64,000 bases of DNA, taken from NCBI GenBank assembly GCA_001825665.1, contig MHXZ01000078.1, positions 5,729 through 69,728 of the forward strand, written 5' to 3'. Below, piece after piece: positions 1 through 64,000 of the stretch. Position 1 is the first letter of the stretch. The number at the start of each line of letters is the position of its first letter. The notes under the pieces were generated by a model. The model was not told the DNA's origin, ran no database searches, and saw only the letters and a list, made by a program, of their open reading frames with translations. This stretch comes from Planctomycetes bacterium GWF2_41_51. GTDB taxonomy: Bacteria > Planctomycetota > Phycisphaerae > Sedimentisphaerales > UBA12454. The translations under genes and the position numbers were made by a program.

Positions 1-1
1 A

Positions 2-724
2 ATCGTAATGAGCGACGAAGGCGCTTACGAAAGAGGAATCAGTGCAACTGTTATTTATACCGACTTACCAATCGGACTGTCTTTTGAGGCAGGATACGAC
101 ATACATGGTAAACACAGCGGCGTTGTTACGAAAGTTACAGGTCAGAATATAGAGGAAATAGACGGCAGGCCGGCAATGACTGTTTACAATGAATGGATGG
201 ACGGCGAAATAGAAAGACTGGCCAAAAAAGAGATGAAAAAACCTGCCGAGATAGAAGCATTCTTAGCACTGCACCCGTTTTATCGAAAACTCACCTCGTC
301 TGAGGGACAGGATTATTATCTTTTTACGCGTCCGTGGCCCAAAGATCCGAGCCTGGTGAACAAATTCATACAAACAAATACTAAAATTATGCCTCAGGAA
401 AAAATATATATCAGCCATGGTACATGGGATACATTGATGAACCGAATGGGTATTGTCGCATCCAGCGCCAAGATGCACTGCGGATTAGAACCGGCAGATA
501 AACCACTCCTGGTAATAGGAGTCATCTGTGACGGCATGATGGGCTGTATCCCTGAAGAGGAAAAGAGCAAATTTCCATACTTGATAAATTATTCTACAGG
601 CAGCGACTGTACTATTGCGGCTTTTACATCAGGTGAACAGGGGCATTTCCCGGGTGTAGGCAACAGGCACGGTAATCTTGCCACTTCGTTCCTCGTTATT
701 GGTTCAGGGAAAAAAAATAAATGA
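2..724 (+). CDS. FIST-domain sensor protein, C-terminal part (probably 5'-truncated by window edge)
   Basis: Frame is open back to base 2. The sequence resembles a FIST_C-type module. The stop overlaps the start of the downstream kinase (ATGA at 721-724). Confidence 0.55.
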   Translation: MVMSDEGAYERGISATVIYTDLPIGLSFEAGYDIHGKHSGVVTKVTGQNIEEIDGRPAMTVYNEWMDGEIERLAKKEMKKPAEIEAFLALHPFYRKLTSSEGQDYYLFTRPWPKDPSLVNKFIQTNTKIMPQEKIYISHGTWDTLMNRMGIVASSAKMHCGLEPADKPLLVIGVICDGMMGCIPEEEKSKFPYLINYSTGSDCTIAAFTSGEQGHFPGVGNRHGNLATSFLVIGSGKKNK

Positions 725-2211
725 AACTTTTCTGGAAAATATACTCAGCAGTTTTTATATGCTTTCTGTTGATAGTAACGGGCATGTCGGCATTTATAAT
801 CAAAAGCCAGATTGCCAATGCTACAGATTCCATGATTAAACTTCAAAAAACTGTGGGGGCGATAATGATTGATGAAGTTGAGAAGGGATATCTCGTCAAT
901 AAATTGCCGTTTCAGAGTTTAAAATTTCTTACAGAATATGAAAGTTTTTCGTTCTGGTGGATTGTAAAGCCAAACGGAAAAGTATATCTGGCAGATGATG
1001 TAAAATCCATCGGTATTGAGGCGTTTGAAGAAATACCACAAGTCTCCGGCTCAATCGGCGATGATGCTATTTCCGTAATAGGAAAAGATAAAATTGTATT
1101 TATAAAAACATTTGGGTACGGTACAAACAAAATGAGTTTTTGGCTTGGATTTACCACTAAAGATATACAAGCAGCGAAAAACAGAATCATACCCACTACA
1201 ATCACCTGTGCTTTTGCATCAATGATCGTACTTGGCCTGATGATTTACTTTGTTATAAATCATTTTATAATGCCGATACAAAAATTAACGGTTGCGGCAG
1301 GAAAAATCGGCAGCGGCCAGTTTGATTGTAAAGTGGATAACCAGTCAAATGATGAAATCGGATTGCTTACCGATGCTTTTAACAAAATGATGGTGGATTT
1401 AAAGCAAACCACAACATCGATGGATAAACTAAATCATGAAATCGGGGAACGCAAACATGCAGAAGAAACAATGAAACGACTCAATGAAAACCTTGAGGAA
1501 GCAAATAATGAAATGAAACACTTTGTATATATCGCATCGCATGATTTACGTGAGCCGCTGAGAAAAATTACCGCTTTCGGGGCGATTCTCGAAAAATCAC
1601 TTAAAGACAAACTTGACTCTGAAGACGCAACGAACTTCCATTATATGATTGACGGCGCAAAACGAATGAGTCAGATGATAGACGGACTGCTGAGTTATTC
1701 GCGTATAAATACGAAAGGACAGGAGTGGAAAAATATTGAACTTGATAAAACTATCAATGAACTGAACCGATTTGAATTGGGAGTTTTACTTGAAGAAACG
1801 CATACAAAGATAAATATTCCGGAGCCGCTGCCGAGCATAAAAGCTGACCCTGTGCAGATGAGACAGCTTATGCAAAATATTATTGCCAATGGTGTGAAAT
1901 ATCAAAAGAAAGGCAACATACCTGAAATAACGATTACAAGCAAACCTGCGGCAAATAATATGATTAGAATAGAAATAACTGATAACGGAATCGGCATTGC
2001 GCCGGAATATCAGCAGGCGGTATTTACAATGTTCAAACGACTTCACTCACGAAGCGAATACGAAGGTACAGGCATCGGGCTTTCGGTATGCAAAAAAATA
2101 GTCGAACGTCACGGCGGGCAAATCGGGGTGGAATCGCAGACGGGCAAAGGCTCGACATTCTGGTTTACCGTCCCGGCTGCTACAGCATTAATCGGCGCTG
2201 AAACATCCTGA
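721..2211 (+). CDS. sensor histidine kinase (N-terminal TM, periplasmic domain, second TM, HAMP, HisKA, HATPase_c)
   Basis: HAMP-like segment IMPIQKLTVAAGKIGSGQFD...DEIGLLTDAFNKMM; H-box FVYIASHDLREPL; ATPase motifs DNGIGI and GTGIGLSVCKKIVERHGG. Confidence 0.9.
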   Translation: MKLFWKIYSAVFICFLLIVTGMSAFIIKSQIANATDSMIKLQKTVGAIMIDEVEKGYLVNKLPFQSLKFLTEYESFSFWWIVKPNGKVYLADDVKSIGIEAFEEIPQVSGSIGDDAISVIGKDKIVFIKTFGYGTNKMSFWLGFTTKDIQAAKNRIIPTTITCAFASMIVLGLMIYFVINHFIMPIQKLTVAAGKIGSGQFDCKVDNQSNDEIGLLTDAFNKMMVDLKQTTTSMDKLNHEIGERKHAEETMKRLNENLEEANNEMKHFVYIASHDLREPLRKITAFGAILEKSLKDKLDSEDATNFHYMIDGAKRMSQMIDGLLSYSRINTKGQEWKNIELDKTINELNRFELGVLLEETHTKINIPEPLPSIKADPVQMRQLMQNIIANGVKYQKKGNIPEITITSKPAANNMIRIEITDNGIGIAPEYQQAVFTMFKRLHSRSEYEGTGIGLSVCKKIVERHGGQIGVESQTGKGSTFWFTVPAATALIGAETS

Positions 2212-2251
2212 TTTTTCTTATCCTCAATTTTGTCAAAATGGCAGTTTAGAC

Positions 2252-2264
2252 TGCAAAATTTGCA
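2252..2264 (+). promoter_or_regulatory. palindrome TGCAAA-N-TTTGCA, candidate enhancer-binding-protein (UAS) site
   Basis: Perfect 6-1-6 palindrome about 85 nt upstream of the sigma54 -24 element. The TTTGCA half-site recurs at 2292-2297. Confidence 0.3.
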
Positions 2265-2338
2265 ACCATTCCAAAGCTAAAGCCCCATAAATTTGCATAA
2301 ATTCCTCGCAAACTTTAAGTTATAAAACTTCGTATGAA

Positions 2339-2355
2339 TTGGCACGGAGTTTGCT
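2339..2355 (+). promoter_or_regulatory. sigma54 (-24/-12) promoter for hsp20
   Basis: TTGGCACGGAGTTTGCT matches the consensus YTGGCACG-N4-TTGCW, with correct GG/GC spacing, 64 nt upstream of the hsp20 ATG. Confidence 0.7.
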
Positions 2356-2418
2356 TTTTGTACTATAGAAAAATAAAAAAATTAAGATTAGAGAAAATGA
2401 TTTTGAAAGGAGTTAGTT

Positions 2419-2916
2419 ATGGCACTTGAAAATTTCAATCCGTTAAAGAAGAAGGGGCAGCTTGCGACAAGGCGGGAACCTGAAAATCCGTTTTTCGCGC
2501 TGCAGCACAGAATGAATCGTATGTTCGATGATTTTCTCGGCGAACCGTTTGACCTTTTTGGTACTGCTGCCAAGGCAAATATGTTTATGCCGCAGATGAA
2601 CGTAAGTGAAACGGAAAAAGAAATTATTGTTACTGCTGATTTGCCTGGCGTTGAGGAAAAAGACCTCGATATTTCCATTACTAAAGATGAATTGACAATT
2701 AAGGGTGAAAAGAAATCCGAAACAGAAGAAAAGGGAAAAGATTTTTACAGGATGGAAAGGTCTTACGGCTCGTTCAGCAGGACAGTAATGCTGCCGCAGG
2801 GAATCGATGAAAGCAAAATAAACGCCGAACTAAAGAAAGGCGTGCTTAAACTTACGATTCCAAAGAGTGCTGAAGCTGCCGCCGAACGAAAGAAAATTCA
2901 GATTAAAACTGAATAA
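2419..2916 (+). CDS. Hsp20 / alpha-crystallin family small heat-shock protein
   Basis: 165 aa with an alpha-crystallin core (VTADLPGVEEKDLDISI...GVLKLTIPK). AGGAG ribosome-binding site upstream. Confidence 0.95.
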   Translation: MALENFNPLKKKGQLATRREPENPFFALQHRMNRMFDDFLGEPFDLFGTAAKANMFMPQMNVSETEKEIIVTADLPGVEEKDLDISITKDELTIKGEKKSETEEKGKDFYRMERSYGSFSRTVMLPQGIDESKINAELKKGVLKLTIPKSAEAAAERKKIQIKTE

Positions 2917-2937
2917 GTAATGTATTATTTTTTTTCG

Positions 2938-2970
2938 AAACGCCTCGGTTTTTTGCCGGGGCGTTTTTTT
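2938..2970 (+). terminator. rho-independent terminator after hsp20
   Basis: Stem AAACGCCTCGG / CCGGGGCGTTT (one G-U pair), 7-nt loop, then a T-run. The T-run overlaps the stop of the convergent U32 gene. Confidence 0.75.
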
Positions 2971-4216
2971 ATGTATTAATTCTTCTTAAAATTGAATAGG
3001 TGGGCAATTTCTGCTCGATAATAATTTTTTGCGGATTGTTTATAAATTCCGCTGATTGGCTGTCGATGGTTTTTAAAGGATTCGGCATTGTGATTTCAGA
3101 GATTTCGCCGGTTGGTGTGAGGACTTCGAGTTTTTCGCCGGCGAACATTTTATTTCTGACGTGGCAGATGCTGCCATTTTCGATTTGCTCATCAACGATA
3201 TCGCCGACGAAAACCGCACCTGATTTCGATTGGCTTTTTTCTGTGCTGTAATCATTCGGCGTAATTGAGCCTTTCATAAAACCTGTCGTGTATCCTCTGT
3301 TTTTGACCCTGCTTAGTAATTTCAGACATTCCTCGGTGCTGATTTTTTTGCCGTCGAGTAATTGCCGATAAAGCGAAACAACTGAAGCGATGTAATGAAC
3401 GGATTTCATTCTGCCTTCGATTTTGAAAGAATTGATTCCAATGTCTTTGAGCTGTTCAATGTAATCGAACAATGCGAGGTCTTTGCTGTTGAAAAGATAC
3501 TGGCCTCTTTCGTCCTCGAAAACGGGAATAAATTCGCCCGGTCTTGATTCCTCAACCAATGAATATCCCCATCTGCAAGGATGAGTACATTCGCCGCGGT
3601 TGGCTTTTCGGCCGGTGAGATAATCGCTGATTGCGCATCTGCCGGAGTATGAAAAACAAACCGCGCCGTGAACGAAAACCTCAAGTTCGATGCCGCTGTC
3701 CTTTGTGTCTTGGCGAATCTGTTTTATCTGCTCAAAAGATAATTCGCGGGCGAGATTTACTCTTGCTGCGCCTAACTGACGATAAGCGAGGACGGTCTGG
3801 CTGCTGGTGGTATTTGCCTGGGTGCTGACGTGGACAGGGATTTTAATATCCGCCTTTTTCAGTTCAAAAATAAGACCGATATCAGCGACAATAAGGGCAT
3901 CGGCGCTAATTTCGCTTAATTGGCCGGCAATTTCGATTAATTTTTCATATTCATCGCTAAAAGGATAAATATTCAGCGTAACAAAGCCTTTTTTGCCGTT
4001 TTTGTGCAAAAAATCGAGACCTTTGGCGGCATCATTGAGCGTTAAATTGCCTGCGTAAGCGCGCAAAGAGCCGAATTCTGTGCCGAAATAAACGCTGTCG
4101 GCGCCATAATGCGCAGCCCAGATAAGTTTTTCGAGAGTTCCGCCGGGGGCAGTAAGTTCAGGTTTAAATTGTGGTTCTTTCATATTCCAATCATAGAAAA
4201 TTATTAGTATATTCAA
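2969..4216 (-). CDS. peptidase U32 family protein (RlhA/TrhP/UbiU-like)
   Basis: U32 signature EVFVHGAVCFSYSGRCAIS. The start is uncertain: TTG at 4216 or ATG at 4183. Confidence 0.88.
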   Translation of the reverse strand: MNILIIFYDWNMKEPQFKPELTAPGGTLEKLIWAAHYGADSVYFGTEFGSLRAYAGNLTLNDAAKGLDFLHKNGKKGFVTLNIYPFSDEYEKLIEIAGQLSEISADALIVADIGLIFELKKADIKIPVHVSTQANTTSSQTVLAYRQLGAARVNLARELSFEQIKQIRQDTKDSGIELEVFVHGAVCFSYSGRCAISDYLTGRKANRGECTHPCRWGYSLVEESRPGEFIPVFEDERGQYLFNSKDLALFDYIEQLKDIGINSFKIEGRMKSVHYIASVVSLYRQLLDGKKISTEECLKLLSRVKNRGYTTGFMKGSITPNDYSTEKSQSKSGAVFVGDIVDEQIENGSICHVRNKMFAGEKLEVLTPTGEISEITMPNPLKTIDSQSAEFINNPQKIIIEQKLPTYSILRRINT

Positions 4217-4338
4217 CTAATTAACATAAAAAAGCAAAATTTTTTGTTGAATATTGGTTCGGTTAGTTGATAATATCCGGTTCGGTTTTTTTAAAATTTT
4301 ATAGAGATGATTTTCATCTTAGAAATTAAGGAGCGTTC

Positions 4339-5073
4339 ATGGGAACAGTGCTCAATGCTCTGGTAAAACTTCAAAGTGTAGAAAACAATTTAAGAGCGGC
4401 CAAGGCCAAACTTGCCCGAAGCCGTCGCAACGTAATCTTAAAGGAAAATCAACTCCGTACTCTCCAAAATTCTCTGGCGGCCAAGCAGGAAGAGATTCAA
4501 CTAACAAAAATTCAGGCAGACCGGCTCGAACTCGAGCTAAAAAGCGTCGATGAGACTCTTGCCAAATATCGGGCAGCTTTAAATATTGCAAAAAGCAACA
4601 AGGAATATTCTGCGATACTGACCGAACTGAATACGACAAAGGCCGACAGCAGCAAGGTCGAAAGCCAGACTCTCGAACTGATGAAGAACATCGAAGCCGA
4701 CCAGACACAATGCGAGTTGATTAAGCAGCAAATCGAAGCTGCCAAAAACGAACTCAACGATATTCGCAAACAAAGCGAGGAACAAGGCAAAAAATTCGAA
4801 GCGGAGATAGCGGAAATCGAAAATCAATGGCAGCAGTCGGCAAAAGATGTACCCGGCGAAGCGCTTGATACTTTCAAGAGAGTTGCCGAGACTTACGACG
4901 GCGAAGCATTGGCGGAAATCGAAGTGCAGGACCACAGGAGCGGAATTTACACCTGCGGCGGATGCTTTATGAGCCTGACTACTGAAACAGCGAACACGCT
5001 TATGAGCAAGGATGAAATTATACGCTGCCCGAACTGTACGCGAATTTTGTTTCTCAAGGACTCGGAGAGCTGA
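4339..5073 (+). CDS. coiled-coil protein with C-terminal C4 zinc ribbon (COG1579/DUF164-like)
   Basis: Long heptad-rich N-terminus followed by CGGC...CPNC at the C-terminus. AAGGAG ribosome-binding site. Confidence 0.8.
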   Translation: MGTVLNALVKLQSVENNLRAAKAKLARSRRNVILKENQLRTLQNSLAAKQEEIQLTKIQADRLELELKSVDETLAKYRAALNIAKSNKEYSAILTELNTTKADSSKVESQTLELMKNIEADQTQCELIKQQIEAAKNELNDIRKQSEEQGKKFEAEIAEIENQWQQSAKDVPGEALDTFKRVAETYDGEALAEIEVQDHRSGIYTCGGCFMSLTTETANTLMSKDEIIRCPNCTRILFLKDSES

Positions 5074-5077
5074 GGGT

Positions 5078-6139
5078 TTGGTTGATACCATAACCATTTT
5101 TACAGACGGAGGAAGCAGAGGCAATCCCGGCCCTGCGGCAGGCGCATTCGTTCTATTCGATGAAAATAAAAAACAACTCTGCGCAATGGCGAAATTTCTT
5201 CCTCGTGCCACAAATAATGTAGCTGAATACACGGGCCTTTTGACCGCACTTGAAAAAGCTGTTGCGCTTAAAGCCAAAAATGTAAAAATCTACAGCGACA
5301 GCGAATTGATGGTAAGGCAAATCAACGGTGAATATAAAGTCAAAAACGAAAATCTAAGAGAGCTTTACCTTCAATGCAAAAGTCTTCTCGATAATTTCTC
5401 TAAATGGGAAATAAAACACATCTTCCGTGATAAAAACACAAAAGCGGATAATCTTGTCAACCGCGCTCTTGATCTCAGGATTGATATTGAAGATGAAGCC
5501 AAAGCTGAAATAGATTCACAATCGAATCATTTGCGGCTGGGAGTCCTCATAAGCGGCGGCGGAAGAACGCTGATGAATATTCAGGATTTGATAAAGCAAA
5601 AAAAACTCAATGCGGAAGTTTCGATAGTGATTTCATCCCGCTCGGATAGTGCGGGAGTGGAAAGAGTCAAAAAAGCCGGACTGCCGCTTGAGATAGTCAG
5701 GAGAAAAGATTTTCCAGAAGTTGAAAGTTTCAGCAAACAAATCAGCGACATTTTAATCAAGGCAAGAGTAAATCTTGTCATACAGGCAGGGTGGCTTTGT
5801 CTTTGGAATATTCCGAGCGAACTGGAAAATAAGGTTATGAATATTCACCCGGCGCTTTTGCCTGCTTTCGGCGGCCAGGGGATGTGGGGGCATCACGTTC
5901 ATGAGGCTGTTATTAAAGCAGGATGCAAAGTTTCAGGCTGCACGGTTCATTTCTGCACCAACGAATACGACAAAGGGCCAATCATTATTCAGCGAACATG
6001 CCCGGTCAAAGACGATGACACGCCTGACACTCTGGCGGCAAGAGTTTTTGAGCAGGAATGCATAGCTTATCCTGAAGCGGTGAAGCTTTTCGCGGCGGGC
6101 AAGCTGTTCGTCCGGGGCAACAGAGTATTGACAAAATAG
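5078..6139 (+). CDS. fusion protein: RNase H (RNase HI-like) domain + phosphoribosylglycinamide formyltransferase (PurN) domain
   Basis: N-terminal part has TDGGSRGNPG, NNVAEY, YSDSE and KADNLVN (DEDD residues). C-terminal part has GVLISGGGRTL, NIHPALLPAFGG and GCTVHF. Start taken as TTG 5078, just after the stop of the upstream gene; the track's ATG 5012 would overlap that gene by 62 nt. Confidence 0.8.
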   Translation: MVDTITIFTDGGSRGNPGPAAGAFVLFDENKKQLCAMAKFLPRATNNVAEYTGLLTALEKAVALKAKNVKIYSDSELMVRQINGEYKVKNENLRELYLQCKSLLDNFSKWEIKHIFRDKNTKADNLVNRALDLRIDIEDEAKAEIDSQSNHLRLGVLISGGGRTLMNIQDLIKQKKLNAEVSIVISSRSDSAGVERVKKAGLPLEIVRRKDFPEVESFSKQISDILIKARVNLVIQAGWLCLWNIPSELENKVMNIHPALLPAFGGQGMWGHHVHEAVIKAGCKVSGCTVHFCTNEYDKGPIIIQRTCPVKDDDTPDTLAARVFEQECIAYPEAVKLFAAGKLFVRGNRVLTK

Positions 6140-6162
6140 GTCATTTATTATATATTATATAA

Positions 6163-6633
6163 GTGAACATTCGTCAAAGAAAACTCGTCGCCAACATAGT
6201 TATAGTGTTGTTTTTTACGATAGCTATGATTGTCGGTTTCGCAAACATTAAAGATAAAATAAATCGCTCAGAATCAATTCGTGCCATGGAACTGCTTGGT
6301 AAAGAGGTTCTTCAATACCGCAAAGACTTCGGCTCACTTCCAAATGAATCCTATATTCTTCAAATTAAAGAAAAGATTGGCGCGGTTCGACTGGGTCAGG
6401 TTCAGTATAGAGCTGCGTGGATAGAATACGGATCACCTCCTGAGACAACTATTCTTGCGTACGCAAAAAAGGATTATTCAGGTTTTTCCGACGATGGATA
6501 TGTCGTGCTCTGGCTTGATGGCAGGGTCGAATGGAACGCCAAAGAAAAATTCGAAAAAATTCTTACCGAGCAGCAGAAGCAATTGGAAATTCAATGGCTT
6601 CAAGAGCATTTGCGAAACGAGAGAAAGTTTTAA
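6163..6633 (+). CDS. hypothetical membrane-anchored protein
   Basis: One N-terminal TM helix (VANIVIVLFFTIAMIVGFANI). GTG start. No recognisable domain. Confidence 0.45.
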   Translation: MNIRQRKLVANIVIVLFFTIAMIVGFANIKDKINRSESIRAMELLGKEVLQYRKDFGSLPNESYILQIKEKIGAVRLGQVQYRAAWIEYGSPPETTILAYAKKDYSGFSDDGYVVLWLDGRVEWNAKEKFEKILTEQQKQLEIQWLQEHLRNERKF

Positions 6634-6643
6634 ATAAAATTTA

Positions 6644-7768
6644 TTACCGCATCCCGAACATTTGTTCTTTAAGGTCAAGATAATAGAAATAATCTTCCTG
6701 TTTCACATTCGGCGGGCATCTGTGATCGCAAAACGGAATATAACCGCCCCTCTCAACATAAGGCACAAGCGATTCCATATATTTCTTTATCGCAGCTTTT
6801 CCTTCACCAAGCGCCATCTTATCGAAACCGCCCATTATTCGAAGCTCTTTGCCGTACTCGTCAAGCAGTCTTCCGGGGTGCGTACAGCAATTGACTTCAA
6901 ACGGGAACAGACAGTTAATTCCGCTTTCGAGCAGCAGCGGCAATATCGGCCTTACATCGCCATCGCAATCTGTAAACCATATATCTATGCCGTGTGCCTT
7001 TAATTTTTTATTGATTCGCTTATATCGCGGTACTACAACATTTTTGAAGAAATCGACTGAAACAATTGGGCCGGATTTGAAACATATATCCTCCCATCCG
7101 CTGGCAAAATCAAAATCAATTTTCCCGAGCACCTGGTCAAGAGAATGTTCAACGAGCCGGCAGCAGGTTTCCACCATATCCTCTAACATCTCAGGATAAT
7201 CATAAACAGCATAAGCAACGCCTTCGAAGGTAAGCATATCTCTAATTTTGCCAATCATTGAGCCGCAATCTACGCCAAGCGGGTAGTCGCGGTTTTCGGG
7301 ATGAAGTTTTTTCAAATTTTCAACGTCGATTTTTCTTTCGGGGATGTCGATTTGAAATCTCTCATCCTTTATTTTCTTCCAATCGTCAGGATTATTAATT
7401 GACGATTTCATATAATGCGGGATGGTGTCGTGGCCGTCTTTAGGGACTTCTGCGGTCAGGCCGTCTCTGTTCATCACGATTTTTGTGGAGGAGGTTTCTT
7501 CGATAACAGTGTTATTGCCGAAATCCGGAAGCAGCCAATTTTTTCCGCCGAAAATCTGAATCACATCGAAATTGAAAAGTTCATGGGCCTGGTCGTTGGA
7601 TGTAATATTGTTATCGATAAAAACCTGCCATGCTGTAAAATTTTCCTTCCAATATCCGAATTCCATATTGAAACAGCGGTCTGTCGGCAAATAATGCATC
7701 TGGTTTATAAAACGCTGCCTGTCAGTCATTGCGGACTTCCATTTTTTTCTTATCGGAACTATACTCAT
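6644..7768 (-). CDS. uroporphyrinogen decarboxylase (URO-D) family protein, MtaA/CmuA-like
   Basis: 374 aa with URO-D-like C-terminal region (GGFDKMAL...IPFCDHRCPPNV). Divergent from an AraC regulator. Confidence 0.6.
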   Translation of the reverse strand: MSIVPIRKKWKSAMTDRQRFINQMHYLPTDRCFNMEFGYWKENFTAWQVFIDNNITSNDQAHELFNFDVIQIFGGKNWLLPDFGNNTVIEETSSTKIVMNRDGLTAEVPKDGHDTIPHYMKSSINNPDDWKKIKDERFQIDIPERKIDVENLKKLHPENRDYPLGVDCGSMIGKIRDMLTFEGVAYAVYDYPEMLEDMVETCCRLVEHSLDQVLGKIDFDFASGWEDICFKSGPIVSVDFFKNVVVPRYKRINKKLKAHGIDIWFTDCDGDVRPILPLLLESGINCLFPFEVNCCTHPGRLLDEYGKELRIMGGFDKMALGEGKAAIKKYMESLVPYVERGGYIPFCDHRCPPNVKQEDYFYYLDLKEQMFGMR

Positions 7769-7885
7769 AAAGCACCTTTAAAAAGACTTGCATTTAACTT
7801 AGATATATTGTTATGATAATATATGTTATATTGAATAAAAGTCGTTTTTACTTAATTTTATTGCCATTTACTTTGAAATATTGCT

Positions 7886-8701
7886 ATGTTAAAAATAGGC
7901 GGAAATATAAGAAATTATTTCGTTTCCCAAATTTATGGCGATATTCCCGGGCTTTGCATCTCGTCGTGCGGACACTGGAATGTAACTGACCATGTTCTTG
8001 AAAACAGAACCCGCAGCGATTACCTGATTATATATTGTGTAAATGGAAGCGGAACATACATCGAAGGCAAGAGAGAATATCAAATAAAAAAGGGCATGAT
8101 TTTTGCCGCACATCCCGATATCGTTCACAGCTACTGGAGCGGCGAACAGGGATGGGAAATATGGTATTGCCATTTTGCAGGAGATATTGCGGGCAAACTG
8201 CTGCAATGGGCGGGATTTAATGCTATGTCGCCGGTTATTCAGATGGGAATAAAAAAACCGCTTCTGAAAACATTCGAGGAAATCATAACTGCAACCGTCG
8301 AGAAAAAAATAAATTGCGAAATCGATACTTCATGGCTGCTTTACCGATTGCTTCTGCAAATTAAAACCTGCACAATATCAGAACGAATGAACAAAACAGG
8401 AATACAGGAAGCTCTTGATGCACATGCAGATAATATAGATGAAATGGCAAAATGCGCAGGCATGTCGAAATATCATTTTATCAGGGAATTTAAAAAGGCC
8501 ATAGGAATCACGCCCTGGCAATATATTATTCAGCGTAAAATCACTCGAGCAAAAGAACTCCTGCACAATCGCAGCAAAACGATAAAACAGATTGCGTATG
8601 AAACCGGCTTTAAGGACCCTGATTATTTTTCTACAACATTCAAAAAATTCACAGGGTACAGGCCGGGAGATTTCAGGAATACTTTGGATTATTCCAGATA
8701 A
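7886..8701 (+). CDS. AraC family transcriptional regulator (cupin + HTH)
   Basis: C-terminal AraC HTH (MSKYHFIREFKKAIGITPWQYIIQRKITRAKELL...IAYETGFKDPDYFSTTFKKFTGYRP). Confidence 0.88.
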   Translation: MLKIGGNIRNYFVSQIYGDIPGLCISSCGHWNVTDHVLENRTRSDYLIIYCVNGSGTYIEGKREYQIKKGMIFAAHPDIVHSYWSGEQGWEIWYCHFAGDIAGKLLQWAGFNAMSPVIQMGIKKPLLKTFEEIITATVEKKINCEIDTSWLLYRLLLQIKTCTISERMNKTGIQEALDAHADNIDEMAKCAGMSKYHFIREFKKAIGITPWQYIIQRKITRAKELLHNRSKTIKQIAYETGFKDPDYFSTTFKKFTGYRPGDFRNTLDYSR

Positions 8702-10104
8702 ACTTTTTGACCCGATTCGATTTTCAGATTTATTTTTTTCGATGCGATGTCTTCTGCGCTTAATGCGAAGGACGGCGCAATTTCGATTTGGCAATCTATG
8801 GAACCATCAGGCTTTTTGGGGATTTTTATTCCGGCGTTTTCGAGCCATTCGGCAGCGCGTTCAACCATCATTCGCTTTGTAACAGCGGGACTATCGGCGC
8901 CTTCTGCGTTTTTCACAGGCGCAAATTCATCACTGCGGATTGTTTCGAGAATTATTGATTCTTTCGCAAGAGGTAATGCGTCGAACACAAAAGTTTCGAG
9001 CTTTATGCCATTGGGCTTTTCAGGTTTTATAATTTTGCCGCTTGTTGTATCTACATAAGGAATCTTTTTAACAGCCCTGTGATATGGCAGCGCAAAACCT
9101 TTGGCGTTGAGTCTTTCAATAAAAGTTCTGCTAATAATATGAATAGCGATACTGCCAAGCGCGAAAACAAGCGAACCATCAGGATTTTTCTTATACGCAA
9201 GCTCATCGGGCAAATCGCTGTACTCGATGACAGTTACTTTGCCGTCACCAAGGCAGAAATTGCCGACCTTTTCGAGAGGTTCACATTTAGTCAGATATTT
9301 CGACGACATTTCAGCATCGTCAATCGCGTGCAGGCCGATAAAGAGAGGGTCGAAAATATTTATCAGCGGATTATCCACCTGGAAATAACTGATATGTTCG
9401 ATGCCGAGCTTTTTCATTTCCGCAACTGCGCCGCTTTTGTAAAGCGCTTTTAAACTTCCGCCATGGCCGTCGGGGGATGTCGCAAGAGTATCTTTTTCAG
9501 CAAGCAGAATTTTGCCATCTGTTGAGTAATTTACTTCCGTACCCTGCTGGAAAAAGAAAACGTTCTGTTCTTTCAGGCCGTAGAAATTATTCGATTTGAA
9601 AATTTTGCGGGTCGGCTCATCATTGAGCGGGCTTGTCATTATGTACCAGTGAGGCTGGAAACCATATTTTATGCCGGCGGCTTTAATCGATTCGGCAAAA
9701 ATCTGGAACAATGTTTTGTTTTTAATCGGACTGACTTTGAAATCGCCTTTGGGACCATCGAAACCGAGCCTTGTGCCCTGCCCGCCTGCGACGACAAAAG
9801 CGGCGACTTTGCCTTTCGATAAAAGTTCCTCACCAAGCTTTTTCGCTTTGGCAAATTTTTCCTTATGTTCCGGCGTCTGCGGTATCGCAGGATACACCGG
9901 AGCTGGTTCTATTTTGGAAGGCAGTTTTGTCGGCGCAGAATTCTTTACGTATTCCTGAATCTTGGAATCAAGAGAGTTAAAATCTATCTGCCCAATCTGG
10001 TCGAGGAGTTTTTCTCTTGAGCTTTCATCAAGCTCGTTCCAGAATGTCAAAAGATGCTGCTGATTATGTTTTTTTGATTTCTCTAAAGTCTGTTCATAAT
10101 TCAT
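8689..10104 (-). CDS. UDPGP family UDP-sugar pyrophosphorylase (eukaryote-type UAP1-like)
   Basis: AAFVVAGGQGTRLGFDGPKG nucleotide-binding loop and a length of 471 aa, typical of the UDPGP type 1 family. Its 3' end overlaps the araC-like gene by 13 nt (convergent). Confidence 0.8.
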   Translation of the reverse strand: MNYEQTLEKSKKHNQQHLLTFWNELDESSREKLLDQIGQIDFNSLDSKIQEYVKNSAPTKLPSKIEPAPVYPAIPQTPEHKEKFAKAKKLGEELLSKGKVAAFVVAGGQGTRLGFDGPKGDFKVSPIKNKTLFQIFAESIKAAGIKYGFQPHWYIMTSPLNDEPTRKIFKSNNFYGLKEQNVFFFQQGTEVNYSTDGKILLAEKDTLATSPDGHGGSLKALYKSGAVAEMKKLGIEHISYFQVDNPLINIFDPLFIGLHAIDDAEMSSKYLTKCEPLEKVGNFCLGDGKVTVIEYSDLPDELAYKKNPDGSLVFALGSIAIHIISRTFIERLNAKGFALPYHRAVKKIPYVDTTSGKIIKPEKPNGIKLETFVFDALPLAKESIILETIRSDEFAPVKNAEGADSPAVTKRMMVERAAEWLENAGIKIPKKPDGSIDCQIEIAPSFALSAEDIASKKINLKIESGQKVYLE

Positions 10105-10108
10105 GTTG

Positions 10109-11254
10109 TTAATCCTGTATAAGATTATTTATAAACCATTCGAGATTGCAGGATACTGTTTTTCCATTATCAATGCAATCATTTGTTCTGCTTATAAGAA
10201 TCTGTTTTTTTGCGGCAATCAAATCTGAAACCTTATTCAGCTTTTTTATATCATCAGTATTTGGAGAAGCGGTTAATTTTACTTCAATCGTCCATATTTC
10301 CTTTCCGAAGTCCAGTACAAGGTCAATTTCATATTGGTCGCTTGTCCGTAAAAAATACGCTTCAAATTTTTTATCGGCAGCTTTTAAATTATTTATTACC
10401 TGTTCAATTATAAATCCTTCCCAGCTTGTCCCTACCCAGGGCTGGTTCAGCAATTCGTTTTCAGAAGTTATATTATTTATTGAATGAAGCAAACCGCTGT
10501 CTCGCCAATAAATTTTTGGCGATTTGACAATTCTTTTTTTCAGGTTTGAATAGAAAGGCTGCAATCGCCTGATCAAAAATGCTCCTTCAAGATAATCTAA
10601 ATAACTATTCACTGTCTTGTAAGATAAATCAAGACTCTTGCCGACCAGCGAAGCATTAAAATTCTGACCGTTCAATGCCGCGAGCATTTTCATCAGTCTG
10701 TTTGTCATTTGCGGCTGCGCAGGTAATCCCCAATCCGGCAAATCCCTCGAAATCAACAAATTCAGATAATTATTTTGCCAATCGGGATAATTCTTTGAAT
10801 CCAAAATCCCACCGTCAGGATACCCGCCGTAAAACCATAAATTATCACTGCGGTCTTTTGGAATTTCACTCCATAGAAAAGGCGTCAATTCAAGAATCGC
10901 CATTCTTCCGGCAAGCGACTCTGACACAAACTTCATTAGATATGGAGACACCGAACCAAGCAAAAGAAATCTTCCGTTTCGTTTTCTGTCATTATCAATC
11001 GCCCCTCTCAATTTCTTAAAAACTTCAGGCGATTCCTGCGCCTCATCGAGGATGATAATTTTATCCTGTTTAATTAAGGTTTCCCACTGCAAATCCAGAC
11101 TTAATCTATCTCCATCTTGCTCAAGGTCAAAATATATGCCGCCAAGTGATTTTGCTAATGTAGTTTTTCCGGTTTGTCGTGAACCCACCAAGGCGACAGC
11201 CGGGAATGCTTGCAGCCTGCTTTTTAATATGTCTTTAATCTTGCGTTTAATCAT
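10109..11254 (-). CDS. AAA+ ATPase with DUF4143-type C-terminal domain
   Basis: Walker A GSRQTGKTT and Walker B IIILDEAQ. Length and C-terminal layout fit the AAA_14/DUF4143 family. Confidence 0.8.
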   Translation of the reverse strand: MIKRKIKDILKSRLQAFPAVALVGSRQTGKTTLAKSLGGIYFDLEQDGDRLSLDLQWETLIKQDKIIILDEAQESPEVFKKLRGAIDNDRKRNGRFLLLGSVSPYLMKFVSESLAGRMAILELTPFLWSEIPKDRSDNLWFYGGYPDGGILDSKNYPDWQNNYLNLLISRDLPDWGLPAQPQMTNRLMKMLAALNGQNFNASLVGKSLDLSYKTVNSYLDYLEGAFLIRRLQPFYSNLKKRIVKSPKIYWRDSGLLHSINNITSENELLNQPWVGTSWEGFIIEQVINNLKAADKKFEAYFLRTSDQYEIDLVLDFGKEIWTIEVKLTASPNTDDIKKLNKVSDLIAAKKQILISRTNDCIDNGKTVSCNLEWFINNLIQD

Positions 11255-11397
11255 TCTTACATTTTAGAAATTGATTTCTATTTTGCAAGAAAAATTTTAA
11301 CTACTTTTTAAACAAGGAGTTACGCTTTTGCTAACCTATTGATTTTCTGTTTTCTAACAGAATTCGCCCAAAAACGACTCCTGACACCGTTTTTTTC

Positions 11398-13848
11398 TTA
11401 TGCACTGGGTTTTCTATTTTTAGAACAGAATTCGCCCATAAGCTGCATTGCGACATTGAGATTTTCATTTGAGCCGTCCAAATTGGCGTACGCTTCGACA
11501 AGTTTGACCAAATCCGGGTCGGCGGGGACGCTTCCGAGATGATGAGAAGCATTTACGATACCTGCATCAAGACCATAACGCATCGCAACTTCGACATACG
11601 CCCTTGTTACTCCGATTTTTCTTGCGGGCAGGTCGCGAACACTGTTTGTAACGCCAAGCGAGAAATGACAATCCTTCAGAAGCGGGTCTGTCTTAATTCG
11701 CTTAATCGTGTTGAACGTTCTATAAGTATAACCCGGTACGCCCGGCATCATCGGCATATCAATCGCAAGCGGGAACACTGTCGAATCGAAGAATATTTCT
11801 TCCGCCTTGAATCCGTGTTTAATTGCCGCATCATAAATCTTTTTCGCAAGATTATATAAATCATCCACACTATCTGTGGCTTCTTTGGCTTCGTTGATTA
11901 GCAGGCCGATAAATTTATAATCGTAATGCTTTTTCAGCGGCATCATATTATCAATGGTATAAATTTTTATGGAGTTAATCAGCGGCGGCTGAACCTTATC
12001 ATTTGTGTCGTACCATTCTTTCAGGCCTGCGATGAGAACATTATCGTCGCTGCTGTCAACGCAAACCGGAACGCCCCTGCCGAATTTTCGCACGAGCTTG
12101 ACATATTCTTTCATAAGCTTAACGGCAAGTGTCGGGTCTGTCTCGCCGAACTGATCGATATTCACCGCAATATAATCGGCACCATCAGCAGCCTGCGATT
12201 CTACAAGAGCTATAACATATTGAAGCTCCGGGCTGTCTTTACTGAAGCAGTCATCGCCAAGCTCGAGAAGCTGTTTCATTACCTGACCGGTTTTTGGAAT
12301 CGAAGCGTGAATGGCTTCGCCGATGTTTATAATCGCGTTTTTCATTGTATGGTCCCTGCCAAAAAGATAATTCGGTATCGACGCTGAATGTTCAAGAGCG
12401 GGTATTCGCGGCTTGTTAATTGTTCTTCTCAATTTTTCAAGCCCGCCTTGTTCAGCACCTGCCGCTTTGTAGATTCTATCGCCGATACAAATTCTGTCGA
12501 GATTATTTCCGCATTTTCCTTCCGCAGTCGAATCGCCGCAGGGTGCGTTGTCCATACCTTTTTCGCAGCCGCCGATTGTGCAAAGACTGAAATTCTCCGG
12601 CAGGTAGCAATCGCCGCACTCTTCGCAGTCGAACAAGCAATATTTCATAGGCTTTTCGAGCATAAAGAAACTCTTATATACAAAACCTTTGCCTTTATCT
12701 GCTCCGAAAAATTTCATTGTCTTTTTGAACCAGTGAAACCCTTTATGGTCAGGGTCAAGAATCGCCCAGTGCATAAAGTTGAAGAATCGATGGCCGTTTG
12801 TTTTGGGATAGTCGGAAAGTCTGGCTTTAGTTCCTGCTTCATCATAAAGATAAAACGGTCTTCTCGCCGGCCAGCAGAGATTGTCTTTGAATTGCTGCCA
12901 GCCATCGCCTATTTCCGCCGCACGTTTGAGAATTTTGATAAACATTTCATAATCGTGAACGCCGCCAACATCCACACCCGCGGCGCCGATAGATTTATAC
13001 ATCGCAACCTGTTGAGCCGCGCGTTCGATATGCTCATCGAGAGTTTCGGAATATACTTTCGCAAGCAAATCATCACTGACAAAACAGCCGGGCAGTTTTA
13101 TATCGTGCATCAGCCGCGGCGCAGGCGTGATTGTGCTCAGAAGATAAACGTTTCCGAGCACAGGCACGTCTATATTATTCTCTTTCAGATAGCGCACAAG
13201 TTCTACAGATTTTTTCCAGTCCCAGCCGACCTGCGTAATCAGGAATTTCGCACCGCGTGCGATTTTTTTCTCCATCTTGAAATACTGCTGCATCTGGGAT
13301 TCTTCATTATATTTGAATGGCGAAACAGCCGCACCGGCGAAAAATTGTTTCGTAGCGGCAAGATTCTCCGCCTTTGCCGACAAATAAGCTTCATTATTAA
13401 TGCGGTTTATTTTTTCAATAAGCCCTACCGATTCAAGCTCAAACACTCCTTTTGCCGAAACGGGTTTGTCGCCTGTCAGCGCAAGAACGCTTTCGACACC
13501 GGCACTGCGATGAGCAGCCAAAAGACTCGTCAGCGCATCAGCGTTCATATCCTTACAGCTAATGTGCGGAATGAAATCCAGATTGCCGAGCAGATTTTTA
13601 CTAACCAGGAAACGATTAACATCGGAAGGTTCTATGTTTGCGACTCCGCCCGGACTTTGCGGGTTGGTTATGCCGACAAAGTTAAATCCCTCTGGAATAT
13701 CTTTGCCGCCGTTTGTGCTGAAAGCCGTGAGAAATTTTTGAATTGGTGCGAAACTGAAATTCGGTCCGCCGACAAGTTCTGCGACAATAACAAAGCCTTC
13801 TCTTTTGGTTAGCGCCTGACTTAATCTTTTTTTGCCCGTTGTTTGCAT
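11398..13848 (-). CDS. fusion: methylenetetrahydrofolate reductase (MetF-like) + Cys-rich MTHFR_C (MetV-like) + pterin-binding (MeTr/MetH-like) domain
   Basis: 816 aa. N-terminal MTHFR barrel; central CEECGDCYLPENFSLCTIGGCEKGMDNAPCGD; C-terminal pterin-binding motifs (INIGE, DYIAVNID, VPVCVDSS, INSI, FDSTVFPLA, SLGVTNSV, GLDAGIVNA). AAGGA ribosome-binding site. Confidence 0.8.
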   Translation of the reverse strand: MQTTGKKRLSQALTKREGFVIVAELVGGPNFSFAPIQKFLTAFSTNGGKDIPEGFNFVGITNPQSPGGVANIEPSDVNRFLVSKNLLGNLDFIPHISCKDMNADALTSLLAAHRSAGVESVLALTGDKPVSAKGVFELESVGLIEKINRINNEAYLSAKAENLAATKQFFAGAAVSPFKYNEESQMQQYFKMEKKIARGAKFLITQVGWDWKKSVELVRYLKENNIDVPVLGNVYLLSTITPAPRLMHDIKLPGCFVSDDLLAKVYSETLDEHIERAAQQVAMYKSIGAAGVDVGGVHDYEMFIKILKRAAEIGDGWQQFKDNLCWPARRPFYLYDEAGTKARLSDYPKTNGHRFFNFMHWAILDPDHKGFHWFKKTMKFFGADKGKGFVYKSFFMLEKPMKYCLFDCEECGDCYLPENFSLCTIGGCEKGMDNAPCGDSTAEGKCGNNLDRICIGDRIYKAAGAEQGGLEKLRRTINKPRIPALEHSASIPNYLFGRDHTMKNAIINIGEAIHASIPKTGQVMKQLLELGDDCFSKDSPELQYVIALVESQAADGADYIAVNIDQFGETDPTLAVKLMKEYVKLVRKFGRGVPVCVDSSDDNVLIAGLKEWYDTNDKVQPPLINSIKIYTIDNMMPLKKHYDYKFIGLLINEAKEATDSVDDLYNLAKKIYDAAIKHGFKAEEIFFDSTVFPLAIDMPMMPGVPGYTYRTFNTIKRIKTDPLLKDCHFSLGVTNSVRDLPARKIGVTRAYVEVAMRYGLDAGIVNASHHLGSVPADPDLVKLVEAYANLDGSNENLNVAMQLMGEFCSKNRKPSA

Positions 13849-14333
13849 AATTTCATCCTTATTATTACAACATACCTATAATAATAAATTTATGTTCTGA
13901 GGCTATACTATTTACAATGCTTTTTTGACACAATCCTGCTGTTATGAATTCCAAAAATTACCGAAATTGCCCCTTGTTTGCCTTGTGGATAACGTGTTGA
14001 AAACATTAAAACAATGTTAAAATAAATACTTTGCATAATTAAGAGAATTTATGGCCTATATTTATAATAACCAGCATCTCAAATTAGTTGAAATACCCAA
14101 AAACTGCCCGCCCTATAAGTTATTACAAGTAATATACTTATAAACAGTAAATTTTCCCGTAAAGAAGATAAGGGCGATAGTGTTAAATTCTGTCATAGGT
14201 TAGTATTCAAATTATATGCCAGAATTCCAAATTTTTCTTTTGGAGTAGGGAAGTGGAAAACTCATAGTTTTGATTTCGTCTATAGCCCATTAGATATAAA
14301 TAACTTATATTCGGACCTTACTTTTAAAATTTA

Positions 14334-15380
14334 TTAAATATATTTTTCGATTCGCTGTTTCAGCTCTTTACAAACCTCGCCGGGATCATTTGCATTGCAA
14401 ACACACGAAGACACCGCAATTCTTTTTGCACCCGCACGAAGAACATCATCAATATTCTCCAATGTGATTCCGCCAATCGCAACCGCTTCAATATTTTTAT
14501 CTTTCAGATACTCGACAGCTTTGGAAACGTAATCCAAACCGCAAATCTCTACCTGTTGTTTTGTATTGGTCGAAAAAACTGAGCCGGCACCGACATAATG
14601 CAGTTTCTGGTCGGCAGCAGATGCAAGCTCGGTCATGGAATGCGTACTCATACCAATTATTAAAGGTTTCAACTGCATCTTTCTGATTTCATCGGCAGGC
14701 AAATCATTTTGGCCGAGATGAACACCATCAGCATCGGCGGCAATCGCAATATCCGCCCTGTCGTTAATAATGCTGATAACATTATTCTGCTTACAGATAT
14801 GGACAAATTCCCGTGCAAGCGGCAAAAGTTCGCTATCGCAAATTTCCTTCGCCCTTAATTGCAGACAATCCGCTCCGCCTGATGCACAACTTTGTGCAAT
14901 TTTTAAAGCGTCCATTCCATTTTGTACCGTGATAATGCAGTAAAGTCTTGCCTTGCTGAATTTTACCGCTGGAAATCCGTAGATAGATATATTTTTTTCT
15001 AATGTGTAACAGTCGTATCGTAATTTTTCGAATTCGCCCGCAAGCTCGCTGTTTATAACAGATACTGCTTCGCTGATCGCTCGAAGCGCTTCGGTAGTTC
15101 TTGCCAGTCCTGCGGTTACACAATCCTCAAGACTTTCGCGTTTCATCTGCTCGGCAATCTGCACACCGCACCCGACATCGTTTTCGGTATCGCGGGATGA
15201 AATGAGCTTTTGCGTATCGAGTTTTGAAACTGCGGAACTTAATCTATGGCGACACTGTTTACATTCTGTCGCCAATTGTTCATTGTCCAGAGCAAACCGG
15301 CAGAATTCCTCCGCAATGCGCAACCCTTCACGCGCCCTGTTATAATTAGCATCAACAATTCTGTAAATCGCTCGATTCAT
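14334..15380 (-). CDS. thiE: thiamine-phosphate synthase with N-terminal extension of about 135 aa
   Basis: C-terminal ThiE barrel motifs (LQLRAK, INDRADIA, DGVHLGQNDL, AIGGI). Confidence 0.85.
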   Translation of the reverse strand: MNRAIYRIVDANYNRAREGLRIAEEFCRFALDNEQLATECKQCRHRLSSAVSKLDTQKLISSRDTENDVGCGVQIAEQMKRESLEDCVTAGLARTTEALRAISEAVSVINSELAGEFEKLRYDCYTLEKNISIYGFPAVKFSKARLYCIITVQNGMDALKIAQSCASGGADCLQLRAKEICDSELLPLAREFVHICKQNNVISIINDRADIAIAADADGVHLGQNDLPADEIRKMQLKPLIIGMSTHSMTELASAADQKLHYVGAGSVFSTNTKQQVEICGLDYVSKAVEYLKDKNIEAVAIGGITLENIDDVLRAGAKRIAVSSCVCNANDPGEVCKELKQRIEKYI

Positions 15381-15429
15381 TGCATCACTTTAAAGGGCAA
15401 TCCCGCCCGATACAAGGGAAAATTGATAA

Positions 15430-15457
15430 TTGACACATCGTCTTTTATCGCTATAAG
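15430..15457 (+). promoter_or_regulatory. candidate sigma70 promoter for ackA
   Basis: TTGACA, 16-nt spacer, TATAAG, about 40 nt upstream of the GTG start. Confidence 0.4.
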
Positions 15458-15495
15458 TGGTTGTTTTAACTTACATTATTAAAGGATAGTATACA

Positions 15496-16686
15496 GTGAA
15501 AATATTGGTCATCAATGCCGGCAGCAGTTCGATTAAGTATCAATTATTCGAAATGCCTGCCGAGAAAGTACTTGCAAAAGGTCTTCTTGAAAAAATCGGA
15601 GAAGAAACATCAAAGCTCACCCACACATCGGACACAAAAGAACATAAAATAGAAACAAAAGCCGCCGACCATTCCGAAGGTATGAAATTAATTCTTAATA
15701 CTCTCGTCGATCCGAACATCGGCGTTATCAAAGATATTTCAGAAATTAACGCAGTCGGCCACAGGGTCGTGCACGGCGGCGAGGAATTTACAGATTCGTG
15801 CATCATCAACGAACATGTAATTGGTTCGATTGAAAGATTTGCGGATTTGGCCCCGCTTCATAATCCGCCAAACCTCACCGGCATCAAGGCCGCTCAAAAA
15901 GCTTTGCCTGAGGTCGCGCAGGTCGCCTGTTTTGATACGGCATTTCATACCTCGATTCCGCAGACTGCATTTATTTATGCGCTGCCTTTCGAGATTTATG
16001 AAAAATACCGCGTGAGAAAATATGGTTTCCACGGCACAAGTCATAAATATGTTGCCCAGCGAGCCGCAGTACTGCTTGGAAAAAGAACTGACAAAGCAAA
16101 TCTTATTACCTGCCATCTCGGCAACGGCTGTTCGATGGCCGCTGTCAAAAACGGCAAAAGCGTCGATACTTCAATGGGACTTACTCCGCTGGAAGGTCTG
16201 GTAATGGGAACACGCACCGGCGATTTCGACCCGGCGATTCTCTTTTATCTCTCCGACAAAGGCTACAGTATTGATGATTTAAATTCGATGTGCAATAAAA
16301 AAAGCGGACTGCTCGGCATCTCCGGCGTTTCAAACGATATGAGAAATCTCCGCGCACAGGCCGAAGCGGGCAACAAGAGAGCACAACTCGCTTTCGATAT
16401 TTTCTGCTACAGAATCAAAAAATACATCGGCACATATACTGCTGTTGTCGGCAGACTTGACGCGATAGTCTTCACAGGCGGAATCGGCGAAAACGCCGCG
16501 GACGCCAGAGCACAGTCGTGCAGCGAACTTGAGCAAATTGGTGTTGAAATCGATTCAGCGGCAAATGAAAAAACAATCCGAAAAGAAGGAACCATAAGTT
16601 CTGCGAATTCGAGAGTGAAAGTTTTCGTTATCCCGACAAATGAAGAACTTGCGATAGCTCAGGATACGTTCTCTTTGGCAAAATAA
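15496..16686 (+). CDS. ackA: acetate kinase
   Basis: MKILVINAGSSSIKYQLF N-terminus and full-length acetate kinase motifs. GTG start with AAAGGA ribosome-binding site. Confidence 0.95.
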   Translation: MKILVINAGSSSIKYQLFEMPAEKVLAKGLLEKIGEETSKLTHTSDTKEHKIETKAADHSEGMKLILNTLVDPNIGVIKDISEINAVGHRVVHGGEEFTDSCIINEHVIGSIERFADLAPLHNPPNLTGIKAAQKALPEVAQVACFDTAFHTSIPQTAFIYALPFEIYEKYRVRKYGFHGTSHKYVAQRAAVLLGKRTDKANLITCHLGNGCSMAAVKNGKSVDTSMGLTPLEGLVMGTRTGDFDPAILFYLSDKGYSIDDLNSMCNKKSGLLGISGVSNDMRNLRAQAEAGNKRAQLAFDIFCYRIKKYIGTYTAVVGRLDAIVFTGGIGENAADARAQSCSELEQIGVEIDSAANEKTIRKEGTISSANSRVKVFVIPTNEELAIAQDTFSLAK

Positions 16687-16733
16687 CCAAAAGCCCTCAA
16701 TTTCATATTGGGGGTTATCAAAAGGAGACAAAT

Positions 16734-17372
16734 ATGAAAAAAGCTCTTATACTTTCGATTGCGCTGCTTTTCGCGGCAGGCTGTGATAGCGTTTATTACG
16801 GCACGATGGAAAAATTCGGCAAACACAAACGAGACATTCTCGTTGACCGTGTAGAAGAAGCCCGTGATTCGCAGGAGCAGACCAAAGAGCAATTCGCATC
16901 GGCGCTCGAAAAATTCAAGAGCGTTGTGAACGTCCCGACTGGAAAGCTTCAGGTTAAATATGATACGCTCAAAGCAGAGTTCGATGAAAGCGAAGCTAAA
17001 GCAGCGGCAGTAAAGAAAAGAATTGCCGATGTCGAAGAAGTCGCAAAAGACCTTTTCACAGAATGGAAAGACGAGCTTGAGCAGTATAAAAATCGTGAAT
17101 TGAAATCATCAAGCCAAAAACAACTTGACGAAACCCGCAAGAGATATAACGAAATGATCGCCGCGATGAAAAGAGCGGAAAGCAGAATTGAACCGGTGCT
17201 CTCGGCTTTCCGCGACCAGGTTTTATTTCTCAAACACAACTTGAACGCACAAGCCATCGCTTCACTTCAAACTGAAGTTACCACGATGGAAACAGATATC
17301 GGCAGATTGATAGAGGAAATGGAAAAATCAATTGCCGAAGCCGACAGCTTCATCAAAAATATGAAAGAATAA
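16734..17372 (+). CDS. DUF2959 family lipoprotein
   Basis: Lipobox LLFAAGC followed by YYGTMEKFGKHKRDILVDRVEEARDSQ, typical of DUF2959. Confidence 0.7.
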   Translation: MKKALILSIALLFAAGCDSVYYGTMEKFGKHKRDILVDRVEEARDSQEQTKEQFASALEKFKSVVNVPTGKLQVKYDTLKAEFDESEAKAAAVKKRIADVEEVAKDLFTEWKDELEQYKNRELKSSSQKQLDETRKRYNEMIAAMKRAESRIEPVLSAFRDQVLFLKHNLNAQAIASLQTEVTTMETDIGRLIEEMEKSIAEADSFIKNMKE

Positions 17373-17382
17373 AAAAGAGCAT

Positions 17383-17979
17383 TTGAAAATGAACAACAAC
17401 TGTATTTTAACGGTTGTACCTTCCAAATGGCTTTGCCGGCTGAAAATTCTTTTCTCGTTTCTTGCATTTACGTTTCTTTTTTGCACAATTTATCTTATCG
17501 CAGCAGAACTGTTCACTTCTCTTAAACTTATATTTATAGATAATATTATAACCTTCTTAGATGTCGGGCTGCTGTTTTTTTTTATACTGCTGCTTTTATT
17601 GTTGTTTTTTTATGCAAAATTATTAAGTCTCTCGATAAAATTTTATAAAACAAAAATGGAATTTTTTGATGATTATATTGTTTTCACAAACAAAAGCGGA
17701 TTTCAGTATAAAATCAGCAAATCAGACACAAAGTATATATTTGCGCTGAAGAGAAAAACCTCGATCATATTTCAAAATGAACAACTTCTTTATTTTGTTT
17801 TTTCCGAAAAAGTTTACGGAAGCAAACAATTAAAAAACATCAATGAATATTTCAGTAAATCAGATATTTATTTCGATGATAAAACGCAAATCAGAAAGAT
17901 AATTAAAGATAATAATCTGCAAAAATCGTTTCACATAAAGAATAGCATTAACAATATAGTAACCAAAAAATCTGTGTAA
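17383..17979 (+). CDS. hypothetical membrane protein (very AT-rich orphan)
   Basis: Two predicted TM helices followed by a soluble tail. Composition is markedly more AT-rich than the neighbours. Contains a T9 run at 17575-17583. Confidence 0.45.
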   Translation: MKMNNNCILTVVPSKWLCRLKILFSFLAFTFLFCTIYLIAAELFTSLKLIFIDNIITFLDVGLLFFFILLLLLLFFYAKLLSLSIKFYKTKMEFFDDYIVFTNKSGFQYKISKSDTKYIFALKRKTSIIFQNEQLLYFVFSEKVYGSKQLKNINEYFSKSDIYFDDKTQIRKIIKDNNLQKSFHIKNSINNIVTKKSV

Positions 17980-18005
17980 TCTGCGTAATCAGTGATTAAA
18001 AAAAA
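17968..18005 (+). repeat. tandem 9-nt repeat, locus A: AAATCTGTG TAATCTGCG TAATCAGTG + ATTAAAAAAAA
   Basis: Read directly. Overlaps the stop codon at 17977-17979. Nearly identical array at 26016-26051. Confidence 0.7.
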
Positions 18006-18093
18006 TGTGCCTTTGCTGAAGCGAAGCGGAAGCCGCCGGATCTTCAGGAATTTTATTCCTTGAAAATAAAATTCAGAGGGGGTGTCTTAGCGG

Positions 18094-19896
18094 CTACCGA
18101 TTGTGCTTTCGCAAATGGATTTGAACAATCATAATATCAGCGGGGGTGATTCCGCCGATTCGGCCAGCCTGACCGAGTGTCGCGGGTTTGAATTTCTTTA
18201 ATTTCTCTTTCGCTTCCGCGCGCAGATGTTCAACTTTATCATAATTAAGCCCATCGGGCAATTTAAGCTTTTCATCCTTCTGATATTGCGCTATCGCCTT
18301 TTCTTCTTTTATAAGATAGCCTTCATATTTAGCGTCCGTCATTACGCTTTCAATCACATCTTCTTTAAAATTTGCAAATGGAATTTCAGATTTAATAGAC
18401 TGCTGCGGCTGCTTGAGATATTCCCAGAGAGACTTTCCTTCTTTTCGAGTGGTTTTCAAAAATTCAGTGAACGCTTTTATCTGCTCTTGTTTAAGAAGAA
18501 ATTTTTTCCAGCGGCTATCTCCGACAAGACCAATTTCCCTTCCGATTTGCGTCAGTCTCGTATCTGCGTTATCGCTGCGAAGACTCATCCGCCACTCCGC
18601 TCTCGACGTAAACATCCTGTAAGGCTCATCGATTTCCCTCGTGAGCAAATCATCGACCATAACGCCGATGTACGCCTGGTCTCGCCGAAGAACCAGCGGC
18701 TCTTTTCCATCGAGTAGTCTCGCCGCGTTGATTCCGGCCATAATTCCCTGGCCTGCCGCTTCTTCATAGCCGCTTGTTCCGTTGATTTGGCCTGCGAGAA
18801 ACAGCCCCTTGATTTTTCGCGTTTCAAGACTCGGCTTTAGCTGTATCGCCGGACAATAATCGTATTCTATAGCATAAGCGTAATGAACAATTTTTGCGTT
18901 TTCAGTGCCGACCATCAATTTTATCATCTGCTCCTGAACATCTTCGGGAACCGATGTGCTTATTCCATTGCAGTAAATCGTTCTGCACTGCTCATCTTCA
19001 GGTTCAAGAAAAACCTGATGACGCGTCTTATCTGAGAACCTCAAAATTTTAGTTTCAATGCTCGGACAATACCGCGGCCCGGTAGTTTTAATCTGACCGG
19101 TATAAAGCGGCGCACGGTCCATATTATCCATAAGGAGTTTATGAATTTTTTCATTGGTGTAAGTAATCCAGCACGGAATCTGTTTGCGCGTGATGGATTC
19201 AGTTAAAAATGAAAACGGCGAAGGCTTTTCGTCGCCATATTGTACTTGCGTTTTGTCATAGTCGATGGTTTTTGCATCAAGCCTTGCAGGTGTTCCGGTT
19301 TTCAATCGCCCAACATCAAGCCCAAGTTTTCGCAGGCTCTCCGATAGTTCGTTTGAGGCGGGTTCATCGAGTCTTCCGCCCGGCCATTGTTTTGTTCCGG
19401 TGTGCATTATGCCTTTAAGAAAAGTTCCGGTGGTAACGATTACCGCAGCGGCATTGAAAATTCTGCCGTCAGTGCAGGAGATGCCTGTTACCTGATTATC
19501 TTCGACGAGAATGTCAGCGGCAAGAGCTTCGATGATTGTAAGATTTTTAGTTTGTTCGAGCAGGCTGCGAATGCACGCTGAATATTTATATTTATCGATT
19601 TGTGCGCGAGGCGATTGAACTGCCGCACCTTTCGAGCGGTTGAGCAATCTGAATTGTATTCCGGTCGCATCAGTTGCGATTCCCATCAGGCCGCCCAGCG
19701 CATCGACTTCCTTTACGATTTGGCCTTTTGCGATTCCGCCGATTGCCGGATTGCAGCTTGCTTTTGCGATTGTGTCTTTGCTGATGGTAAGAAGAAGCGT
19801 TTTTGCGCCGATTTTCGCCGCCGCGTGCGCCGCTTCCGCTCCTGCGTGTCCGCCGCCAATTACTATACAATCAAATTTATTATTATATTGTTCCAT
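18094..19896 (-). CDS. mnmG: tRNA uridine 5-carboxymethylaminomethyl modification enzyme MnmG (GidA)
   Basis: DCIVIGGGHAGAEAA FAD motif; full-length similarity pattern to GidA (600 aa). Confidence 0.97.
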   Translation of the reverse strand: MEQYNNKFDCIVIGGGHAGAEAAHAAAKIGAKTLLLTISKDTIAKASCNPAIGGIAKGQIVKEVDALGGLMGIATDATGIQFRLLNRSKGAAVQSPRAQIDKYKYSACIRSLLEQTKNLTIIEALAADILVEDNQVTGISCTDGRIFNAAAVIVTTGTFLKGIMHTGTKQWPGGRLDEPASNELSESLRKLGLDVGRLKTGTPARLDAKTIDYDKTQVQYGDEKPSPFSFLTESITRKQIPCWITYTNEKIHKLLMDNMDRAPLYTGQIKTTGPRYCPSIETKILRFSDKTRHQVFLEPEDEQCRTIYCNGISTSVPEDVQEQMIKLMVGTENAKIVHYAYAIEYDYCPAIQLKPSLETRKIKGLFLAGQINGTSGYEEAAGQGIMAGINAARLLDGKEPLVLRRDQAYIGVMVDDLLTREIDEPYRMFTSRAEWRMSLRSDNADTRLTQIGREIGLVGDSRWKKFLLKQEQIKAFTEFLKTTRKEGKSLWEYLKQPQQSIKSEIPFANFKEDVIESVMTDAKYEGYLIKEEKAIAQYQKDEKLKLPDGLNYDKVEHLRAEAKEKLKKFKPATLGQAGRIGGITPADIMIVQIHLRKHNR

Positions 19897-19955
19897 TAAA
19901 AATTATTATCTGTGTATTGAATATATTTAGGTGTAAAATTAGTGTTCATTCGTGT

Positions 19956-20342
19956 TTAATTATCTGTAAGCGCAGTCGCCGATGCCATAACAAAATTGGC
20001 GGTATGACTGATACTCAAACTTATTTCCCCAATTTTCATTTCACGTGCGATTTTTTCCACTTCGCCGCTGAGAGTAACCTGCGGCTGGCCGAGCGGATTA
20101 TTTACAATCTCAATATCCGTCCACGCGATTTTGCCGCGCCAGCCTGTGCCGAGAAGTTTCAGCACCGCTTCTTTTGCCGCGAACCTGCCGGAAAGTTTTT
20201 CAATACGGTTTTTAACACCGTCAGCCTGCTTCTGTTCAGCCGGTGTAAAAACCCTATCCAGAAAATGGCATCCGTGCCGCTCGAGCATCTGCTCGATTCG
20301 CGGACAATCAACCAAATCTATGCCGTGAAGAATTCTTTTCAT
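19956..20342 (-). CDS. acpS: holo-[acyl-carrier-protein] synthase
   Basis: GIDLVDCPRIEQ, FAAKEAVLK and ISHT motifs; 128 aa. Confidence 0.9.
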   Translation of the reverse strand: MKRILHGIDLVDCPRIEQMLERHGCHFLDRVFTPAEQKQADGVKNRIEKLSGRFAAKEAVLKLLGTGWRGKIAWTDIEIVNNPLGQPQVTLSGEVEKIAREMKIGEISLSISHTANFVMASATALTDN

Positions 20343-21487
20343 TATTTCTCTGTGGCTCTTAAATCGATATACGCCTTCTCAAGACAATATTCTATAAACT
20401 GGTCTGCGTAAGTCAAATCGACCTGCGCGATAATTTTATTCATCATTTCATCAACTGTTTTTTTGCGTTTCTCGAAATGCATTCTCGCTTCGACCTCGTT
20501 TTGAACCTGCTCGAAAGACTGGCTGACCGCGGGCGTTTTATTTTCGAGCTTCACGACAAAAATATGTTTTTCCGATGTAAATGGTTCGCTCGTATCGCCG
20601 ATGTTCATTTTTTCAGATGCTTTTTCAATCGCGTCGTATGGTTTTGCAAGTGTGCCCGGCACGACAGGTTTCCACAATCCGCCGTTGGCCGCTGCATAAT
20701 CGTGCGAATATTTTTTCGCAAGCTCATTGAAATCTTCGCCATTTTTTATTCGTTCACAAATTTCTGCTGCAAGCAGTTGCCCCTTTTCCTCGAGATTTGC
20801 GTTCGGGTCGTTCGGCTCATATAACTTCCCCGGCTCGATATCAATAACCCTGAAAGTCAACTGCCCTTTCTGCTCGTAATATTGATTCTTTATTTGGTTA
20901 TAATACCCCAGAAGCTCGGAATGCGTTATCGGCTTTTCATCTTTCAGTTCTTCCGATATAAACGACTGCACGAGTATCGCTCTTCTCTGTTCTTTATAGA
21001 AATCCTGCCAGTTCGTTCCCATTTTTTTCAGCAGCTTTTCCACTTCCGCGTAGTTTCCGCCGCAGCGCGCGATAAATTTCTGCACTTCATCTTCGACAAT
21101 TTTATCGATAATTTCATCATCAACATTTTCCGGCAGCGCTGCTCTGGCCTTCTGGTATAATTTTATATCCGCCACTTTCTGAACAAGCACACCTGACAAC
21201 ACAGGCGTCGCGTCTTTTATAAATTGACCGTAATCTTCCGTCTTGGCAAGCTCCGTTAATTTCGTTTGAACAGGTTTGATGATTTCATCAGCGGTAATGG
21301 CTGACGACTCGATCGAAAGAACAAGCCCGCCGGAAGGCACAGGCATATCCGGCATTTCGCTCGGCGGATTTATCGCTGCCAATCGCTGCGGATCGACATC
21401 AGGCGCCTTGGCAGCCTCTTCGCAGCCGTAAAAAAACATAATACCAAGACTTACTGTCAATATTACAAAAATCGTTTTTGTTTTCAT
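20342..21487 (-). CDS. SurA/PpiC-type peptidyl-prolyl isomerase lipoprotein
   Basis: Signal peptide with lipobox (FFYGC). Parvulin domain near the C-terminus (ELAKKYSHD...GGLW). Confidence 0.8.
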   Translation of the reverse strand: MKTKTIFVILTVSLGIMFFYGCEEAAKAPDVDPQRLAAINPPSEMPDMPVPSGGLVLSIESSAITADEIIKPVQTKLTELAKTEDYGQFIKDATPVLSGVLVQKVADIKLYQKARAALPENVDDEIIDKIVEDEVQKFIARCGGNYAEVEKLLKKMGTNWQDFYKEQRRAILVQSFISEELKDEKPITHSELLGYYNQIKNQYYEQKGQLTFRVIDIEPGKLYEPNDPNANLEEKGQLLAAEICERIKNGEDFNELAKKYSHDYAAANGGLWKPVVPGTLAKPYDAIEKASEKMNIGDTSEPFTSEKHIFVVKLENKTPAVSQSFEQVQNEVEARMHFEKRKKTVDEMMNKIIAQVDLTYADQFIEYCLEKAYIDLRATEK

Positions 21488-21529
21488 AAAACTTCCTGTT
21501 TAATCTATCGGCCGCGATTATAGTCCATT

Positions 21530-24500
21530 CTATACTTTTTTGCGAAGAATTTTTCTGAGCACCGCGCATACCGTATCCGGTTCAAGATATTTCCTGTCGA
21601 GCCTGATATAAACTGTCAAAGCGTCTGGAATCCGCAATTTACCCGGCGCCCTGGCAAAAATATCGATAGCTTTTTTCGGATTGTCTTTTTCCATAGAGAA
21701 AATTATATCATTGCCGCTTATATTAATCGCACGAATACCGACTTCCGATGCGAGAATCCTGATTTCCGCAAGTTCCAGCAGTTTTTGCACTTCCGGACAA
21801 ATACGCCCAAATAAATCATTAAGTTCATCTTCAAGCTGTTTCAAATCCTGCGCACTTCTCGCCGCCGCGATTCGCCGATAAACGTTCATCCTCTGTGAAT
21901 CCGACTGAATATAATTTCGCGGAACATAAATCGAAAATCCCAAATCGATAACAGCCGCCGGTTCCTTTTCCACTGGCGCATTTTTTAATCTGCGAACCGC
22001 ATCGCTCAATAATTTACAGAAAAGCTCGAATCCGATTGTATTGATATGCCCCGACTGTTCAGGCCCCAGAATATTCCCCGCTCCCCGAATTTCCAGATCA
22101 CGCAGCGCAATTTTAAATCCCGCCCCAAGCTGCGAATATTCTTCAATTACCTTTAAACGTTTAACTGCCGTCGGCGTAACCGTTCGATGCTGCGGCAAAA
22201 GCATATACGCATAAGCCCTGTGTTTGAACCGCCCGACCCTGCCGCGAAGCTGATGAAGCTGCGCAAGCCCGAACCGGTCAGCATCATTTATAATAATCGT
22301 ATTGGCGTTTGGAATATCGATGCCCGACTCGATTATCGCCGAACAAATCAGAACATCAATCTGGCCGAGCACAAATTTTACCATCGCTTTTTCAAGTTCA
22401 TGTTTGTGCATCTGTCCGTGCGCAATATCGATTCTCACATCAGGCAGCAATTTCTGAATGTCGTCCCGGAATTTCTTTATCGACTGCACCCTGTTATGAA
22501 CGAGGAATATCTGCCCCTGTCTGTTCAGCTCGAAAAGTATCGCGCGTTTAATTGTTTCATTATCGAATTTCTTAACCTGCGTAACAACCGCTCTCCTGTC
22601 CAGCGGCGGAGTTGCCAGCGAGCTTATATCACGCAATCCGAGCATCGCAATATGCAGCGTTCGCGGAATCGGCGTCGCCGTCATTGTCAGCACATCGACA
22701 TTAACTCTCATTCTTTTCAATTTCTCTTTATGCTCAACGCCAAATCTCTGCTCTTCATCGATAATCAGCAGCCCCAAATCCTTAAATCCAACATCGCCGC
22801 TCAAAATCCTATGCGTACCAATAAGAATATCGACACCGCCTTGTTTTGTGTGTTTAACAATTTCAGAAGCCTGCTTCTTAGTTTTAAATCTGTTCACCGA
22901 TTCAATCGAGATGGGAAAATCCGCGAACCGCTGCCTGAAAGTTCTTTCGTGCTGAACGCACAAAACCGTAGTCGGCACAAGCACCGCAACCTGTTTGCCC
23001 GCCTCAACAGCTTTGAACGCCGCCCTCATCGCAAGCTCTGTTTTGCCGTACCCGACATCGCCGCAAAGCAGCCTGTCCATCGGCACAGGTTTCTGCATAT
23101 CTGCTTTGATATACTCACTGACCGTTTCCTGGTCAGGCGTTTCCTCGTACAAAAATGATTCTTCGAATTCCCGCTGCCAATTCGTATCAGGCCCGTAAGC
23201 AATCCCCGGCATACTTTGCCGTTTGGCCTGCATCTCAAGAAGTTCTGATGCAAGGTCATTAACCGCCTGCGCCGCTTTTTCTTTCTGCTTCTCCCATTTT
23301 TTCGTACCGATTGTGCTGAGCTTCGGCCTTATCGCCGTTGTGCCGACATATTTCTGCACGAAACCAATATTCTGCATCGGCACGTGAATCAAAACATTAT
23401 CAGCAAATTGAATGGTCAGAAATTCTTTATTGGTACCGTCTTTTTCAATCGTCTCAATGCCTTTGAATTTCCCGATTCCGTAATTTATGTGAACAACATA
23501 ATCGCCTTTATTCAAATCCGCCGCCGTATCAATCGAGGTTGCCGCACTGATTGGCCGAATCGTTCTTCGTACAACTGTTTGCCCGAACAATTCATGATGT
23601 GTCGCCGTGATAGTTTTAATATCATCGATAATAAACCCGCGATGAATAAAACCGACCACAAGGCGAAATTTTTCAGGTAATTTTTTTATGTCCTGCCCGA
23701 TAATTTCCTGAATCCTTTTTACTTCCGCGTCGGCCTGGCAATACAAATAAACATCCCAACCCGTTTGCGCAAGCTCCGCCAACTGCTGCAGCGCAGCCCT
23801 GTGTCCCGACCAGCCCGGCACACCTTTAGCCTCAAACTGCTGTGTGCTTTTTATTCGCAGCTCGATACTGTCCTCGCCCTGTGCAAACCTGCTGATATGA
23901 ACCTGTTTAAATTCGGAAATCTTCTTATAAATTTCTTCCCACTTATAAAGTCCGCCCGGCTTTTCAACTCTGCGAACAAAAACATCCGCCACATCCTGTA
24001 CTTCCGTCGGCTCTTCGATAAAGATTATCGTCTCCGGCTCAAGGGTATTCAGAAAGAGCGTCGAATTTTTTAGATTATCATCCGTTGTGCCGGAAGTAAT
24101 TGTAATATTATCGATATGACCTGCCGAACGTTGCGAATCGAGGTCGATTTTCCTTATGCTTTCAATTTCATCGCCGAAATATTCAATCCTCACCGCCACC
24201 GGCTGATTTGCCTGCGCCGTTACCGGTGCGAAAATATCAATTATGCCGCCTCGCCTTACGAACTGGCCCGGCAAATCGATTCGTTCCACCGCCTCAAAAC
24301 CGTTGTCGACAAGCCACTGGCAGACTTTTTCCATTTCAATCGTCCGCCCCTTTACGAGAGACAATCCTCGTTCAAGCAATTCACCCGGCTTCGGCACCGG
24401 CTGTATTAGCGCTTGAATCGATGCTGAAATTATCCCCGGCTGCTGCTCAGATACAATTTTAAGAACGAGTCTTGCCCGTGCAGATGCGGTTTCATCTGTA

Positions 24501-24763
24501 GCATCAATTATTTCTTCGCCCGCCCAGCCCGGCAGCGTTTCGACATTTTTACTTCCGAATGTGATTAGATCATCGACCGCGTTATCTGCATCGTCGAGAT
24601 GTCTGCTGATATAAAGAAGTGGTCTTCCGGTTTGCTGATGAATATGCAGTGCCAGTAAAGGCGCAAAGGATCCCCACGTCCCGGCAATTTTAACCACCCT
24701 GTTATCAGCGGCTTTCACACGGGATATCAACTCCTGAACGCTATTTAATTTGTCTATATCCAA
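21530..24763 (-). CDS. mfd: transcription-repair coupling factor
   Basis: 1077 aa. Helicase motifs GDVGYGKTE and DEEQRFGV, plus UvrB-like N-terminal and TRG regions. TTG start. Confidence 0.95.
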   Translation of the reverse strand: MDIDKLNSVQELISRVKAADNRVVKIAGTWGSFAPLLALHIHQQTGRPLLYISRHLDDADNAVDDLITFGSKNVETLPGWAGEEIIDATDETASARARLVLKIVSEQQPGIISASIQALIQPVPKPGELLERGLSLVKGRTIEMEKVCQWLVDNGFEAVERIDLPGQFVRRGGIIDIFAPVTAQANQPVAVRIEYFGDEIESIRKIDLDSQRSAGHIDNITITSGTTDDNLKNSTLFLNTLEPETIIFIEEPTEVQDVADVFVRRVEKPGGLYKWEEIYKKISEFKQVHISRFAQGEDSIELRIKSTQQFEAKGVPGWSGHRAALQQLAELAQTGWDVYLYCQADAEVKRIQEIIGQDIKKLPEKFRLVVGFIHRGFIIDDIKTITATHHELFGQTVVRRTIRPISAATSIDTAADLNKGDYVVHINYGIGKFKGIETIEKDGTNKEFLTIQFADNVLIHVPMQNIGFVQKYVGTTAIRPKLSTIGTKKWEKQKEKAAQAVNDLASELLEMQAKRQSMPGIAYGPDTNWQREFEESFLYEETPDQETVSEYIKADMQKPVPMDRLLCGDVGYGKTELAMRAAFKAVEAGKQVAVLVPTTVLCVQHERTFRQRFADFPISIESVNRFKTKKQASEIVKHTKQGGVDILIGTHRILSGDVGFKDLGLLIIDEEQRFGVEHKEKLKRMRVNVDVLTMTATPIPRTLHIAMLGLRDISSLATPPLDRRAVVTQVKKFDNETIKRAILFELNRQGQIFLVHNRVQSIKKFRDDIQKLLPDVRIDIAHGQMHKHELEKAMVKFVLGQIDVLICSAIIESGIDIPNANTIIINDADRFGLAQLHQLRGRVGRFKHRAYAYMLLPQHRTVTPTAVKRLKVIEEYSQLGAGFKIALRDLEIRGAGNILGPEQSGHINTIGFELFCKLLSDAVRRLKNAPVEKEPAAVIDLGFSIYVPRNYIQSDSQRMNVYRRIAAARSAQDLKQLEDELNDLFGRICPEVQKLLELAEIRILASEVGIRAINISGNDIIFSMEKDNPKKAIDIFARAPGKLRIPDALTVYIRLDRKYLEPDTVCAVLRKILRKKV

Positions 24764-24875
24764 GAAACTTAAAACTAAAAGTTTAAAGCTAAAAATTATG
24801 GATTCGCCTTCGGCGATATTAGTTTTAATTTTTAAGTTTTGGTTTTTAGCTTTTAGCTTTAACTTTTAAACTTTC
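24764..24875. repeat. AT-rich imperfect palindrome built of AAAGCT/AAAACT/AAAGTT units around a small GC hairpin
   Basis: Left arm GAAACTTAAAACTAAAAGTTTAAAGCTAAAAA; right arm TTTTTAGCTTTTAGCTTTAACTTTTAAACTTTC; centre TCGCC-TTC-GGCGA. Fills the pfk-mfd spacer. Confidence 0.5.
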
Positions 24876-25970
24876 TTAGTCGCCAAAACACGTATTTACG
24901 CCTCTGGCAGCCGCAATCAGCGGTGAATTCACCGGCACTTTCCGCACCTTGCCCGCAACCTGTGCAAGCGGAACGCTCGATACCTGATTATTTTTCCAAA
25001 CTACCAGCCGATTCTTTTTCCCGCTGACAACCAGTTCCAGTGCTGCATGCCCAAAACTTGTCGCAAGAACCCTGTCGTGCGCCGTCGGCCTGCCTCCTCG
25101 CTGAACATAGCCGAGCGTTACACTGCGAGTTTCAAGCCCAAGGCTCATCTCAATCTGCCCCGCAAGTTTATTCGCTATTCCGCCAAGCCGAATCGTCTCT
25201 GGACTGTATGCGACCGTTCTCCGCACAACCATTTCGCCGCCGATTTCCTTAGCGCCTTCAGCAACGCAAATAATCGTGTACGTTTTGCCCCAACTGTTTC
25301 GCTGCTTGATAAAGTCGCAAACTTTGTCAAGGCTGTACGGGATTTCCGGAATCAAAATCACATCTGCCCCGCCCGCAACGCCCGCATGCAGCGCAATCCA
25401 TCCTGCGTATCTCCCCATCACTTCCAGCACCATAATTCGATGATGAGCGCTCGCTGTTGTCCGCAATTTATCAATCGCTTCTGTCGCTGTTGTAACAGCC
25501 GTATCGAACCCGAAAGTAACCTCCGTACCCCAAAGATCGTTATCGATTGTTTTCGGAACACCGATAATCGTCATTCCTCTTTCTGCTAATTTCTCTGCGC
25601 TTGTCATTGTCCCATCGCCGCCGATGCAGACAAGCGCATCGATTTTCTTCTGCTTGAGCGTCCTGACGCATGAAGCCGTCAAATCTTTAAATTCGACTTT
25701 TCCGGCTTTGTTTGTATGAGGATATTTTGATGGGTTTGTCGTATTGTTGGATCCCAGAATCGTTCCGCCCGTTTCGAGAATATTGCTGACCTCGCGGTAA
25801 CCCAAAGGGCGAATCCTGTTTTCGATAATCCCCAGAAATCCATCTTCGATTCCCCAGACTTTGATGCCGTATTGAGCGATAGCAGTTTTCGTCACTGCGC
25901 GTATGACTGCGTTAAGTCCCGGACAATCCCCCCCGCCTGTCATTACCGCAATGGTCTTGACCTTTGCCAT
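24876..25970 (-). CDS. pfkA: 6-phosphofructokinase (GGDG type, likely ATP-dependent)
   Basis: MTGGGDCPGLNAVIR, IGGDGT and PKTIDND motifs. Confidence 0.9.
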   Translation of the reverse strand: MAKVKTIAVMTGGGDCPGLNAVIRAVTKTAIAQYGIKVWGIEDGFLGIIENRIRPLGYREVSNILETGGTILGSNNTTNPSKYPHTNKAGKVEFKDLTASCVRTLKQKKIDALVCIGGDGTMTSAEKLAERGMTIIGVPKTIDNDLWGTEVTFGFDTAVTTATEAIDKLRTTASAHHRIMVLEVMGRYAGWIALHAGVAGGADVILIPEIPYSLDKVCDFIKQRNSWGKTYTIICVAEGAKEIGGEMVVRRTVAYSPETIRLGGIANKLAGQIEMSLGLETRSVTLGYVQRGGRPTAHDRVLATSFGHAALELVVSGKKNRLVVWKNNQVSSVPLAQVAGKVRKVPVNSPLIAAARGVNTCFGD

Positions 25971-26015
25971 ATAAGCATCCTTTCAAAAGGAAAGCCTTTT
26001 TCTTGATCTTAATAT

Positions 26016-26051
26016 TAATCAGTGAAATCTGCGTAATCAGCGATAAAAAAA
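26016..26051 (+). repeat. tandem 9-nt repeat, locus B: TAATCAGTG AAATCTGCG TAATCAGCG + ATAAAAAAA
   Basis: Read directly in the tkt-pfk spacer. Same unit family and same orientation as locus A. Confidence 0.7.
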
Positions 26052-26091
26052 TATATTATAAATATTTCTTCGTGTCTTTGTGCCTTAGTGG

Positions 26092-28098
26092 CTATTTTCC
26101 TGCTGCCGCCATCGACTTTTTCGCCGCCGCCGCAACCGCGTCAGCCGTAATGCCGAATTTCTCATAGCATACTTTATAAGGTGCTGATTCGCCAAATCTT
26201 GTCATACCGATAAATTCGCCGTTATCGCCGATATATTTTTCCCAGCCCATTTTGATACCGGCTTCAACCGCGACTCTTGCTTTAACGTTCGGCGGAAGTA
26301 CAGAATCTTTATAAGCCTTATCCTGCTGCTCGAACAATTCCCAGCTTGCAAGGTTAACAACCTGCGCCTTGATATTTTCAGTCGCCAGTTTCTCCGCAGC
26401 CTTCATCGCAATTTCAAGTTCAGAACCAACTCCGATAATTATCACATCCGGCTTAGCCTGGTTGACGACAACATAACCGCCCTTCGCGATATTCGATGCC
26501 GCCGGGTATTTCGTTCGGTCAAGTGTAGGCAAATTCTGTCTTGTCAAAAGCAAAGCTGTCGGCCCGGTTTTATTTTCAAGTGCTATTTTCCAGCAGTACG
26601 CTGCTTCATTCGCATCGCCGGGACGAAGCACAAGCATCTTTGGAATTGCTCGCAGCGCCGCGATATGTTCGATTGGCTGATGGGTCGGCCCGTCTTCACC
26701 GAGACCGATTGTATCATGTGTGAAGACAAATATTGTTTTATATCCGCTCAGTGCCGCCAATCGTACTGATGGTTTCATATAATCGAAGAAGCAGAAGAAC
26801 GTTCCGCCGTAAGCACGAAGCAAATCGCTTGTCCCGATACCGTTCATTATCGCCGCCATCGCGTGCTCACGTACACCGTAACGAATATATCGGCCGGACG
26901 GATTATTTTTTTGGAAGTCTTCAACGCCTTTGAATCTTGTATTATTCGAAGGTGTCAAATCAGCCGAACCGCCAAGTACCAAAGGCATATTCGGCATAAG
27001 TGCATCAAGCGTTTTGCCCGATGCCGTTCGTGTTGCCATTGGTTCGGCCGGGAACGTCGGAAGATTCGTTATCTCCGGATAAGGATTGCTAATCATCTTC
27101 GCAAGGTCAGGATACTGCTGCGAATATTTTTTGAACATCTCATTCCATTGCTTTTCGAGCTGCTCGCCTTTGGCCTTTGTCTTTTGAGTATGTTCGAGAA
27201 CTTCAGCGGGCACAACAAAACTTTGAGAGGGATCCCAGCCGAAATTTTTCTTTATAAGTTTTATTTCGTCATCGCCAAGCGGCGCGCCGTGTGCTGTGTG
27301 AGTATCCTGGAAATTCGGACTGCCGTAGCCGATGTGTGTGCGAAGATTGATAATGCAGGGCCTGTTCTTCTCGGCCTGTGCGTTCTTCAATGCCTTCTCG
27401 AACGAAAGCATATCATTGCCGTCGCCGCCGACAACCTGAACGTACCAGTTATAAGCCTCGAATCTCTTTGCCCTGTCTTCCGTGAATGACAGAGAAGTAT
27501 TTCCATCTATCGAAATATTATTATCATCATAGATAACGATTAAGTTATTCAAACCAAGATGCCCTGCAAGCGAACATGCTTCCGATGCGACGCCTTCCTG
27601 CAAACATCCATCACCGGCGATGGTGTAAATTTTATAATCGAAAAGATTAAAACCTTCTTTATTGAAGTTTGCCGCCAGATATTTCTGAGCGATTGCCATA
27701 CCGACACAATTGCTGATGCCCTGACCAAGCGGCCCTGTTGTCGCTTCTACTCCCGGAGTAAGACCGTACTCTGGATGCCCCGGCGTTTTGCTGCCCCACT
27801 GCCTGAAATTTTTCAATTCTTCAAGACTTAAATCATATCCCGTCAAATACAAAAGCGAGTACAGAAGCATACTTCCGTGACCGGCGCTTAATACGAACCT
27901 ATCCCTGCCGAGCCATTTCGGATTAGCGGGATTGTGTTTCAAATATTTAGTCCAGAGTGTATAAGCTGCCGGAGCCATTCCCATCGGCATACCCGGATGA
28001 CCGGATTTGGCCTTCTGGACTGCATCCATCGAAAGAAATCTTATTGTTTGTACACAAAGTTCATCTAATTCATTTAGACCCGGATTTGTCTTATTCAT
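26092..28098 (-). CDS. tkt: transketolase
   Basis: 668 aa. SGHPG and GDGCLQEG (ThDP) motifs. AAGGAAAG ribosome-binding site. Confidence 0.96.
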   Translation of the reverse strand: MNKTNPGLNELDELCVQTIRFLSMDAVQKAKSGHPGMPMGMAPAAYTLWTKYLKHNPANPKWLGRDRFVLSAGHGSMLLYSLLYLTGYDLSLEELKNFRQWGSKTPGHPEYGLTPGVEATTGPLGQGISNCVGMAIAQKYLAANFNKEGFNLFDYKIYTIAGDGCLQEGVASEACSLAGHLGLNNLIVIYDDNNISIDGNTSLSFTEDRAKRFEAYNWYVQVVGGDGNDMLSFEKALKNAQAEKNRPCIINLRTHIGYGSPNFQDTHTAHGAPLGDDEIKLIKKNFGWDPSQSFVVPAEVLEHTQKTKAKGEQLEKQWNEMFKKYSQQYPDLAKMISNPYPEITNLPTFPAEPMATRTASGKTLDALMPNMPLVLGGSADLTPSNNTRFKGVEDFQKNNPSGRYIRYGVREHAMAAIMNGIGTSDLLRAYGGTFFCFFDYMKPSVRLAALSGYKTIFVFTHDTIGLGEDGPTHQPIEHIAALRAIPKMLVLRPGDANEAAYCWKIALENKTGPTALLLTRQNLPTLDRTKYPAASNIAKGGYVVVNQAKPDVIIIGVGSELEIAMKAAEKLATENIKAQVVNLASWELFEQQDKAYKDSVLPPNVKARVAVEAGIKMGWEKYIGDNGEFIGMTRFGESAPYKVCYEKFGITADAVAAAAKKSMAAAGK

Positions 28099-28226
28099 CG
28101 TCTTTCCTTGTTAAAACATTAAAGACGAGCATAATAAGGCAAAAAGACTAATGTGTCAATATGCGTATGTAACGAAGTTTATCGCGTTTTGCGCTTCACG
28201 ATTCACAAACGACGAGATAAAACATT

Positions 28227-28532
28227 TTACGATTCAGGATTGAACGTCAGACAGCTTGCCTTATCGCTTCGATGGCCGATGGTTACTCCTTCGGCTGCGC
28301 ATTCCAGTCGATCGTTATACATGCAGTCGCTCATTCGACACGCACCGACGTGTCCCATTTGGGTTGGATCGCCTGCTTTGATGTTGCTGCTTTGGTTTTT
28401 AGACCAGAATGTATCGCACATTGGCGATTGTGTCTCGGCATCTCCTACCGTTATCGCCTTTGCATGGCATTGATTATGTTTGTTGTAAGCACAATCTGTC
28501 ATATCACAAGTTTGAACATGTGGCATTTGCAT
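28227..28532 (-). CDS. DUF1540 domain protein (Cys/His-rich)
   Basis: Two copies of the C..TDC.YN....C.A..I.VG-like motif, typical of DUF1540. Confidence 0.7.
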   Translation of the reverse strand: MQMPHVQTCDMTDCAYNKHNQCHAKAITVGDAETQSPMCDTFWSKNQSSNIKAGDPTQMGHVGACRMSDCMYNDRLECAAEGVTIGHRSDKASCLTFNPES

Positions 28533-28841
28533 AATATCGCCTTTCTATATCATATCGGTAACGAGATTAACACCAGGGCATGCAGTACTAAATCGGTTTT
28601 CTCCTTAAATTGCCTTGCTGTAATGCTGAAGCACTTCAAGCGGCAAAAAAGTCCGATAAGTTAAGAATATTTAGTCCACTTTAAATTTCATCATACATTT
28701 ATCAGCATAAGTTATTCCACCAAAAGGGGTTATAAAATTTTCCTGTTTTTACCTTTTTTTGCTGCACTTTAAAGAAGTCGCCTTTAGTTCTTGTCGATAA
28801 AAACTTATCAAATATGAAACTATAAACCGGAGTTTTTTAAA

Positions 28842-30824
28842 ATGGACAAGACAGGCAGACAAACATCTACGATACCCGTGGTCGTGATAGCTTTGAGTCT
28901 TGCCGGTGTCATTGTACTTTGGTTTTATTCCAATACAGAAGAAAGTTTAATTAAATCACTGATACTGTTATGTTTGCTAAGTTGTATCAGTCTTGGAATT
29001 TTCATACTTATTTCCAGATACCTCAAGGCTCGTCATAATGAGCTTAAAAGTTTAATCAGCCATCTTACAACCGAAGTTGACGCTCAGAATTCCAGGCTTG
29101 AAGCCTCGAAACTTCAGGCTGACCAGATAAACCAGCAGCTTCAGCTTTCTGTCAAATATGCAAACACTATGTCTCAGCAGGCAGCCGAAGCGACCCGCTC
29201 GAAAGGCGAGTTTCTCGCCGGTATGAGTCATCACATTCGTACCCCGATGAATGCGATTATCGGTTTCAGTGAAATTCTTATAGAAGACGACCTTACCCCT
29301 GTTCAGCAGAACCAGGTCAAAATTATTCGCGACAGCAGCAGAGCGCTTCTGCGATTAATAAATGACCTTTTCGATTTCTCTAAAATCGAATCAGGCAGAT
29401 TTGAAGTTGATAACAATTCCGACGTCAACGTCAATGGTGTTCTCAAGTCAGTTGATGCTATTATGCAGCCTGCCGCCATCGAAAAAGGCCTTATTTTTGA
29501 AATCATCCGCCAGCCGGGCGCCGACAACGACGATCTCTGCGTTCACGCCGATGCTTCAAGATTTAAACAGTGCCTTATGAATCTTGTCGGAAATGCCGTC
29601 AAATTCACAAAGAAGGGTTTTGTCCGCGTCAGAGTTTCCAGCGCAAAAGAAAGCGGAAAACCATTTATCAGGTTCGACGTCGAAGACAGCGGTATCGGTA
29701 TTGCCGCCGAAAATCTGAACCGCATTTTCGAACCTTTCTCGCAAATTGAAACATCCGATGGCTTGATTAATCATCAGTTCTCAAGTACAGGTCTGGGCCT
29801 TGCTGTAACACACTATATTGCTGAAATGCTCGGCGGCAAATTGGTTGTCAGCAGCACATTTTCCAAAGGTTCGGTATTTTCTTTATATGTCCCGGCAACT
29901 GTCACTGATGCCGCCGTCAAGGAACAGCCTCAGGTTAAAACACCTGCCGCAAAAGAACCAAACGTAACCACCCCTGAAATGTTTGATGTAAAGCTTTCAG
30001 GTAAAATTCTCGTCGCCGAAGACAGTCCCACAAACCAGACCCTCATCGATTTGATATTGAAAAAAGTCGGCCTGAAAACAAAAATTGTGGACAATGGTCT
30101 TTTAGCCGTCCAGAAAATTGCCGAAGAAAAATTCGACTTAATTTTGATGGATATTCAGATGCCTGTGATGAATGGTTTTGAAGCCACAAGGCAGATTAAA
30201 AAAGATCATCCTGAAATACCGATTGTTGCGCTTACCGCCTGCGCTATGATGGGCGACGATGAAAAATGTTACTCCGCTGGCTGTGACGGTTATCTTACAA
30301 AGCCCATCGACAGGAAAAAACTTATCGAGACCCTTAAAAAGTATCTTTCTGCTGAAAACAAAAAGCAGAATCAAAACGTTAATAATATAAATCTGGACTC
30401 ACAGGAGAATAGAATGATTCAGAGTGAAACGAATTTTCAGACCGGGGAAATTGAAATTGACTGGCAGCTTCTGATGGAGAGAATCGGAGATGAAGCTCTC
30501 GTTGATGAAATTATGCCGGTTTTTCTTAAAGATAACAAGGAGAGAATCCAATTGCTCGCAGAGGCGGTTAAGAGGAACGATTCAGGTGAAGTTAAATTTT
30601 ATGCCCATTCAATCAAAGGTGCCTGCGGTACAATCGGTGCCCCCACATTGTTTGAACTTGGCAAACAGCTCGAAAACGCCGGACGGCTCGAAGAGACCGA
30701 CAAATATGCTCCGCTTTTCGAACAGATTAAAACCCACTTCGACAGCCTGCTGGCGCTTCTAAACCATAGCGATTGGAAGCAAATCGTAAAAAACGCTCAG
30801 GCACCCGCACGCCGAACTTCTTAA
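28842..30824 (+). CDS. hybrid sensor histidine kinase / response regulator with C-terminal Hpt domain
   Basis: TM helices and a coiled coil. H-box FLAGMSHHIRTPMN, HATPase (DSGIGI, STGLGLAV), REC (ILVAEDSPTN...LILMDIQMPVMNG) and Hpt (HSIKGACGTIGA). Confidence 0.92.
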   Translation: MDKTGRQTSTIPVVVIALSLAGVIVLWFYSNTEESLIKSLILLCLLSCISLGIFILISRYLKARHNELKSLISHLTTEVDAQNSRLEASKLQADQINQQLQLSVKYANTMSQQAAEATRSKGEFLAGMSHHIRTPMNAIIGFSEILIEDDLTPVQQNQVKIIRDSSRALLRLINDLFDFSKIESGRFEVDNNSDVNVNGVLKSVDAIMQPAAIEKGLIFEIIRQPGADNDDLCVHADASRFKQCLMNLVGNAVKFTKKGFVRVRVSSAKESGKPFIRFDVEDSGIGIAAENLNRIFEPFSQIETSDGLINHQFSSTGLGLAVTHYIAEMLGGKLVVSSTFSKGSVFSLYVPATVTDAAVKEQPQVKTPAAKEPNVTTPEMFDVKLSGKILVAEDSPTNQTLIDLILKKVGLKTKIVDNGLLAVQKIAEEKFDLILMDIQMPVMNGFEATRQIKKDHPEIPIVALTACAMMGDDEKCYSAGCDGYLTKPIDRKKLIETLKKYLSAENKKQNQNVNNINLDSQENRMIQSETNFQTGEIEIDWQLLMERIGDEALVDEIMPVFLKDNKERIQLLAEAVKRNDSGEVKFYAHSIKGACGTIGAPTLFELGKQLENAGRLEETDKYAPLFEQIKTHFDSLLALLNHSDWKQIVKNAQAPARRTS

Positions 30825-30851
30825 ATTAGAAGCTCTAATCCACTCTTTATA

Positions 30852-30880
30852 TTGACTTTTGCCCTTTTGGACACTAACAT
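30852..30880 (+). promoter_or_regulatory. candidate sigma70 promoter for tRNA-Leu
   Basis: TTGACT, 17-nt spacer, TAACAT, ending 10 nt before the first tRNA base. Confidence 0.5.
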
Positions 30881-30890
30881 AGTCATTATT

Positions 30891-30974
<84 letters not shown>

Positions 30975-30995
30975 GTCTTTATAAAATGGCTTAAT

Positions 30996-31742
30996 GTGGC
31001 TGACAAAAAAATCAAAGCAGTTCTCTTTGACCTTGGCGATACCCTGCTCAACTACGGCAAAATCGACCCGCACGAACCATTTTTCAAAGCCGCAAAGCAA
31101 ACATGGATTTGGCTAAAAGAACAGGGCCAGGCCGCCGGCTGGCAATGGCTTTACACTTTCAGGAATCTCCTGTCCGTTCACCTGCGAATTATATGGTCGC
31201 ATTTCACAGGCCACGATTTCGACTCATTGCAGGTTATGAAAAATCTCGGCAAAAAAATGGGCCATCAGCTCACCGACCAGCAGTACGAAGACCTGGTCTG
31301 GCTCTGGTATGACCCGCTGGCAAAATTAGTTACAATCGAACCGAACCTCCATCAAACCCTCGCTTCGCTTCGTGACAAAGGTTTGAAAATGGCAATTGTT
31401 TCAAATACTTTCGTTTCCGCTTCCGTCCTCAACAGGCACATCAGGGAACTTGGCCTTTACGAATTTTTTGAATTCATCTACTATTCATATATGTTCAACA
31501 AGCGAAAGCCTCATCCCGAAATGTTCCTCGCTGCCGCTAAACAGCTCAATCTTGCACCTTCTGAAATTATTTTCGTAGGCGACAGAATCGACAACGATAT
31601 GGTCGGCAGTATCGGCGTGGGTATGACTCCGGTTCTGAAAAAAGCTCATTCTAATTTTAAAAAAAATGTTCCGCCGCAAGTAACACAGATAAACAGCATC
31701 TCTGAACTTCCTGCGTTAGTAGATAAAATCAACAATGTTTAA
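30996..31742 (+). CDS. HAD superfamily hydrolase
   Basis: Motif I VLFDLGDTLL, motif II VSNT, motif IV VGDRIDNDMVG. GTG start. Confidence 0.82.
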   Translation: MADKKIKAVLFDLGDTLLNYGKIDPHEPFFKAAKQTWIWLKEQGQAAGWQWLYTFRNLLSVHLRIIWSHFTGHDFDSLQVMKNLGKKMGHQLTDQQYEDLVWLWYDPLAKLVTIEPNLHQTLASLRDKGLKMAIVSNTFVSASVLNRHIRELGLYEFFEFIYYSYMFNKRKPHPEMFLAAAKQLNLAPSEIIFVGDRIDNDMVGSIGVGMTPVLKKAHSNFKKNVPPQVTQINSISELPALVDKINNV

Positions 31743-31754
31743 ATAGGCGCATCA

Positions 31755-32744
31755 ATGACAAAAAAAATTAAATGGGGAATCGTCGGTACAGGAGGTATCG
31801 CACACACGTTTGCAAAGGCATTGGCAATCCTGCCCGATGCCGAGCTTGTCGCCGTTTCGTCACGAAAAAAAGAATCCGCCGAAAAATTCGCCGCAGAGTT
31901 TAATATTCCAAATACCTATATTGGCGCAGATTCGCTCGCCCGGGACAAAAATATCGACATCGCATATATCTCATCAATCCATCCCGCCCATAAAAGCGAT
32001 ACTTTGAACTGCCTCAACGGCGGCAAAGCAGTCCTCTGCGAAAAACCCTTCGCAATGAACGGCCTCCAAGCTGCACAAATGATTGATTGCGCAGCAAAAA
32101 ATAAATTATTTCTTATGGAAGCGATGTGGACGTATTTTTTCCCCGCAATCGCTGAAATCCGTCAAATTATTTCCAATGGCGATATCGGCGAAGTTCGTCT
32201 CGTTAATGCCAACTTCTGTTTCAATAAAGAAGATGACCCGCTCGGCAGACTCATCAATCCGATTTTAGGCGGCGGCACTCTGCTCGACATTGGCGTTTAC
32301 GTCATTGCCTTCACGCAAATGATTTACGGCAAAGAACCGGAAAAAATTTCAAGCCTTGCGCACATTTGCTCCGCCGGCACTGACGAACAATGCTCTATGA
32401 TTTTCGCTTATAACAATGGCGCAATGGCTTCACTCAATTGTTCTTTTCGTGTCGAATCGCCCTGCCAGGCCGCCGTTTATGGAACTAAAGGTTATATCAA
32501 AGTGCCGCACATGTTTTTCCAGCCCGATAAATTTTTAATAAAAATCGGCGACCAGCCGGAAAAAGAACATTCATTCCAGCGGCTCGGGAATGGTTACACT
32601 TACCAGGCAGTTGAAGTTATGCGTTGCCTGCGCGAAGGAAAATTGCAAAGCGACATTATGCCCTGGGATACAAGCAGAGCATTTATGAATACAATGGACA
32701 AAATCCGTCAGCAGTGGAATTTGATTTATCCCTGCGAAAAATAA
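31755..32744 (+). CDS. Gfo/Idh/MocA family oxidoreductase
   Basis: N-terminal Rossmann motif KWGIVGTGGIAHTF and the EKP motif CEKPFA. Confidence 0.87.
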   Translation: MTKKIKWGIVGTGGIAHTFAKALAILPDAELVAVSSRKKESAEKFAAEFNIPNTYIGADSLARDKNIDIAYISSIHPAHKSDTLNCLNGGKAVLCEKPFAMNGLQAAQMIDCAAKNKLFLMEAMWTYFFPAIAEIRQIISNGDIGEVRLVNANFCFNKEDDPLGRLINPILGGGTLLDIGVYVIAFTQMIYGKEPEKISSLAHICSAGTDEQCSMIFAYNNGAMASLNCSFRVESPCQAAVYGTKGYIKVPHMFFQPDKFLIKIGDQPEKEHSFQRLGNGYTYQAVEVMRCLREGKLQSDIMPWDTSRAFMNTMDKIRQQWNLIYPCEK

Positions 32745-32769
32745 AAAAGCTCTCTATACAGGAGTTGCT

Positions 32770-34353
32770 ATGAAGAAACTAATTTTTATCGCAATTACCG
32801 CAGCAATAATTTTTACCAATTTTAGTTATGCTCAATCCTCAAACTTCACAGACAAAGAGCTTGGCACAATCCCCGATAGAATCACAAACATTGTTCGAAG
32901 CCCGGACCTCCGCCATATCGCTTTGCTCGCTATTGTAAACGCCAAAAATCAGATCATCCTCGATGGCGTCCCCGGCCCCCTTTACGATACAATTGGCGAA
33001 AAATCAATCATTTTCAGTCCGGACAGCAATCACATTGCCTATGTCGCTCTGCAAAACAATAAACAAATGGTGGTTGTTGATGGAAACCAGGGCCCGCAAT
33101 TCGACGGCATCATAAAAGACAGCATCGTTTTCAGCGCCGACAGTAAACGTTTCGCTTACCTGGGAAAAAACGGAAACACAACAATCGTCGTCTTAGATAA
33201 CCAGCCGATTACCTTTGAAGAAAACATCGACGCTAAAAGCATTCCGCTCTTCAGCGGCGATGGCAAAAGAGTCGCGTTCATTGCATGGAAAGGTTCAAAA
33301 AGGTTAGTCGTCGTCGATGGCAAACCGCAGCCCGGCTACGACGATATCAGCTTCCTTGCTTTCGGCCCCAAAAATAATAATTTTGTTTACGGCGCACGAA
33401 AAAGCACAAAACGAATGGTAATTTTCGAAGGTAAACAGGGCAATGAATTCGACGAAATAGGAAAAGTCCTCGCCTTCAGTTCCAATGGCAAAAGTTTCGC
33501 ATACAGAGCGCGCACAGCCGCCAAATGGCAGGTCATCGTCAATGATTCCAACCTCCCCCCATACGATGAAGTCCTCGAAGGCTCAATCTCTTTCAGCCCC
33601 GACAGCAATCATCTCGCTTATGCCGTCAAAAGCAATTTCAAACAAATGGTCGTGCTCGATGGCAACACAGCCCAGCCTTTCGATATGATTGGCCAATCTA
33701 TGCCAATTTTCTTGAATGATAATCATTTACTTTACACCGCAAAATACGGCTTCCAGTGGCAGGTAATCGTTGACCAAACCCCCGGCCCGCTCTTCGACAA
33801 CATAAAATATGATTCTTTGAGAATCAGTCCCGACAAAAATCATTTCGCCTTCGCAGGCTGGGTAAATAACAAATGGTTCATCGTCGTCGATAACAAACAG
33901 CAAAGCGAATGCGACGATTTCACCGGCAGCATTATCTTCAGCCCCGACAGTTCACGCACCGCGTACATTATCAAACGCAGCAATAAAGATATAGTCGTAA
34001 TCGATGGAACCGCAGGCGAAGAATACGATGAAATTAAAAAAACTATCCTCTTCAGCCCCGACAGCAAACACCTTCAATACATCGCAAAGAAAAATGGTAT
34101 GTGGCAAACCATCCTCGACGGCAAACCCGGCAAAGCTTATAATGACATCCCCGAAGAATCAATCCTCTTCAGCGCAGACAGCAGCCATACAATATATATG
34201 GCAAAAGCTTATGACAAACAGATGCTCGTAGTCGATGGCATAGAAAGCCCCGCTTACGATATTATCGTTTCTTACCCGGCTGTTTCAGAAAATGGTTTTG
34301 AAACGTTAACCGCCCGCGGCAAAACCCTTTTTCGCACAACATGGAAACCGTAA
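32770..34353 (+). CDS. secreted repeat protein, about 12 tandem repeats of about 39 aa (PD40/WG-repeat-like)
   Basis: Signal peptide, then a repeated pattern I.FSPDS.H.AY.A....K..VV.DG..GP.YD.I. DNA-level recurrence of TTCAGCCCCGACAG. Confidence 0.75.
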   Translation: MKKLIFIAITAAIIFTNFSYAQSSNFTDKELGTIPDRITNIVRSPDLRHIALLAIVNAKNQIILDGVPGPLYDTIGEKSIIFSPDSNHIAYVALQNNKQMVVVDGNQGPQFDGIIKDSIVFSADSKRFAYLGKNGNTTIVVLDNQPITFEENIDAKSIPLFSGDGKRVAFIAWKGSKRLVVVDGKPQPGYDDISFLAFGPKNNNFVYGARKSTKRMVIFEGKQGNEFDEIGKVLAFSSNGKSFAYRARTAAKWQVIVNDSNLPPYDEVLEGSISFSPDSNHLAYAVKSNFKQMVVLDGNTAQPFDMIGQSMPIFLNDNHLLYTAKYGFQWQVIVDQTPGPLFDNIKYDSLRISPDKNHFAFAGWVNNKWFIVVDNKQQSECDDFTGSIIFSPDSSRTAYIIKRSNKDIVVIDGTAGEEYDEIKKTILFSPDSKHLQYIAKKNGMWQTILDGKPGKAYNDIPEESILFSADSSHTIYMAKAYDKQMLVVDGIESPAYDIIVSYPAVSENGFETLTARGKTLFRTTWKP

Positions 34354-34355
34354 GC

Positions 34356-34607
34356 CTAAGGCGATACCTTGTAAATATGATCGCCTTTGCGAACCCTGTC
34401 CGGCACTTTCAGGCCGATAGATTCTCCCGCACCAGCAGATGAAACATCATTATGGTCGACCTGAATTTCATTGACTGTCATTTCAATATCCGTCGTATGC
34501 CCTTTGATGATAATATGGTCGCCCAAATGTAATGTCCCGGTAAGCTCAATTCCCGCAGCTATGGGATGCGAAAAAAAATCCGATACTTTACCAATGTCCT
34601 CTTTCAC
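34356..34607 (-). CDS. small translation-elongation-factor-like protein (EF-Tu domain 2-like beta barrel)
   Basis: 83 aa. The GDHIIIKG...AGAGESIGLKV...KGDHIY pattern resembles GTP_EFTU_D2. Confidence 0.55.
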   Translation of the reverse strand: MKEDIGKVSDFFSHPIAAGIELTGTLHLGDHIIIKGHTTDIEMTVNEIQVDHNDVSSAGAGESIGLKVPDRVRKGDHIYKVSP

Positions 34608-34671
34608 AGTTTTTCTCCTAACTCAAAAACTGTAAATTTATCCTCTTAACTTATTTCTTCTATCAGGGCTT

Positions 34672-35115
34672 TTACTTATTTTTTATTCTTAATAATCTTA
34701 GCCCAGTTTCAGCATCAGCCTCCCTGCTTGCGTCAATACCGGCAATTTCGATTATCGTAACTTCAAGTATTAAAAATATGCTCGCTCCGCCTCTCGGACA
34801 CCCCACGATATGAGTATCGCCCCTTCCGATTCCTGCGTGCAGATGCAGTTTGGGTTTATCATCTTCCCAGTAAATCGTCCCGACGCCAAGCGTCTCGCCC
34901 GGCCCTTGAAAATTAAAAAAGTTCGCCTCTAATTTCGGCTTTTCGACTTTCGGCCCGACAACTACATCAGCTTTTCGTATCCCGCCTGTGATGAGAACCG
35001 ATGCGCATTTTATTTGTTCTTTGAGTGCGATGGATTCGATGCTGTCGTAAAGGTTCTCACCCTCAAAAAGTCTCGCCGCTATTACCCGCCCCGCTTTCCC
35101 TACTGCGTATTCCAT
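34672..35115 (-). CDS. PPC (DUF296) domain protein
   Basis: 147 aa. The GRVIAARLFEGENLYDSI...GGIRKADV...LHLHAGIG pattern is typical of PPC/DUF296. Confidence 0.72.
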   Translation of the reverse strand: MEYAVGKAGRVIAARLFEGENLYDSIESIALKEQIKCASVLITGGIRKADVVVGPKVEKPKLEANFFNFQGPGETLGVGTIYWEDDKPKLHLHAGIGRGDTHIVGCPRGGASIFLILEVTIIEIAGIDASREADAETGLRLLRIKNK

Positions 35116-35116
35116 A

Positions 35117-35503
35117 TTATTTCCCTTTTATCAGATTTATTAGATTTATATGTTTTGGTATTTCTATTTTTATTTTAGTGTGCCATCTTATCCAGACCGG
35201 AACATAGCCGATATTATGCGCGTGAATAAGTTTTTCAAGAGACCATTTCTTATTGCTGCTGTCGATCTCAATTGCATATCTGGTTCCATCCGGCTTTATG
35301 ATTATTATATCTATCAATCCTTTATAGTCATTTGTTTTTCTTGTCAGACCAAGAAAAACTTCTCTCTCAAATCCAAATTGATTTTCTTTGGCAAATGTTT
35401 GTATCACAGAAGTTATAAGTTCAGTACCTTCCGCTCTTGGCCGTTTCTTGTTGTATATACTTTCGTTTATGCTGCCTAAATATTGTTCAAGCAATTTTAT
35501 CAT
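35117..35503 (-). CDS. hypothetical protein, possible PD-(D/E)xK (Vsr/DUF559-like) nuclease fold
   Basis: 128 aa and AT-rich. GLIDIIIIKPDGTRYAIEIDSSNKKW resembles the vDf...l.iEiDg core of the Vsr/DUF559 fold. The stop lies 1 nt from the start of the PPC gene. Confidence 0.5.
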   Translation of the reverse strand: MIKLLEQYLGSINESIYNKKRPRAEGTELITSVIQTFAKENQFGFEREVFLGLTRKTNDYKGLIDIIIIKPDGTRYAIEIDSSNKKWSLEKLIHAHNIGYVPVWIRWHTKIKIEIPKHINLINLIKGK

Positions 35504-35545
35504 TTTTCACTTTTTATTTATCTGTGGCGAGGGGGCCCCCACTGG

Positions 35546-35583
35546 GGAAAAATTTTGCACAGGAATTTATTACTGTGCAAAAT
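35546..35583 (-). terminator. rho-independent terminator downstream of mcrC
   Basis: 11-bp stem ATTTTGCACAG / CTGTGCAAAAT with a 10-nt loop. A T-run follows on the minus strand. A GGGGGCCCCC palindrome lies adjacent at 35531-35540. Confidence 0.6.
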
Positions 35584-35711
35584 AGGGGGCATTCTTATAC
35601 AGGATGATTAATCGGTTCATAAAGTTTTCCATCAAAACAATCTTATTCGTTAAATCTTATCATAACCCTCCACATTTAGGAATGCGAAAAGTAGGAATTT
35701 ACCCATTTCCA

Positions 35712-36743
35712 TTAATTTACTAACGTCAGTAAATCGTTTTCAATTTGTTTCCAGCTTTGATTCAAATTTATTGTCATAACAGAAATTTTATGTCCAATAA
35801 ATTTATACTGATAGTTATAATTGGAATGCACTGTCGGATATAAAAGTATACCTTCGCAATTATTACATATAAGATCATTTTGATTTTCTTGATTTATTAA
35901 ATAAGAAAACAATTGATATAAATTACTTGAATTAAGTTTTTTTTTGTTATAATTAACTCCGAGAGCTTCTTTGTAATATTTAGCCTCTATAATTATTTTT
36001 TTATACTTTGACTCTAAAGTAATATCTGTCTGCATTTGTGGCAATACTGGCCGAGATTCATCAGTAAGAACATCAAACCGCCAATTTATATTTGTCCGTC
36101 CAACCTTATATAACGGTAAATGCTTTTTGTAAAAATTCCTTATAAACTCTTCGAAAATGGAACGCATTATTGTTTCATCTTGTATGAAATCTTTAAACTT
36201 TTTGCTGCCGTCTCCTTTTTCAAGGAGTAAATTATCAAAAATTAACTCACATACTTTCAAAAGAAAATCATAAAAATGATTGTTTCTATGTAAATTGATC
36301 CGTCTGAATAAATTCTTCGTTAACTTTATTTCGTCAACATAGTGAAGTTTGAAATAAACATTTTTAAGTTCATTATTCACTTCATCAGTGATTCCTTCGC
36401 AATGCATTATGTTTTTAATCGTACTTTTAATTATCATATTATGCAATACATTATGGCTCAATTCATCATATTCACAAAAAACTCTTGGCTGTTTAAAAAA
36501 ATTTCTTTTTAAAGTTGCGCCAAATTTAATCTTTCCTCGTATCATCTGAACTTCTTCAAAATGCTCACAATACCCCCTGTCCAATCCTTTTTTTAATAAT
36601 TGCGATACTCCTTCCGTTAAAACTTTTGCAAACAATAAAGAAACCTCATTTTTTTCAAGCTGTGATACCCTTAACGTTTCACCCTCTTTCAGGCGATTCC
36701 ACGCATAGCATAATAAATAATAAATGTTTTGAATTGGTATCAT
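35712..36743 (-). CDS. mcrC: McrC, nuclease subunit of McrBC type IV restriction system
   Basis: N-terminus NIYYLLCYAW. PD-(D/E)xK-type motif TDITLE...IIIEAKYY. 4-nt overlap with mcrB. Confidence 0.9.
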   Translation of the reverse strand: MIPIQNIYYLLCYAWNRLKEGETLRVSQLEKNEVSLLFAKVLTEGVSQLLKKGLDRGYCEHFEEVQMIRGKIKFGATLKRNFFKQPRVFCEYDELSHNVLHNMIIKSTIKNIMHCEGITDEVNNELKNVYFKLHYVDEIKLTKNLFRRINLHRNNHFYDFLLKVCELIFDNLLLEKGDGSKKFKDFIQDETIMRSIFEEFIRNFYKKHLPLYKVGRTNINWRFDVLTDESRPVLPQMQTDITLESKYKKIIIEAKYYKEALGVNYNKKKLNSSNLYQLFSYLINQENQNDLICNNCEGILLYPTVHSNYNYQYKFIGHKISVMTINLNQSWKQIENDLLTLVN

Positions 36744-38824
36744 TGTTCTAAATTCAAGAGTTTAGTAACTTCTGTTTTGGCTTTATCTAAATCATCGAAC
36801 CAATATGCTTCTAATAAAGGTTTAATCTCATGATTGATAATCATTTTATACCATGATTCATCATAGATTCTCTTTTCTCCATTTGGACAAAAATAACTAT
36901 GCCCTATTTGATAATCAGATCCCAGATTAATTTTATTCTCTGATATACTTTTATTTAGATTTGTCATCTTGGAAATAATCACCTGTATCAGTTCTGCCGA
37001 AAGTTTTCCGTCAATCAGACAATTTTTAAAGCCTTCGGTCTTAAACATAGGAAAAAGATTTATAAAACAAAATCTTCTCCGCAAGGCATAATCAACCATC
37101 GCAAGAGACCTGTCCGCAGTATTCATTGTTCCTATCAGATAAAGGTTTGGTGGTATATGAAACTTTTCGTCAGACGTTTTTGCATAAGCTAATGGCATTT
37201 CATATTTCTCTCCTCTTTTATCGTTTTCGATAAGCATCATCAATTCACCGAATATTTTGCTCAGATTTCCGCGATTGATTTCATCTATTATAAACACATA
37301 TTTATTTCCCAAATCCTCTCGAGCTTTTTTGCAGAATCTAAAAAATACTCCATTTTTTAAATCAAATTTCCCATCATCATTAGGCCGATATCCCTGTATA
37401 AAATCCTCATAAGAATACGATTGATGAAATTGAATCATCTCAACTTTTGTTTTATCTTTATACCCAATCAATGTATATGCAAGCCGTTTCGCTATGAATG
37501 TTTTCCCAACCCCCGGAGGCCCCTGCAAAACTATATTCTTCTTATATTTTAACGCATCAATAATATTATTAAATTCTTCTTCATCTATAAACAATTGAGC
37601 TAATGCATCAGACTTCGTATATTTTATTTTATTTTGTCCACCTGTATACTTGATTATTTGAAGATATTTAGAAAGAAGTGGACTATTTGTAATTTCGGTA
37701 AGAGTTTTATCCCACTCATTAGTTGGAACTGACCATTCTGCTGTTTGCATCCACTTAACTTTTCTTCGATGAAAATGTTCATATGAATTTTTTTCAAATG
37801 TATAAGGCCCAACCACTTCTCCAATACCTAATATTAATGAATTTCCTTTTTTAGCTAAAACTATATCACCCTCTTTTAACATAAAAGCAAAATCATAACA
37901 CGTTTTCGTATTGTTTGTTGGTTCTTGTGTAGGTTTATATTCCTTTTTAATAGCTTCTTTAATTTCTTTTTTTGTTTTATATTGAGTTAGGTCTCCAATT
38001 TCATCCCAGCCTATTGTTGCGATACCATCTTTTTTCCACATTTCCCATAACCCAGCTTGTACCCCAGGTGATATCGCCCAATAATTTGGCTTTTTTTCGG
38101 CTATCCCATCACCGAAATGACTTTCTTCTTCCTGTTCATTGTCAATTCTATATTTATATGCATCATAGCTAATTTCATAAAATTTTTTATCTGCGAATTT
38201 ATCTCTTAGACATTCAAGTAATCCTTGGTAATCCTCAAAACCTTCTGATAAATTTATCTGTCTTAAAAACTCTTTTGTTTCAATTTCTTTATTTTTTAAG
38301 AAAGATAGATTTGTCCCATCAAGAGAAAAATATTTTTGAGGCTTACAAATAAACATCACGGTTGTTAATTTTGCAACTCCCACATTCGGTATTTGTAAAA
38401 CATTATAAAAAAGCTCAGAAGTAATAGTGTCATTATCTAACCGCTTGCTAAATGACCACAGATTTTCCATATATTCAGGTTTGCGATCTTTTTCCCACCC
38501 AAAAAACCAGGTTAGCTGCGCATTAATAGAAGGTGTACCGATTAAATCGGTTGGGACAAATGAATTTAATGCTAAAACTGCTTTAGCTTTTGAACAATAT
38601 CTAAGTCGATTTTCTAAAGTGTTATTCCTGTTAAAGAATGCGATAAAAGTAAGCGGATCTATTTCTCTAAGCAAACCTTTTGTATCATCTGCCAAAAAAT
38701 CTTCGCGTCCACCAGAATCAGAAAAAATTTTATGGAATACTTCGCATAGTGATTTTTTATCATACTTAGTGCAGATTACATTCAGCATCTCTTCGAAAAA
38801 CGGCAGCCATGTAAAATTACTCAT
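36740..38824 (-). CDS. mcrB: McrB-type AAA+ GTPase with non-canonical N-terminal region of about 430 aa
   Basis: GPPGVGKTF, FIIDEINRGN and GTMNTADRS...RRRF motifs. Start taken as ATG 38824 (GAGGGA ribosome-binding site), because the predicted transcription start lies near the track's TTG at 38875. Confidence 0.9.
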   Translation of the reverse strand: MSNFTWLPFFEEMLNVICTKYDKKSLCEVFHKIFSDSGGREDFLADDTKGLLREIDPLTFIAFFNRNNTLENRLRYCSKAKAVLALNSFVPTDLIGTPSINAQLTWFFGWEKDRKPEYMENLWSFSKRLDNDTITSELFYNVLQIPNVGVAKLTTVMFICKPQKYFSLDGTNLSFLKNKEIETKEFLRQINLSEGFEDYQGLLECLRDKFADKKFYEISYDAYKYRIDNEQEEESHFGDGIAEKKPNYWAISPGVQAGLWEMWKKDGIATIGWDEIGDLTQYKTKKEIKEAIKKEYKPTQEPTNNTKTCYDFAFMLKEGDIVLAKKGNSLILGIGEVVGPYTFEKNSYEHFHRRKVKWMQTAEWSVPTNEWDKTLTEITNSPLLSKYLQIIKYTGGQNKIKYTKSDALAQLFIDEEEFNNIIDALKYKKNIVLQGPPGVGKTFIAKRLAYTLIGYKDKTKVEMIQFHQSYSYEDFIQGYRPNDDGKFDLKNGVFFRFCKKAREDLGNKYVFIIDEINRGNLSKIFGELMMLIENDKRGEKYEMPLAYAKTSDEKFHIPPNLYLIGTMNTADRSLAMVDYALRRRFCFINLFPMFKTEGFKNCLIDGKLSAELIQVIISKMTNLNKSISENKINLGSDYQIGHSYFCPNGEKRIYDESWYKMIINHEIKPLLEAYWFDDLDKAKTEVTKLLNLEQ

Positions 38825-38881
38825 CCCTAATCCCTCTCGAAAAAAATAACTTAGTGCCTTAGCCCTTAGTGGCAAAACAAA

Positions 38882-38910
38882 ATTATACTCCCGCCGTCTT
38901 CATATCTCAA
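38882..38910 (-). promoter_or_regulatory. candidate sigma70 promoter for mcrBC
   Basis: On the minus strand: TTGAGA, 17-nt spacer, TATAAT. Confidence 0.55.
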
Positions 38911-39220
38911 CCAATTTTATCGCATAATATTTTGCACCACTAATAAGATATTTACGTACCCATATTTACATCAAACTTGGTTCAAAAACGATACTAAAAC
39001 TACATCAAAATTTTATGATTTATGCAGAAATTAATGCAAATCTTTGAAAATTTGTTCAATTTATTAAAATGTGTTATAAACCATTACTTAAAAGCATCTT
39101 GCGGTTCAAGACTTTTCCAAAATCGCTCATAACTCCTTATTTTACGTTGTTTTTGCCTGCCCGCAACTTTGCTGGTTTTCCCCTTATTATTTCTTCAAAA
39201 ATCAAGATTTTCACAAAAAA

Positions 39221-39308
39221 TGCGCAAGTCGGAGCAAAGCTGAGACCCCCGATTTATTTAGAAAAATTCCACCTCGAAAAAAAATTGGAGGGGGCAAAAA
39301 CTTGCGCA
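39221..39308 (-). other. nested inverted repeats (candidate structured RNA or complex terminator)
   Basis: Outer 9-bp stem TGCGCAAGT / ACTTGCGCA. Inner CCCCC/GGGGG and CCTC/GAGG pairs. On the minus strand the structure is followed by TTTTTTG. Confidence 0.35.
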
Positions 39309-39391
39309 CTTTTGTGCCTTGTGGTACAAAACGAAGTCCCCTTTATAGGCGCAGATTTCCGTTTGGAATTTGTTTCTTGGTTATTGGTAAT

Positions 39392-39985
39392 TTAGATGAT
39401 GGCTGTTGCCTGATTGATAGTCTTGATGATTTCAGAAATGTCCGATGAATCTGTAAGGCATGAATCGTAGCCTTTTTTCAAAACCGCCCCAATTTCATTT
39501 TCTTTAAGACCCTCGGCGAAAGCTATTACCTTTGTGGTTTGAAGTTCCTGGCTGTTCCTGATATTGCTGCAAATATGGTCTGCATCAATACTTGCGGCCA
39601 TAAGATTAATGATAATAACATGTGGTTCAAGTTTTTGTGCTATTAGACCTGCATCGAATCCGCTGCTTGCGGTCTCGACATTGAACGTTGGGATTTTGCG
39701 TAGTTCTGCAGCTGTGTTATTGGCAAGCTCCCAGTCGCTATCAACGATCAGGATTCTTATATTATCCTGTTCGAGATGGTCGGTGGGCATATTATGGCTT
39801 TTCATAAAGCGAATCAGTTCAGAAGCCGGTATTCTCCTGTCTCTGCCGCCCGGAATCCTGTAACCCTTCAACTGCCCGCTATCAAACCATTTAGTAACAG
39901 TTCGCGGCGCAACCTTGCAAATATGGGCAACTTGTCCCGTCGTCAAAATGTCTTTTCGCTTATTATTCATTATCTTATTTGCCAA
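39392..39985 (-). CDS. excisionase-family HTH DNA-binding protein fused to a receiver-like (REC) domain
   Basis: HTH_17-like TTGQVAHICKVAPRTVTKWFDSGQLKGYRIPGGRDRRIP, then IRILIVDSD...HVIIINLM...KVIAFAEG. Confidence 0.75.
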   Translation of the reverse strand: MANKIMNNKRKDILTTGQVAHICKVAPRTVTKWFDSGQLKGYRIPGGRDRRIPASELIRFMKSHNMPTDHLEQDNIRILIVDSDWELANNTAAELRKIPTFNVETASSGFDAGLIAQKLEPHVIIINLMAASIDADHICSNIRNSQELQTTKVIAFAEGLKENEIGAVLKKGYDSCLTDSSDISEIIKTINQATAII

Positions 39986-40118
39986 TCCATTATATTTTTC
40001 GACTTAAAAACGACCCAATTTAACACAACTTCTCCATTTTTCCATATTAAATTTTATCTACTTTAACTCACGTCCGATAACCACGTATATTTTTATGGAA
40101 AATACTTAAAAAATCTAT

Positions 40119-40147
40119 TTGACAAATAATTCTAATTACTATATAGG
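40119..40147 (+). promoter_or_regulatory. candidate promoter with overlapping AT-rich palindrome (Fur/PerR-box-like) upstream of the Fur-family gene
   Basis: TTGACA at 40119-40124, with TATATA/TATAGG 15-17 nt downstream. The palindrome TAATT-CT-AATTA (40127-40138) lies in the spacer. Confidence 0.4.
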
Positions 40148-40204
40148 TTTAGCTACTATTTTGTTCGCGACATTTTTTAATCAGAAAGCGAAAGGATTTA
40201 AAGG

Positions 40205-40642
40205 TTGGATGATATAAAAGAAAAACTTGATATTTTTCATAATCACTGCAAAGCAAAAGGGTTAAAAGTTACTCCGCAGCGAACCGAAATTTACAAAACG
40301 CTGATTGCCTCAAAAGAACATCCTTCCGCCGAGATGGTTTACGAGAAAATCAGGCAGACATTACCGAATGTCTCATTCGATACCGTCAATCGCACTCTTA
40401 ACACATTAAACGATATGGGCGCAGCGTTTATAGTCGAAGGCTGCGGCGACGTCCGTCGTTTTGACGGCAATATGGAAAATCATCAGCATTTTAAATGTAT
40501 AAATTGTAAAAAAATTTTTGACTTTTCACACAAAACCTTTGACAATATATCCGTACCTGAAAATCTTTTGGGTGATTTCAAAGTTTTGCGGGCGGTTGTA
40601 TATATCGAGGGATTGTGTAAGTCATGCCAGGAAAAAAAATAA
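40205..40642 (+). CDS. Fur family transcriptional regulator (PerR-like by context)
   Basis: TPQRTEIYKTL winged helix and two CxxC pairs (CINCKK, CKSCQ). TTG start. Confidence 0.85.
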   Translation: MDDIKEKLDIFHNHCKAKGLKVTPQRTEIYKTLIASKEHPSAEMVYEKIRQTLPNVSFDTVNRTLNTLNDMGAAFIVEGCGDVRRFDGNMENHQHFKCINCKKIFDFSHKTFDNISVPENLLGDFKVLRAVVYIEGLCKSCQEKK

Positions 40643-40678
40643 CGTTGAAATATTGATTTTTTTATGAAAGGCGAAACT

Positions 40679-41251
40679 ATGAATTTAAAAGGAAGTCAGA
40701 CGGAAAAGAATTTACTAACCTCTTTCGCGGGCGAATCACAGGCACGCAACAGGTACACCTATTGGGCATCAGCCGCTAAAAAAGAAGGCTTGGAACAAGT
40801 CTCAGCTATCTTCACTGAAACAGCGGAGCAGGAAAAAGAACACGCAAAACGAATGTTCAAATTTCTCGAAGGCGGAGATGTTGAAATACAGGCGGCTTTT
40901 CCGGCAGGCGTTATAGGCAAGACAGTTGATAATCTCAAGGCCGCCGCAGAAGGCGAAAATCACGAAACCACATCGATGTATCCAGGTTTCGCGAAAGTCG
41001 CTGAAACAGAAGGTTTCAAGGAAATCGCAGCAGTATTCAGAAGCATTGCGGTAGCTGAACGAAGGCATCGCGACAGGTATCGCAAACTTGCGGAAAATAT
41101 TGAAAAGGGCATCGTTTTCAAGAGAGACTCAAAACAAAAATGGGTATGCAGAAATTGCGGATACCTTCACGAAGGTGCTGAAGCTCCGCAGATTTGCCCG
41201 GCTTGTGCACATCCGCAGGCTTATTATGAATTAGAAGCTGGCAATTACTAA
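40679..41251 (+). CDS. rbr: rubrerythrin
   Basis: [26 protein letters not shown] ferritin-like N-terminus. C-terminal rubredoxin CRNCG...CPAC. Start refined to the second ATG, which has an AAAGG ribosome-binding site. Confidence 0.92.
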
Positions 41252-41278
41252 ATTAGTATTTAATTATAGAGGTGCGAT

Positions 41279-41788
41279 ATGGAACGAAAAGGTATGGTAA
41301 CGATGAAGGGCAATCCGGTAGTCCTTGTGGGTAATGAGGTTAAAGTCGGGGATAAGGCGCCGGATTTTGAAGTAACGGCAAACGACCTTTCTCCTGTGAA
41401 GTTTTCATCATTTGCCGGCAAAACATGTATTATTACTGTTGTGCCGTCGATTGATACGAAAGTTTGCGACACAATGACGCGAAAATTCAATGAGGAAGCA
41501 GCATCGTTAAAAGACGCGCAAGTTCTTGCGATAAGTATGGATTTACCATTTGCGCAAAGCCGCTGGTGCGGCAGTGCCGGCATTAAAAATCTCCAGACCT
41601 TAAGCGATTATCGGTTAGCTTCGTTCGGAAATGCTTATGGTATGTTAATAAAGGACTTACGGCTGCTGGCGCGTGGAATTTTTATAGTTGATAAAGCCGG
41701 CATTATCAGATATGTACAAACAGTTCCTGAAATAACAACTGAGCCGAATTATAAAGAAGCGATTGAAGCGGCTAAAAAACTATTATAA
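41279..41788 (+). CDS. tpx: thiol peroxidase (atypical 2-Cys peroxiredoxin)
   Basis: VVPSIDTKVCD peroxidatic Cys motif; length 169 aa. Confidence 0.9.
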   Translation: MERKGMVTMKGNPVVLVGNEVKVGDKAPDFEVTANDLSPVKFSSFAGKTCIITVVPSIDTKVCDTMTRKFNEEAASLKDAQVLAISMDLPFAQSRWCGSAGIKNLQTLSDYRLASFGNAYGMLIKDLRLLARGIFIVDKAGIIRYVQTVPEITTEPNYKEAIEAAKKLL

Positions 41789-41803
41789 TGAAAGGTTCGC
41801 AAA

Positions 41804-42985
41804 ATGAGACAAGTTAAGCCGGATGTTTTTGAAGTCGGAGCAATCGACTGGGACAGGAGGCTCTTTGATGAGATTGTCCCTTTACCGGACGGCACAAGTT
41901 ATAACTCGTATTTAATCAAAGGCAGTGAAAAAACGGCTTTGATTGATACTGTTGACCCGCCAAAATGCGATGTTTTGCTGACAAATCTTGCGGAAATGGG
42001 CATAACTAAAATCGATTATGTCATATCCCATCACGCCGAGCAGGACCATTCAGGCTCTCTGCCGGATGTACTGGCGATTTTTCCCGATGCCAAACTTGTA
42101 ACGAACAATAAGTGCAAAGGGATGCTTATAGACTTGCTCGAAATTGACGAACAAAGATTTATGGTCGTCGAAGATGCGCAAGAAATATCTCTTGGAAATA
42201 AAACTTTGAAATTTATTTTGACACCGTGGGTACACTGGCCGGAGACAATGTGCACGTATTTGCGGGAAGATAAAATTTTATTTTCGTGCGATTTCTTCGG
42301 TTCGCATCTTGCAACGACAGATTTATTCGCAGTGGATATCGACAAAGTGTTAGAGTGTAATAAGCGGTATTACGCAGAAATAATGATGCCGTTTAGAACG
42401 ATAATCACGAAAAATATTGAAAAGATTAAACCTCTGGATATCGATATTATTGCGCCAAGTCATGGGCCATTATATAATGAACCGAAGTTAATCATCGATG
42501 CGTATAAAAAATGGATAGACGAAAACGATGTTGCAAATAAGGTAATCGTGGCGTATGTTTCGATGCACGGCAGTACGAGAAAAATGGTTGACCATCTTGT
42601 CACTGCATTGATGAATCGTGGAATAGGTGTTCAGCAGTTCGACCTTGTAACTGCGGATGTCGGCAAACTCGCAATCGAAACTGTTGATGCGGCGGGGATT
42701 GTGCTTGCATCGCCAACTTTCCTTACAGCTCTTCATCCTGCGGCGGCTTATGCTGCGTTTCTGGTGAATGCACTTAGGCCGAAAACAAAGTATATGGCGT
42801 TCATGGGTTCTTTCGGATGGGCAGGTAAAGTTCTCGACCAGTTGAAACAGATGCTTTCGACAACAAAAGCTGAATTACTCGAACCGCTTGTAATAAAAGG
42901 AGTGCCGAAAGCTGATGATTATACAAAAATCGACCAGTTAGCCGATAAGATAGCAGAAAAACATAAGGAATTTGTTAAGGTATAG
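41804..42985 (+). CDS. FprA-type flavodiiron protein (metallo-beta-lactamase + flavodoxin domains)
   Basis: ISHHAEQDHSG di-iron motif and a C-terminal flavodoxin-like region (VAYVSMHGSTRKM). Confidence 0.87.
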   Translation: MRQVKPDVFEVGAIDWDRRLFDEIVPLPDGTSYNSYLIKGSEKTALIDTVDPPKCDVLLTNLAEMGITKIDYVISHHAEQDHSGSLPDVLAIFPDAKLVTNNKCKGMLIDLLEIDEQRFMVVEDAQEISLGNKTLKFILTPWVHWPETMCTYLREDKILFSCDFFGSHLATTDLFAVDIDKVLECNKRYYAEIMMPFRTIITKNIEKIKPLDIDIIAPSHGPLYNEPKLIIDAYKKWIDENDVANKVIVAYVSMHGSTRKMVDHLVTALMNRGIGVQQFDLVTADVGKLAIETVDAAGIVLASPTFLTALHPAAAYAAFLVNALRPKTKYMAFMGSFGWAGKVLDQLKQMLSTTKAELLEPLVIKGVPKADDYTKIDQLADKIAEKHKEFVKV

Positions 42986-42992
42986 ACCATAA

Positions 42993-44075
42993 ATGCTTGA
43001 AAGAATCAACAGGGCTTATAAGCAGATAGCAAGAGCTAACAATGCGCTTGGGCGCAGGATAAACGTTATGGAAGTTTGCGGCACCCATACCGTAAGTATA
43101 TTTCGCACGGGTCTGCGTGACGCTTTTCCGGAAGGACTGAAACTGCTTAGCGGGCCGGGCTGTCCTGTCTGTATCACTGACCATGGTTATATTGATGCGG
43201 TCATATCGATGGCGGAAAGAGATGACTGCATTATTGCTACTTACGGCGATATGATTCGTGTGCCGGGCAGAGAAGGTTCACTGGAAAAAAGAACGGGAAA
43301 AGGAAACATCAAAATAATCTTGAGCGCAGAAGATACTCTCAGGCTTGCCAGGGAAAATCCTGATAAAAAAATTATTTTTGTCGCGGTTGGTTTTGAAACT
43401 ACAGCTCCGGCTACCGCGGTAATCGTCAATGAAGCACGTCAACAGAACATTAAAAATCTTTATGTCTTTAGCAATCATAAATCTGTTATCCCTGCAATGA
43501 AAGCCTTGCTTACGGATAAGAATAGTCAAATAGACGCGTTTATGTGTCCGGGGCACGTGAGCGTGATTATAGGTTCGGATGCATATAAGCCATTGGTTGA
43601 TATTTATAGAAAACCTTGCGTTGTCGCAGGTTTTGAGCCGATGCAAATAATCGAAGCAATTTCGGAAATTTGCAAACAGCTTGCCGATAATACGCCTGCG
43701 GTTGCTTCTGTATATCCGGCTGCTGTTAATTCGCAAGGCAATAAAACAGCGCAAAAAATTATCGAAGATACTTTCAATGAAGTTGATGGTTATTGGCGAG
43801 GACTGGGACAAATCAAGCAAAGCACTTTAAAGCTCAAAGAACAATTCAGCGATTATGACGCCGAAAAGCAATTAGACGTTCAATTCATACCGGAAGAAGA
43901 CCTGACCGGCTGTCGATGCGGAGAAGTTTTGTGCGGACTTATCGACCCGCCTCAATGCGCGATGTTCGCAAATAACTGCACACCCGATACTCCAGTTGGG
44001 CCTTGTATGGTAAGCAGCGAAGGCGCTTGCGCAGCGTGGTTCAAATATGGACGCAGAAAAAGGCGCAATCAATGA
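42993..44075 (+). CDS. hypD: [NiFe]-hydrogenase maturation protein HypD
   Basis: VCGTHT, GPGCPVC, GFETT and CPGHVS motifs. Confidence 0.94.
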   Translation: MLERINRAYKQIARANNALGRRINVMEVCGTHTVSIFRTGLRDAFPEGLKLLSGPGCPVCITDHGYIDAVISMAERDDCIIATYGDMIRVPGREGSLEKRTGKGNIKIILSAEDTLRLARENPDKKIIFVAVGFETTAPATAVIVNEARQQNIKNLYVFSNHKSVIPAMKALLTDKNSQIDAFMCPGHVSVIIGSDAYKPLVDIYRKPCVVAGFEPMQIIEAISEICKQLADNTPAVASVYPAAVNSQGNKTAQKIIEDTFNEVDGYWRGLGQIKQSTLKLKEQFSDYDAEKQLDVQFIPEEDLTGCRCGEVLCGLIDPPQCAMFANNCTPDTPVGPCMVSSEGACAAWFKYGRRKRRNQ

Positions 44076-45085
44076 GCGGCGAAATAATTCTACTTGCGCA
44101 TGGGGGCGGAGGCAGACTGACCGACGAACTAATCCGCAATGTAATTCTTTCAGCTTTTGGAAATTTTACCCTAAACAAACTAACTGATTCTGCTGAACTT
44201 CAAATCGGGCAAAACGCGATAAATTTCACAACTGATGGTTTTGTCGTTAAACCGCTTTTTTTCAATGGCGGCGATATAGGCAAACTTGCGATATGCGGGA
44301 CGATTAACGATCTTGCGGTGAGCGGTTCAAAACCACTGGCATTGAGTATGTCGCTTATTATCGAAGAAGGCCTTGAAGTGGAAGTGCTCAGACAGCTTTT
44401 AAACAGTGCGGCAAAAACAGCAAAAGAGGAAAATGTCGAAATCGTCTGCGGTGATACGAAAGTGGTCGAGGCAGGCGCAGCAGATAAACTTTTTATCAAT
44501 ACTTCAGGAATCGGTTTGAAGCTGCCAAAAGCTGATATCGGTTTTGAAAGAATTATTCCGGGCGATAAAATAATTGTGAGCGGCACAATCGGCGATCACG
44601 GTATGACGATAATGTCGCAAAGAGAGGGAATGAAATTTGAAACTGAAATTCAAAGCGACTGCGGCTCTGTGGCTGATATTTGCAGAAATGTAATCGACGG
44701 TGTCGGCGAAAATATTAAATTTATGCGCGACCCGACACGTGGCGGACTGGCGGCAACCTTAAATGAAATCGTAAGAGAAACAAGTTGCGGAATTGAAATT
44801 GATGAACACCTCATACCGGTAAATCCATCGACAATAGCGGCGGCGGAAATGCTGGGCTTCGATATTCTGGAAATCGCAAATGAAGGAAAAGTTGTAGTCG
44901 TCGTTTCATCCGAAAAAGCAGACCGGTGCCTGGAAATTTGTAAACGAAGCAAAAACGGTAAGGACGCAGCCATAATCGGGCAAGTCATTAAAACCGATGA
45001 GCCTTTCGTGGAACTTATAACAAAAATAAAAGGCAGAAGAATCGTACAGATGCCTTACGGCAGAGAATTGCCGAGGATTTGCTGA
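44072..45085 (+). CDS. hypE: [NiFe]-hydrogenase maturation protein HypE
   Basis: AIR-synthase-like fold, HGGGG near the N-terminus, C-terminal PRIC. ATGA overlap with hypD. Confidence 0.94.
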   Translation: MSGEIILLAHGGGGRLTDELIRNVILSAFGNFTLNKLTDSAELQIGQNAINFTTDGFVVKPLFFNGGDIGKLAICGTINDLAVSGSKPLALSMSLIIEEGLEVEVLRQLLNSAAKTAKEENVEIVCGDTKVVEAGAADKLFINTSGIGLKLPKADIGFERIIPGDKIIVSGTIGDHGMTIMSQREGMKFETEIQSDCGSVADICRNVIDGVGENIKFMRDPTRGGLAATLNEIVRETSCGIEIDEHLIPVNPSTIAAAEMLGFDILEIANEGKVVVVVSSEKADRCLEICKRSKNGKDAAIIGQVIKTDEPFVELITKIKGRRIVQMPYGRELPRIC

Positions 45086-45426
45086 TGCACGAAGCAATGG
45101 TAGCGGAAAATATTGTCGAATCCATTCTATCGCAAGTTCCCTCAAAAAAAGGTAAAGTCATTCGAGTTGTAATAAGCTGCGGTCAGATGAACGCGATTAA
45201 TGACGAGGCAATGGAATTCGCGTTTGAAGCCGCGGCCGAAGGGACAATCTGTAAAGGCGCTAAACTCAAAATTAAACATATCCCACTCAAAGCAGTTTGT
45301 AAGAATTGCGGCAAGAAATTTAATTATGATTTGTATGAGCCTCAATGTCCAAAGTGCGGAAAAAGCGATGTCGAAATTGGCGAAGATGCGCCGCTATTAT
45401 TAGAAGAAATTGAATTTGAGGAATAA
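45085..45426 (+). CDS. hypA: hydrogenase nickel-insertion protein HypA
   Basis: MHE N-terminus and two CxxC pairs (CKNCG, CPKCG). 1-nt overlap with the hypE stop. Confidence 0.88.
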   Translation: MHEAMVAENIVESILSQVPSKKGKVIRVVISCGQMNAINDEAMEFAFEAAAEGTICKGAKLKIKHIPLKAVCKNCGKKFNYDLYEPQCPKCGKSDVEIGEDAPLLLEEIEFEE

Positions 45427-45446
45427 ACATCAAAGAAAGGTGCGGG

Positions 45447-46103
45447 ATGAAGATTAAAATTGAACAAAAGATTCTGGCGAAAAATGAAGATTTCGCATCA
45501 GCGAACAGAAAATATTTCAAAAGAAATGGTATTCTCTGCATCAATATGATTTCCTCGCCGGGAAGCGGCAAAACAACAATTCTCGAACAAACAGCAAAGG
45601 CTCTAAAAAATAAGCTTAATCTCGCTGTTATAGAAGGCGACCTTTATACCGAATTCGATGCAGACAGAATCCGCAAAACGGGATTGCAGGCGGTACAGAT
45701 TGAAACCAAAGGCGCCTGCCATTTGAGCGCCGAACAAATCACAAAAGCGGTTCACAAATTGGATACTGAAAAACTCGATGTTCTCGTTATAGAAAATGTC
45801 GGCAATCTCGTCTGTCCTTCGGATTTTGATTTGGGCGAAATGGCGCGAGTTGTTGTGCTCTCGACCGCCGAGGGCGATGACAAATGCGCCAAATATCCCG
45901 GTTCATTCGCGCAGGCTGATGTTTTGCTGATTAATAAAATTGACCTTGCCAAATATCTTGATTTCAAAATCAGCAAAGTTAAACGCGATGCACGAAAATT
46001 AAATAAAGAATTGAAAATTTTTGAAATATCGGCTAAAACAACTGTCGGTATGGATAAATGGTTTAATTGGCTTTTGAAAAATTGTAAAGAATTAAGGAAG
46101 TAA
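45447..46103 (+). CDS. hypB: hydrogenase nickel-incorporation GTPase HypB
   Basis: P-loop SSPGSGKTT, ENVGNLVCP and NKIDL. No His-rich N-terminal tract. Confidence 0.9.
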   Translation: MKIKIEQKILAKNEDFASANRKYFKRNGILCINMISSPGSGKTTILEQTAKALKNKLNLAVIEGDLYTEFDADRIRKTGLQAVQIETKGACHLSAEQITKAVHKLDTEKLDVLVIENVGNLVCPSDFDLGEMARVVVLSTAEGDDKCAKYPGSFAQADVLLINKIDLAKYLDFKISKVKRDARKLNKELKIFEISAKTTVGMDKWFNWLLKNCKELRK

Positions 46104-46108
46104 GAAAT

Positions 46109-47386
46109 ATGGATTTCTTTCAATATAAAAATGGTGAGTTATACGCCGAAGATGTAAATGTCAGCAAAATTGCACAATCAGTTGGGACACCGGTTTATGT
46201 ATACAGCAAAGCGACGATTCTTGACCACTACAGAAAAATACAGAAAGCCTTCTCCGCCCTGGATACGAATATCTGTTACTCGGTTAAAGCCTGCGGAAAT
46301 ATTAATATTTTGAAAATGCTCGCAGAAGAAGGCAGCGGTTTTGACATCGTCAGCGGCGGTGAGCTTTTTCGTTCGCAACAAACAAATGTTGATATGAAAA
46401 AAATCGTCTTTGCCGGCGTCGGTAAAACTGATGAAGAAATTATAGCTGCCCTTAACGCAGGAATCGGATATTTCAATATCGAATCGGAAGCGGAACTTGA
46501 AAATCTCATCGGCCTTGCAAAACAAACCGGCAAAAAAACAAAAGCCGCTCTGCGTGTCAATCCGGATGTTGATCCGAAAACACACAAACATATCACAACA
46601 GGCAAAAAAGAAAGCAAGTTTGGTGTGGATATCGAACGTGCGGAAAGAGTTTTTGCACAATACGGCAAAAATGAAAATGTAAGTCTGTGCGCGATTCACG
46701 TGCATCTCGGTTCTGGCGGAAAAACCATCGACCCTTATTGCGAAGCCATAACGAAAGTTCTGCCGCTTATCGATTCGCTGCGGAATAAAGGATTTACAGT
46801 TGAAATGATCGATTTGGGCGGCGGATACGGCGCTGCTTATCAAAGCGATACAGTTCCAAGCGCAGCCGATTACGCCGAGGGCATTGTTCCTCTGCTTAAA
46901 GACAAAAAATTGAAACTTGTACTCGAACCCGGCAAAAGCATTATCGCAAATGCGGGCATTTTGCTTACTAAAGTTTTATATCTCAAACAAGGCGGCAGCA
47001 AAAAATTTGTTATCGTTGACGCAGGAATGAACGATTTAATCAGGCCTTGTCTTTATGAGGCATTTCATTTTATCTGGCCTGCGAAAGTCGCAAAAGAATT
47101 TTCTTTTCTGAAAAGAACCGACAAGCTTGATATCAAAGATTTGGAATTTGTTGATGTTGTCGGGCCGATTTGCGAAGGCACTGATTATTTCGCAAAAGAC
47201 AGGGCAATTCCGCCGGTCAAACGCGGAGATTTGATTTCGATTTTTACCGCCGGCGCTTATGGCTATACAATGGCAAGCAATTATAACGCAAGACGTCTTC
47301 CTGCTGAAGTGCTTGTCGATGGAAGTGATTTTTCAGTTATCCGCAAACGTCAAAGCTATGAAGATTTGATTGCACTGGAAAAGTAA
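46109..47386 (+). CDS. lysA: diaminopimelate decarboxylase
   Basis: YSVKAC (PLP lysine), GGGYG and EPGKSI motifs; 425 aa. Confidence 0.94.
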   Translation: MDFFQYKNGELYAEDVNVSKIAQSVGTPVYVYSKATILDHYRKIQKAFSALDTNICYSVKACGNINILKMLAEEGSGFDIVSGGELFRSQQTNVDMKKIVFAGVGKTDEEIIAALNAGIGYFNIESEAELENLIGLAKQTGKKTKAALRVNPDVDPKTHKHITTGKKESKFGVDIERAERVFAQYGKNENVSLCAIHVHLGSGGKTIDPYCEAITKVLPLIDSLRNKGFTVEMIDLGGGYGAAYQSDTVPSAADYAEGIVPLLKDKKLKLVLEPGKSIIANAGILLTKVLYLKQGGSKKFVIVDAGMNDLIRPCLYEAFHFIWPAKVAKEFSFLKRTDKLDIKDLEFVDVVGPICEGTDYFAKDRAIPPVKRGDLISIFTAGAYGYTMASNYNARRLPAEVLVDGSDFSVIRKRQSYEDLIALEK

Positions 47387-47767
47387 TTAATTTTCCGCGC
47401 CAAGCATTTGGTATAAAGCGTACAAACATGCTAAAAAGCCGATTGAATAATAAACAATCATTTGCCATTGTTTAATCATTGCTGCAATGACATGGAAAAT
47501 CAAAGGCACTAATCCTGTAATCATTTGTCCTGTGCCGGCAACTTTAGATGGAAACGCAATCATTATTGTTATCATTATCAATGGCAGCAATATAAAGGCA
47601 GCCAATGAAATTTTTTCCTGCAGGCAAACTTTCTTCAAAGTTTTTTGCTGTTCGGCTCTTTCAATCCTGACCAAAAGCTGTTCCGCAAAATTATCGGAAA
47701 TCAATTCATAATGTTTCTTTAAATTTTTTCTCAATATGTCATCGAATATTTTTTCATTATCTGCCAT
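47387..47767 (-). CDS. putative membrane anti-sigma factor
   Basis: Lies immediately downstream of the ECF sigma gene (2-nt gap). Cytoplasmic N-terminus plus TM helices. No ZAS motif. Confidence 0.45.
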   Translation of the reverse strand: MADNEKIFDDILRKNLKKHYELISDNFAEQLLVRIERAEQQKTLKKVCLQEKISLAAFILLPLIMITIMIAFPSKVAGTGQMITGLVPLIFHVIAAMIKQWQMIVYYSIGFLACLYALYQMLGAEN

Positions 47768-47769
47768 AT

Positions 47770-48324
47770 TCAGCGTCCTTCAACCTTATCGCCTAAAAGT
47801 TCTTTAAGTTTTTCCCTGCCTCTGAATAAATTTATTTTAATAGTATTCTCAGGCTTTCGCATAATACTCGCAATCTCTTTAATGCTTTTTTCCTGTCTGT
47901 AATATAAAACTATGGCCAATGCCTGGTCAAGGGAAAGTTTCTTTACTGCGTTCCATATATATTCGCCATTTTCAGCAAATGTTGTATCAGATGTTTCCTC
48001 TTTGTAGTTTTTCTGCAAATTTTCCTGGAGGTTTTGTCTGCGGATTTTTCCACGAAGGCAATCAATGGCTTTATTGTATGTTATTTTCCACAGCCAGGTG
48101 CTTAATTTTGCTCTGCCGGTGTATTTCCTAATCCCCTTGTATGCTGCCAGAAATGCTTCGCTTGCGACATCCTCCGATTCATTGTTGTCAAGCCCCAGCG
48201 TCCGACAGCAGAGAAAAACTTCCTGCTGGTATCTTTCTATAAAATCAGCGAACGCCCGGTTGTCTCCGCTGACGAGCCGATGTAATAAACCGTCTTTCTC
48301 AGTTTGGCCTGTATTAGAAGTCAA
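47770..48324 (-). CDS. ECF (sigma-70 family group IV) RNA polymerase sigma factor
   Basis: Region 2 (FLAAYKGIRKY...STWLWKITYNKAID) and region 4 (SIKEIASIMRKPENTIKINLFRGREKL). TTG start. Confidence 0.88.
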   Translation of the reverse strand: MTSNTGQTEKDGLLHRLVSGDNRAFADFIERYQQEVFLCCRTLGLDNNESEDVASEAFLAAYKGIRKYTGRAKLSTWLWKITYNKAIDCLRGKIRRQNLQENLQKNYKEETSDTTFAENGEYIWNAVKKLSLDQALAIVLYYRQEKSIKEIASIMRKPENTIKINLFRGREKLKELLGDKVEGR

Positions 48325-48342
48325 AAATGTATCCTTTTACAG

Positions 48343-48372
48343 GTTAGTCGTCCTAAAAATCGAAAAGTTTCA
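48343..48372 (-). promoter_or_regulatory. ECF-type promoter (TGAAAC-N16-CGACTAAC) upstream of the ECF sigma gene
   Basis: The minus strand reads TGAAAC ttttcgatttttagga CGACTAAC, ending about 18 nt before the TTG start. Confidence 0.55.
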
Positions 48373-48381
48373 ATATTTTTC

Positions 48382-48412
48382 TGAAACCATTATAATAACT
48401 CCTGCGACTAAC
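48382..48412 (+). promoter_or_regulatory. ECF-type promoter (TGAAAC-N17-CGACTAAC) upstream of the DUF4097 gene
   Basis: The plus strand reads TGAAAC cattataataactcctg CGACTAAC, 33 nt before ATG 48446. Confidence 0.55.
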
Positions 48413-48445
48413 GTTACGGAAAAACTTTTTTGGAAAGGATTATTT

Positions 48446-49366
48446 ATGAATAGGAAAATCATCATTAATTTCGCTGTTTTGGCAGTTCTGGTAATTCAAG
48501 GCATCTGTAATGCCGAAGCCAGATACTCAAGGCAGGTCAATTTAATCATTCCGGCTGCGCATGCCGGTTCTTTTGATGCTAAAATCCACAATGGCGAGAT
48601 AAATATCACTGGTTCTCAAACAACGGACTGCAATATAGCTGCTGAAATCAACATCAAAGCTGAAAATGAAGAAAAAGCCAAAGAATTCGCAGAAAAGGTA
48701 AAATTTGAACTGGTAACCGAGGGAGACGCTATCAAAGTAAAAATTGACAGATCGGATATCCCAAAATCTGTCCAAATGACTATCAATATGGATGTGATTT
48801 TACCTGCGGAAATAAATTTATCGCTTAAAACTCATAACGGCAAAATTAACGCCGCCAATATTGGCAAAATATCAGCCCTTACTCACAACGGAAATATAAC
48901 TGTTCAGGGTGCCTCAGGCGGAGCAGATTTAATAACTCATAATGGTAAAATAAACATCGATAATATTGCCGGAAAAATAAAGGCTATAACACATAATGGC
49001 GAAATAAAGATTAACGGTTCGCAAGACAAAGCCAATTTATTAACTCACAATGGCAAGATAAAATATACCGGCGCACTTGCAGATTTAAAATTTGAATCGC
49101 ATAATGGAAACATAGATATAACCTGCACCGGACAATCTTCAGCCATCTGCAATATATGGGCTCAAACACATAACAGCAGTATCAGCTTTGCTGCTCCTGA
49201 AAATTTCTCCGCAGTAATAGAAGCTTCAACGCATAGCGGTTCAATCAATACAGATTTGCCTGTTACAATAATTGAAAAAAGCAAAAATAAGCTGAAAGGC
49301 ACTATCGGAGACGGAAGAAATAATTTAAGTTTTAAAACACACAGCGGTTCGATAAAGATTAAATAA
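48446..49366 (+). CDS. DUF4097-type (LiaG/YvlB-like) secreted beta-helix repeat protein
   Basis: Signal peptide MNRKIIINFAVLAVLVIQGICNA. The motif THNG(K/N/E)I occurs 7 times, plus the variants IHNGEI, SHNGNI, THNSSI and two THSGSI. Start refined from the track's 48065, which overlaps the sigma gene. Confidence 0.78.
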   Translation: MNRKIIINFAVLAVLVIQGICNAEARYSRQVNLIIPAAHAGSFDAKIHNGEINITGSQTTDCNIAAEINIKAENEEKAKEFAEKVKFELVTEGDAIKVKIDRSDIPKSVQMTINMDVILPAEINLSLKTHNGKINAANIGKISALTHNGNITVQGASGGADLITHNGKINIDNIAGKIKAITHNGEIKINGSQDKANLLTHNGKIKYTGALADLKFESHNGNIDITCTGQSSAICNIWAQTHNSSISFAAPENFSAVIEASTHSGSINTDLPVTIIEKSKNKLKGTIGDGRNNLSFKTHSGSIKIK

Positions 49367-49386
49367 TTTTAAAGAAAGGAATAGAT

Positions 49387-49863
49387 ATGCTACCACAAAT
49401 ATTAGCTTTGACAATCAAGGGTGGTCCCGAAGGCGGAACTGTCGATATAGGCCCCTGGCCTTTTATTATCGGCTCTTTACCTTTTATCGTGGTAATTGTT
49501 TTCATTGTGATGCTCACATGGTATTTCCTGAACAAAAAACGACTCGAGCATCAGCAGATTATGGCTGCAATTGAGAAAGGTACTCCGCTATCGGAACTCG
49601 GACCCCTTGAAAAGAAAGGCTCTAATTGGATAATAAACCTTAGTGCAGGAATCGGGCTGTCTTTAATGGGTTTGGGTTTAATAGTCGTTGTGTTATCGGT
49701 TACCAAATGTCAACTCAACGACGATGCAGGCGTTGGATTATTTATCGCTTTGATATTCCTTACCGTCGGCATAGCAAGACTAATTCGCGGCATTCTACAG
49801 CGAAAAGCTGAAAAGAGTTTAAACGCAGAAAAATCAGCCCTTAACGCAAATCAGGGGGACTAA
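49387..49863 (+). CDS. small membrane protein (possibly DUF6249-like)
   Basis: Three hydrophobic helices and a KRLEHQQIMAAIEKG segment. AAAGGA ribosome-binding site. The 3' end overlaps convergent rtcB by 30 nt. Confidence 0.5.
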   Translation: MLPQILALTIKGGPEGGTVDIGPWPFIIGSLPFIVVIVFIVMLTWYFLNKKRLEHQQIMAAIEKGTPLSELGPLEKKGSNWIINLSAGIGLSLMGLGLIVVVLSVTKCQLNDDAGVGLFIALIFLTVGIARLIRGILQRKAEKSLNAEKSALNANQGD

Positions 49864-51267
49864 TTTCGCAACCTTTCTTGCGAGGCCGGCGTTTGATGTC
49901 GCCTCGACCACGGCACTTACGTTTTTGTAGGCATCAGGCGCCTCCTCAGCGAGGCCCCGCATTGAACGAGATTTAATTATTATCTTTCTTTGAGCAAGCT
50001 CTTTCATAAGCGTACTGCCCTGCCATTTTTTTGATGCGGCCGTTCTGCTCATACTTCTTCCCGCGCCGTGGCAGGCTGAGCTGAACGCGAGCTTTTCACT
50101 TTCAGCCGTACCTGCAAGAATATACGATGCAGTTCCCATCGTGCCGCCGATAAGAACAGGCTGGCCAAAAGATTTATACCTCGGCGGCAAATCGCTGCTG
50201 CCCGGGCCGAAAGCGCGAGTAGCGCCTTTGCGATGAACGAGAAGATGCTTCATTTTTCCATTTACCTGGTGCTCTTCGACTTTCGCGGTATTATGACTTA
50301 CATCGTAAAGCATTTTCAATTCTGAGTTCGGAAATATTTTTGCAAAAGTTTTTCGTACAAGTGCAGTAAGAATCTGCCTGTTGGCAAGTGCACAATTTAT
50401 GCCCGCACGCATTGCGCCAAGATAATCCTGACCGAGCGGGCTATTTACTGGAACTGATGCAAGTTCTCTATCCGGCAGTTCGATTCCATATTTCGGCGCT
50501 TCATAAGCCATTTGCCGTAAATAATCCGTGCCAATCTGATGACCAAGGCCGCGCGAGCCGCAATGAATGCTTATCATGCAATCACCTTTTTTAATTCCGA
50601 AACCTTCCGCGATTTGCGAATCGTAGACTTCGATAACTTTTTGAACCTCAAGATAATGATTGCCGCTGCCAAGTGTTCCCATTTCATCCCGCTGCCTGCG
50701 TTTTGCATCAGGTGAAACTTTCCCCGGCATCGCGCCTTTTATCATTCCATGTTCTTCGATGTAGTCGAGGTCTTCCTTTGTGCCGAAACCTTTTTCAACT
50801 GCCCATACCGCACCGCCTGTCAGCATATTATCAAGCGCTTCACTGGTGAGCGAAATTGTTCCAGTGCTTCCGACACCTGCGGGTATATCCCGAAACAAAG
50901 CATCGGCAAGTTTTTCTTTATTGCCTTCTAACTGGTCGAGTGTCATTCCGGTATGAAATGTTCTCACGCCGCAGGAAATATCGAATCCTACACCGCCGCC
51001 GGAAATTACACCGCCTGCATCCGGGTCGAACGCCGCAACGCCGCCGATACAAAAACCATACCCCATGTGAGCATCCGGCATCGCGAATGAACCTTTAACG
51101 ATTCCCGGCAGCGCAGCGACATTGCGAACCTGCGTCAGCGTCTTTTCATCCATATCATTAATCAAATTATTATCGGCAAAAATCACGCCGGGTACTTTCA
51201 TATTGCCGCTCGGTTCGATTCGCCAGCAATATTCCGAAACACGTTTTAATTCAGGCTTTGCCATCAT
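49834..51267 (-). CDS. rtcB: RNA 3'-phosphate/tRNA-splicing ligase RtcB
   Basis: 477 aa with MPDAHMGYG, GGVGFDISCG, GSGNHYLEVQ and HCGSRGLGHQ motifs. Confidence 0.96.
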   Translation of the reverse strand: MMAKPELKRVSEYCWRIEPSGNMKVPGVIFADNNLINDMDEKTLTQVRNVAALPGIVKGSFAMPDAHMGYGFCIGGVAAFDPDAGGVISGGGVGFDISCGVRTFHTGMTLDQLEGNKEKLADALFRDIPAGVGSTGTISLTSEALDNMLTGGAVWAVEKGFGTKEDLDYIEEHGMIKGAMPGKVSPDAKRRQRDEMGTLGSGNHYLEVQKVIEVYDSQIAEGFGIKKGDCMISIHCGSRGLGHQIGTDYLRQMAYEAPKYGIELPDRELASVPVNSPLGQDYLGAMRAGINCALANRQILTALVRKTFAKIFPNSELKMLYDVSHNTAKVEEHQVNGKMKHLLVHRKGATRAFGPGSSDLPPRYKSFGQPVLIGGTMGTASYILAGTAESEKLAFSSACHGAGRSMSRTAASKKWQGSTLMKELAQRKIIIKSRSMRGLAEEAPDAYKNVSAVVEATSNAGLARKVAKLVPLICVKG

Positions 51268-51671
51268 ACATCAATCACGCATTGAACAGTCCATTCTTTA
51301 TTTTCCTCTTTTACACTTAATTGATTTAACGTTACCGCTTTTGGCTCGACCGCGGGTGAGTGCCTGTCAAAATTTATTTTTTCACCCCAGGCAATTGCTG
51401 AAAGTTTTAAATTTTCAATTTTGACTTCATATCTGCCGAAGAGCATTTTTCTGATATCCATTTCATAGATAACCCTGCTCATCCAGTTAAAGAACAAGAC
51501 TTCCTCATTCTCTCCGCCGCATTCTATATTTACAGGCTCCAATGTTTCCACGTCTTTCGGGTCGGTGATAATCGCTGTCAAGCCCAGACCGGCATCTTCA
51601 AAGGCTCTGCTGAGAATGCCAGCCTTTGCTCTTATACCTATATCCGACTGATGAGAAAAATGTTCCCACAT
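51264..51671 (-). CDS. archease (RtcB activator)
   Basis: MWEHFSHQSDIGIRA N-terminus and C-terminal VKAVT motif. ATGA overlap with rtcB. The track's N-terminal extension is discarded. Confidence 0.85.
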   Translation of the reverse strand: MWEHFSHQSDIGIRAKAGILSRAFEDAGLGLTAIITDPKDVETLEPVNIECGGENEEVLFFNWMSRVIYEMDIRKMLFGRYEVKIENLKLSAIAWGEKINFDRHSPAVEPKAVTLNQLSVKEENKEWTVQCVIDV

Positions 51672-51738
51672 AATGAATCTCGAAGAAATCTTTTTAGAAA
51701 TTATAATATTTTCCAGATTTTTGGCTATTAAATAAAAA

Positions 51739-51827
51739 AGAAGTAAGGAATTAAGAAACAAAGAACACAGGGAATCGATTCAATTTTCCCTGCTTCTTAA
51801 CTTCTTTAATTTTCATTCCTTACTTCT
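51739..51827 (-). terminator. composite nested hairpin between adh and archease (terminator or attenuator candidate)
   Basis: Three nested stems: AGAAGTAAGGAAT/ATTCCTTACTTCT (13 bp), TTAAGAA/TTCTTAA (7 bp) and CAGGGAA/TTCCCTG (7 bp). It starts directly after the adh stop. Confidence 0.5.
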
Positions 51828-53036
51828 CTAACTTTTTGACGTAATCAGTTCTACTTTGACCCAGCCTTGCCTTCGTTCATCGAAAGCCTTGTAAGCTTCA
51901 ATTCCGGCGGTTAGCGGTTCAACATTCGTAATTACCTGCTGCGGTTTAATTTCGCCGTTTTGAATTAATTCCATCAGCATCGGGATATACTTGCGATGGT
52001 TGCAATTTCCCATGTTGATTTTCAGATTTTTATTCATTGCCTCGCCAATGGGAAAATGCTGCATTGTTTGAGGATAGACTCCAATCAACGAAAGCGTACC
52101 TGCTTTGGCAACAATCTTAATTGCCCAATGCAGAACCTGGCTGGGAGCTTCTCCCGGCGGCCATTCCGGATTTATTTCAGGTGCGATTTCGTTTACTTCC
52201 TTTTTGAATTTCTGTTTCATTTCTTTTTCATGTTTCCAACCGGGTCCTTTGGTCGGATGCGAAGCATCGATTCCCACGGCATCTATTACCCTGTCAACTC
52301 CGATTCCGCCAGTCATATGGAACACCGCTTCTATCGGGTCCTCGCTGTCAAAATCGATAATTTCGCCGCCGAGTTTCTGAGCGATTTCGAGTCTTTCAGT
52401 TATGCGGTCTATCGCAAAGACTTGTGCCGCTCCCATTAGAAACGCAGATTTGATAGCAAACAATCCTACCGGCCCGCAACCAAACACCGCTACAGTGCTC
52501 CCCGGTCTAATCCTCGCCATATCAGCGCCGTAATAACCGGTCGGCAAAATATCCGAAAGCACAATCGCTTCACGGTCGCTGATATCATCCGGAATTTTTA
52601 CAAGACCCACATTCGCAAACGGCACGCGCGCTTTTTCTGCCTGCAAACCATCTATCGGCCCCGTAAGTTGCGGCCCGCCGAAAAAACACGTACCAGCTTT
52701 CGGCCCATTTGGGTTTGCGTTATCGCACTGTGAATAATATCCGCTTCGACAATAAGAACAGAAACCGCACGCAATCGTTGAAGCGATTACAACTCTGTCC
52801 CCCGGCCGGAAATTCCGCACTTCTCTGCCGACCTGTTCTACAACCCCGACACCTTCGTGCCCAAGTATAGTGCCGGGAATCATTGGTCCCAAAGTTCCCC
52901 GAACTATATGCAGGTCTGTTCCGCAAATGGCGCTTGCAGTTATGCGCACAATCGCATCCTGTGGATGCTGTAGTTTCGGTTCCTCGACATCGTCCAGAAC
53001 GATATCGCCAATACCCTGAAATACTATCGCTTTCAT
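51828..53036 (-). CDS. zinc-dependent alcohol/formaldehyde dehydrogenase family protein
   Basis: GHEGVGVVEQVG, the structural Zn Cys cluster CGFCSYCRSGYYSQC, and GCGPVGL. Start ATG 53036 has an AAGGAG ribosome-binding site. Confidence 0.87.
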   Translation of the reverse strand: MKAIVFQGIGDIVLDDVEEPKLQHPQDAIVRITASAICGTDLHIVRGTLGPMIPGTILGHEGVGVVEQVGREVRNFRPGDRVVIASTIACGFCSYCRSGYYSQCDNANPNGPKAGTCFFGGPQLTGPIDGLQAEKARVPFANVGLVKIPDDISDREAIVLSDILPTGYYGADMARIRPGSTVAVFGCGPVGLFAIKSAFLMGAAQVFAIDRITERLEIAQKLGGEIIDFDSEDPIEAVFHMTGGIGVDRVIDAVGIDASHPTKGPGWKHEKEMKQKFKKEVNEIAPEINPEWPPGEAPSQVLHWAIKIVAKAGTLSLIGVYPQTMQHFPIGEAMNKNLKINMGNCNHRKYIPMLMELIQNGEIKPQQVITNVEPLTAGIEAYKAFDERRQGWVKVELITSKS

Positions 53037-53059
53037 CAAATATCTCCTTACGCTGGCAA

Positions 53060-53845
53060 TTATCCGCGAAGAGCCGCCGAAGCACTTCTCGCTTCTTCGA
53101 GTCGATGTGCCGCGAACTCCCAATTTGCCAGTTTCATAAAATTATCTACCCATTTCGCACGATCATTTTGAAATTTAAGATAATGCGCATGTTCCCACAC
53201 ATCGCATACCAGCACCGGCACAACACCCCAAATAGTCAGGTTTTGGTGTTTTTCGCATTGCAGTATCAAAAGTTTTTGCGAAACAGGCTCAAATGCAAGA
53301 ATTCCCCAGCCGTTGCTCTCCACTGCTTTTGATGCGGCAGCAAACTGCTGCATTGCCGCATTTGACGACCCGAAACTTTCGTCCAAAGCGGTTTTAAAAT
53401 CTGATGGTATTTTCCCTTCATTGCCGCCCGGCTTCATCGAATGCCAGAAAAGCGTATGCAGAATATGCCCGCTCCCATTGAAAGCCAATGCATTCGAAAT
53501 CGCCTGTATCTGGGTATAATCGTTGCTCTTGCGCGCGCTTTCAAGTTTTGAGAGCGCCTCGTTAAAACCTTTCACATATTTCGCATGATGCTTATCATGA
53601 TGAATTCTCACAGTCTCCTCATCATACAATGGCTCAAGAGCGTCATATTCGTACGGTAACTCAGGAAGCGTATATTGGCCATTTTCATACGCACCTGCAA
53701 AACTGTTCATATCCATAATTTTATCCTTTCTAATATTATTATTAATTATGTTTGTCTCTGCAAAGAGTCTTCCCGCAGTACCGGAAATAGCCGCTGCGGC
53801 TGCAAACTTCAAAACGCCTCGTCTGGAAAAAATAAGTTCATCCAT
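53060..53845 (-). CDS. Fe/Mn superoxide dismutase with twin-arginine (Tat) signal peptide
   Basis: SRRGVLKFAAAAAISG signal, then HHDKHHAKYV and DVWEHAHYL. Start ATG 53845 lies 1 nt after the upstream small-ORF stop. Confidence 0.9.
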   Translation of the reverse strand: MDELIFSRRGVLKFAAAAAISGTAGRLFAETNIINNNIRKDKIMDMNSFAGAYENGQYTLPELPYEYDALEPLYDEETVRIHHDKHHAKYVKGFNEALSKLESARKSNDYTQIQAISNALAFNGSGHILHTLFWHSMKPGGNEGKIPSDFKTALDESFGSSNAAMQQFAAASKAVESNGWGILAFEPVSQKLLILQCEKHQNLTIWGVVPVLVCDVWEHAHYLKFQNDRAKWVDNFMKLANWEFAAHRLEEARSASAALRG

Positions 53846-53846
53846 T

Positions 53847-54026
53847 TTAGTGAATTCTCGGCCTGTGCAAAATCCCAAATAAAAGGAAAACAACGAACAG
53901 CACCAAAAAAATGTAAAATAGAATTTTCGCCATTCCAGAAGCTGCCGCCGAAATTCCGGTAAAACCAAACAAAGCTGCGATTAATGCGATTACAAAGAAA
54001 ATAATAGCCCAGCGTAAAAGTCCCAT
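53847..54026 (-). CDS. DUF1328 (UPF0391/YtjA-like) small membrane protein, 59 aa (below the ORF-track cutoff)
   Basis: Hand translation: [67 protein letters not shown] ribosome-binding site 5 nt upstream. Confidence 0.75.
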
Positions 54027-54168
54027 TTTAATTCCTTTCCAAAAAATAAGGTTGCATATTATTTTACGAATAAAGGAATTATGAATAATCAGGGTATGTC
54101 CTGAAATGCATATAATAGATTTGAATGCAAATTTATCTCAACGATAGATGCTTCTAATTACAGATATT

Positions 54169-55593
54169 TTAATATCTGTAATGCTCCGATTTAAACGGTC
54201 CTTCAGCCGGAATGCCGAGATATTTTGCCTGTTCAGCAGTCAGGGTGGAAAGACAAGCGTTCAGCCTTCCAAGGTGCAGTCTCGCTACTTCTTCGTCAAG
54301 TTTTTTCGGCAGCGTATAAACTCGTTTCTCAAGGCCGCCTTTTGCAAGCATTATCTGTGCAAGGCTCTGATTTGTGAAACTATTGCTCATTACAAAACTC
54401 GGATGTCCGGTTGCACAGCCAAGATTTACAAGCCTGCCTTCTGCCAGAATTATGATACTCTTGCCGGAAAGTAGGGTCCATTTGTCAACCTGCGGCTTGA
54501 TGTTCACTCTTTTGCATTTTGGATTTTTTTCAATGTATGACATTTGTATTTCATGATCGAAATGCCCAATATTGCAGACAATCGCCTCATCTTTCATTTT
54601 CTCCATATGTTCGCCGCGGATAACATTGCAACAGCCTGTTGCAGTTACGAATATATCGCCCTCTTCTACGACCTGTTCGAGCGTTTTAACTTCGTAACCT
54701 TCCATCGCAGCCTGTAATGCGCAAATCGGGTCAATCTCCGTAATGATTACACGTGCACCGAAGCCCCGCATCGATTGAGCACAGCCTTTGCCAACATCGC
54801 CGTATCCGCAGATGATAACACATTTGCCCGCTACCATAATGTCAGTCGCTCTTTTCAAGCCATCGGCAAGCGATTCCCGGCAGCCGTAAAGATTATCAAA
54901 TTTAGATTTTGTTACCGAATCATTGACGTTAATTGCCGGGAATAAAAGTGTCCCGTCATTTTGCATTTGATAAAGTCTGCCGACACCAGTTGTCGTTTCT
55001 TCCGATACACCTTTAATTGCAGCGGCCATCTTCGTCCAACGCTGCGGATTTTCCGCAACCGATGCTTTCAGACGACTCATAATAATCTGCATTTCATGAT
55101 TATCACTTGGCACATCCAAAAGTGATGGGTCTTTTTCAACCTTCACACCCTGATGGACAAACAGTGTCGCGTCTCCGCCATCATCAACGATTAAATCCGG
55201 CCCGCTGCCATCCGGCCAGATTAGTGCCTGTTCTGTACACCACCAATACTCATCCAGCGATTCACCTTTCCAGGCAAAAACCGCAGCAAGTTTTTCTTTC
55301 GCGATTGCGGCAGCGGCGTGGTCTTGAGTACTGAATATATTACACGATGCCCACCTGATTTTTGCGCCGAGTTCAACCAGCGTTTCAATCAGCATCGCAG
55401 TTTGAATTGTCATGTGGAGCGACCCGCTGATTTTCAAACCCTTCAGCGGCTTGTCTTTGCCATATTTAGCCCGAAGAGACATAAGCCCCGGCATTTCATT
55501 GCGGGCAAGGTTCAATTCTTTTCTGCCCCATTCGGCAAGCGATATATCAGCTACTTTGTACGGTAAAGACGCATCATATTTCATAATACCCAT
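54169..55593 (-). CDS. ahcY: adenosylhomocysteinase
   Basis: [16 protein letters not shown]-terminus and NAD motif [10 protein letters not shown]. Start chosen at ATG 55593 (GGAG 6 nt upstream); the track starts at 55605. Confidence 0.95.
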
Positions 55594-55678
55594 TTTTTGC
55601 TCCATTTCGTTAAATTTACGGATAATATAAGTAATAATCCCTTGTTTCGCAAGTAAACAAAAAAATTAACATACCCCC

Positions 55679-55707
55679 TTGACAAATATGCAATGTTTTG
55701 GTATTAT
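55679..55707 (+). promoter_or_regulatory. near-consensus sigma70 promoter for the trp leader/operon
   Basis: TTGACA (55679-55684), 17-nt spacer, TATTAT (55702-55707). Confidence 0.6.
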
Positions 55708-55718
55708 ATTTAAAGATT

Positions 55719-55778
55719 ATGGCACTAAAACATAAAAATTATTCGTTTGGTTGGTGGCGACTCGTCGAAAATAGCTGA
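55719..55778 (+). CDS. trpL: candidate trp leader peptide, 19 aa: MALKHKNYSFGWWRLVENS
   Basis: ATG 55719, tandem TGG TGG at 55752-55757, TGA at 55776-55778. A terminator follows and trpE lies downstream. Confidence 0.6.
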   Translation: MALKHKNYSFGWWRLVENS

Positions 55779-55830
55779 TGAGCGGTGAGCATAGTCTAAA
55801 TATACAGACATTTTAATACAGAAAAGATTC

Positions 55831-55864
55831 ACGGCTTGTTGGCGACAACAAGCCGTTTTTTTTT
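55831..55864 (+). terminator. intrinsic terminator (attenuator) in the trp leader
   Basis: Perfect 11-bp stem ACGGCTTGTTG / CAACAAGCCGT with a GCGA loop, followed by 8 T. Confidence 0.8.
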
Positions 55865-55951
55865 GTATCCCGTTAGACCTGTTTTGACATGGGAATACAA
55901 AAATATATTCATGGTCTTGCTTAAGATGCAGGGCAGGTCTAACGGGATGTA
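55864..55951 (+). repeat. long inverted repeat (15 perfect bp, about 19 with G-U pairs) with a 52-nt loop, between attenuator and trpE
   Basis: ATCCCGTTAGACCTG (55867-55881) pairs with CAGGTCTAACGGGAT (55934-55948). An inner stem GACATGGG / TTCATGGTC is possible. Confidence 0.6.
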
Positions 55952-55981
55952 TATATTTAAACCTTAATGCGAGAGACAAAA

Positions 55982-57586
55982 ATGAGAGAATTAAATAACA
56001 GGATTGACCAGGCGAAAACAGGACAAATTATCCCGCTGGTCAAAGAAATTGAAGTGGCCGAGCCGGTTGACTTTTTCGCCAAACTAAGCGATTACGGCAG
56101 AAAAAAACATTGCTGCCTGCTCGAATCCAAAGACCATCTTGCCGGCAAAGACGAAGGTGAATTGACCTTTGGAACCGCAAATCCCGCCCTTTACCTTTCC
56201 GGTCAAGGCAGGGATTTTAAGATTATAGCGCTCAGTCCCGTAGGCAGGAGAATGATTAGATATTTTGATACTTCCGCAAGAGAGCGTTTTACTTTCTGTA
56301 AAGAAATAAAATTCGACTCTGACCGAATCACCGGCACTCTAAGTCTCGACCACGGCATCATCGATGAACAGTCCCGCCTGAAATCAATAAACCAGATGGA
56401 TGTTATTCGTGCAGTCAATTTCGCTTTCGAACTTTCCGGCAAACCTTTCCGCGTAACCTGTGGTATGCTCGGCGCATTGAGTTATGATTTTATCGACCAA
56501 TTCGAAAACCTGCCCCCGAACAAATCCAGCCTGATTGATGTACCGGATTACGAACTTTATTTTGCCGATAATATTTTCCTGATGGATCATAAAACCGGCA
56601 AATCTTACATCATTGTCAATGTAATAGTAACAGACGATAACAAAAACGAGATTATGACCGATGCGGAAAATTGTTTTAACACATACTTCAACGCGTTGAA
56701 AACCGAAATGCCCAAACCGGAAAAATATACCGGTACACTGCCGCAGCCCGGCACCGATACTCCGCAAGCTGAATATGAACAAATTGTCGAGACCGCAAAA
56801 AAACATATCGTTGATGGCGACATCTTTCAGGTTGTTCCAAGCAGAACGATAATCGAACCCTGCCCGGATGAACCGCTCGATGTCTATAAAAGACTTCGTA
56901 AACTAAATCCCTCGCCGTATATGTTTTATATCAATACGCCAAATACAGTTTTAACTGGCGCAAGTCCCGAATTGAATCTTCGCGTAAGCGGAACTCAAAA
57001 TCGCCAGGTCGAGATTCGCCCGATTGCAGGAACAAAACCACGCGGCAAAATCGATGGTAAACTTGACCCCGATACAGATTTCAGATACGAAGCGGAATTG
57101 AAACTTGACCGCAAGGAACTTGCCGAGCACATGATGCTCGTTGACCTTGCCCGCAACGATATCGCGCGAGTCGCCAAAAAAGGAACACGCATTGTAAATG
57201 AATTGCTCATCGTTGAAAAATACGAATCGGTTATGCATCTTGTCAGTAATGTAAAAGGAACGCTCGATGATAAACTCGATGCTCTAATTGCGTATCTTGC
57301 GACAATGAATATGGGCACGCTCACAGGCGCGCCGAAAATCGAGGCGATGAAGATCATTCGAAAGCTCGAAAAAAACAAGCGAGGCTATTACGGCGGCGCA
57401 GTTATGTACCTGACAGTTGACGGCCAGTTCGATAGTTGTATAACTATACGTTCATTGCAGATAAAAGACCATACCGCTTATATCAGGGCAGGCGGCGGCG
57501 TTGTTTACGACAGTGTGCCGAAAACCGAATTTGAGGAAACACAGCATAAAGCAAATTCCTGCCTGCGGGCAGTGAGAGGTAATTAA
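55982..57586 (+). CDS. trpE: anthranilate synthase component I
   Basis: Chorismate-binding motifs (LESKD.., GAPK, RGYYGG). ATG 55982 is preferred because of its GAGAGA ribosome-binding site; the track starts at 55967. Confidence 0.93.
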   Translation: MRELNNRIDQAKTGQIIPLVKEIEVAEPVDFFAKLSDYGRKKHCCLLESKDHLAGKDEGELTFGTANPALYLSGQGRDFKIIALSPVGRRMIRYFDTSARERFTFCKEIKFDSDRITGTLSLDHGIIDEQSRLKSINQMDVIRAVNFAFELSGKPFRVTCGMLGALSYDFIDQFENLPPNKSSLIDVPDYELYFADNIFLMDHKTGKSYIIVNVIVTDDNKNEIMTDAENCFNTYFNALKTEMPKPEKYTGTLPQPGTDTPQAEYEQIVETAKKHIVDGDIFQVVPSRTIIEPCPDEPLDVYKRLRKLNPSPYMFYINTPNTVLTGASPELNLRVSGTQNRQVEIRPIAGTKPRGKIDGKLDPDTDFRYEAELKLDRKELAEHMMLVDLARNDIARVAKKGTRIVNELLIVEKYESVMHLVSNVKGTLDDKLDALIAYLATMNMGTLTGAPKIEAMKIIRKLEKNKRGYYGGAVMYLTVDGQFDSCITIRSLQIKDHTAYIRAGGGVVYDSVPKTEFEETQHKANSCLRAVRGN

Positions 57587-57588
57587 TT

Positions 57589-58197
57589 ATGAATACAAAT
57601 AACCCTAAAGTCCTGTTCATAGATAATTTCGATTCCTTTACATACAACCTTGTCGATGATTTCTGTAAAAGAGACTGCATCGCAAAAGTCTATCGCGCAG
57701 ATACACCGCTTGAAACGCTGAAAAAAATCGAACAGGAATTCCAGCCCGACCTGCTCATCATTTCACCCGGGCCGGGTAATCCATCCAGCGCAGGCGTAAC
57801 CCTTGAAGCAATCGGATATTTTAAAGACCGGCTCCCGATTTTCGGAGTTTGTCTCGGCCATCAGGCAATAGTCGAACATTTCGGCGGAGTCGTCGGCCAC
57901 GCTCCGAAAGTTATGCACGGCAAATCATCGAAAGTTACACACAACGAAAAAGGCATCTTCGAAAATGTGGAAAATCCATTACAGGCGGGTCGATACCATA
58001 GTCTCTGTGCCGTTAAAATGCCCGACTGCCTCGAAGTTACAGCTAAATATGAAGATATCGTGATGGGACTCGAGCACAAAGAAAAACCAATTTACGGCGT
58101 TCAGTTCCACCCGGAAAGTATCCTCACACCATCAGGCGGAAAAATCATACAAAATATTTTAAATATTTCTTTAAAGACAAGGAGAGTTGCATTATGA
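57589..58197 (+). CDS. trpG: anthranilate synthase component II (glutamine amidotransferase)
   Basis: GPGNP, GVCLGHQ and HPES triad motifs. Confidence 0.94.
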   Translation: MNTNNPKVLFIDNFDSFTYNLVDDFCKRDCIAKVYRADTPLETLKKIEQEFQPDLLIISPGPGNPSSAGVTLEAIGYFKDRLPIFGVCLGHQAIVEHFGGVVGHAPKVMHGKSSKVTHNEKGIFENVENPLQAGRYHSLCAVKMPDCLEVTAKYEDIVMGLEHKEKPIYGVQFHPESILTPSGGKIIQNILNISLKTRRVAL

Positions 58198-59216
58198 CAA
58201 AAATTACACAATATCTTGAAATACTTCTTGAAGGCGGAGATTTAAAGTACGGCCAGGCAAAAGATTTGCTGGATACCATTTTCAAAGGCGAAGTCGCCGA
58301 AGTTCAAATCGCCGCGTTCCTTGCCGCTATGCGAATGAAAAAAGCTACTGCAAACGAATTTGCCGGTCTGGCGCAATCGCTGCGAAACCACGCCGTAAAA
58401 GTAACCACCAAGATACCATTTATGATAGACACCTGCGGAACAGGCGGCGCACCGCTCAAGACTTTCAATGTTTCAACAGCCGCAGCTTTCGTTGCAGCGG
58501 GAGCCGGAGCATACATCGCCAAACACGGCAACCGCGGCATTACGAGCAAATCAGGCTCTGCCGACGTACTTGAAGCAATGGGCGTAAAAATCGATTGCCC
58601 GCCGGATGTTGTCGCCGAATGTATCGAAAATGCGCACATCGGTTTTATGTACGCTCCAATGCATCATCCCGCGATGAAATTTGTTCAGCCGATAAGAAAA
58701 AGCCTCGATTTCAGAACAGCTTTTAACATTTTAGGCCCACTCGCAAATCCCGCAGGCGCACAGGCGCAGGTTATGGGTGTGCCGGAAGAATCGCTTTTGG
58801 AGAGAATCGCTGATACTTTTGATATTCTCGGCGTTAAACGGGCAATGATTGTGCACGGCAGCGGCCTTGATGAAATCAGCATTACATCTCCTACGAAAGT
58901 GGTAGAAATAAAAGACAGGAAAAAAATATCTTACAAAATTATACCAGATGAATTCGGTATTCAGTCGCCAAAAATGGCCGAACTTGCAGGCAGTAACGCC
59001 GACTATAATGCAGGCCTGATAAAAGATGTTCTTTACAAAAAAAATAAAGGACCCGCCAGAGATATGGTGCTTTTAAACGCCGCAGCCGCTATAATGGTTG
59101 CAGACCTCGCCGCCGATTTGCATCAGGGTTTTAAAAAAGGTGCAGATGCAATCGACTCCGGAGCGGCGGCACAGTGTCTCGAAAAATTGATTGAAATTTC
59201 GAATGGAAAAAAATAA
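58194..59216 (+). CDS. trpD: anthranilate phosphoribosyltransferase
   Basis: DTCGTGG and KHGNRG motifs. ATGA overlap with trpG. Confidence 0.94.
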   Translation: MTKITQYLEILLEGGDLKYGQAKDLLDTIFKGEVAEVQIAAFLAAMRMKKATANEFAGLAQSLRNHAVKVTTKIPFMIDTCGTGGAPLKTFNVSTAAAFVAAGAGAYIAKHGNRGITSKSGSADVLEAMGVKIDCPPDVVAECIENAHIGFMYAPMHHPAMKFVQPIRKSLDFRTAFNILGPLANPAGAQAQVMGVPEESLLERIADTFDILGVKRAMIVHGSGLDEISITSPTKVVEIKDRKKISYKIIPDEFGIQSPKMAELAGSNADYNAGLIKDVLYKKNKGPARDMVLLNAAAAIMVADLAADLHQGFKKGADAIDSGAAAQCLEKLIEISNGKK

Positions 59217-59866
59217 TGATGGTTCCAAAAGTTAAAATTTGCGGTATTACAAACTCCGAGGACGCGATGGCAGCCGTTCAGCTCGGCGCGGATTTACTCG
59301 GATTTAATTTCTATCCCAAAAGTCCGCGTTATATCGACCCTTTAAAAGCGGAAAAAATCATCAGAAAACTTCCAGCGTATGTCGATATTGTCGGGCTGTT
59401 CATAAACGAAGACACGGATTTCATCCGCAAGACTGCAACTCACTTAATGCTCAATTGGGTTCAGCTTCACGGCGACGAAAGTCCTGGCTTCTGCGCATCG
59501 CTCGACAATATGTCCGCAAAAATCATCAAAGCCATTCGCATAAAAGACGGCAAAGATATCGAATACGCCCGCAATTTCGCAACCGATGCTCTTTTACTCG
59601 ATGCATATCATCCTGCATTTTACGGAGGTACAGGCGAAAGGTTTGATTGGAAATTACTGCCGCAGCTCACAGGGCATAAATTCGGAAGAACTTTCCTTGC
59701 AGGCGGAATCACAAGCCAAAATATTTCCGAGGCAATCAGCCAGGGTTTTTACGGAATTGATATTTGCAGCGGCATTGAAAGTACTCCCGGCAAAAAAGAT
59801 CATAAAAAAATGTCAGAGCTTTTCGGCAAAATGAAATCCGTCATTACAGGCAAAGGTGCACAATGA
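59216..59866 (+). CDS. trpF: phosphoribosylanthranilate isomerase (monofunctional)
   Basis: KICGIT N-terminus and LAGGI near the C-terminus; 216 aa, with no fused TrpC domain. Confidence 0.9.
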   Translation: MMVPKVKICGITNSEDAMAAVQLGADLLGFNFYPKSPRYIDPLKAEKIIRKLPAYVDIVGLFINEDTDFIRKTATHLMLNWVQLHGDESPGFCASLDNMSAKIIKAIRIKDGKDIEYARNFATDALLLDAYHPAFYGGTGERFDWKLLPQLTGHKFGRTFLAGGITSQNISEAISQGFYGIDICSGIESTPGKKDHKKMSELFGKMKSVITGKGAQ

Positions 59867-59874
59867 CAAATATT

Positions 59875-59922
59875 TTCTCTGTGTTCTCTGTGGCTAAAAA
59901 TAAAACTAACTCTGTGGCAAAG
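59875..59922 (+). repeat. tandem 9-nt repeat, locus C: TTCTCTGTG TTCTCTGTG GCTAAAAAT ... CTCTGTGGCAAA
   Basis: Read directly in the 64-nt trpF-trpB spacer. Same NNNTCWGYG + A-run architecture as loci A and B. Confidence 0.6.
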
Positions 59923-59930
59923 GTGGTTGA

Positions 59931-61100
59931 ATGAAAAACAGCGGACGTTTTGGACAATTCGGCGGTTTTTATGTTCCCGAAGTTTTAATTCCTGCATTGG
60001 AGGAAATGGAAAACGCCTTTTACAAATTTTACAAAGATGAAAAATTCACCTCCGAACTCGACGTGCTCTACAAAGATTATGCAGGCAGACCGACACCATT
60101 ATATTATGCTACCCGCTTCAGCGAACTTGTCGGTTTCAAAGTTTACATCAAACGCGAAGACCTGCTTCACGGCGGCGCTCACAAAGTAAATAATTGTCTC
60201 GGCCAGGGACTTCTCGCAAAATATATGGGCAAGACGAAACTGATTGCCGAAACGGGCGCCGGCCAGCATGGTCTTGCAACTTCGATGATTGGCGCTCTGT
60301 TCGGAATGCAGACAAAAATTTTTATGGGTGCAATCGACGTTGACCGCCAAAGCGTAAACGTCCATAAGATGCGTCTCTGCGGCGCAGAAGTCATCTCCGT
60401 CAAAGGCGGAACAGAAACTTTAAAAGACGCAATCAATGAAGCGCTTCGCTATTGGACCGCAAACGTTGCCGATACATTTTACTTGTTCGGAACCGCCTGC
60501 GGCCCGCATCCCTATCCGGTCATCGTCAAACATTTTCAATCATGCATCGGAATTGAAGCCCGCAGACAGTGCCTCGAAAAAATCGGAAAACTGCCCGACA
60601 TCGTTACCGCTTGCGTCGGCGGCGGCAGCAATGCAATTGGAATCTTCAGCGCATTTGTCCAAGATAAAAACGTAAAACTTGTCGGCGTCGAACCGGCCGG
60701 AAAAGGAATCGAAACAGGAAAACACGCCGCTCCATTAAACGCCGGAAAAGTCGGCATTCTGCACGGAACCAAAATGTATTTGATGCAGAACAAAGAAGGT
60801 CAGATACTCGATACTGAATCTATTTCAGCAGGACTTGATTATCCCGGCGTCGGCCCCGAACACTGCTATCTTAAAGATATAAACAGAGCGCAATATGTCG
60901 CCGTAAAAGATGAAGATGTTTTGAATATTTTCGACATCTTTACAAAATGCGAAGGCATTCTGCCTGCACTGGAAAGTTCGCATTCACTCGCATGGGTTTA
61001 CAGTCAGAAAGGCAAACTCCCCGTCGACACGACAGTTGTCGTAAATCTTTCCGGCCGAGGCGACAAAGACGTTGACATAGTTGAAAGGAACAGCAAGTGA
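59931..61100 (+). CDS. trpB: tryptophan synthase beta chain
   Basis: HGGAHKVNN (PLP lysine) and GGGSNAIG motifs. Confidence 0.96.
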
Positions 61101-61888
61101 GGACGTATAAAGAAACTTTCGCGCAGCTAAATCATCCCGCATTGATACCGTTTTTTGTTATCGGCGACCCTGATTTTGATACGAGTCTTGAAATTGTAAA
61201 AGCTGCGATTGATGGCGGCGCAGATATTCTCGAACTTGGCATCGCGTTTTCAGACCCGATTGCCGACGGCCCCACAATCCAAAAAGCTGACATTCGCGCA
61301 CTAAATGCAGGCATAACCGTCGAAAAAGCAAAAGATTTCATCGCGAAAGTCAAAGCGTATAAAGATATTCCTATCGGCTTGCTGATGTACTACAATTTGA
61401 TTTTCCAATACGGCGCAGAAAAATTTTTCGCCGATTTCGCAAAAGCCGGCACAAACAGTGTTCTCATCGCGGATTTGAGCATTGATGATGTCGATGAAAT
61501 TTACACCCCCGCTCGCAAAGCAGGCCTCGATACCGTTTTTATGGTAACTCCAAACACCGAAACAGAGCGCGCGAAAAAAATCGCAGAAAAATGCACAGGT
61601 TTTATTTACACCGTTTCGCTGCTTGGCGTAACCGGCGGCCGAGATACTCTTTCTGATATGATTAAACCGTTAATAAGCAAATTAAAATCTATTACTGATG
61701 TTCCGGTTTGCGTAGGCTTCGGCGTAAGTAAACCCGAGCACGCAGTAGAATTGGCAAAAGCCGGCGCCGACGGCGTCATCATCGGCTCAAGAATTGTAAA
61801 AATTATCGAAGATAATCTTAACAATAAAGTCCTTATCGCAAAAGAAGTTACAAAATTCATCAAGGAATTCAAGACTGCTTTATCATAA
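61097..61888 (+). CDS. trpA: tryptophan synthase alpha chain
   Basis: [14 protein letters not shown] and GFGVS motifs. GTG start overlaps the trpB stop (GTGA). Confidence 0.93.
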
Positions 61889-61894
61889 TTTTTC

Positions 61895-61924
61895 TTGAAC
61901 CATCTGAATTGCCGGCCGTATAAT
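61895..61924 (+). promoter_or_regulatory. candidate sigma70 promoter for the downstream membrane protein gene
   Basis: TTGAAC, 18-nt spacer, TATAAT. AAGGAG ribosome-binding site before ATG 61966. Confidence 0.5.
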
Positions 61925-61965
61925 TAGCATTAATGGATTATTCCTTCTAAAATAAGGAGATTAAT

Positions 61966-63171
61966 ATGTCTAAACGTATTGCGGCAATCACGTTCATTTT
62001 TATCTGCACCTCTATCGGATGGGCGATTCTTTCAATCACTGTTTTAGCAAGAACTGAAACGCAGGATTCCAAGTTACGCGATTCAGTAAGTAAACTCTGG
62101 GGTTCACGGCATTTTCAGACCGCCCCGAGCCTTTCCGCAAAACATCCAATAACAACAGACAAAACCGTAGAAAAATTGCCTCTTGAGGCGAGTGATATTA
62201 ATGTTGCGTTTTCTCTTGAACATCGCAAGAAAGGCCTTTTATGGTATTCTACATATCACGTTAAATTTTCAGGTAAATATCTAATCGCGAACAATTCAGA
62301 CCAGGCAGCCACTTTATACTTTGACTTTCCCCTTCCTGCTGAAAGCGCTGTTTACGATAATTTCAGATTTTCTATCGCAGGTGCCGAACTCAAGGAAATC
62401 GCATTCAATAGTAATCGTCTTATAAAAGATATTCGTCTTGAACCGCATCAAACAAAGGAAATAGAAGTATCTTATGATTCTCAGGGTCTTGAAAAATGGT
62501 ATTATAATTTTGGCTATAATGTTAGCCAGGTAAATAATTTCTCACTTGTCCTTAATACCGATTTCAAAGACATAGATTTTCCCGACGATTCAATGGCTCC
62601 GGGAACAAAACAACGCACTGTTGACGGTTGGAAACTGGTATGGAAGTATGACAAAATGCTCACTGATGTTAAGCTCGGTCTGACAATGCCTGAAAAATTA
62701 AATCCCGGCCCATGGGTAACGAAAGTTACTGCCGCCGCTCCTATTTCCCTTTTCTTGTATTTCTTTATTCTGTTTGTACTAACCACGGTCAAAAAAATAA
62801 AAATACATCCCATGAATTATTTCTTTATTGGCGCCGCCTTTTTCAGCTTTCATCTTTTGCTGTCTTACCTGATTGACCATATATCTGTTCATTGGGCTTT
62901 TTGGATAAGCTCTGCTGTTTCTGTGTTTCTTGTGATTTCGTATATGAGGCTTGTTGTCGGTTTGAAATTTGCTTTTGTGGAAATTGCCCTGACCCAGCTT
63001 ATTTATCTTATATTCTTCTCTTATACCTTTTTCTTCAAAGGCTATACAGGCCTTACTATAACAATCCTGTGCATTGGTACTTTATTTATTGTTATGCAGT
63101 TTACAGGTAAAGTTGATTGGGAAAAACTTTTCCAAAAACAGCCTCCGCCTCTGCCGCAGCAGGAAAAATAA
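61966..63171 (+). CDS. inner-membrane protein with CreD-like topology
   Basis: N-terminal TM helix, a periplasmic domain of about 230 aa starting ..SVSKLWGS.., then 4-5 C-terminal TM helices. The family assignment is tentative. Confidence 0.45.
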   Translation: MSKRIAAITFIFICTSIGWAILSITVLARTETQDSKLRDSVSKLWGSRHFQTAPSLSAKHPITTDKTVEKLPLEASDINVAFSLEHRKKGLLWYSTYHVKFSGKYLIANNSDQAATLYFDFPLPAESAVYDNFRFSIAGAELKEIAFNSNRLIKDIRLEPHQTKEIEVSYDSQGLEKWYYNFGYNVSQVNNFSLVLNTDFKDIDFPDDSMAPGTKQRTVDGWKLVWKYDKMLTDVKLGLTMPEKLNPGPWVTKVTAAAPISLFLYFFILFVLTTVKKIKIHPMNYFFIGAAFFSFHLLLSYLIDHISVHWAFWISSAVSVFLVISYMRLVVGLKFAFVEIALTQLIYLIFFSYTFFFKGYTGLTITILCIGTLFIVMQFTGKVDWEKLFQKQPPPLPQQEK

Positions 63172-63222
63172 AATAATTCGGCGCAGCCGTTCCGCAATTT
63201 TGCATTTTAATTTTGATTTTCG

Positions 63223-64000
63223 TTATAACAGGTGCTGTTCGATAAAGCTCGTGTCCACTTTGTTCTGCAGATAGAGATTATGCGAAAGAATTTTCAAACA
63301 AGCCGGGATTGTGGTTTTAATCGGCCCAATACGGAACTCATTTAAAGCACGTTTCATCGTAATTATTGCTTCTTCTCTTGTTGGTCTGTGTACGATCAAT
63401 TTTGCAATCATCGAATCGTAATTCGGCGATATCATCGAACCCTGGAAAAGATGTGTATCGACGCGCACGCCCATCCCGCCCGGCAAAATAAATCTATCAA
63501 CCCTGCCTGGACAAGGTGAAAAATTCCTGTCCGGGTCTTCAGCGTTAATTCTGCATTCTATAGCAACGCCTTTGTGCGTAATATCTTTTTGCTTCATGTT
63601 CAAATTCTGGCCTGAAGCAATTTTGAGCTGCCATTTAATCAAATCGATTCCCGTAACCATTTCCGAAACAGGATGTTCGACCTGGATTCTTGTATTAACT
63701 TCTATAAAATAAAATCTCTTGTCGCGGTCGAGCAAAAATTCAACTGTTGCCGCGTTTTCATATTTCGCTTCCTTGATTACCTTCAGCGCCGATTTACACA
63801 ACTCTTCCCGAGTCTTCTCATCAAGCACCGGGCATGGCGATTCTTCAATCATTTTCTGGTGTCGTCTCTGAATCGAACAATCACGTTCGAAAAAGTGAAG
63901 CGTATTTCCAGTCTTGTCCGCCATTACCTGAACTTCAACGTGCCGCGGCTCGACAATATATTTTTCCAGATAAACCGTACTGTTCTTAAATGCGATTTCT
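63223..64000 (-). CDS. accC: acetyl-CoA carboxylase biotin carboxylase subunit, C-terminal part (gene continues past the window end)
   Basis: ERDCSIQRRHQKMIEESP and EVNTRIQVEHPVSE motifs. The frame stays open to base 64000 (..YLEKYIVEPRHVEVQV upstream of the track's Met). Confidence 0.92.
   Translation of the reverse strand, partial: EIAFKNSTVYLEKYIVEPRHVEVQVMADKTGNTLHFFERDCSIQRRHQKMIEESPCPVLDEKTREELCKSALKVIKEAKYENAATVEFLLDRDKRFYFIEVNTRIQVEHPVSEMVTGIDLIKWQLKIASGQNLNMKQKDITHKGVAIECRINAEDPDRNFSPCPGRVDRFILPGGMGVRVDTHLFQGSMISPNYDSMIAKLIVHRPTREEAIITMKRALNEFRIGPIKTTIPACLKILSHNLYLQNKVDTSFIEQHLL

Follow-up and report, generated by a model that had tools for sequence, protein, structure and literature searches.

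A conserved, predicted leader-peptide attenuator upstream of the trpEGDFBA operon in a planctomycete of the class Phycisphaerae

In a planctomycete of the class Phycisphaerae, the trpEGDFBA operon is preceded by an element that we interpret, with a probability of about 85%, as a ribosome-mediated (leader-peptide) transcription attenuator. In the window, by which we mean the whole 64,000-nucleotide stretch of DNA that was analysed, and in related genomes, the sequence elements of such a switch are present and conserved. Compensatory changes are found in each of its three helices, and both the folding energies and the spacing of the parts fit a switch. From these features we infer the position of the transcription start, the translation of the leader and a response to tryptophan. 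A preliminary description of the locus, made from the letters alone, had proposed the classical trpL logic, and every component of that logic is indeed present in the window and conserved in the relatives.

The window stems from a groundwater metagenome contig whose host lineage is Planctomycetota, class Phycisphaerae, Sedimentisphaerales, in line with the earlier impression that the gene content does not look proteobacterial. The nearest TrpE genes, which are 68–89% identical, belong to MAGs and isolates labelled Planctomycetota, Phycisphaerae, Sedimentisphaerales or Anaerohalosphaeraceae. NCBIfam hits delineate an operon of the order trpE-trpG-trpD-trpF-trpB-trpA on the plus strand (55982–61888), in which trpG and trpD are separate genes; trpC was not found among the window ORFs scanned. 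The trpE ATG lies at 55982, and the start of the protein agrees with that of its relatives from residue 1. TrpE is of the long type, passes NF010079 and shares 43% identity with E. coli TrpE. The attenuator is located immediately 5' of trpE and in the same orientation. Its 5' neighbour is a divergent adenosylhomocysteinase gene (ahcY) on the minus strand, so the terminator described below cannot belong to a gene on that side. The public gene calls for the source contig are empty between ahcY and trpE; thus the element is unannotated, as had been stated before. Reads carrying the window occur in only two groundwater DNA runs, and the RNA runs linked to them are SOLiD libraries of tiny size. A sludge RNA run has only 4% of words in common with the window and yielded two short contigs, both inside trpE. 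Of the runs labelled 'RNA-Seq' for a cultured relative (L077, an Anaerohalosphaeraceae isolate), some gave long contigs resembling those from DNA and the others sparse contigs whose coverage includes the promoter region as well.

Upstream of the leader, a −35 hexamer TTGACA (55679–55684, plus strand) is separated by a 17-nt spacer from the hexamer of an extended −10 element, TGgTATTAT (55699–55707, plus strand; TG at 55699–55700, hexamer at 55702–55707). The TTGACA-17-TATTAT promoter that the preliminary description had placed at 55679–55707 is thus confirmed, with the TG extension besides. The promoter matches 11 of 12 consensus positions in addition to the TG and is the top promoter-like site in a consensus scan of 10 kb (54000–64000). 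The −10 element ends 11 nt before the leader ATG, and the promoter geometry places the predicted transcription start at 55713–55715 on the plus strand, which would leave a near-leaderless 5' UTR of 4–6 nt. The −35 hexamer is kept in the relatives, and in 76 of the 77 loci with a recognisable −35 the arrangement TTGAC(A)-17-(−10) ends 6–13 nt (mode 9) before the leader ATG. Judged by this geometry only, the predicted 5' UTR measures 0–6 nt in 76/77 loci. The TG extension of the −10 element is found in 53 of the 77. An inverted repeat around the start site (55693–55702 / 55724–55733) was considered as an operator and rejected because L001 and L002, the closest relatives, do not share it.

The leader ATG lacks a Shine-Dalgarno (SD) sequence, unlike the trpE ATG. 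Across the 17 nt upstream of either codon, the median energy of the anti-SD duplex is −2.2 kcal/mol at the leader ATG vs −4.05 kcal/mol at the trpE ATG (Mann-Whitney p=7e-15). As both the promoter spacing and the absence of an SD are common to the relatives, a (near-)leaderless, SD-less start of leader translation is predicted to be a conserved property and not an accident of the window. The preliminary description had singled out this start as an oddity. The promoter spacing and the lack of an SD that predict it are real and conserved; a start of this kind is not new, since a leaderless trp leader peptide has been reported from Sinorhizobium meliloti (PMC6614838) and the trp leader of Deinococcus deserti is leaderless as well (PMC4007540).

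The leader ORF itself was confirmed by reading the sequence: an ATG at 55719 opens 19 codons, MALKHKNYSFGWWRLVENS, closed by a UGA stop at 55776–55778 (55719–55778, plus strand). It resembles trpL in carrying tandem regulatory Trp codons, UGG UGG, at 55752–55757 on the plus strand, and these occupy nearly invariant columns of the alignment of relatives (A1, described below). The preliminary description had suggested looking for the Trp-codon ORF in related genomes, and there it is conserved. A W-rich leader region was found in 80/80 relatives, and in 78 of them an intact ORF of 14–27 codons with an in-frame WW or WWW lies 5' of trpE. The two exceptions are L035, which has an in-frame stop before its WWW, and L065, which reads WIWCW. 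The reading frame survives indels, for example a 27-nt insertion in L012 and L017. Whereas most relatives have three Trp codons, the window leader has only two.

Outside the Trp run, the leader peptide varies widely between clades. The residues that follow the run are often P-V/E/A-G in relatives, whereas the clade of the window differs (RLVENS). Column 24 of the alignment, which is the third position of a codon behind the Trp run, changes in concert with the column it pairs with (UA 42, UG 22, CG 9). This covariation, together with the clade-specific RLVENS, indicates that the constraint on the stretch behind the Trp codons is one of RNA pairing and not of peptide sequence.

Downstream of the Trp codons, the leader RNA of the window can form the three helices of a classical attenuator, in which antiterminator and terminator exclude each other; the segments lie on the plus strand. 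Segment 1 (55759–55767) is the 5' arm of the 1:2 hairpin, an anti-antiterminator or pause hairpin, and lies under the footprint when the ribosome is placed on the Trp codons in the model. Segment 2 (55774–55790) holds the leader stop codon, can pair with either segment 1 or segment 3, and is masked when the modelled ribosome stands at the stop. Segment 3 (55826–55843) includes the 5' arm of the terminator and, by pairing and conservation, is the antiterminator partner of segment 2. The 1:2 helix consists of 7 bp between CUCGUCG (55761–67) and UGAUGAG (55776–82) plus two outer pairs and has an energy of −10.0 kcal/mol; it bears out, in slightly extended form, the CUCGUC/GAUGAG hairpin proposed earlier. 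The intrinsic terminator 3:4 (55831–55864) is supported by sequence, energy and conservation. Its perfect 11-bp stem, ACGGCUUGUUG/CAACAAGCCGU (55831–55841 / 55846–55856), encloses a GCGA loop and is followed by eight further U to 55864. With an energy of −18.0 to −18.6 kcal/mol, this hairpin is the strongest terminator-like site in a scan of 54000–64000. The distance from the end of the terminator to the trpE ATG is 118 nt, in accordance with the earlier estimate of about 120 nt.

The antiterminator had been paired by hand at 55774–55786. Folding extends it to 55774–55790 with 55826–55843, a helix of 16 bp with two interruptions, and its energy amounts to −19.6 kcal/mol for the domain and −20.6 kcal/mol for the duplex. 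Shuffled versions of segment 2 reach only −9.4 ± 2.7 kcal/mol, and 0.1% of them attain the observed value. In line with this pairing, the top complement to the terminator 5' arm within 55620–55805 starts at 55770–55774. At about −20 kcal/mol, the antiterminator equals the terminator (about −18 kcal/mol) in stability, so the folding check suggested in the preliminary description shows it to be no weaker than the competing structures. The leader as a whole folds with −48.8 kcal/mol (z = −5.55), a value equalled by none of 200 shuffles.

To assess conservation, we collected 80 loci around TrpE relatives (68–89% identity), one per species-level genome; the searches reached TrpE relatives at an identity of at least 68%, and a protein search aimed at more distant TrpE lineages gave hits at 69% identity or above only. 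Alignment A1 comprises 79 sequences and covers the leader from a point 9 nt upstream of the Trp run through the whole U-tract. Within A1, 91.2% of the cells of terminator 3:4 are paired and both-side changes occur in 9 of its 12 pairs, while for the 1:2 helix 81.8% of the cells are paired, with both-side changes in 8 of 10 pairs. The joint covariation score of 1:2 and 3:4 is 0.377, vs 0.234 for shuffles (0/500 reach the observed score) and at most 0.108 for slid controls. The core of antiterminator 2:3 is paired in 92.1% of cells and shows both-side changes in 7 of 9 pairs across the 79 sequences; its covariation score is 0.304, vs 0.250 for shuffles (again 0/500) and at most 0.104 for slid controls. 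Given the alignment alone as input, RNAalifold recovered 1:2 and 3:4 at identical columns. The hand-paired antiterminator of the preliminary description is therefore not only longer than proposed but also conserved.

A terminator hairpin followed by T6–9 was detected by a strict scan in 76 of 79 loci and is visible by eye in the remaining three. The gap between the end of the terminator and the trpE ATG amounts to only 21–60 nt in many loci, too little to accommodate a separate trpE promoter. A covariance model built from A1 finds exactly one copy of the element per locus (80/80), always just 5' of trpE, with 45–108 bits, and its matches include two loci outside the seed alignment. In the 64-kb window the model yields a single match (83.4 bits, E 1e-13). 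No second copy was found in the window or in the ±3 kb flanks of the relatives, where hits on the minus strand correspond to the palindromic terminators.

Between the terminator and trpE, the window carries an inverted-repeat insert with 15-nt arms (55867–55948, no strand assigned), which lies outside the conserved attenuator. Its occurrence is patchy: besides the window, L001, L003, L007 and L011 carry the insert, and L002 and L004–L006 lack it. More copies are found elsewhere in L007, L011 and L018.

The behaviour of the switch was modelled by folding the nascent RNA up to the terminator loop with a 28-nt ribosome footprint, placed either with the Trp codons in the A site or on the stop codon. 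In the window, the antiterminator 55774–55790/55826–55843 folds whichever of the two Trp codons occupies the A site, and 11 nt of the terminator arm are paired upstream. With the footprint at the stop codon, 0 nt of the arm are paired upstream. Among the 79 loci, 78 form the antiterminator in the Trp-stalled model. The picture is noisier for the stop-codon model, as some upstream pairing of the terminator arm is left in 32/79 relatives under this crude footprint model. The position of the stop codon in the relatives always fits masking of segment 2 by a terminating ribosome. When the full-length leader with a stalled ribosome is folded at equilibrium, the MFE structure remains that with the terminator (−29.9 vs −21.4 kcal/mol), and the antiterminator must therefore win kinetically. 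For E. coli, such a kinetic win of the antiterminator is accepted.

These observations suggest the following sequence of events. The strong promoter, of the sigma-70 type, would drive transcription from 4–6 nt 5' of the SD-less AUG, and ribosomes could load on this near-leaderless 5' end and translate the 19-codon leader. When charged tRNA-Trp is plentiful, the ribosome would reach the UGA and cover segment 2 (55774–55790), the 3:4 terminator would form, and RNA polymerase would stop at about 55864. When tRNA-Trp is scarce, a ribosome stalled on UGG UGG (55752–57) would cover segment 1 alone. Segment 2 could then pair with segment 3 as soon as the latter is transcribed, so that the terminator would be blocked and transcription would proceed into trpE. 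If no ribosome is present, the 1:2 hairpin may form first, which would again result in termination.

Other readings of the locus differ in how well they accommodate this evidence. The one that survives best does not replace the cis attenuator but adds to it: the released leader RNA of ~150 nt, the peptide, or both could have a function in trans, for example coordinating an unlinked trpC, in the manner of rnTrpL and peTrpL of Sinorhizobium. The absence of trpC from the operon speaks for this extension, as does the rhizobial precedent of a leaderless trpL 5' of trpE(G) with the other trp genes unlinked (PMC6614838, PMC7298713). Among the window ORFs checked, however, no target was found, and the clade-variable sequence outside the Trp run argues against a conserved function of the peptide. 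We consider such a trans function unlikely.

Less probable is that the element constitutes an independent small-protein or small-RNA gene beside trpE, with trpE transcribed from its own promoter and free of read-through control. The unit is self-contained, comprising promoter, ORF and terminator; attenuator RNAs of Sinorhizobium are known to act in trans (PMC6614838); and a TTGACA at 55884–89 lies inside the 118-nt spacer between terminator and trpE of the window. That hexamer, however, sits in the mobile inverted-repeat insert that many relatives lack, and a scan of 55865–55982 revealed no plus-strand promoter site with at least 9 of 12 matches. In most relatives, moreover, the terminator-trpE ATG gap of 21–60 nt is too short for a promoter. 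An independent gene would also leave the covarying antiterminator and the invariant Trp codons unexplained, and it sits poorly with the constant linkage of the element to trpE.

Least probable, if by a narrow margin, is a switch set by a trans factor (a TRAP-like protein, uncharged tRNA-Trp as in a T-box, or a small-molecule riboswitch) with the ORF being incidental, since the Trp codons hardly vary and share the frame of the promoter-proximal AUG, indels leave that frame intact, and the stop codon is always placed for masking of segment 2 by a terminating ribosome. TRAP targets contain 9–11 (G/U)AG triplets, spaced 2–3 nt and overlapping the antiterminator. The window holds four such triplets in 55773–55794, which are too few and not conserved in A1. 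Switches of this kind are known alternatives for trp operons in Firmicutes (PMC6614838), but T-box (RF00230) and riboswitch families gave no match at E up to 10 in 55000–56500, nor at E up to 1 in 9 relatives.

We therefore return to the leader-peptide attenuator and ask how it relates to RNA families already described. The Rfam model Trp_leader (RF00513) scores the window at 22.9 bits (E 0.08), below its gathering score of 41, and at E up to 1 it matches none of 9 relatives. Conversely, the new covariance model scores E. coli trpL at 22.1 bits, vs 45–108 bits for members of the family, and only GGUUGGUGGCG (the Trp codons) and the terminator are aligned. Homology to E. coli trpL, which the shared GWWR and the proteobacterial-type TrpE could suggest, was thus rejected as unsupported, since both scores of about 22 bits derive from the Trp codons and a generic terminator only. 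Given the sub-threshold Trp_leader score, we regard the element as a separate RNA family with a classical mode of action. This family, which Rfam lacks, is well supported by its 80 members and by covariation in three helices, and the covariance model built for it could be used to annotate trp regulation in the Sedimentisphaerales and Anaerohalosphaeraceae, where the leader is currently unannotated.

The phylogenetic reach of leader-peptide systems has widened stepwise. In 2010, the survey of Naville and Gautheret noted that such systems had until then been found in Proteobacteria and Actinobacteria alone, and it added Firmicutes (PMC2965389); Deinococcus joined the list of phyla later (PMC4007540). 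In the searchable literature we found nothing specific on attenuators or leader peptides in Planctomycetes, Planctomycetota or Phycisphaerae; what the searches did turn up was a general figure for short upstream ORFs (PMC4833913). In agreement with the preliminary description, which had suspected that the mechanism may be undescribed in this lineage, the attenuator thus appears to be undescribed so far in Planctomycetota. The finding would extend the reach of leader-peptide attenuation to this phylum; the mechanism is that of the textbook, and its understanding is unchanged.

The element also provides indirect evidence for transcription-translation coupling and for leaderless initiation in a poorly studied, mostly uncultured lineage. 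Planctomycetota are a phylum with a long-debated cell plan. On a bolder and rather improbable view, Phycisphaerae would depend on tight coupling between RNA polymerase and ribosome, with ribosomes loading directly at a 5'-terminal AUG and the leader RNA (~150 nt) or peptide perhaps acting in trans on behalf of an unlinked trpC.

The overall architecture of the planctomycete leader is reminiscent of E. coli trpL (RF00513). Both consist of a leader ORF with tandem Trp codons, the alternative helices 1:2, 2:3 and 3:4, and a U-tract directly 5' of trpE, and the string G-W-W-R (GGU UGG UGG CGN) is common to the two leaders. However, there are clear differences. Whereas E. coli trpL has a 5' UTR with an SD, the window leader is predicted to be near-leaderless and has none. 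A further distinguishing mark of the window is that its antiterminator is about as stable as the terminator. The operons differ as well: in the window the order is E-G-D-F-B-A, trpG and trpD are separate genes and trpC is absent.

Among leaders beyond E. coli, the element is similar in description to S. meliloti trpL/rnTrpL, which combines a leaderless transcript, a WWW-type peptide and ribosome-mediated attenuation of anthranilate synthase with other trp genes that are unlinked (PMC6614838). S. meliloti, however, belongs to the Alphaproteobacteria, functions in trans have been shown there, and the operon 3' of the leader is larger in the window than in S. meliloti. In the leader of D. deserti trpEGD the transcription start lies 1 nt 5' of the leader start codon, so that it is leaderless in the way predicted for the window leader (PMC4007540). 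Like the D. deserti leader, the actinobacterial trp leaders of Corynebacterium and Streptomyces count among the predicted or demonstrated leader-peptide attenuators of trp genes outside the Proteobacteria (PMC1262725). The Deinococcus and actinobacterial leaders belong to other phyla and represent independent RNA families, alongside which the planctomycete leader takes its place as a further predicted instance of leader-peptide control of trp genes.

In most relatives, the two segments that form the 1:2 hairpin of the predicted trpE attenuator closely resemble the arms of its intrinsic terminator (window 55831-55864). Segment 1 (GGCCUGU) is near-identical to the 5' arm of the terminator and segment 2 (ACAGGY) is likewise near-identical to its 3' arm, as seen in columns 20-25 and 107-112 of A1, our alignment of 79 leaders from 9 nt before the Trp codons to the end of the U-tract. 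Given this double correspondence, the 1:2 hairpin resembles a copy of the terminator hairpin that has degenerated. We hypothesise that terminator duplication could be a source of an attenuator; the 2:3 complementarity needed for an antiterminator would then arise automatically.

In two related loci (L012 and L017), a 27-nt in-frame insertion inside the leader ORF separates the FG codons from the WW codons; it is capable of forming a hairpin (CTAAGG...CCTTAG) and adds nine residues (CPLRDALGQ) to the leader while leaving the frame intact. At the beginning of the leader, loci of one clade, with peptides starting M-N/D/S/H-R-N, carry a DNA palindrome (e.g. GTTTCTATGAATAGAAAC) whose centre falls at the leader ATG and predicted start site. 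A palindrome of this kind is found in L023-L027, L030, L032, L033, L036, L038, L041, L043, L071 and L077, and is absent from the clade of the window. Because half of it would stay untranscribed, the palindrome is a candidate operator, which could add repressor control to attenuation.

Downstream, the operon reads trpE-G-D-F-B-A (window 55982-61888), with trpG and trpD as separate genes and without trpC; a scan of ten other ORFs of the window did not find trpC either. Elsewhere in the window, GC content falls to 0.337 at 36001-40000, compared with approximately 0.41-0.47 in the remainder. This low-GC stretch, where large ORFs lie on the minus strand (35712-36743 and 36740-38875), is possibly a foreign island. 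At L024, from an Anaerohalosphaeraceae genome, positions 2570-2616 match the Rfam Acido-Lenti-1 RNA with 41.8 bits (gathering score 37); the match precedes the trp leader by about 250 nt.

In the window, the spacer that separates the attenuator terminator from trpE contains an inverted repeat at 55867-55948, ATCCCGTTAGACCTG / CAGGTCTAACGGGAT, with perfect 15-nt arms spaced 52 nt apart. The corresponding spacer of L007, L014, L016 and L017 contains an insertion of another small palindromic repeat, GTTTAGCCGTCGCC-n-GGCGACG, distinct from this element. Comparing sister loci, the filled L007 and the empty L006, revealed that 6 bp (ATGTAT) are duplicated where the inverted repeat is inserted. Additional copies of this repeat type lie elsewhere in L007, L011 and L018, and in L019 a different inverted repeat, CCCGCACCTTCT..., occupies the same post-terminator site. 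The 55867-55948 repeat looks like a small dispersed element, reminiscent of MITE or REP sequences, with a preference for the post-terminator site.
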